Of a DNA stretch of 20,000 bases, positions 1-20,000 are shown one piece after another. Positions within the stretch are counted from its first letter, which is position 1, and each line of letters opens with the position of its first letter. Source of the DNA: an uncultured virus (IMG/VR IMGVR_UViG_3300034065_000114) (lineage: Duplodnaviria; Heunggongvirae; Uroviricota; Caudoviricetes); IMG/VR virus record IMGVR_UViG_3300034065_000114, positions 54,472 through 74,471 of that record; one strand, 5' to 3'. The position numbers were made by a program, and so were the translations under genes. The notes beneath the pieces were generated by a model. That model was not told where the DNA came from, searched no databases, and saw nothing but the letters and a program-made list of their open reading frames with translations.

Positions 1-411
1 CTGTGGGGCCAAGTCGGTCAATACTTCGGCGTTGGCGGCGCCGGTGGTTCAGAGGATTCCTTTGAGGTGAGCCTCGTAGCCACGGCTGCGAGTATCAACG
101 CAGCGCACAGTGCTTGCTACCCCGTTCATACTGGCACACTGCAGGCGATCATCGCGGCCAAGATCCATCAGCCGATCGCGGGTAAGGGTGCGTTTTGCGA
201 CGCAACCCGCGGACTTGGTTTACCACTCACTGAGTGGATGTGCGGCCGCGCAACCGGCCAATCCTGGCTTAAGCAGTTCGAGCCGGATGTGTGGATAGAC
301 CAAAATCAGCGCTGCCCCAACTGGGAAGGCAAGCCGGATGCCGGCGGCAATATGACGCCGGGTGTTGACTTCTTCGAGGTTTACCGATTAGCCGCAGAAG
401 GCAATAGCTGA
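1..411 (+). CDS. Hypothetical protein, 3' part (open at window start)
   Basis: Frame 1 is open from base 1 (LWGQVGQYFG...) to TGA at 409-411. No recognised motif. Confidence 0.7.
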   Translation: MWGQVGQYFGVGGAGGSEDSFEVSLVATAASINAAHSACYPVHTGTLQAIIAAKIHQPIAGKGAFCDATRGLGLPLTEWMCGRATGQSWLKQFEPDVWIDQNQRCPNWEGKPDAGGNMTPGVDFFEVYRLAAEGNS

Positions 412-436
412 CAAGCCTTTCCAGGGAGTGTACAAT
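408..436 (+). promoter_or_regulatory. Sigma70-like promoter
   Basis: CTGACA (408-413), 17-nt spacer, TACAAT (431-436); upstream of a GGAGG RBS and ATG 483. Confidence 0.55.
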
Positions 437-482
437 CAGGCTCTCTGTGCCCACTTTTTACCCACTTGGGGAGGATTATCCA

Positions 483-806
483 ATGGTGACGGACGTAAAT
501 AACGTGCTTATCGGCTTGAACGAAGTCGCTCTTCAACTCGTCAAAGGCATGAAAGACGGCGTGCTTGGCGATTTCGAAGCGTTCTGGTCTGCATACCAAA
601 GCAACCCGGACTTCCAAGCGCGGCTGCAAACCGCCTATCAAAGCCTGGCCGCCTGCCCGGCCGAACTCTCCGGCCTTGGCGTCGGCGACTTCGTCACCCT
701 CGCCGCGACGGAAGTCGGCTACATCCCGCAGTTCATTGCCGCGCTGGCTCAGCCCGCTCCGGCCGCCGCGCCGACGCCGGCCGCTGATCCCGCTCCCGCA
801 GCTTGA
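483..806 (+). CDS. Small helical hypothetical phage protein with Pro/Ala-rich tail
   Basis: GGGGAGGA RBS before ATG 483, a better start than 447. MVTDVNNVLIGLNEVALQLVKGMKDG...; C-terminal PAPAAAPTPAADPAPAA. Confidence 0.8.
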   Translation: MVTDVNNVLIGLNEVALQLVKGMKDGVLGDFEAFWSAYQSNPDFQARLQTAYQSLAACPAELSGLGVGDFVTLAATEVGYIPQFIAALAQPAPAAAPTPAADPAPAA

Positions 807-813
807 TCGCCTA

Positions 814-845
814 GCCTGCTTAGGGGTACCCTAGCCTAAGCAGGC
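814..845. terminator. Intergenic hairpin (possible terminator or processing site)
   Basis: Perfect 11-bp inverted repeat GCCTGCTTAGG / CCTAAGCAGGC with 10-nt loop, followed by an interrupted T-rich tract. Confidence 0.45.
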
Positions 846-872
846 CATTGTTTCCTTTCAGGAGAAACGCCA

Positions 873-1334
873 GTGGTTCTTTCTCTCGATCAAGTGAACG
901 CCGGCGTCCCCTTCCTCCCGGGGCGCGCTCGCTACAATATCGTGACGGATCGCAGCTCTACCTGGGTATCGCATACGATGGCCACGGGCGCTGCGCTTGA
1001 CGGCACGTACACCCAGACTGCAACTCAGTCTGACCCGACGCAGATCGACCCCGTCGTCACCGGCGGCGCCGCAGGATGGACGAACCTGACCCATGGCGGT
1101 CTCTTCACCATGCTCGCGGATACTGGCCGGGAGATCTTGATTGAGGGCTTTACTAACCAAGCAGGGGCTACATTCAGCACGGTTGACCAAAGCGGCAATG
1201 TGCTGCGGTCTACGCTAGACCTCTCGGTCTTGCCGGTTAAGCTTGCCCCCTACGAAACCATCAAAGCGACGGGCGGCGCCACCGGCGGTAAGGTCGCGTT
1301 CCTGGTCCGTTACGACTGGGCGACGATCCTGTGA
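873..1334 (+). CDS. Hypothetical protein, probably virion structural
   Basis: CAGGAG RBS, GTG start, Thr/Gly-rich, GTGA overlap with the next gene. Confidence 0.75.
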   Translation: MVLSLDQVNAGVPFLPGRARYNIVTDRSSTWVSHTMATGAALDGTYTQTATQSDPTQIDPVVTGGAAGWTNLTHGGLFTMLADTGREILIEGFTNQAGATFSTVDQSGNVLRSTLDLSVLPVKLAPYETIKATGGATGGKVAFLVRYDWATIL

Positions 1335-1939
1335 AATACCAAGGACAGCTAGCCCAAGTAGCGATCCGCCTCTTCGACACACTGGGCGTCCCCGTAACTG
1401 GGGTGCTTTACAGCGCGGTCACCGCGAAGATCTGGAAAGCCGGAACCTTGGGGTTTGTGCCCAAAACCCTAGCGTCCGCGGATTGGCTAGAACTCGGCTA
1501 CGGCATCTACATCATCAACTTCTCCCCAACAGACATGAACACCCTGAGCACGTTTGCCTACTACCTGACTGGCGCGGGCTTTGTGCCATACTGGAACACC
1601 TTTGATGTTACACCGGCGCCGCTAAGCTTGCTGGCGAACACCCCCCTGTGTGTCGTCACCGGCAACGTCGTCGACCTAGGAGGCCAGTCCTTCTCGGATC
1701 AGAACCAGAACCTCGTGATCTCGTTCCGCATCGCGAACGTGCCGCAGTCGGTCGGTGGAACCAGCATCGTCTCTTCGAAGTTGCTGACGACGACTACCGA
1801 CGCCTTTGGCAACTTCTCTGTCGCCATCTTGCAGGGCGCCGTGGTTATCGTGGAGATCGCCCCACTCGGTCTACGGCAGAAGATCACGATACCCGCGACG
1901 ACAAGCGCAACTCTTCTTAGCCTTCTTCCCCCGTTTTGA
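1331..1939 (+). CDS. Putative virion structural protein; C-terminal beta-sandwich paralogous to 9358..10356
   Basis: Coupled start. C-terminal CVVTGNVVDLGG...TDAFGNFSVAILQGAVVIVEI resembles fibre-attachment/prealbumin-like folds. Confidence 0.75.
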   Translation: MKYQGQLAQVAIRLFDTLGVPVTGVLYSAVTAKIWKAGTLGFVPKTLASADWLELGYGIYIINFSPTDMNTLSTFAYYLTGAGFVPYWNTFDVTPAPLSLLANTPLCVVTGNVVDLGGQSFSDQNQNLVISFRIANVPQSVGGTSIVSSKLLTTTTDAFGNFSVAILQGAVVIVEIAPLGLRQKITIPATTSATLLSLLPPF

Positions 1940-1956
1940 TAGCATGGGTACCAACC

Positions 1957-1990
1957 ATAGCTAAAGAAAAACCGGGGGCCTATGCCGGTT
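1957..1990 (-). terminator. Leftward terminator: hairpin + TTTCTTTAGCTAT
   Basis: Minus strand AACCGG-9nt-CCGGTT then TTTCTTTAGCTAT; the same 13-mer occurs at 13237-13249. Confidence 0.65.
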
Positions 1991-2014
1991 GTAAGGGTTA
2001 TCGTGTGGACAGGA

Positions 2015-2158
2015 TTAGGTTGTTTGAGCAAATGTGCGGTTGACGAACAGAACGGCGAGAGCGCAAAGGCCTGCTCGCACGACATCCTTAGCAATAGCCT
2101 TAGCTGAAGGTTTGCAGGCTGAGAGCAGCGACAGGAACCAGGACCAGACCTTCTTCAT
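2015..2158 (-). CDS. Small 47-aa amphipathic/membrane protein (not in ORF track)
   Basis: MKKVWSWFLSLLSACKPSAKAIAKDVVRAGLCALAVLFVNRTFAQTT*. AAGGG RBS; fills the gap between the conserved promoter motif and the conserved terminator. Confidence 0.65.
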   Translation of the reverse strand: MKKVWSWFLSLLSACKPSAKAIAKDVVRAGLCALAVLFVNRTFAQTT

Positions 2159-2186
2159 GACATGCCCTTAATTTATATGATATTCT
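2157..2186 (+). promoter_or_regulatory. Possible sigma70-like extended -10 promoter for 2221..3306
   Basis: ATGACA, 18 nt, then TATTCT preceded by TGA, in an AT-rich divergent gap. Confidence 0.35.
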
Positions 2187-2204
2187 TTCCAAGTTACTTA
2201 TACC
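2183..2204 (-). promoter_or_regulatory. Putative phage-specific promoter, copy 1
   Basis: Minus strand GGTATAAGTAACTTGGAAAGAA; 17/22 identical to 14116-14137. The GGTATAAG core ends 38 nt before ATG 2158. Confidence 0.65.
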
Positions 2205-2220
2205 CATAAAGGGACGGAAA

Positions 2221-3306
2221 ATGTTGAAGTTAGCTAATCAAGTCATCGACGCCTACGACGACGTCGAGCGCGAAGGCCTGAAGAAGCTGGCGGCGCTCGG
2301 ACCGTCCATCCACTACATGACACCGGAAGAGCGCGGCGCGCTGCGCGACGGTGACTTTGCGTTATCTCTGATAACCAAGAAGGCATCGAAGCTCAACAAG
2401 TTCGCCATCGACTCCCACGACAACACCTGGCTGTCCAACCACTACTTCGACATGAACTGCCACAAGCTCCCCGAGACTGCCGCGAAGCTCGCGGCGGCCA
2501 ACATCAAGACGGCGTGCGCGCGTCATGGCATCGCTCCCATGCCGGCGGTTGTGATCTTTGCCGGAATGCACAAAGAGGCTGGCGCCGGCAATACCTTCTG
2601 CGAAGGCGCAGATACCAAGCTGGCCAAAGCCAACATCGTGCAAGTCGACTTGACCAAGCTCGCCAATGTCCACCAGATGGGCGAAAACTATACACACGCG
2701 CAGTACGCTATGCGCACTCCTGCTGCCGTGAAGATTGCCTCGAAGTACTTCGACGACAACCACAAGGAGATGCAAGTTGAGGCGCGCCACAAGTACGCCG
2801 CGGCCATCCAGCGAAGAGCACATGAGCTTGGGATGCCGGCTGAAAAGAGCATGGTCGGCAAATATGCCTCGGATCATTATAGTGGTCTTGTTGATGCTCA
2901 TGTTCGCGCTCGGCTTTCCCTTCTTGATGAAAGCACAAATAAAGAGATTCTTTCGAAGATCGCGTCGATGCGCAGCGAGCTCAGCCCCACCGACTTCGCC
3001 CGCGCGCTCTACGGCTTCGACAAGAAGGCGGGATTGTCCCGTTATTACGGGTCGCATCTGACCGATCCGTTTCAAGCAACGTTCGCTGCCGAGCCGGACC
3101 AAAAGCCCTGGCGCGTCAAGGTCGGCTCCGCCTCGATGGGCCGGGACGACCTGAAGATGCTGGCTAACGAGAAGTACGCCAAGATCAAGGATTACTTCGG
3201 CTCAAGCGTTGCTGACGAGTTCCGCAAAGACCCTCAAAGCATCTTCGAATCTTTGCCGATGGACAGCAAAGAAGTCCTGGCGGGCATTTTCAATGGCACA
3301 GCCTGA
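2221..3306 (+). CDS. Putative head-associated protein with two DUF6582-like repeats, KxA-rich
   Basis: EERGALRDGDFAL...KFAIDS...YF...AAANIKTACARHGI and YAMRTPAAVKIASKYF...YAAAIQRRAHELGM; about 15 K-x-A motifs. Confidence 0.7.
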   Translation: MLKLANQVIDAYDDVEREGLKKLAALGPSIHYMTPEERGALRDGDFALSLITKKASKLNKFAIDSHDNTWLSNHYFDMNCHKLPETAAKLAAANIKTACARHGIAPMPAVVIFAGMHKEAGAGNTFCEGADTKLAKANIVQVDLTKLANVHQMGENYTHAQYAMRTPAAVKIASKYFDDNHKEMQVEARHKYAAAIQRRAHELGMPAEKSMVGKYASDHYSGLVDAHVRARLSLLDESTNKEILSKIASMRSELSPTDFARALYGFDKKAGLSRYYGSHLTDPFQATFAAEPDQKPWRVKVGSASMGRDDLKMLANEKYAKIKDYFGSSVADEFRKDPQSIFESLPMDSKEVLAGIFNGTA

Positions 3307-3997
3307 GGTCAACGACCCCAAAGGGCTGGACGCCCTGCGCACAGCCAAGGCCGCGGTCAAGTTCGCAGAGAACCCGCAGAAGGCAGTCGTGCGCGCCATC
3401 GTCCGCTCTGCTCTTGAAAAGAACGGTGGGCTTTCCCCGTTGAAGATATTTTCAATGTTGAACGACCACTACGGCCACGAGTGGTGGGACTGGGAGCCCG
3501 AGACCATCTGGTCAACACTCGCCGCACAGCACGGCCTGGCAATTACGCCAGAGCTGCGTAACATCGTCGGCGCCCTTCAAACTACGCTGAACACCAACTT
3601 CGCGTTCGAGCTCTGGCACGTCTTTGAAAAGACCGGGCTGGCCTTCAATCTGCATCACGTCGACCCTGACGTGGTGCAGCCGCTCGAGCCGAATGAAGCC
3701 TCGCTCACAATTTTCATCCTAAAAATGCTGAGGCCGAAGCTTGACTTCGAGCCCGATGTGCTTGGCTATGTTGCCGCGCTGTGCCACGAGGCCGGCCTGG
3801 TCTATGCTCCGCCTGAGCTCTTCGGCCCCGTTGGCGCGCAAGGCTGGCTGGAGAAGATTGCCCCCGACCATAGCGGAGTTGGACACCAAACCGCGATGGC
3901 CTGGCCGCGCAAGCCTAGCGAAAGCGACCCGCCTGCGCTTAGAATACAGCTGGCCCGGCTCCATGAGATTAAAGACTATGTAAAAGCGAGGTTATAA
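3293..3997 (+). CDS. Hypothetical phage protein
   Basis: ATG 3293 (MAQPEVNDPK) overlaps the upstream gene's end. Motif YGHEWWDWEPETIW; TAATG coupling to the next gene. Confidence 0.75.
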   Translation: MAQPEVNDPKGLDALRTAKAAVKFAENPQKAVVRAIVRSALEKNGGLSPLKIFSMLNDHYGHEWWDWEPETIWSTLAAQHGLAITPELRNIVGALQTTLNTNFAFELWHVFEKTGLAFNLHHVDPDVVQPLEPNEASLTIFILKMLRPKLDFEPDVLGYVAALCHEAGLVYAPPELFGPVGAQGWLEKIAPDHSGVGHQTAMAWPRKPSESDPPALRIQLARLHEIKDYVKARL

Positions 3998-6183
3998 TGC
4001 GCAAGCTCTTACTGGCCCTGGCCATCCTTGGCTTCGCTCCTACCGCGATGGCGGACACACCACCAGCACGAGTTATCAATGCTGAAGCATACGATGCTGC
4101 GGGTAACCCTATCGGCAGCACCAGCGGCAGCCTCAACGTCAACGTGACGAATCCGACTGGTCTGCCTGCGGGGGCGTCGACCGCCACGCTTCAGACCGCG
4201 GGGAACACCACGCTATCCTCGATTGACACCGCGCTCAGCTCGGTTTCGACCGCGGCCAATCAGGCGTCTGAAATAACCTACCTCAACGACATCAACGGTA
4301 AGATCTCGGCCTTCAACTTGAACACGAGCGGCGCCGAATACGACCAGGGCGTGTCGCTGCGCTTCGCCTCCCCTGGTGGCTCAATCCCGGCCGGTGTCGA
4401 TGCAAACCCCCTGCGCGTAGACCCCACTGGAACGACGACTCAGCCCGTAAGTGCCGATTCGCTTCCGCTGCCTACTGGAGCGGCAACGGAGTCGACGCTC
4501 TCCACCCTCAATGGGAAGCTGACGACAACGTCGAATGGGATCAAGGTGGACGGCTCAGCGACAACCCAACCAATCTCGGCCTCCGCGCTACCTTTACCGA
4601 CGGGTGCCTCAACTGATGCCACGCTCAGCGCCCTCAGCGCCAAGCTAGGCACGCTCGGGCAGAAGGCCATGGCGGGCTCGGCCCCGGTCGTGATCGCCTC
4701 TGACCAGGCACCCATCCCGGTGTCCGGTACGTTCAGTGCCACGAACCCGTCCATTGCCACGAACGGCTCGGCCATCCCGGCGAGCTCTACCCAGGTGGGC
4801 GGCAAAGACAACTCAGGCAACCTCCAGCCACTTCAGCTGACGTCCACCAAAGCCCTGATCGTGGACGCCTCGGCCACCACGCAGCCCGTCAGCGGGACGT
4901 TCTGGCAGGCCACGCAGCCTGTCTCAGGAACGATCGCCGTCTCGAACCTCCCCGTCACTCAGCCGGTGAGTGTAGCAAGTCTGCCTCTGCCAGCGGGTGC
5001 GGCAACGTCCGCCCTACAAAGCACGGGGAACACCTCGCTCTCCGACATCGACACCAAGCTCCCTGCGCTTGTCAGCAGCCGTGTCCCCGTGGACGGATCT
5101 GGCGTAACTCAGCCAGTTAGTGGCACGTTTTGGCAGACGACACAGCCCGTAAGTGGCACGGTCACGGTCAACCAGGGAACGGCTGGCGCCTCGGCTTGGA
5201 AGGTAGACGGGTCCGCAGTGACGCAGCCTGTCTCCGGCACCTTCTGGCAGGCCACGCAGCCCGTCAGTGGCACCGTGACGGCCAACGCCGGCACAGGGAC
5301 GTTCGCGGTCAGCGCCGCGAGCCTCCCGCTTCCGACCGGTGCCTCGACGGCGGCTAAGCAGCCAGCGCTCGGCACGGCGGGTACGGCCTCCACAGATGTC
5401 ATCACGGTGCAGGGCATCGCGTCCATGACCGCTCTGAAGGTGGATGGCTCAGCTGTTACCCAGCCCGTCTCCGGTACCTTCTGGCAGTCGACCCAGCCGG
5501 TGAGCGCGGCGAGCTTGCCTCTGCCAGCCGGTGCGGCCACCAGTGCGCTGCAAACGACCGGCAATACGTCCCTCTCCGACATCGACACGAAGACGGCAAC
5601 GCTCGTCAGTGGTCGCGTGCCAGTTGACGGGTCCGGTGTGACCCAGCCCGTGAGCGGGACGTTTTGGCAGGCCACCCAGCCCGTCAGCGGCTCAGTCAGC
5701 GTGTCCAATTTCCCTGGCTCGCAGGCGGTCACTGGGACCTTCTGGCAGTCCACGCAGCCGGTGAGCCTGGCAACCGTCCCACTGCCCTCGGGAGCGGCCA
5801 CGTCCGCCAATCAGGCGACGGAAATCTCGTCGCTGTCGTCGATCGCGGCCTCGGTGGCGGCGCCCCAGGCAAGTCCGGTGGGCCGGAGCTATGCCGACAG
5901 CATTAGGAACGTCTACAGTTCGACGACGGTCGGGACGGTCAGTTGGGTGCAGGTGAGTGCCTCCACGGCCGCCACCATGAATGTCGTGTCGATCTTCGAC
6001 AGCTGCGGGCAGGTCCTGGAGCTTGGTGTTGGTGCCCTGGGCAGCGAGGTGCGGAAGACGCTCATCCCGCCCGGCGGCCTCTACAACTGGCCCCTTCTGA
6101 TCCCAGGAGGCTCGCGCATATCGCTGCGGGCGGTAAGCGCGACGTGCTCCAAAGGAGAATTTGACATGACGGGTCTCAATTGA
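3997..6183 (+). CDS. Repeat-rich fibre/surface protein with signal-peptide-like N-terminus
   Basis: GAGG RBS; MRKLLLALAILGFAPTAMA-D; many TQPVS, GTFWQ and LPLPxGA repeats; about 95-aa globular C-terminal domain. Confidence 0.8.
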   Translation: MRKLLLALAILGFAPTAMADTPPARVINAEAYDAAGNPIGSTSGSLNVNVTNPTGLPAGASTATLQTAGNTTLSSIDTALSSVSTAANQASEITYLNDINGKISAFNLNTSGAEYDQGVSLRFASPGGSIPAGVDANPLRVDPTGTTTQPVSADSLPLPTGAATESTLSTLNGKLTTTSNGIKVDGSATTQPISASALPLPTGASTDATLSALSAKLGTLGQKAMAGSAPVVIASDQAPIPVSGTFSATNPSIATNGSAIPASSTQVGGKDNSGNLQPLQLTSTKALIVDASATTQPVSGTFWQATQPVSGTIAVSNLPVTQPVSVASLPLPAGAATSALQSTGNTSLSDIDTKLPALVSSRVPVDGSGVTQPVSGTFWQTTQPVSGTVTVNQGTAGASAWKVDGSAVTQPVSGTFWQATQPVSGTVTANAGTGTFAVSAASLPLPTGASTAAKQPALGTAGTASTDVITVQGIASMTALKVDGSAVTQPVSGTFWQSTQPVSAASLPLPAGAATSALQTTGNTSLSDIDTKTATLVSGRVPVDGSGVTQPVSGTFWQATQPVSGSVSVSNFPGSQAVTGTFWQSTQPVSLATVPLPSGAATSANQATEISSLSSIAASVAAPQASPVGRSYADSIRNVYSSTTVGTVSWVQVSASTAATMNVVSIFDSCGQVLELGVGALGSEVRKTLIPPGGLYNWPLLIPGGSRISLRAVSATCSKGEFDMTGLN
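4435..5810 (+). repeat. Coding repeats (VDGSxVTQPVSGTFWQxTQPVS and SLPLPxGAATS)
   Basis: About 13 TQPVS, 6 GTFWQ and about 6 LPLPxGA units; a 60-aa block is duplicated at 4978-5157 and 5512-5691. Confidence 0.9.
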
Positions 6184-8468
6184 AGAAAAATCTGCTGCTT
6201 GGCCTGATGGCGTTCTTCAGCGCGACTGTTGCCTTGGGACAGGGCAACCCGGCCTATTACGCCGGCTCGCTCATGCAGATCTATCCGACGACAGGCATTT
6301 ACCTGGACACGAGCCGCACCCTGCGGTTGGGGTCCGACAACGGCACGAACTATGTCGAGCTTGGCGCTCCGACGGGCATGTCAAGCAATTGGAGCTTAAC
6401 GATGCCATCGACAGCCGGAAGCTCCGGGCTCCCATTGGTCACCGATGGTTCAGGCAATGCGTCTTGGAGCCTGGGAAATCAATCGTCGGCGTTAACAAGC
6501 GGGTACCTGTCTTCTACCGACTGGAACACGTTCAACAATAAGCAAAGCTCTCTGACTTTTGGGTCAATCAGTACGACCACAACAGGCGTGACGATCGGCA
6601 GCGGAAACAACTCTACGGTCGGGCCTAATGTCACAGTGAACATTCAAACGGCGAGCACGTCTCAGCCAGGCATTTTGGCTGCGGCAGATTGGAATACGTT
6701 TAATAATAAACAGCCATCCGGGAACTATATCACTGCGCTGACAGGCAACGTGGTGGCGAATGGACCGGGTAGCGTGAGCGCTACCATTCAGGCCAACGTA
6801 GTTTCAAACTCGATGTTGTCGCAAATGGCGACCAACACCATCAAGGGTAACAACACCGGATCGACCGCCAACGCTGCTGACCTGACCACGGCGCAAGTCG
6901 CGGCCATCTTACCAGCGTTTATTGGTGATAGCGGCGCCGGCGGAACACAAGGCCTTGTTCCTGCTCCTCCGACTGCCTCGCGGCAATATGCCGACTACCT
7001 ATCGGCCAGCGGAAGCTGGGCATATGTCGATCAAGCTCAGCCGATATACCCGGCGTTCAGCTTTGTAAATCAGACAGCGTCACCGCTGACAGCCACAAAA
7101 TATGAAAACGTCGCTGTCTATACTGGCATTGATGGGTACAAGCAATACGCTGCGATTGTCGCTGGCGGCGGTACTGGTACTCTTTTTATCTACGACGTGA
7201 CCGATCCAAATATCCCTGTGTACATCAACAAAATTGTATTGTCGGGGGCATACAATTTATCCATTGCCACAATATCTGGATCGGTTTACGCGTTCATTCC
7301 TTCTAGTGGTGGATCGACTCTTTACATTGAAAACATCACAAACCCATATTCGATCAGCACCTATTCGAGCCTTGCCTTAAGTGGTAGCCCAGGTGCTCTA
7401 TACTCTTGCCAATACGCCAACGGGTATGTCTATGTCGCAACACAAAACAAGGGATTGACGGTCGTAGACGTTGGCGGTGGACTGGCTGGCGGCACACTTG
7501 CCGTGCCAATCCAAAGCTTCCAAGAGGGTGGCACAACCAACAAAACAGCGGGCGTCGCCGTCAGCGGAAACTACGTTTACACAACCAACTATCAAACGAG
7601 CTTTCCTGCCACCGTTCGATATTTTAAAACCTGGGAACTAGCGGCAGGCGGCGGCACTCTTGCCGTACCGTTTCTTGCCAATACGTTCACCGTCGCTGGT
7701 GGTCCGACAGGAACTTCAAGTAAGCCTCAGGGAGTTTCGATCAGTTCGAGCGGCACGACGGCCTTTGTCACCGACGGAAATCAGTCAGTTTACGATATTA
7801 TTGATATCACCACGCCGACCAGCCCAGTCTATTTGACGTATGTGACACCCACTTTTCCAACGGTCCCCAACAACACGCTCGGCGTGGCCATTCAGAGCGG
7901 AAACTACCTTTATATTTCAAGTGGAGCCAATGCCACATACGGCGGCGCCATAGACTTCTTTGACATCACGAATAGATCTAGTCCGGTAAAAATCAGTACG
8001 GTTTACAACAACGACCCTTCGTCGCCATTTGGCGGCATCGCACTGGCCAATGGGTACATTTACGTTGCCGACTACGGTTCTGCAGCTGGTTTAAGTTATC
8101 TCGATATCTTCACTCAGCCTCAGATGAGCGTTCCATTTGGCAATCAAGTCGGTTCAACACTTTCTGTAAAAGGACTCACTGAGGGAATAACTCCAGTGAC
8201 GGCCTCCTATACAGCGCTTACCACCGACACCACGATCATGGCCAACGCATCGGCGGCCGCCTACACGGTCACGCTTCCAACTGCGGTAGGAATAGCTGGT
8301 AAGATCTACAACATAAAGAAAACCGACAGCAGTGCCAACGCCGTGACTGTTGGAACGACTTCGTCTCAAAACATCGAAGGCAGCACGACATATTCATTAT
8401 CTGTGCAGTATAAATATGTTGACGTGATAAGCGACGGAACGCAGTGGTGGGTGATTGGAAACAATTAA
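6180..8468 (+). CDS. Tail-fibre/adhesin-like protein with LVIVD-like beta-propeller repeats and signal-peptide-like N-terminus
   Basis: TTG start; two DWNTFNNKQ repeats; IYDVTDP, IENITNP, IIDITTP and FFDITNR blades; C-terminal VTLPTAVG...YNIKKTDSSANAVTV...SDGTQWWVI fibre-type domain. Confidence 0.75.
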   Translation: MKKNLLLGLMAFFSATVALGQGNPAYYAGSLMQIYPTTGIYLDTSRTLRLGSDNGTNYVELGAPTGMSSNWSLTMPSTAGSSGLPLVTDGSGNASWSLGNQSSALTSGYLSSTDWNTFNNKQSSLTFGSISTTTTGVTIGSGNNSTVGPNVTVNIQTASTSQPGILAAADWNTFNNKQPSGNYITALTGNVVANGPGSVSATIQANVVSNSMLSQMATNTIKGNNTGSTANAADLTTAQVAAILPAFIGDSGAGGTQGLVPAPPTASRQYADYLSASGSWAYVDQAQPIYPAFSFVNQTASPLTATKYENVAVYTGIDGYKQYAAIVAGGGTGTLFIYDVTDPNIPVYINKIVLSGAYNLSIATISGSVYAFIPSSGGSTLYIENITNPYSISTYSSLALSGSPGALYSCQYANGYVYVATQNKGLTVVDVGGGLAGGTLAVPIQSFQEGGTTNKTAGVAVSGNYVYTTNYQTSFPATVRYFKTWELAAGGGTLAVPFLANTFTVAGGPTGTSSKPQGVSISSSGTTAFVTDGNQSVYDIIDITTPTSPVYLTYVTPTFPTVPNNTLGVAIQSGNYLYISSGANATYGGAIDFFDITNRSSPVKISTVYNNDPSSPFGGIALANGYIYVADYGSAAGLSYLDIFTQPQMSVPFGNQVGSTLSVKGLTEGITPVTASYTALTTDTTIMANASAAAYTVTLPTAVGIAGKIYNIKKTDSSANAVTVGTTSSQNIEGSTTYSLSVQYKYVDVISDGTQWWVIGNN

Positions 8469-8489
8469 ATACCTTAGCAAGGGGCTAAA

Positions 8490-9089
8490 GTGCAAGTCGT
8501 ACCCGCTGGAGTGCTCTTACCCTTTGAGGTGTCGTCTTATGATGACCAGGGCGATCTCTTCCCCCTGCTCATCATCTATGACACCTCAACGGGTACGCCT
8601 GTTTTCCTTGAGACGATCGCGATGACCGCGGTGCTGGGGGGCACCTACGTCGCGTTCTTCAGCCCCGTGGGCGGCAAGAGCTACCTGCTGAGAAAGGCGT
8701 TCTACACCGACGACACCTATGCCACCCTGGACCCGCTCCGCTCCCCCGCGAGTGAGACCATCTACGCAGAGGCGGGATCCGGCGAATCCTCCACCTACAC
8801 CAACGAGATGTCAACCGCCTACAACAACCTCACGCTCACCCAAGAGGTGATAGCTTGGGCGACTCAGGACGGGCAGAGCGTCAGCGGAACGGACTGCACA
8901 GTCACCATCAAAGACTCGGCGGGCACAACGGTCTGGACGGCCACGTTGGCTGACCCCAATGGTGACGGGGTGTTCCTCTTCAGCAAAGTCATCGCGTTAA
9001 CCGCGAACGAAGACTACTATGTCGTGGTGTCGATCACCGTTGACGGCGCGGTACGGACGAATATCAGACCCTTCATGACGGTTGGTTAA
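8490..9089 (+). CDS. Hypothetical protein, probably virion structural
   Basis: AAGGGG RBS, GTG start, acidic and Thr-rich beta-type sequence, TAATG coupling. Confidence 0.75.
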   Translation: MQVVPAGVLLPFEVSSYDDQGDLFPLLIIYDTSTGTPVFLETIAMTAVLGGTYVAFFSPVGGKSYLLRKAFYTDDTYATLDPLRSPASETIYAEAGSGESSTYTNEMSTAYNNLTLTQEVIAWATQDGQSVSGTDCTVTIKDSAGTTVWTATLADPNGDGVFLFSKVIALTANEDYYVVVSITVDGAVRTNIRPFMTVG

Positions 9090-9361
9090 TGAGCAACAAC
9101 CTCACCCTTACGGGCGTGTCGACTTTAAAGACCACCTACGACTTCACGAGCGTACCTGGTCAGCTTACGATCACGCTTACTGATATGGCCGGCCCTACGG
9201 TCGTCGGCACAATCGTTCTAGAAACCGAGAAGCACCGCGCGCTCATGGAGGCCCTGAGCGGCAACGCTGAATCCTTCGACGCACCCAACGACCCCATTCT
9301 GTTGAAGCGCAGGACGCTCCTCGACCTCAACCAAGCCACGGCGACGACGGTGTTTTCATGA
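9089..9361 (+). CDS. Small hypothetical protein
   Basis: Translationally coupled at both ends (TAATG, ATGA). Confidence 0.75.
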   Translation: MSNNLTLTGVSTLKTTYDFTSVPGQLTITLTDMAGPTVVGTIVLETEKHRALMEALSGNAESFDAPNDPILLKRRTLLDLNQATATTVFS

Positions 9362-10356
9362 AGATTATCACACCGTGCGTTCCGCTCGTTTTTCTTGGCA
9401 ATGCCAGCATTGGTAATAACCTCGGTGCACCTGGCCCGCAGCTCCAAACGTTCGACGCTTATTACTCCGATCCTCCGACGGTCGGCCTTGAGACGGTTGC
9501 CGCAACGGTCAACCTTGTCTTTGCGCCGCTGCCGCAGTACGTGGTGTCCGGTTATCGCGTGTACCGTAGCATCCTCGGCTTTGTTGCGCCGATCCCGCTG
9601 CCGTCTGCGCTGGCCGGCCTGACACTGATGTTATCCATATCGGGCGGCCCCACCCAGACCGTGACCTTCAACGGAGTAGACGATGTCATCACCGCAATCA
9701 ATCTCGCTGTCGCCGGCGGGCGCGCCATCGCCAGTGTGGCTACCCCTACAAATTTCATCTTCAGAGTTGGAGTTTCTACAGTTCCTGGATCACTGCAAAT
9801 TGTCGGTGGAACAGCGCTGTCACTCCTTGGGCTTACCGCAAGAACTATTACAACACAGTCCGAGTTCGGGCTGCTCGCTGCAGTACCTGCGCCGGTAGAC
9901 CCGACGGTTCTCGTTGAGTTCGATGACCTTGATGGTATGCTGCAAGACTACTACGCGATCTCGACACTAGACTCCTCTGGCAACGAGAGCCTGAAGACCG
10001 CCTTCATCCAACCGACGACAGCGACCGGGCCCGTCTGCGTGGTTCAGGGCATCGTCACCGACCTCCAAGGCGCGCGCCTGGTCGACGCCGAGGTGCGGTC
10101 AATCTTGAAGGTTGCGCCGACCAGCCTAGTCGACGGCTCCTTGGTTTCGTTGAGACATCACACCACGGTGCTCACCGGACCAGACGGCCGGTTTAACTTA
10201 CCATTACTGCAAGGCGCGCTCGTTCAAATAGAGATCCGCGCGACGGGCTTCAGCCGCTACGTTACGATACCAGCACAGGCATTTGTTAACCTGACGGATC
10301 TTGAGGTAGATCTCCACTATCAGTTCTTACCAGATCCATTGCTCGGGGAGATCTAA
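9358..10356 (+). CDS. Putative virion structural protein (FN3-like segments; C-terminal domain paralogous to 1331..1939)
   Basis: VSGYRVYRS and YYAISTLDSSGNES are FN3-like strands; C-terminal CVVQGIVTDLQG...TGPDGRFNLPLLQGALVQIEI. Confidence 0.75.
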   Translation: MKIITPCVPLVFLGNASIGNNLGAPGPQLQTFDAYYSDPPTVGLETVAATVNLVFAPLPQYVVSGYRVYRSILGFVAPIPLPSALAGLTLMLSISGGPTQTVTFNGVDDVITAINLAVAGGRAIASVATPTNFIFRVGVSTVPGSLQIVGGTALSLLGLTARTITTQSEFGLLAAVPAPVDPTVLVEFDDLDGMLQDYYAISTLDSSGNESLKTAFIQPTTATGPVCVVQGIVTDLQGARLVDAEVRSILKVAPTSLVDGSLVSLRHHTTVLTGPDGRFNLPLLQGALVQIEIRATGFSRYVTIPAQAFVNLTDLEVDLHYQFLPDPLLGEI

Positions 10357-12345
10357 GTGGCCGATAGCCCCTCACAAGTTCAAAACCTGGACCCGAACCT
10401 AGAGTTGGGGTCTGGTAGTAATTCTGCGTCGCGCTACCCCAACCCGTTCTTCGATCTCGCTCAACAGTACATGCCTCCGACGATCAAGGAGCTGTTCCGT
10501 TGGTGCACGTTCTATTACTACAACTCGCCGATCATTGGCGCGGCGATCCGCAAGGTCAGCCGCTACCCGATTACCGACCTGATCCTAGACGACGAACTCG
10601 AGTCGGTGCGCACGCTGTGGTCGACGATCTTCAACGACTACTTGAAGATCAAGTCCAGGCTGATGGAGATCAACCTCGACTACTACGCTTACGGCAACTC
10701 GTTCGTCTCGATGCACTTGCCGTTCACGCGGTTCTTGATCTGCCGCGGCTGCAAGAAGAGCATGCCCATCCGTCAGTGGGAGTGGAGCTTCCGCTCAGCT
10801 GTGTTCGGCTTCCAAGGTGCATGCCCCGGCTGCGGCAAGACGTGCGACCTCGACGTTAAAGACGTGCCCTACAAGGATCTCCGAGGCATCCGCCTAATCA
10901 GGTGGAACCCGGAGAACATGCAGCTCAAGTTCAACGAATACACGGGCCGCTACATTTACATGTACATGGTCCCGTCGAAGCTTAAGAACGCGATCATGCG
11001 CGGGGACAAGGACATCCTTGAGGACATCCCGCTTGTCGTGCTCGAGGCGGTGAAGAAGCGCCGCATGATCCGCTTCAATCAGGACAACCTCTTCCATCTG
11101 AAGGCGCCGACACTTGCCGAGCAGGATCAGGGCTGGGGCAAGCCACTCATCCTGAACGTCCTGAAGGACATGTACTATTTCTACACCTTGCGCCGCGCGC
11201 AGGAAGCAATCGCCAACGAGCACATTGTGCCGTTCGACGTCATCCACCCGTTGCCAAACGGCCAGCAGGATCCGTACGTCCACACGGACCTCGGCAACTG
11301 GAAGATGAAGATCGAGGGCTTGATCAAACGCCACCGGCGCGACCCGAACTTCAAGGCTGTCATCCCAATCCCTGTCGGGTTTGGCCGCTTAGGCGGGGAT
11401 GGCAAAGCTTTGCTACTCAGCCCTGAGATGAACTTCATCACCCAGACCGTCGTTGGCGGGATGGGGCTGCCGCAGGAGTTCCTCTTCGGGGGCCTGAACT
11501 ACACGGGCTCGTCAATCTCGCTTCGCACGCTTGAAAACGACTTCATTCAGAACCGCGCGCAGATGCTGGACCTCTGCATTTGGATAAAGGCCAAGATCCG
11601 CAACTGGATGGCGCTTCCCAACGTCAAGTCGATTCGGTTCGCGGACTTCCGCATGGCGGACGACGTTCAACGCAACCAGCAGCTAATTGGCCTCAACGCC
11701 CAGGGCAAGGTCTCTGACCAGACCATGCTGACTGAACTCGGTTATGACTACGACCAAGAAGTCAAGAAGAGAATTGAGGAAATCTTCGTTGCCAACTACC
11801 TGAACGACCTGGTCGCGAAGGGTGGCGCGAAGAGCCAAGGTGAGGCGTCGCTCATCGCCTACAACTACCAGTCCAAAGTGCAAGAGCTCGCGGCGCGCGG
11901 CGCGGCCGCGGCGGATGCGCGGCTTGGCTTGCCGCCGGGGACGACCGAAGCTACCCAATCCGGCACGCCAGTTCCTGGCCAGGGAGACCCCGCACTAGAA
12001 CAGGGCGCAGCTCCGTCTGGCGGGGCCGCTGGCGCATCGGAACACCCGACTGGTGGCCAGGCTGACCAAGCGACCCAGCAAGCGTCCATGGACCAGCAGA
12101 TCCAATCCAAGGTCCAGGGCTGGGCAACCAAGCTCACCCAGATGCAGCCGGCGCAGGCTCAACTTACCATATCCCAGCTTAAGTCCAAGATGCCTGAGAT
12201 CGGCCTGCAGGTTGAGAAGGCCTATCGGATGCTCCTCGCGGGCGCGCAGCCTGGGGCTGGCGCTAAGGGGCCTGCGGCTGGTATGGAAGTCAACATGGAT
12301 CCGATGCCTACCCAAGGCGCTCCTAGGCGTGCTGGGACGGTCTGA
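10357..12345 (+). CDS. Phage portal protein with Zn-ribbon insert and Q/A/G-rich tail
   Basis: Portal-type motifs in order: SPIIGAAI, LDYYAYGNSFV, LIRWNPENM, NLFHLK...GWGKPLI, GMGLPQEFLFGGLNYTGSSISL, IRFADFRMAD, VSDQTMLTELGYD; GGGGAG RBS. Confidence 0.8.
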   Translation: MADSPSQVQNLDPNLELGSGSNSASRYPNPFFDLAQQYMPPTIKELFRWCTFYYYNSPIIGAAIRKVSRYPITDLILDDELESVRTLWSTIFNDYLKIKSRLMEINLDYYAYGNSFVSMHLPFTRFLICRGCKKSMPIRQWEWSFRSAVFGFQGACPGCGKTCDLDVKDVPYKDLRGIRLIRWNPENMQLKFNEYTGRYIYMYMVPSKLKNAIMRGDKDILEDIPLVVLEAVKKRRMIRFNQDNLFHLKAPTLAEQDQGWGKPLILNVLKDMYYFYTLRRAQEAIANEHIVPFDVIHPLPNGQQDPYVHTDLGNWKMKIEGLIKRHRRDPNFKAVIPIPVGFGRLGGDGKALLLSPEMNFITQTVVGGMGLPQEFLFGGLNYTGSSISLRTLENDFIQNRAQMLDLCIWIKAKIRNWMALPNVKSIRFADFRMADDVQRNQQLIGLNAQGKVSDQTMLTELGYDYDQEVKKRIEEIFVANYLNDLVAKGGAKSQGEASLIAYNYQSKVQELAARGAAAADARLGLPPGTTEATQSGTPVPGQGDPALEQGAAPSGGAAGASEHPTGGQADQATQQASMDQQIQSKVQGWATKLTQMQPAQAQLTISQLKSKMPEIGLQVEKAYRMLLAGAQPGAGAKGPAAGMEVNMDPMPTQGAPRRAGTV

Positions 12346-12560
12346 TGAATCACAAGACCAGGAAGACCGTAAAGATAGACACTGACGACGCCGAGGACCG
12401 CGACGCGTACGACGCGATTCTTAACGACCCCATGTGCACCATCGTTAAAGAGATCCAAGAAAAACTGACCACGATGGAATACAACGAGGATGGAAAACCA
12501 TCCCACAAATCCGATAGAATAGTGCTTATCGTCACCTACGAGAAGAAGGAACTCCTATGA
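12345..12560 (+). CDS. Small hypothetical protein
   Basis: TGATG and ATGA coupling to the neighbouring genes. Confidence 0.75.
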   Translation: MNHKTRKTVKIDTDDAEDRDAYDAILNDPMCTIVKEIQEKLTTMEYNEDGKPSHKSDRIVLIVTYEKKELL

Positions 12561-13237
12561 AGCAGTTTAAAACGTTCAAGAAAACCACCGTAGGTTGGAA
12601 GCCGCAAAGCGAGTCCAGCGCGGGCCTCGGCAAGACCGCAGAAGACGCGAGCAAGGAGGAACTCCGCTCGGAACTAAAAAAGCACGAGGAGCGGGAGACC
12701 CCCGCTCAGGAGAAGGCTGAATCGGCCAAAGAACAGGAGATTGAGCGCAAAGCTGGGGTTGAGACCAAGCATGCGCATGACCTCGACGCCGCCGAGCGCA
12801 ACGCGATCCCCTCCGGTGAATTTGCTGAGCCCGAAAAGCGCAAATACCCGATCGAAGACCGCGCGCACGCCGCCAACGCCAAAGCGCGAGTCTCGCAGCA
12901 TGGCACGCCCGCCGAGAAGGCGAAAGTCGACGCTGCCGTCGAACGCAAATACCCCGACATGGGCGAAAAGAAAGCCGCCGACGCCAAAGCGCTAAAAGCC
13001 CTCGCCAGTAAGGTGATCAAGAAGGAGCACCCGACCTCCATGATCATGGCCGCCCAGCGCGCGCAGAAAGCCGGCATGAAAAAGAAAGCCGACGACCCGC
13101 AAACCGCCGGCGCCGCCATGCAGAACTCGATGGTCAACGCCTTCGAAGGTAAGCCGTCGCCCTCGACCGCCTCCGCGCCGTCGATGTCCCTTGGCGCCAC
13201 GATCACTGACCAGATCAACAAGCTTCGTGGCGGCTGA
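12557..13237 (+). CDS. Highly charged putative internal head protein with a DUF6582-like domain
   Basis: AAGGA RBS; LDAAERNAIPSGEFAEPEKRKYPIEDRAHAANAKARVSQ; segments bounded by KTA, KHA and KKA. Confidence 0.75.
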   Translation: MKQFKTFKKTTVGWKPQSESSAGLGKTAEDASKEELRSELKKHEERETPAQEKAESAKEQEIERKAGVETKHAHDLDAAERNAIPSGEFAEPEKRKYPIEDRAHAANAKARVSQHGTPAEKAKVDAAVERKYPDMGEKKAADAKALKALASKVIKKEHPTSMIMAAQRAQKAGMKKKADDPQTAGAAMQNSMVNAFEGKPSPSTASAPSMSLGATITDQINKLRGG

Positions 13238-13270
13238 TAGCTAAAGAAACCGGGAGGATTACCCCCCGGT
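13237..13270 (-). terminator. Leftward terminator (possibly bidirectional): hairpin + TTTCTTTAGCTAT
   Basis: Minus strand ACCGGGGGG-TAAT-CCTCCCGGT-TTCTTTAGCTAT. The one stem irregularity is a G-U pair only on the minus strand; located between convergent genes. Confidence 0.75.
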
Positions 13271-13600
13271 CTTTCGGTGCGAACGCGTCCGGTGGCTCTT
13301 AAGGCCCCGGGCGCTTTTCGCAACGAACCGACACAACGTGCACGCTAGCTCCGGATCTGGCACGTGCTTACCTGAATGTTTTGAGGGAATCAGATCGAGC
13401 TGAATGCCCGTGGTGCCCACCACATTCTCCGCTGCGGCGAAGACCTCCTTTGTTTTCTCGACGAATCCAGGGTGACTCTTGAGGTACGCCCTCAAAGAGT
13501 CGCAATAGCGACGGCACACTTTGTACCGATCGAAGTGAACGCAGGCAGTGGCCGGGCGCCGACCACCGAACCGCGGGCACTCGATAAAGTGATCAAGCAC
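13259..13600 (-). CDS. Cys-rich protein with C-terminal classical C2H2 zinc finger
   Basis: CTLC-x12-H-x4-H (CTLCRFVAKSARGLKSHRTRSH) plus four N-terminal Cys; GTG start coupled to the upstream TAG. Confidence 0.8.
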   Translation of the reverse strand: MLDHFIECPRFGGRRPATACVHFDRYKVCRRYCDSLRAYLKSHPGFVEKTKEVFAAAENVVGTTGIQLDLIPSKHSGKHVPDPELACTLCRFVAKSARGLKSHRTRSHRKTGG

Positions 13601-14013
13601 TAGCGGCCAAAGTTAGGCGCCAAGCCAGGCCAGGAATCCCCTGACGGCGGCGGCGCGTAGTTGCCTGATCTGTAATCATTTGGCCCTGGGCTAAACCCAC
13701 GGGAAAAAGCAGTCGCTACCGGCGCCGGTGCAACGGGTAGCGGCTGTGCGCCACTTATCCCAAATCTCTCCTTGACCGCATCGACCTCTGGCCCATGCCC
13801 CTTCCCAAACTTCCTCCCCATCTCGATCATTGCGTGGCCACCAGCTACAATAGCCATCTCGCCCGCTACCCTGAAGGCTGTTTTTAGTGTGAAAACCAAC
13901 AGATCCCTCCAGAAGGAGGCGGTGACTAGCTGGCCAAACAAATCGTTGACCAGCACACCTACGGACTTGACAAGTCCCTTGTTTGCCTCAATGGCAGGTT
14001 GTGGTTTCTGCAT
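13600..14013 (-). CDS. Hypothetical protein, amphipathic N-half and Pro/Gly-rich tail
   Basis: GAGGAGG RBS 9 nt before ATG; coupled to the Zn-finger gene. Confidence 0.75.
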   Translation of the reverse strand: MQKPQPAIEANKGLVKSVGVLVNDLFGQLVTASFWRDLLVFTLKTAFRVAGEMAIVAGGHAMIEMGRKFGKGHGPEVDAVKERFGISGAQPLPVAPAPVATAFSRGFSPGPNDYRSGNYAPPPSGDSWPGLAPNFGR

Positions 14014-14092
14014 CTACCTTGGCCTCCTCTGTGCTAGACTTACGTGGGGCGGACAGGATAATTTCAATGGCGATTTCAAGTAGCTCGATCAA
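13988..14092 (-). CDS. Possible 34-aa peptide (not in ORF track)
   Basis: AAGGAGG RBS 7 nt before TTG; MIELLEIAIEIILSAPRKSSTEEAKVDAETTTCH*; first ORF after promoter copy 2. Confidence 0.5.
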   Translation of the reverse strand: MIELLEIAIEIILSAPRKSSTEEAKVDAETTTCH

Positions 14093-14115
14093 CCAGTTCC
14101 CTCCTTGAAATTAAC

Positions 14116-14137
14116 TTCTTCTCAAGGGGCTTATACC
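14116..14137 (-). promoter_or_regulatory. Putative phage-specific promoter, copy 2
   Basis: Minus strand GGTATAAGCCCCTTGAGAAGAA; the core ends 37 nt before TTG 14092. Confidence 0.65.
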
Positions 14138-14145
14138 AAAGGCCT

Positions 14146-17100
14146 ATGCGAAATTTTGACCCCACACAGCAGTTCGCTGCGATCAAGAAGTCGGCCACTG
14201 ATGCGGTCAAAGAGATCTTCCCCGTTGAGGGCAAGCTCCGCACGATCCGCTTGGTAGACGTGACCGTCAACGACACGCTGGATCCGACCGACTATAAGTC
14301 GCAAGTCCAGTCCAAGGAGCGCGAAGGTACTTGGGGCGCCCCCGTCATGGCCGAGCTTGAGCTCGTGGATAAAACCACAAACAAAGTGATCGACAAGGCT
14401 AAGGTCAAACTCTTCACTTTGCCAAAGCTGACCAACCGTTTCAGCTACATCGTCAACGGCAACGAATACCAAGTGCACAACCAGCTTCGCTTGAAGTCTG
14501 GTGTGTACACCCTGCGTAAGCAGAACGGAGAACTCAAGACGCAAGTAAACCTTGCGAAGGGGAAGAACTTTGACCTTGCCTTTAACGAACGTACAGGATT
14601 ATTCACGATCCAAAAAGTGGGCGGCGGCCAAGCGAATATCCCTCTCTACCCTGTTCTTACTCATCTCGGTATTAGTCCTACTGGTATTGCCACTGCTTGG
14701 GGCTCTCAACTACAGCAAGCTAACTCTAAGGCCGACCCCAAAGCCGTCGCCCGCACCGAGTCAGCATTCGGGATCAAACCGGGCGAGCTGAAAGACTACC
14801 TAGCGAAGACCGTGCTAAACCCTGAGACGACGAAGACCGTGCTAGGCCAGAGCTACGAGCGCGTCGACGGCCCGCTGCTGCTCGCCGCGGCGAAAGACCT
14901 CCTGCAAGTCCACCTCGGCCAGAAGGAGCCGACCGACCGCGACTCGCTGGCGTTCAAAGAGCTGCACTCGGTCGAGGACTTCATCCACGAGCGCATCCAA
15001 AAGAATAAACAGCCCCTGGCCTTCAAGCTTCGCCGCAACGTCGACAACCTCAAGCGTGACAAATTGTCACAAATTGTGAATCCCGGCGCGTTCCAGTCGA
15101 CCGTCGAAGGCTTCTTCACCCAAGACGATAAGAGCGCCACGCCTGAGCAGACCAACCCAGTCGAGATGCTCGCCGGCCAATACATGACGACGATCATGGG
15201 CTCGGGCGGCATTGGTTCCGACCATGCCGTGACGGCAGGCATGCGCGAGATTCATCCGTCACATTACGGGTTTATGGACCCGATACACACGCCGGAGTGC
15301 TACGACCCCGAAACAGAAGTGCTAACCCAAGAAGGCTGGAAGAAGTGGCCTGACGTAACCAAGAAGGATCTCTTCGCCTGCCGTATAGACGGCGAGCTGC
15401 AATTCCATAAAGCTGAGGCCCTACACCGCAGCCACTACGAAGGGACCATGTACGGGGCGCAGACCGGCAAGCTTGACTACTTGGTTACGCCTAATCACCG
15501 TATGCTCGTGCGCCCGCTGGACTCGAAATTAAACGCTTGGCGTATTGCCTCTGCCGAAGAGATTCACCGCAAACCCAGAACGTTCTGCACCACACATGAA
15601 CCATTCAAGGGCAATAGCGACTTCACTCGCTATGCCTTTCAGTACGTGCCCGGCAGCAACTCCATGGTCCATACAGAGAGTGTGGATATCGGGGACTGGT
15701 GTGAGTTCATGGGGTGGTTCCTGGCAGAAGGCAGCACCCACATCTCTTCGAAGGTGTCTGACTACCGCGTGCACATCTTCCAAAGCAAAGAAGCCAACCC
15801 AGAGAGCTGCGCCCGGATTGAGAGACTCTTAAACCGGTTACCCTGGACTTGGAGCTTCAGCAGCGGGAACGCATACACCATTTGTGGCAAGGAACTCGTT
15901 TGCCAACTAAACGGTCAGGGCTACTGCGACACTAAGTTCATACCTACTGAGCTGCTATCTGCACCCGTCGCCGCAAGAACCAGGATGCTAGAGGCCCTCT
16001 TGCGGGGGGATGGGCGCATAGACTCTGTCAGGGCAACCGGGGTTCGCTATAAGCAACAGGTGTTTACCACCACAAGCAAACGACTGGCCGAGGGCTTTGA
16101 GCAATTAGCCATAGGCCTCGGTTACTCAGTCCGCACTGGGCAATACAAAGACAAACGGGAAGAGCGATACCTCGACACTTACGAAGTCAGGTTACTACAG
16201 CGTCTTACCCGCTCGGCGAGAAAGCACAACAATCGTCGGAAGAGCTGCGACTACTTTACTACCCAGTATTGTGGCGAGGTTCACTGCGCCACAGTGCCAG
16301 GCGGCCTCTTGTTCGTACGCAGAAACGGCAGCGTACCCATCTGGCTAGGCAACAGCTCGCGTGTGGGTGTAAACATGCACCTACCCATGGGCATACAGAA
16401 AGACGGTAAAGACCTCAAGATGACCGTGCTGCGCCCCGACGGCCGGACGAGCACGACGATCAACCCGACTGAAGCCTACGAAGCGCGGGTCGCGTTCCCC
16501 GGCCAAATGCCCGGCGACTCGCCGACGGTAAAGGTCCAGTACCGCGGCAAGTCTATCGTTGTTCCACGTGGAACAGTCGACTACTACACACCCGCGCCGT
16601 CGGCGCTCTTCTCCTGGTCGACCAACCTGATCCCGTTCTTGCCATCGACCCAGGGCAACCGGTCGATGATGGCCTCGAAGATGATCGAGCAGGCTATCGC
16701 GCTCAAGCACAGGGAAGCACCGCTGATCCAAGTGGAGTCGAAACCCGGGTCGTCGTTTGAGGAGAACATCGGCAACAGCCTGGCGATCCTGGCACCGGCC
16801 GACGGCGTGATCAAAAAGGTCACGAAGGACGCGTTAGTGCTACGCACAAGCGAAGGCGACAAGATCTTCAATCTCTATAACAACTTCACGCTCAACCGTA
16901 AGTCCTTCATGAACCACGAGCCGCTCGTGAAGGTCGGCGACCGCGTCAAGAAGGGGCAAGTCCTCGCGGATAGCAACTTCACCAAGGGCGGCACGCTCGC
17001 GCTTGGCACCAACATGCGTGTGGCCTACCTCCCCTATAAAGGTCTGAACTTCGAAGACGGGATCGTCATCACTGAGTCCGCCGCGGACAAGCTGACAAGC

Positions 17101-20000
17101 GAACACATCCACAAGAAGAGCAAGGATCTCAGCGACGCCAACATCCTTGGTCTCTCCGCCTTCCGTAGCTTCTACCCAAACACGCTATCCGCACAGAACA
17201 TGGCCAAGCTTGACGAGCAGGGCATCATCAAGAAGGGACAGACGGTCCGCCACGGCGAAGCCCTTGCGGCTATCCTCCAGCGCCGCGGTGCGTCGCCCAT
17301 GATCAGCGTCGTCAACCGCGCGCTATCCGAACGCCCCAAAGACGCGTCCATGTATTGGACGCTCGAGGACGACGGCCAGGTTATTGACGTGCAGAAGACA
17401 CCGACCGGCGTCACCGTGTGCGTGAAGACCGAAGAGCGCGCCCGCATCGGGGACAAGCTCTCCGGCCGCTACGGCAACAAGGGTATCATCACCAAGATCC
17501 TGGCCGACAAGGAAGCGCCGCGCGACGCGTCAGGAAAGCCCGTCGAGATCTTGCTCAATCCTCACGGCGTTATCACCCGTATCAACGTCAGCCAGATCTA
17601 TGAAAGCGCTACCAGCAAGGCCGCGCTCAAGGCTGGCAAGCCTATCAGGGTCAGCAACTTTGACGGCGGGAACAACCTTGACCTTACGAAGGGGATTATC
17701 GACAAGGCGGGCACTCCCGACAAAGAGGAGCTTTTTGACCCAACGACCGGGAAGAGTCTCGGCAAAGTCCATGTCGGTAACCCCTATATCCTAAAATTAT
17801 TCAAGCAAGGTACGGTCAACTTCTCTGTCCGTCAAGGCGGCCCCGGCAATCCTTACGATGCCACAAACCGTCAGCCACTTAAAGCCGGCGGTGAAGAGGG
17901 CGCGAAGGCTATGGACGTGCTCACTACGTATGCCATGCTGGCCCACGGCGCACGCGCTAATCTAAGAGAAATGGGGACGATCAAGAGCGACCAGAACGAC
18001 GAGTTCTGGAAGGCTTTGAAGTCCGGCCAGCCACTGCCGCCGCCCAAGTCCCCGTTTGTCTACGACAAGTTCATGGGCTACCTGCGCGCCGCGGGCATTG
18101 ACGTTAAGAAAGACGGGAGCAAGCTCACGCTGGCGCCCCTGACGGATAAGCAGGTTCTTAAGCAAAGCTCCGGCGAGATTAAGAACATCCAGTTCTACCG
18201 CGGCAAAGGCGAAGGCGAGAAAGAGCCAATGAAGGGCGGCTTCTTTGACAAGACGCTCACCGGCGGCTACAAGGGCGAGAAGTGGAACCACATCGAGCTT
18301 CATGAGCCGGTGGTCAACCCTGTCTTCGAAGTCGCAGTCAGCAAGCTCACCGGCCTCGGCAAAAAGTACGACGACGTCGTCGCCGGCAAACTGCATTTGG
18401 ACCCCAAAACAGGGTTGTTTAATACCGAGGGCAAGGGCCTGACCGGCGGGCGCGCCGTTGAACATTTGTTAAAGCAAATCGACGTCGACGCCGAGATGAA
18501 GTCGCAGCTGCGCATCGCTAGCAAGGCCACCGGCGCCGCGCTCGACGACGCCAATAAGCGCATGCGCTATTTAACTGCGTTAAAAGTTAACGGCCTGAGC
18601 CCTGCGGAAGCCTACATCCGCAAGTCCGTGCCGATCCTGCCGCCGGCCTACCGGCCAATCTATCCTTTACCGGATGGGTCGATGGGCAGCTCGGACATCA
18701 ACTATCTCTACCAGCACGCCGGTGTGCTCAACACCATGGCGAAGCTGCCAGTCATGGACCTCCTCGCCGAAGAGGAGAAGGCTGGAATCCGCAGCGACGT
18801 CAACCAGTCCGTCAAAGCGATTGCGGGTCTGACTGACCTGGCGATCAAGGGCCGCACGCGGGAAGGCTTCATCTCCGAGATCAAAGGCGGCACTGGCGGC
18901 CAGCCCAAAGAGGGCTTCTTCATCAGCAAGATGATCTCGAAGAAACAGGACTTCGTCGGCCGCGGCACGATCATCCCCGAGCCCGATCTCGGCATCGACG
19001 AGATGGCCATGCCCGAAGAGATGGCATGGAAGCTTTTCGAGCCATTCGTTATTCGCGAATTGAAGAACCACGGGAAGAACCCGCTGCAAGCCCAGGATGA
19101 GATTAAGAATAAAACCCCCTTGGCAAAGCGCGCGCTCGACATCGTCATGGCCCAGCGCCATGTCCTGCTCAACAGAGCGCCGTCGCTGCACAAGTTCTCA
19201 ATCATGGCCTTCCGCCCCAAGATCACTGCCGGCCGCGCGCTGAAGATTCCACCGCTAGTTTGCAAAGGATTTAATGCTGACTTCGACGGCGATGATCAAC
19301 AGAATTTGATAGCGACATTCGTAACAAATGAAGGTATAAGCAATCTGTTAAAGATTGTAAAGCCATCTTTTGTTACGGAGAGGATCATGACAGCCCGATT
19401 TAAGGTTCAACTGCCGACCATGAATCATAAAGGTGAGATTTTATTGTTCAACTTAGAAGACTTTCCCCATGGAGAGCTTCTAGGCAGCAAAGAAGGGGAA
19501 AAGGGTAGGATAGATTTCTACAGGGCACTGCCAGGATTCCATGTTGTGGCCCACGATGCTGTCACTGGCAGGTTGGATTGGAAGCCGGTGTTTGGTTGGT
19601 CGAAGCACTACCAGCGCGAGGTAGAAGTTGTTACGCTTGCCAGCGGGCAGCAAATAATCACGGATGATGATCCGCGGGCTATTTACGGAATCGCGCGCGG
19701 TAGCCTAGAATTTAGCCGCTTCCGCCCTAAAGATGCCACAGGTGTCTTTGTTCCAAGAGCCTCCAGAATCACTTTAGACGGGGCTCCTATTTACAATGCA
19801 GTGCCTTTTGGTGATAAAGAATTGCAACCGCTCAATGAGGACTTTGGTTACTTCGTTGGCTGTTTGGTCTCCAACGGGTGGGTTGAGCATCATCTAGAAA
19901 AACCTACAGGGAGGGTTTTCCTCGCAGCTAAGACAGAGGAAGTCTCCAGAAAATACCTGCGCATAGTAAAAGAATTATTCGGCGATCGCCACATTTGTCG
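14146..20000 (+). CDS. rpoBC: Fused beta-beta' DNA-directed RNA polymerase precursor with two intein(-like) inserts; truncated by window end
   Basis: One open frame from ATG 14146. Beta motifs: SYIVNGNEY, IHPSHYGFMDPIHTPE, LIPFLPSTQGNRSMMASKMIEQA, GLNFEDGI, GDKLSGRYGNKG, LLNPHGVITRIN, EMGTIKSD. Beta' motifs: HIEL, VPILPPAYRP, KKQDFVGRGTI, LLNRAPSLH, FNADFDGD (NADFDGD at 19273-19293). Confidence 0.95.
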   Translation, partial: MRNFDPTQQFAAIKKSATDAVKEIFPVEGKLRTIRLVDVTVNDTLDPTDYKSQVQSKEREGTWGAPVMAELELVDKTTNKVIDKAKVKLFTLPKLTNRFSYIVNGNEYQVHNQLRLKSGVYTLRKQNGELKTQVNLAKGKNFDLAFNERTGLFTIQKVGGGQANIPLYPVLTHLGISPTGIATAWGSQLQQANSKADPKAVARTESAFGIKPGELKDYLAKTVLNPETTKTVLGQSYERVDGPLLLAAAKDLLQVHLGQKEPTDRDSLAFKELHSVEDFIHERIQKNKQPLAFKLRRNVDNLKRDKLSQIVNPGAFQSTVEGFFTQDDKSATPEQTNPVEMLAGQYMTTIMGSGGIGSDHAVTAGMREIHPSHYGFMDPIHTPECYDPETEVLTQEGWKKWPDVTKKDLFACRIDGELQFHKAEALHRSHYEGTMYGAQTGKLDYLVTPNHRMLVRPLDSKLNAWRIASAEEIHRKPRTFCTTHEPFKGNSDFTRYAFQYVPGSNSMVHTESVDIGDWCEFMGWFLAEGSTHISSKVSDYRVHIFQSKEANPESCARIERLLNRLPWTWSFSSGNAYTICGKELVCQLNGQGYCDTKFIPTELLSAPVAARTRMLEALLRGDGRIDSVRATGVRYKQQVFTTTSKRLAEGFEQLAIGLGYSVRTGQYKDKREERYLDTYEVRLLQRLTRSARKHNNRRKSCDYFTTQYCGEVHCATVPGGLLFVRRNGSVPIWLGNSSRVGVNMHLPMGIQKDGKDLKMTVLRPDGRTSTTINPTEAYEARVAFPGQMPGDSPTVKVQYRGKSIVVPRGTVDYYTPAPSALFSWSTNLIPFLPSTQGNRSMMASKMIEQAIALKHREAPLIQVESKPGSSFEENIGNSLAILAPADGVIKKVTKDALVLRTSEGDKIFNLYNNFTLNRKSFMNHEPLVKVGDRVKKGQVLADSNFTKGGTLALGTNMRVAYLPYKGLNFEDGIVITESAADKLTSEHIHKKSKDLSDANILGLSAFRSFYPNTLSAQNMAKLDEQGIIKKGQTVRHGEALAAILQRRGASPMISVVNRALSERPKDASMYWTLEDDGQVIDVQKTPTGVTVCVKTEERARIGDKLSGRYGNKGIITKILADKEAPRDASGKPVEILLNPHGVITRINVSQIYESATSKAALKAGKPIRVSNFDGGNNLDLTKGIIDKAGTPDKEELFDPTTGKSLGKVHVGNPYILKLFKQGTVNFSVRQGGPGNPYDATNRQPLKAGGEEGAKAMDVLTTYAMLAHGARANLREMGTIKSDQNDEFWKALKSGQPLPPPKSPFVYDKFMGYLRAAGIDVKKDGSKLTLAPLTDKQVLKQSSGEIKNIQFYRGKGEGEKEPMKGGFFDKTLTGGYKGEKWNHIELHEPVVNPVFEVAVSKLTGLGKKYDDVVAGKLHLDPKTGLFNTEGKGLTGGRAVEHLLKQIDVDAEMKSQLRIASKATGAALDDANKRMRYLTALKVNGLSPAEAYIRKSVPILPPAYRPIYPLPDGSMGSSDINYLYQHAGVLNTMAKLPVMDLLAEEEKAGIRSDVNQSVKAIAGLTDLAIKGRTREGFISEIKGGTGGQPKEGFFISKMISKKQDFVGRGTIIPEPDLGIDEMAMPEEMAWKLFEPFVIRELKNHGKNPLQAQDEIKNKTPLAKRALDIVMAQRHVLLNRAPSLHKFSIMAFRPKITAGRALKIPPLVCKGFNADFDGDDQQNLIATFVTNEGISNLLKIVKPSFVTERIMTARFKVQLPTMNHKGEILLFNLEDFPHGELLGSKEGEKGRIDFYRALPGFHVVAHDAVTGRLDWKPVFGWSKHYQREVEVVTLASGQQIITDDDPRAIYGIARGSLEFSRFRPKDATGVFVPRASRITLDGAPIYNAVPFGDKELQPLNEDFGYFVGCLVSNGWVEHHLEKPTGRVFLAAKTEEVSRKYLRIVKELFGDRHIC
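15298..16353 (+). mobile_element. Intein (352 aa) with LAGLIDADG homing endonuclease in the beta moiety
   Basis: TPE|CYDPETEVLTQEGW (block A), VTPNHRM (B), FMGWFLAEG and LEALLRGDG (C, E), TTTSKRLAEG (H), VHCATVPGG (F), WLGN|S (G). Removing it gives TPE-SSRVG, matching bacterial TPEGPNIG. Confidence 0.93.
19294..20000 (+). mobile_element. Atypical intein-like HINT/LAGLIDADG insert directly after the catalytic NADFDGD (partial)
   Basis: RNAP homology stops at NADFDGD and the DNA becomes AT-richer. HINT-like VVAHDAVTGRLDWKPV...VVTLASGQQIITDDDPRAIY; LAGLIDADG-like DFGYFVGCLVSNGW. Confidence 0.8.
19333..19389 (+). promoter_or_regulatory. Promoter motif copy 3 with RBS and in-frame ATG inside the intein-like insert
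   Basis: GGTATAAGCAATCTGTTAAAGA (15/22 to copy 1), GGAGAGG at 19377-19383, ATG at 19387. Confidence 0.5.

Follow-up and report, generated by a model that had tools for sequence, protein, structure and literature searches.

Three mechanistic classes of intein have been recognised since 2010, and for each of them the nucleophile that initiates splicing is defined. The locus described here raises the question of how an insert that carries none of these nucleophiles could be removed from the catalytic centre of a phage RNA polymerase (RNAP). The window (the whole stretch of DNA analysed, 20,000 nucleotides) is the terminal 20 kb of one contig of 74,471 bp, and ends within an open reading frame that matches Pfam domains of both RNAP beta and beta' (Rpb2_6, 5e-50; Rpb1_2, 2e-25; also Rpb2_3 and Rpb1_1). 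Full-length homologues that are free of the insert are ca. 2007 aa long. The RNAP structure is established and places the catalytic Mg loop at the point of insertion. As a preliminary description of this DNA had read it, the insert follows NADFDGD directly and begins D-Q-Q-N-L-I-A-T-F, with no Cys, Ser or Ala at residue 1. That description also placed the C-terminal junction outside the window, correctly: the junction lies beyond the contig end, only the N-terminal junction of this copy is visible, and neither a continuation of the gene at the contig's first bases nor the rest of the RNAP gene on the remainder of the contig was found. The features are collected in Table 1.

Table 1. Positions in the window of the RNAP gene, its putative intein and the motifs discussed in the text.
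Feature	Position	Strand	Basis and remarks
Fused RNA polymerase beta-beta' gene, host of both inteins	14146-19998	+	ORF of 1951 aa, 3' open at contig end
NADFDGD, Mg-binding loop of RNAP	19273-19293	+	Sequence read; last Asp is the -1 residue
N-terminal 235 aa of a putative nucleophile-less LAGLIDADG intein of ca. 515-520 aa	19294-19998	+	Homologue comparison; ends with contig
Intein residues 1-10, D-Q-Q-N-L-I-A-T-F-V	19294-19323	+	Residue 1 non-nucleophilic; Gln2; first beta-strand
Shine-Dalgarno-like GGAGAGG (19377-19383) and ATG of Met32 (19387-19389)	19377-19389	+	In-frame; where split relatives begin their second ORF
Strand motif N-L-E-D-F-P-H-G-E	19450-19476	+	Leu54, Phe57 and Pro58 kept (L 96, F 91, P 97 of 99)
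W-S-K-H motif (Ser103, His105)	19597-19608	+	Family alignment; Ser/Thr 220/220, His 220/220
Block B, Q-I-I-T-D-D-D-P-R-A-I-Y-G	19651-19689	+	Retains Thr B:7; Asp in place of His B:10; B:12 is Arg
First LAGLIDADG motif, F-G-Y-F-V-G-C-L-V-S-N-G-W-V	19843-19884	+	Asn in the usual place of the catalytic Asp

The insert at 19294 is real, and a chance feature is excluded. Base composition breaks exactly at this position, with GC and GC3 of 0.586 and 0.78 in the extein against 0.470 and 0.48 in the insert, and two contigs from a second study span the junction with 0 differences (X3, corresponding to 19071-20000, and X4, to 19191-19473). In alleles without the intein, NADFDGD runs uninterrupted into TMTVHVP. 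In homologues with the insert, the C-terminal junction reads L-S-N followed by T-M-T-V-H-V-P; RNAP homology restarts exactly after the insert, and no extein residue is lost or doubled.

Profile and fold comparisons agree on the nature of the insert. The family profile matched the solved structures of PI-PkoII (5e-6), PI-PfuI (7e-5) and the Ssp DnaB mini-intein (8e-4). Among 18 members, Pfam reported Intein_splicing in 16 and LAGLIDADG_3 in 17; the NCBIfam intein C-terminal model matched four, and the corresponding N-terminal model was absent from the families reported for these 18. An AlphaFold2 model of L001, which is 47% identical to the window fragment, combines HINT and LAGLIDADG domains (pLDDT 82.8, pTM 0.84), with the counterpart of the first strand modelled at a pLDDT of ca. 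85. Its top Foldseek matches, with values from 3e-21 to 1e-9, are canonical intein endonucleases of the same architecture: TliVMA (7qss, 3e-21), PI-PkoII (2cw7, 3e-18), PI-PfuI (1dq3, 3e-17) and PI-SceI. A bacterial intein-like (BIL) domain, a type without a +1 nucleophile that occurs in variable, non-essential proteins, does not fit, given an invariant Thr+1 and a host site in the RNAP catalytic loop. Judged from sequence and homology, then, 19294-19998 encodes the N-terminal 235 aa of a mobile intein of LAGLIDADG type that lies between the loop Asp and the next Thr. Because a domain of ca. 515 aa at the catalytic centre would block RNAP, the insert would have to be removed by protein splicing. 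We put the probability that it is a genuine splicing intein of a nucleophile-less family at roughly 0.85, the case for excision being drawn from conservation and from the location of the insert. The suggestion of an intein-like insert, made from this DNA before any homologue was consulted, is thereby borne out.

The family set comprised 202 unique full-length inserts and 20 C-terminal fragments, and 615 representative clusters matched the family at E <= 1e-30; none of the 150 best representatives occupies any other site. Residue 1 is variable (Gln 83, Glu 27, Asp 23, Ala 17, Leu 10, Cys 7, Asn 6, Ser 6, Gly 6 and Phe 5 of 202, among others), and the 13 tips with Cys1 or Ser1 lie dispersed across the tree. 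Gln is found at residue 2 in 140/202. The residue at -1 is Asp in all 202 aligned members, a count partly forced by a profile that included the extein flank, to which full-length rows had to align. Block B has the consensus T-D-D-D-P-R-A-V-Y-G, with Thr (186/220) or Ser (25) at B:7, Asp at B:8 (219/220), B:9 (195/220) and B:10 (219/220, the exception being His), and Arg at B:12 throughout (220/220). Upstream of it, position 103 is Ser in 207 and Thr in 13 of the 220 aligned sequences, and position 105 is His in every one, the sole invariant His of the splicing domain. Blocks F and G and the terminal Asn are invariant in 217 sequences at 30-60% identity: Asp F:4, the terminal Asn and Thr+1 occur in 217/217, F:6 is Thr in 204, Ser in 10 and Cys in 3, F:13 is Phe, G:5 is Leu in 208 and G:6 is Ser in 210. 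For the window copy, blocks F and G and the +1 residue are read from relatives that are all at most 64% identical to it; the insert of P0002 is 63% identical. Every family-invariant position covered by the window's 235 aa is intact, and stops are absent.

Purifying selection is evident in two close pairs (dN/dS 0.14 and 0.09), and in P0024 and P0080 the endonuclease region is partly or wholly gone with the splicing blocks retained. At the first LAGLIDADG acidic position, Asp occurs in 179 and Asn in 33 of 218 aligned sequences, Asn being found in the whole clade of the window copy. The non-canonical features are shared and conserved throughout the family, so the window copy is not a decayed allele of canonical homologues. 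The family of nucleophile-less RNAP inteins is large and apparently undescribed. None of the findings that would have counted against an intein here (a missing HINT fold, RNAP homology that fails to resume, or decay from a canonical form) was encountered. Of the two motifs singled out earlier for comparison with homologues, block B TDDDPRA is conserved, whereas at the N terminus Gln2 is common and Asp1 is found in only 23 of 202.

The family departs from each recognised class. Class 1 requires a residue 1 that is Cys, Ser or Thr, together with His B:10; the window copy has Asp1, and the family has Cys1 or Ser1 only in the scattered tips noted above. In an alignment to canonical inteins of the same RNAP site, T-D-D-D falls on T-D-D-H, so that Asp takes the place of the His, and Arg occupies B:12; the preliminary description was right that the block B equivalent lacks both the His and the class 3 Trp. 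Canonical inteins at this site (P0088, P0090) share with the family the Asp/Thr insertion point, block F Y-D-L-T-V, the terminal Asn and Thr+1, but, like the canonical LAGLIDADG inteins, they have Cys1 or Ser1 and block B T-x-x-H, of which the family has neither. Nor does it have the canonical His at F:13 or G:6. Class 3, represented by mycobacteriophage Bethlehem DnaB, is described as having a Trp B:12/Cys F:4/Thr G:5 triplet and an essential His B:10 (PMC2807308). The family resembles it in a non-nucleophilic residue 1, in Thr or Ser at +1 and in its phage association, but the triplet is replaced by Arg (220/220), Asp (217/217) and Leu (208/217), and His B:10 by Asp. The closest parallel is class 2. 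The members of class 2, all of them KlbA orthologues (Methanocaldococcus jannaschii KlbA, for example), combine a non-nucleophilic Ala1 with Cys+1 and Ser G:6, and depend on both Asp F:4 and His B:10 (PMC4031507). The family likewise has no residue-1 nucleophile and has Ser G:6, Thr B:7, Asp F:4 and a C-terminal Asn, and its first splicing step must attack an amide, with no (thio)ester. It differs in a variable residue 1 (Ala in 17/202), Thr+1 (217/217), Asp B:10, an invariant Arg B:12, a phage RNAP host and an extra segment of ca. 35 residues after the first strand.

With the class 1 and class 3 signatures absent, it may fairly be inferred that the N-junction chemistry of this family is undescribed, and the RNAP intein probably splices by an uncharacterised route. 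To this extent the earlier proposal of an undescribed, possibly Asp-based, mechanism stands; Asp1 as the actor does not, since residue 1 is variable across the 202 members (Phe or Leu in the split forms described below), which rules out its side chain as catalyst. Residue 1 offers no Cys, Ser or Thr, and the class 3 Cys F:4 is unavailable; we favour direct attack by Thr+1, in the manner of class 2, as the most likely mechanism, at somewhat short of an even chance. With Asp F:4 as activator, the hydroxyl of Thr+1 would attack the amide between Asp(-1) and residue 1 to give a block-G branched ester; the activating role of His B:10 would pass to the block B Asp triad and Arg; the intein would be freed through Asn cyclisation, and an O-to-N shift would then form the NADFDGD-TMTVH peptide bond. 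Class 2 uses Cys+1 and requires His B:10, and Thr is a far weaker nucleophile toward an amide; with Thr+1 and Asp B:10 in their place, the analogy is loose. The invariant Ser/Thr103 and His105 are given no role by this route.

For a hydroxyl to act on an amide, a His is usually required as base, and within the splicing domain His105 alone among histidines is invariant. By a route closer to class 3, Ser/Thr103, in a triad with His105 and a block B Asp, or the Thr, Ser or Cys at F:6, would hit the N-junction amide first and pass the N-extein to Thr+1. The conservation of both positions is consistent with this, but we regard it as unlikely. T-x-H also occurs in canonical inteins of the same site (P0088, P0090, P0091, P0104), and the His in PI-PkoII, so that the motif is older than the loss of the residue-1 and block B catalysts. 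Reasoning from the hairpin register, position 103 would pair several residues beyond B:10, away from the scissile bond, and Thr at F:6 is common in block F of ordinary inteins. Equally improbable, in our view, is a reaction driven by Asp(-1), in which this extein residue would attack its own backbone carbonyl to form a cyclic aspartic anhydride, releasing the intein N terminus, and Thr+1 (through its hydroxyl, or its amine after Asn cyclisation) would open this ring. In a metal-assisted version, the scissile carbonyl would be polarised by Mg2+ bridging the D-x-D-G-D loop and the block B Asp triad. A nucleophile on the extein side would explain a variable residue 1, and the hallmark of the family is indeed an invariant acidic block B beside the junction, with Arg B:12. 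The Asp(-1) of all 202 members and the single insertion site of the 150 best representatives point the same way, but this association does not discriminate: RNAP function fixes the Asp in any case, inteins are site-specific, and the Asp/Thr site also hosts the canonical Cys1 or Ser1 inteins P0088 and P0090. A precedent for such cleave-and-link chemistry is the FrpC self-processing module, whose Ca2+-triggered 'clip-and-link' reaction cuts Asp-Pro (PMC7078468, PMC7846742). The likeness, a cut after Asp followed by acyl transfer, is one of chemistry alone; fold and family are unrelated, and we claim no homology. Pro is not among the commonest residue-1 types listed for the family, and an anhydride might also leave a catalytic residue linked as isoAsp.

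That the insert does not splice at all, being either a retained domain or a remnant, decayed or parasitic, by which this copy of RNAP is inactivated, we consider very unlikely. Excision is deduced rather than observed, the insert lacks residues that are key to catalysis in the inteins studied, and the window's clade has Asn for the first LAGLIDADG acidic residue. Against this stand the low dN/dS values, the invariant terminal Asn and F and G blocks, the number of representative clusters and the persistence of the splicing blocks in endonuclease-deleted forms. The window contig, although incomplete, has no second RNAP copy, and RNAP structure implies that the catalytic Mg loop cannot accommodate a 515-aa domain. 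The sharp GC break at 19294 could also suggest an RNA-level intron or an assembly chimera, to which we give negligible weight. A group I or group II intron fails because the frame is open and the insert is conserved under protein-level selection; an Rfam scan of 14000-20000 at E <= 1 returned no intron match, the independent contigs cross the junction unchanged, and the junction is identical in ca. 200 homologues.

Whatever the route, this is a large family that lacks the nucleophile of any known class and the three assisting histidines at a site from which it must be removed, and it makes testable the question of how an amide is activated for splicing without them. A bolder reading, which we think doubtful, is that it represents a fourth mechanistic class, in which the N-junction amide would be broken without a thiol, a residue-1 nucleophile or a block B His, by acidic chemistry (an Asp(-1) anhydride, or Mg2+ shared by the D-x-D-G-D loop and the Asp triad) that would also work in split forms with an N-fragment of 21-24 residues. 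If this were true, metal availability could gate splicing and hence phage transcription. In biological terms, the presence of the intein may make the catalytic loop of a phage RNAP subject to a post-translational switch. In practical terms, cysteine is not needed, ligation would occur at an Asp/Thr junction, and the N-fragments of the natural split members are within reach of peptide synthesis; properties of this kind are wanted for protein semisynthesis and for oxidising conditions.

In two relatives, L008 and L030, a break in the gene 24 and 21 aa past NADFDGD, respectively, leaves two ORFs, the second of which encodes block B, LAGLIDADG, the F and G blocks and the C-extein; this arrangement supports action at the protein level. 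The atypical naturally split inteins of the AceL-TerL and GOS-TerL type reportedly also have short N-fragments and retain a Cys or Ser nucleophile at residue 1. L008 and L030 resemble them in N-fragment length and in belonging to phage genes, but their N-fragments begin with Phe or Leu and their C-fragments include the full endonuclease. Unlike these, the window copy is not naturally split, its reading frame running through Met32 uninterrupted. The position of Met32 is nonetheless ATG or GTG in 15 of 17 contiguous copies, and 12 of the 17 have a Shine-Dalgarno 4-mer upstream of it, against a background of 0.11.

The ORF that contains the insert encodes domains of the RNAP beta subunit followed by those of beta' (Pfam Rpb2_6, 5e-50; Rpb2_3; Rpb1_1; Rpb1_2, 2e-25) and thus specifies a fused beta-beta' polymerase. 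The insert sequence quoted in the preliminary description, together with its block B equivalent, is present as stated after the NADFDGD loop, and base composition breaks at this point, with GC and GC3 of 0.586 and 0.78 in the extein and of 0.470 and 0.48 in the insert. Contigs of another study, from sequencing runs X3 and X4, span the extein-insert junction with 0 differences, which rules out an assembly artefact there. As previously noted, the C-terminal junction lies beyond the window, which forms the final 20 kb of one 74,471-bp contig that stops within the insert. The gene is not continued at the contig start, where the first bases are a tandem repeat in which the ORF does not resume, and tblastn of the homologous protein P0002 against the contig found only residues 1-1589, with no further piece of the gene in the contig. 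The contig shows neither circular closure nor terminal redundancy (checked at 20-200 nt). One frame of the repeat, which occupies contig positions 1-300 outside the window, reads (P-G-Q-V-G)n. In run X3, which belongs to an independent peat metagenome study, a contig of 1446 nt matches the window without differences and then runs 516 nt beyond its end; the missing intein part should lie in this extension. Contigs of four runs showed no joints that skip the insert and hence no intein-less allele, but as such contigs drop rare variants, this counts neither for nor against one; none of the listed runs with matching sequence is recorded as RNA, and Rfam found no intron in 14000-20000.

Features of the polymerase locus and of related or matching contigs
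Feature	Sequence	Coordinates	Strand	Remark
Upstream ORF	window	10357-12345	+	weak portal-protein match
Upstream ORF	window	12557-13237		one PHROG family of unknown function
RNAP ORF	window	14146 to window end	+	1951 codons, 3' open
Second intein	window	15298-16353	+	beta part of RNAP gene, 352 aa
NADFDGD	window	19273-19293	+	translated ORF
Insert	window	from 19294	+	composition break at first base
GGAGAGG	window	19377-19383	+	Shine-Dalgarno-like, in-frame, upstream of Met32 ATG
Met32 ATG	window	19387-19389	+	conserved Met
Block B, Q-I-I-T-D-D-D-P-R-A-I-Y-G	window	19651-19689	+	translated ORF
Match to X3 contig	window	19071-20000		spans junction
Match to X4 contig	window	19191-19473		spans junction
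Split locus	L008	5798-8100		two ORFs
Split locus	L030	5800-8136		two ORFs
NrdD gene	L030 (205-kb contig)	11693-13882		intein-bearing

The same gene carries a second intein in its beta part, which is canonical class 1: it begins H-T-P-E/C-Y-D-P (slashes mark splice junctions), has T-P-N-H in block B and two LAGLIDADG motifs, and ends W-L-G-N/S-S-R-V-G. Its GC3 of 0.66 is much nearer to that of the host than is that of the insert at 19294. Among 14 ORFs upstream of the polymerase gene, the sole PHROG match of known function is the weak match to a portal protein (1.2e-6); so few family matches fit a poorly characterised phage.

The limits of the insert were established from homologues. With ORF residues 1640-1951 as the query, 8000 candidates were scored, 7238 of them at E <= 0.001, and the best 120 of these were examined. 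Intein-less relatives of ~2007 aa read NADFDGD/TMTVHVP, and relatives of at least ~2520 aa carry a homologous insert (31-64% identity) that starts right after NADFDGD and ends G-V-I-L-S-N, whereupon T-M-T-V-H-V-P resumes with no residue lost or doubled. In these relatives the polymerase homology expected downstream of the insert therefore does return, and the exact junctions define the insert as residue 1 to the terminal Asn, with Thr at +1. When 1.84 billion representatives were searched with a profile, 615 matched at E <= 1e-30, of which the best 150 were examined; pooled with the homologues and with loci on viral or metagenome contigs, these gave 213 full-length inserts (202 unique) and 20 C-terminal fragments. 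The N-terminal junction could be placed in 99 of 127 new representatives with a profile match, always after D-x-D-G-D; for the remaining 28, either the protein begins within the insert or the anchor missed the junction. No other host protein occurred among the best 150 of the 615, a result whose weight for site specificity is limited by the 7 extein residues per side in the profile. When 50,697 phage records were searched by tblastn, the 32 that matched did so in the extein only (<=34% of the query), so the insert is in no deposited phage. Viral contigs searched with the window gave no related locus, nor any exact 34-nt match to the window end.

The window fragment alone gave only DUF903 at E 0.18 in Pfam and 0 matches in the Protein Data Bank; a family alignment was therefore needed to identify it. 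The family profile matched solved inteins (PI-PkoII, 5e-6; PI-PfuI, 7e-5; Ssp DnaB mini-intein, 8e-4) across blocks F and G and the LAGLIDADG region. In 18 members, Pfam detected Intein_splicing in 16 and LAGLIDADG_3 in 17, and the NCBIfam intein C-terminal model was found in 4; its N-terminal counterpart was absent from the families reported for them. An AlphaFold2 model of the related locus L001, computed from 18 aligned rows, one of them the window fragment (47% identity), had a pLDDT of 82.8 and a pTM of 0.84. Its best Foldseek matches were the intein homing endonucleases TliVMA (3e-21), PI-PkoII (3e-18), PI-PfuI (3e-17) and PI-SceI (about 1e-11), which, together with the Intein_splicing matches, agrees with the HINT fold anticipated for the insert. 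In the model, intein residues 5-11 form a confident first strand and 12-20 a helix, followed by a low-confidence loop at 27-39.

Residue counts at key positions of the intein family (numbering from intein residue 1; B, F and G, intein blocks; +1, first residue of the C-extein)
Position	Residues	Inserts counted
1	Q83 E27 D23 A17 L10 C7 N6 S6 G6 F5 M4 R3, 5 others	202 unique full-length
2	Gln 140, Cys 16	202 unique full-length
103	Ser 207, Thr 13	220
105	His 220	220
B:7	T186 S25 A8 V1	
B:8	D219	220
B:9	D195 N21	
B:10	D219 H1	
B:11	P189 E28	
B:12	R220	220
F:4	D217	217
F:6	T204 S10 C3	
F:13	F212 W4 Y1	
G:5	L208	217
G:6	S210 H3 P3 K1	
G:7	N217	217
+1	T217	217

Of the N-terminal D/Q and TDDDPRA motifs for which a check of conservation had been proposed, Gln2 and the Asp and Arg residues of block B are widely kept across the family, whereas Asp1 occurs in a minority. 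We took class-defining features from the class descriptions in PMC2807308 and the review PMC4031507. As defined there, class 1 inteins require Cys, Ser or Thr at residue 1 and use His B:10; the family consensus lacks both, with a mostly non-nucleophilic residue 1 and Asp at B:10. Class 3 inteins require Trp B:12, Cys F:4 and Thr G:5, where the family has Arg, Asp and Leu. The absence of class 1 and class 3 signatures reported for the window copy is thus the rule across the family. According to the same descriptions, the members of class 2 are KlbA orthologues; they have Ala1, Ser G:6 and Cys+1 and depend on Thr B:7, His B:10 and Asp F:4. Three of these features, Ser G:6, Thr B:7 and Asp F:4, recur in the family, but it has Thr+1 and Asp B:10 in place of Cys+1 and His B:10. 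Judged by these residues, the family would work most like class 2, yet falls outside it. Searches of openly accessible full texts found no description of the family, its block B motif or a fourth intein class. According to PMC2807308, a residue-1 nucleophile was lacking outside class 3, as of 2009, only in five KlbA orthologues and one intein of Arthrobacter; the latter is termed a pseudogene in the title of a later paper (PMC3196547). PMC6892783 deals with a PolB intein, and PMC4760082 lists RNAP inteins from archaea only.

From this conserved anatomy we infer both excision and its chemistry. Because the insert is seated on the catalytic Mg loop, it would have to leave. The invariance of Asn and Thr+1 indicates that the usual end of the reaction is retained, in which Asn cyclises and an O-to-N shift follows. 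Among possible first steps, we rank highest one in which Thr+1 would attack the Asp(-1)-X1 amide directly, aided by Asp F:4 and an acidic block B; this route is favoured because it needs no new nucleophile and has a parallel in class 2. Ranked equally behind it are two other routes. In one, Asp(-1) would form an anhydride or the step would be assisted by Mg2+, which would explain the Asp triad of block B as well as the freedom of residue 1; Asp(-1) anhydride chemistry has a precedent in the FrpC self-processing module (PMC7078468 and PMC7846742). In the other, an internal nucleophile, either Ser103-His105 or F:6, would act. The Ser or Thr at 103 and His105 are present in all 220 inserts and F:6 is always Thr, Ser or Cys, but the T-x-H motif is already carried by canonical inteins at the same site. 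Asp1 as the catalyst of the possibly Asp-based mechanism suggested earlier is excluded, because residue 1 is not conserved. We also rejected the idea that the Thr of M-T-A-R-F serves as a concealed residue-1 nucleophile while the initial 31 aa remain in RNAP: only 59 of 99 members have Thr or Ser at this position (20 have Ala), and the segment is missing from intein-less alleles.

That the window copy is simply a decayed allele, the alternative raised in the preliminary description, was not upheld. Across the whole insert, dN/dS was 0.14 for the related loci L026/L027 and 0.09 for L005/L006, the only two pairs that were not saturated; all invariant positions within the 235 aa of the window copy are intact; and the non-canonical residues are family-wide. 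The rare Cys1 and Ser1 members are spread across the tree and retain Asp B:10. Two homologous proteins have partly or wholly lost the endonuclease region: the P0024 insert (~385 aa) has no LAGLIDADG motifs but keeps W-S-x-H and block B, and the P0080 match has a similar gap across the first part of the region (profile 170-288). When splicing blocks are retained despite endonuclease loss, this usually means that selection maintains splicing apart from homing. Members of the window's clade have Asn in place of the first LAGLIDADG acidic residue (Asn in 33 of 218 family members), so their endonuclease may be weakened. In GC-rich hosts the GC3 of the insert is lower than that of its flanks, yet tracks the host (flank/insert/flank, 0.79/0.54/0.77 in L003 and 0.96/0.86/0.94 in L023), as is the pattern for a mobile element which stays for a while before moving on.

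At two related loci, L008 and L030, the polymerase ORF ends 24 and 21 codons after NADFDGD, respectively, with tails that begin Phe-Gln and Leu-Gln. A second ORF shortly downstream encodes an L-x-D-x-P strand, W-S-x-H, T-D-D-D-P-R-A-V-Y-G, both LAGLIDADG motifs and blocks F and G, and closes with L-S-N/T-M-T-Y-Y-V-P and ~85 residues of C-extein. By their gene organization, these are naturally split versions of the window's intein type, and as such are evidence that the insert acts at the protein level. Complex prediction for the two L008 halves gave a median score of 0.28 vs a mark of 0.32. Eleven representatives that begin with Met at profile positions 38-60 (P0150, P0154, P0156, P0170, P0176, P0200, P0201, P0207, P0244, P0245 and P0248) look like the second ORF of the split forms, judged from the protein alone. 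On its contig, L030 also has an NrdD anaerobic ribonucleotide reductase gene that bears an intein (Pfam NRDD, 2e-25; Intein_splicing, 4e-11; LAGLIDADG_3).

The second ORF of the split forms starts at a conserved Met that corresponds to Met32 of the window, and the equivalent codon is ATG or GTG in 15 of 17 contiguous copies with DNA. A GGAG, GAGG or AGGA 4-mer lies 4-17 nt upstream of this codon in 12 of the 17, whereas the background rate for the remaining codons in these ORFs is 0.11 (binomial p = 1.5e-8, with rows partly dependent, as L005 and L006 are closely related). Conservation of the Glu codon that provides GAG, next to a following residue that varies (G, D, V, R), points to selection on nucleotides. 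Two explanations fit such an internal start: frequent interconversion of contiguous and split forms, or a separate product from Met32.

Other inteins occupy the same RNAP site. Six homologous proteins (P0091, P0099, P0101, P0104, P0105 and P0107) carry a different, canonical family with Ser1, a block B His and H-N/T at the end. Each of the 6 hosts has NADFNGD as its loop sequence, with Asn-Gly in place of the middle Mg-binding Asp-Gly; a tie to Asn-Gly deamidation is only a guess. A third type, related to the main family, is found in P0113 and P0121, where the loop is NADFDGN and Cys1 comes next, block B lacks His (S-x-N-E/D-S, E/D denoting either residue), and the insert ends in Asp, not Asn, before T-M-H-V-H. 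Compared with the main family, the -1 Asn and terminal Asp appear to have changed places.

Follow-up and report, generated by a model that had tools for sequence, protein, structure and literature searches.

Why should an intein, embedded in the coding sequence of an essential phage polymerase, carry what looks like a promoter, a ribosome binding site and a start codon of its own? Intein expression is thought to depend on the host gene. The question arises from the final 20 kb of a 74,471-bp contig (20,000 nucleotides, hereafter the window), in which the ORF list and translation place a fused RNA polymerase beta-beta' gene at 14146..19998 on the plus strand. Its ORF has 1951 visible codons, is open at the contig end and matches the Pfam families RNA_pol_Rpb2_6 (5e-50), Rpb1_2 (2e-25) and Rpb2_3. 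A first intein, in beta (15298..16353, plus strand), can be read from the translation, running from Cys1 to Gly-Asn followed by Ser and including a LAGLIDADG domain; its LAGLIDADG_3 Pfam match is weak, and it is separate from the finding described here. That finding concerns the second intein (19294..19998, plus strand), of which 235 codons are visible. The contig end falls within it, and its C-terminus lies beyond.

The translation and intein-free alleles show that the N-extein ends with NADFDGD (19273..19293, plus strand), the catalytic Mg-binding motif of beta'. In insert-free alleles (L105, L109, L110 and others) NADFDGD|TMTVHVP is uninterrupted, placing the insertion point between DFDGD and Thr. 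The insert is therefore in frame at a conserved site of its host protein, beta', with insert-free alleles among its relatives. Its family is large (235 cluster representatives found with HMMER). Scanned by itself, the window's intein fragment had no Pfam match; LAGLIDADG_3 exceeded the Pfam cut-off in 18 of 19 scanned homologs, and a first LAGLIDADG motif, FGYFVGCLVSNGW, lies at 19843-19881 on the plus strand. We judged the HINT fold on an AF2 model of a relative, L001 (pLDDT 77), rather than on the incomplete window copy. Against inteins bearing a homing endonuclease, this model matched the TliVMA intein (Z 20.6, rmsd 7.7 over 409 residues) and PI-PfuI (Z 16.8), and residues 220-421 matched I-DmoI at Z 15.5. 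Mini-inteins matched at Z 17-18 with an rmsd of 2.1-2.5, and the residue directly after DFDGD is intein residue 1 in the structural match. Judged by this model, the insert is a LAGLIDADG-bearing intein with a HINT fold and a nested endonuclease.

The residues expected of a class 1 intein are largely missing from this family. We surveyed 112 family proteins with a DDDPR-type block B. Where class 1 inteins have Cys, Ser or Thr at position 1, the window has Asp (19294-19296), and the family mostly has Gln (44), Asp (16), Glu (15), Ala (10) or others, with Cys or Ser in just 6. Similarly, the class 1 T-x-x-H of block B is replaced in the window by ITDDDPRAIYG (19657-19689, plus strand), which has no His, and TDDDPRA or near variants occur in all 112 proteins. 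Two relatives with Cys1 or Ser1 (L140 and L148) have S-x-D-H as block B. The C-terminal junction of the relatives, S-N|T, is invariant in 25 aligned sequences. Inteins without an N-terminal nucleophile are known as class 2 and class 3, and the present family resembles them in that 106/112 proteins begin with a residue other than Cys, Ser or Thr. However, it has Asp in block F (YDLTV motif) where class 3 has Cys, and it differs from both classes in its Thr at the +1 residue and its His-less TDDDPR block B. That most members have neither an N-terminal nucleophile nor the block B His suggests, from these sequences, a splicing or cleavage chemistry that has not yet been described.

The putative signals lie in a 93-nt linker between NADFDGD and Met1748 of the ORF (19294..19386, plus strand), which comprises the first intein beta-strand, equivalent to IntN, and a variable loop. 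The ORF stays open through it, and hence the window copy is a single frame and not split. GC content drops from 0.58 in the extein to 0.49 in the rest of the intein, and the linker itself stands at 0.35; in 41 of the 45 fused loci the linker is poorer in GC than the locus as a whole. The peptide encoded by the linker is poorly conserved across the family, and the putative leader folds weakly (z +1.0). A sequence-only reading of this DNA had reported GGTATAAG about 40 nt into the insert, followed 46 nt later by GGAGAGG-ATC-ATG in the RNAP frame, and both observations were reproduced. The motif occupies 19333..19340 on the plus strand, in sense orientation, and starts at the 40th nucleotide of the insert. 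The Shine-Dalgarno-like (SD) GGAGAGG occupies 19374..19380, its GGAG core 6 nt before the ATG (gap AGGATC), and the in-frame ATG at 19387..19389 encodes Met1748, the proposed start of MTARFKVQLP; both are on the plus strand.

The other two copies of GGTATAAG in the window are on the minus strand, in divergent intergenic regions. One (14130..14137) heads the leftward genes that point away from the RNAP gene and its ATG at 14146, an arrangement that recurs in the relatives G001 and G002, and the other (2197..2204) heads a leftward small gene (ATG 2158). Re-counting the distances from motif to start reproduced the values originally reported: 38 nt to the ATG at 2158, 37 nt to the TTG at 14092, which GGAGGG precedes, and 46 nt in the insert. 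The last value is inside the span of about 20-90 nt to an SD and start that we took as typical of the motif, and among the 20-79 nt seen for copies 5' of leftward genes. The three copies in the window compare with 0.20 expected (0/200 shuffles attained three), and the eight in the whole contig with 1.0 +/- 1.0 expected (maximum 5 in 300 Markov-1 simulations). All seven remaining contig copies are minus-strand; six are intergenic, immediately 5' of leftward genes, and one (16002-16009 of the contig) falls in a 615-codon ORF. As about one chance copy is expected per genome, the insert copy is not significant alone, and its weight derives from its position and from the relatives.

In G002, a complete 152-kb relative, 14/14 copies of GGTATAAG are on one strand (vs 2 and 2 for the control) at AT-rich spots, two of them directly after hairpins and several ahead of an SD and ATG. 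The closest relative, G001 (locus L001), has three copies, compared with 0 for the control. Two of them lie between divergent genes, and the third is in sense orientation in the intein linker. This linker copy is not homologous to that of the window: it lies at nt 65 of the 93-nt linker rather than nt 40, and it is read as G-Y-K rather than G-I-S. By our estimate, the chance of such a match is around 1.7e-3 per linker. The sequence-only reading had named absence of the motif in homologs as a refuting condition; the motif recurs in the linker of the closest relative, but the linkers of G002, G003 and G004 lack it though these relatives use it elsewhere, which counts against the reading. In G005 it was not found anywhere, and the L029 linker has GGTATAGG instead. 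Downstream of the motif, the seven copies elsewhere in the genome share the consensus GGTATAAGnanc.TGGAg, to which the internal copy conforms only in part. Sigma70-type promoters have TTGACA-like -35 and TATAAT-like -10 hexamers spaced by 16-18 nt. A sigma70 consensus scan found no site at 19333 and no -35 partner for GGTATAAG, and the best sigma70-type score in the window linker was ordinary compared with shuffles (0.405). Sigma70 -10 elements normally need a final T, and the last base of GGTATAAG departs from this. A look-up of RNA runs listed none with this sequence. We regard GGTATAAG as a candidate promoter, a promoter-like motif of the phage lineage that encodes the fused beta-beta' polymerase.

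The initiation signals are more widely conserved than the motif. In the window, the SD lies 5-10 nt upstream of an ATG, a conserved arrangement characteristic of bacterial initiation regions with ATG, GTG or TTG starts. It forms a predicted anti-SD duplex of -6.6 kcal/mol and stays single-stranded in the centroid structure predicted for the putative leader, with a rank that is only middling (best 4.4% of in-frame positions in the whole ORF, 8.2% vs 183 downstream codons). The Met of the window falls in the same alignment column as Met1 of stand-alone relatives, and this M32 is nearly invariant. All 45 unique fused loci have a start-competent codon at or near the column: 31 at the exact position (ATG 25, GTG 5, TTG 1) and the other 14 with an ATG within 1-2 codons. 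Where the column encodes Val, the codon is GTG in 5/5 cases, and the single Leu is TTG, compared with a background in those ORFs of 0.19-0.44 for GTG among Val codons and 0.18 for TTG among Leu codons (naive product 3e-4). In 28/45 fused loci, where about 2 were expected, anti-SD pairing at this place ranked among the top 5% of in-frame positions, and in a first set of loci 12/16 had a strong SD (Fisher p 2e-11); these and all other locus statistics count related loci as independent. The SD is spelled in all three frames (AAG GAG, GGA GG, aca GGA Gta, AGG AGG). It is absent in strong form from 17/45 fused loci, including a whole clade (L014, L015, L018, L056, L059, L060 and L062-L064).

Some relatives are split at this site. 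A two-gene form, with a stop upstream of the HINT ORF, was found in 13/58 unique loci overall and in 11/27 IMG/VR loci, its second gene opening at, or close to, the alignment column of the window's Met. The four split loci read in detail (L012, L016, L020 and L025) have a stop, a sigma70-type promoter and then an ATG, with the start Met of the second gene falling in the aligned stretch. The upstream gene ends 13-24 codons past DFDGD, inside the linker stretch, in L012, L016 and L020. The spacers carry TTGACA-17-TATAGT with an SD in L012, TTGACT-17-TATATT with an SD in L016, and a terminator hairpin with TTGACA..TATTAA in L020, whose group lacks an SD and has its halves around 1.25 kb apart. 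Similar promoters are seen in many of the fused relatives. The linker promoter was in the top 5% of windows of its own ORF in 20/44 fused loci (2.2 expected), of which 17/44 remain after removing three whose -35 is encoded by DFDGD; compared with shuffles of the same linker, the count is 14/44. One fused linker, that of L148, contains the perfect consensus TTGACA-17-TATAAT, then AGGAGGT, then ATG, all in frame. Fused and split states have changed at least three times on the intein tree, with two of these changes forced by well-supported branches.

Could the internal SD and ATG be used only on the full-length RNAP mRNA, with the GGTATAAG of the insert a chance or inactive match and neither a separate transcript nor separate timing? 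Such an explanation would fit the chance expectation for the motif and the existence of another intragenic copy, as well as the window linker's lack of a -35 and of any sigma70-type site. The linkers of G002, G003 and G004 also favour it, being without the motif although the SD and start are retained in most fused loci. However, it would leave to coincidence the recurrence of GGTATAAG in the closest relative's linker, where neither its position nor its reading frame corresponds to that of the window, and the sigma70-type promoters in the linkers of 17/44 fused relatives, one with a perfect consensus, and at the site in 4/4 split relatives read in detail also argue against it. We consider it unlikely, but not negligibly so. 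It is rather improbable that promoter, SD and ATG are relics of a split ancestor, or signals of a near-split form that are not yet used, with the contiguous precursor alone being of importance. Signals of 4-6 nt without selection would not survive so long, yet the SD, start codon and promoter-like hexamers persist in deep fused clades at 35-45% identity despite the variable peptide. The repeated changes between fused and split states speak for such relics, as do the loss of the SD in one fused clade and the less than strong SD of the window.

A purely protein-level or kinetic explanation, in which the purine-rich tract and Met are kept as a structural loop Met or as an SD-like pause aiding N-extein folding, seems very improbable to us. 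In its favour, the peptide motif M[TSA]ARFK..LP is conserved in many members. However, this explanation does not readily account for why Val is always GTG and Leu TTG at the start column, why the SD is independent of frame or why stand-alone genes begin at that very Met. The Met also falls in a low-confidence loop of the L001 model (residues 51-72, after a strand at 35-41 and a helix at 42-50), which argues against a structural role.

We think that the linker is probably a conserved in-frame expression cassette, located at the natural split point of the intein family and additional to its coding role. The 93 nt from NADFDGD to Met1748 encode the first strand and first loop of the intein and would double as this cassette. 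Transcription would start from GGTATAAG near 19347-19350, and the SD and ATG would direct synthesis of a second product, consisting of the intein minus its first strand, which keeps the LAGLIDADG endonuclease, and then of the C-terminal portion of beta'. Since the full-length ORF is still read through, the phage would make both a contiguous precursor and the N-truncated product. The split relatives have a stop codon in the linker and would make the same product from a separate gene. What the sequences show is the elements themselves, how widely they are kept and the existence of split relatives; from this we infer that the window phage uses them, where transcription starts and what the product is for. 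The likeliest purposes are to express the endonuclease independently of the host gene or to provide a partner for trans splicing. The earlier suggestion that the insert independently expresses an N-truncated HINT-endonuclease product, perhaps with the beta' C-terminus, thus gains support from the comparison for each of its sequence elements.

More tentatively, this may be a 'facultatively split' intein family, situated in the catalytic loop of phage RNA polymerases, whose members have their own promoter, ribosome binding site and start codon, in frame, in the loop that follows strand 1. If so, the host gene could pass between its contiguous and two-gene forms, in either direction, by a single nonsense or frameshift change and with no dead intermediate, and contiguous forms would yield a precursor plus a separately timed, endonuclease-bearing C-piece. 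It would also explain how an essential gene can come to be divided at an intein site, and give inteins a self-controlled endonuclease expression of the kind known from phage introns. Here, one intein family has contiguous and split versions at a single position in an essential polymerase, and the contiguous versions already hold conserved expression signals at the future break point. The transition from cis to trans, and endonuclease expression controlled by the intein, are therefore directly testable. The natural split inteins with short N-pieces, and the inteins without Cys1 or block B His, are of interest for protein engineering, and GGTATAAG is a candidate promoter for little-studied phages with a fused beta-beta' polymerase.

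Several known systems share parts of this arrangement, while an in-frame cassette at an intein split point was not described in the literature we searched. The homing endonuclease ORFs of phage T4 group I introns have their own middle or late promoters. As proposed here, a mobile element in an essential phage gene thereby expresses its endonuclease from its own signals, but those elements are RNA introns with free-standing ORFs, whereas the present cassette is translated within the host protein; an Rfam intron search gave no match here. Atypical split inteins with a very short N-fragment and a long C-fragment, whether artificial or natural like AceL-TerL, are also similar. The relatives break after the first beta-strand, so that the N-piece has 13-24 residues and the C-piece is long, and the L001 model resembles the fused split intein 9hth (Aes123 PolB1; Z 18.4, rmsd 2.4). 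In contrast to these, the window copy is contiguous, has Asp rather than Cys or Ser at position 1 and no His in block B, and the long C-piece keeps its LAGLIDADG endonuclease. This geometry of a very small IN and large IC is described in the portions of PMC3443213 and PMC3620165 available to us. The proposed C-terminal product from an internal promoter and start of a longer ORF also recalls genes within genes such as Rpn_S, where, in the part of the account we draw on, a shorter C-terminal product arises from an internal promoter or start (bioRxiv 10.1101/2023.05.02.539157). Here, unlike in that account, the start falls within an intein of a viral polymerase, at the very place where the gene is naturally divided in relatives.

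A further comparison is with the fractured genes of Dassa et al. (2009), in which, according to the portion of that paper available to us (PMC2677866), split inteins are parted by a free-standing homing endonuclease gene. The same portion states that breaking a gene requires a new promoter and terminator and that the viable intermediates are unclear, which leaves the breaking of an essential gene into a split-intein pair without a lethal intermediate as an open question. As far as that text goes, both systems involve essential phage or metagenomic genes that are interrupted at an intein and have promoter-like elements close by; the spacing of about 1.25 kb between the halves in the L020 group is part of the likeness. 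They differ in that the endonuclease here is within the intein, the break is close to the intein N-terminus, and the contiguous forms already carry a promoter and start.

The insert that interrupts the RNA polymerase gene at the right end of the window is an endonuclease-bearing intein at the DFDGD/T site, as read from the fold and C-terminal junction of its relatives. The host gene is a fused beta-beta' ORF (14146-19998, plus strand; Pfam Rpb2_6 5e-50, Rpb1_2 2e-25) that runs off the end of a single viral contig of 74,471 bp (GC 0.565), and the insert begins at 19294, directly after NADFDGD (19273-19293, plus strand). Circular closure of the contig was ruled out: terminal repeats are absent, and the ORF does not carry on in frame from the contig end into the contig start. 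The contig start (G000:C1:1-414, outside the window) lies inside a minus-strand pentapeptide-repeat gene built of a 15-nt tandem repeat, which is probably why the assembly stopped there. PHROGs searches with 10 neighbouring ORFs returned one weak portal-like match, one family of unknown function and nothing else. The same polymerase ORF carries another intein in beta (15298-16353, plus strand), with Cys1, a LAGLIDADG domain and a terminal Gly-Asn followed by Ser (junctions HTPE/C...GN/S); here Gly replaces the usual His ahead of the terminal Asn.

The contig ends inside the insert. Searched alone, the 235 aa of it that the contig covers had no match among PDB sequences at E<=10 and none in Pfam, and a single-protein pattern search of IMG/VR found no relative. 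INPHARED phages matched only up to or near NADFDGD among the matches listed (30 of 37 records). HMMER against 1.84 billion cluster representatives retrieved 235 relatives at E<=1e-3 (201 at <=1e-10), most of them within fused polymerases of 2000-3500 residues, straight after DFDGD. The complete relatives carry a LAGLIDADG domain, which exceeded the Pfam cut-off in 18 of the 19 scanned, and end in ...GYDLTVPGYETFM..DGVILSN/TM.VHVP, where S-N/T is invariant (25/25 aligned sequences). Close polymerase relatives without the insert read NADFDGD/TMTVHVP (L105, 74% identical; L109-L112; others), and the element is therefore placed exactly between the last Asp and the native Thr. AlphaFold modelling of locus L001, the closest complete relative (595 residues, pLDDT 77), gave a structure that resembles the endonuclease-bearing inteins TliVMA (Z 20.6) and PI-PfuI (Z 16.8) as well as mini-inteins (Z 15-18, rmsd 2.1-2.8); intein residue 1 aligns with the position that follows DFDGD, and the final intein residue with the Asn. 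Position, fold and C-terminal junction together identify the insert as an intein. A group I intron or other structured RNA was ruled out, since Rfam gave no family match (only a sub-threshold snoRNA chance match on the opposite strand), as was a class 3 intein, since block F carries Asp rather than Cys.

Its N-terminal chemistry is atypical. Position 1 is Asp in the window and mostly Gln (44), Asp (16), Glu (15) or Ala (10) among 112 family proteins, of which just 6 have Cys or Ser there. Block B reads TDDDPR, without His, in all 112, while L140 and L148, with Cys1 or Ser1, have the usual S-x-D-H. The N-terminal nucleophile and block B His thus seem, from the alignment, to have been lost together, although the family (P0002-P0151) has retained the Ser-Asn/Thr C-terminal junction. 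Five loci with 64-74% identical polymerases (L102-L104, L106, L107) carry a different intein at the same DFDGD/T site, from about nt 2044-2083, with Ser1 (SIDITT...) and a block B like TTEHHNF. The catalytic motif is NADFNGD in all five, with Asn for the second Mg-binding Asp; L056 and L059 have DFNGD and L062 has DHNGD. We speculate that the deamidation-prone Asn-Gly pair could bear on the activity of NADFNGD polymerases.

A sequence-only reading had placed a promoter-like 8-nt motif, GGTATAAG, an SD-like sequence and an in-frame start codon inside the insert, and proposed that they express an N-truncated product. The signals are where it put them: GGTATAAG at 19333-19340 (plus strand, starting at the 40th nt of the insert), GGAGAGG at 19374-19380 (plus strand), then ATC and an ATG at 19387 (plus strand) in the polymerase frame, a putative internal start. 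The 93-nt linker between NADFDGD and this ATG (19294-19386) has a GC of 0.35, compared with 0.49 in the remainder of the insert and 0.58 in the extein. The putative leader (19347-19420) folds weakly (z +1.0), and its centroid leaves the SD unpaired.

Judged from their gene layout, relatives express the C-terminal product as a separate gene from this very point. Many homologs stand alone as proteins of 550-850 residues, which start at the column of the window's Met and finish about 95 residues past the intein. A stop codon splits 11 of the 27 IMG/VR loci and the other 16 are fused; we examined four of the split loci in detail. In L012 the upstream gene stops 21 codons past DFDGD and the spacer holds TTGACA-17-TATAGT, an SD and ATG; in L016 it stops after 24 codons, followed by TTGACT-17-TATATT, AAGGAG and ATG. 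In L020 it stops after 13 codons; about 1.25 kb, then a terminator hairpin and TTGACA..TATTAA, precede the ATG; the L025 spacer is laid out likewise. The L020 group lacks an SD before the second gene. Throughout the closely related L020-L027 and L075-L085 (L020 nt 3710-4960), about 1.25 kb, including another ORF, separates the halves, and the second half has a promoter without an SD. In split-form phages (P0012, P0058, P0067, P0099, P0126, P0147 and others; alignment A1) the second gene extends only about 95 residues beyond the intein; beta' is therefore cut again there and these polymerases consist of several pieces.

On a tree of the intein N-terminal half (57 rows), the fused or split state changed at least 3 times, 2 of these forced by well-supported branches, and the window clusters with L001 and L029. 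The fused L001 model places the first strand at residues 35-41, then a helix, then a low-confidence loop (51-72) that holds the Met; this geometry after DFDGD is that of split inteins with a very short N-piece. Complex prediction for the N-piece tail and the C-piece of L012 gave no answer (score 0.00).

A metagenome scan brought the set to 58 unique loci in which the start column could be assigned; 45 of these are fused (window included) and 13 split. All 45 fused loci are start-competent: the codon aligned with ATG 19387 is ATG in 25, GTG in 5 and TTG in 1, and the remaining 14 have an ATG 1-2 codons off, where the alignment slips. Val at this column is always GTG and the sole Leu is TTG, whereas GTG makes up just 0.19-0.44 of Val codons and TTG 0.18 of Leu codons in the same ORFs (naive product 3e-4). 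We scored the SD as anti-SD pairing energy at positions -18 to -4, ranked against in-frame positions of the same ORF. It fell in the best 5% in 28 of the 45 loci versus about 2 expected, counting related loci as independent (12 of the first 16 loci; Fisher p 2e-11, uncorrected for relatedness). Conservation of the start in homologs, which the earlier reading had named as a check, thus holds throughout these fused loci, and that of a strong SD in part.

Many linkers also contain sigma70-type promoters, although consensus and linker scans found none in the window's own. We compared the best TTGACA/TATAAT score in the 110 nt before the start with windows of the same ORF; it ranked in the top 5% in 20 of 44 fused loci (2.2 expected). 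Compared with shuffled versions of the same linker, 14 of 44 reached the top 5%. In L008, L018 and L052 the DFDGD codons themselves spell TTGACG, and discounting these leaves 17 of the 20. Examples from fused loci are TTGACA-17-TATATT (L039, L048), TTGACA-17-TATTAT (L041) and TTGACT-16/17-TATATT (L010, L047), and the -35 is often encoded as xTT GAC, the codons of a hydrophobic residue and an Asp. The contiguous intein of L148 (Ser1, normal block B) has TTGACA-17-TATAAT, AGGAGGT and ATG in its linker (2092-2210), all in frame, so that a perfect consensus promoter is translated through. The cassette is therefore not tied to loss of the N-terminal catalytic residues. By sequence comparison, start codon, SD and promoter-like signals are kept in most contiguous relatives.

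The GGTATAAG motif is a candidate lineage-wide promoter of phages with a fused beta-beta' polymerase. The window holds 3 copies versus 0.20 expected (0 of 200 shuffles reach 3) and the whole contig 8 versus 1.0 +/- 1.0 (maximum 5 in 300 simulations). The two further copies in the window, also where the earlier reading saw them, lie in divergent intergenic regions on the minus strand, 38 nt ahead of a leftward ATG (2197-2204) and 37 nt ahead of a leftward TTG (14130-14137). The latter copy, which diverges from the polymerase start, is followed by an ORF of about 34 codons (MIELLEIAIE..., 13988-14092, minus strand) that overlaps the start of the next leftward gene and has a counterpart (VIEIFKV...) in L028 on contig G001, near 4650-4710, in the polymerase orientation. 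All seven copies outside the insert are on the minus strand, and six lie between ORFs, directly upstream of leftward genes; random scatter within genes, named earlier as a sign against a promoter, is confined to one copy inside a 615-codon ORF (G000:C1:16002-16009, minus strand, outside the window). About 420 nt separate that copy from the beginning of the next leftward gene, neither an SD nor a start is close to it, and it may be due to chance or be another internal promoter. The seven copies share no common -35. In the complete 152-kb genome G002 (locus L002), whose polymerase extein is 63.5% identical to that of the window (L001 on G001, 67.6%; L003, 47%), 14 copies (L088-L101, between 65,088 and 151,907) all run counter to the polymerase gene (control 2 and 2), mostly ahead of small leftward ORFs, one of them just ahead of the polymerase start as in the window. 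All are in AT-rich spots, two after terminator-like hairpins and several 13-60 nt before an SD and ATG; no -35 is evident here either. The exact conservation of the motif across phages of GC 0.44-0.58 suggests that it is read by the phage's own enzyme. No RNA run turned up that contains the sequence, and three metatranscriptome runs had next to none of its words.

A genome is expected to contain one copy by chance, and the copy in the insert therefore cannot stand on its own. Of the 3 copies on the 18-kb G001 (control 0), two lie in divergent intergenic regions, one of these at the polymerase start, and the third is in the sense direction in the intein linker, 23 nt ahead of an ATG with AAGGAGG in between. 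Both linkers are 93 nt long, but GGTATAAG starts at nt 40 in the window and nt 65 in L001, read as GGT-ATA-AG (G-I-S) and (G)GG-TAT-AAG (G-Y-K), respectively. The motif was therefore not inherited as a piece of protein. We estimate a chance match in such a linker at about 1.7e-3, with four motif-using relatives examined. Against a promoter, the linkers of G002, G003 and G004 lack the motif, G005 has no copy anywhere, and L029 has GGTATAGG at the position of L001's linker motif; the downstream consensus of the seven genomic copies (GGTATAAGnanc.TGGAg) is also matched just in part by the copy in the insert. A start that is used behind an inactive promoter, which would fit these absences, is accordingly the foremost of the alternatives, though we consider it rather unlikely given the independent placement in L001.

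That the signals are relics is less likely still. A strong SD is missing in 17 of the 45 fused loci, including the whole clade L014, L015, L018, L056, L059, L060 and L062-L064, and the window's own is of medium strength, ranking at 4.4% in the whole ORF and at 8.2% among its 183 downstream codons. The linker frame is open in 45 of 58 loci, versus a chance of about one in ten, by our own estimate, for an AT-rich 31-codon linker, and read-through and internal signals therefore both seem to be kept. A constraint on the protein or on pausing only is very improbable: the SD is spelled in three frames, as AAG GAG (K-E), GGA GG (G-G), aca GGA Gta (T-G-V) and AGG AGG (R-R), in a linker whose peptide is otherwise little conserved, which points to selection on nucleotides. 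The reading we favour, that promoter and start are both used in the window's phage, is probable, and comparative evidence supports the interpretation first proposed.

Under the favoured reading, a transcript would start near 19347-19350 and ribosomes at 19387. The second product would be the intein minus its first strand, with the endonuclease, joined to the C-terminal part of beta', and would be made alongside the read-through precursor. As to its use, we would place first the uncoupling of endonuclease expression from the polymerase gene, as originally proposed, for which the endonucleases of T4 introns offer an analogy. Next would come a partner that takes up the first strand of the precursor and splices in trans, and last a state from which a single mutation could take the gene from one piece to two or back.

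Neither a phage RNA polymerase with an intein at DFDGD nor an intein containing a promoter or start codon was described in the literature searched, which leaves out most subscription journals; the word intein occurs 0 times in a paper on an RNA polymerase-encoding Caudovirales lineage (PMC7481178). In the accessible portion of the work on 'fractured genes' (PMC2677866), gene breaking requires a new promoter and terminator, and the viable intermediates are unclear. The split inteins with a very small N-piece, as described in the accessible portions of PMC3443213 and PMC3620165, have the same split point as the relatives here. The window's insert would be an intein that carries a conserved expression cassette, embedded in frame, at its natural split point.
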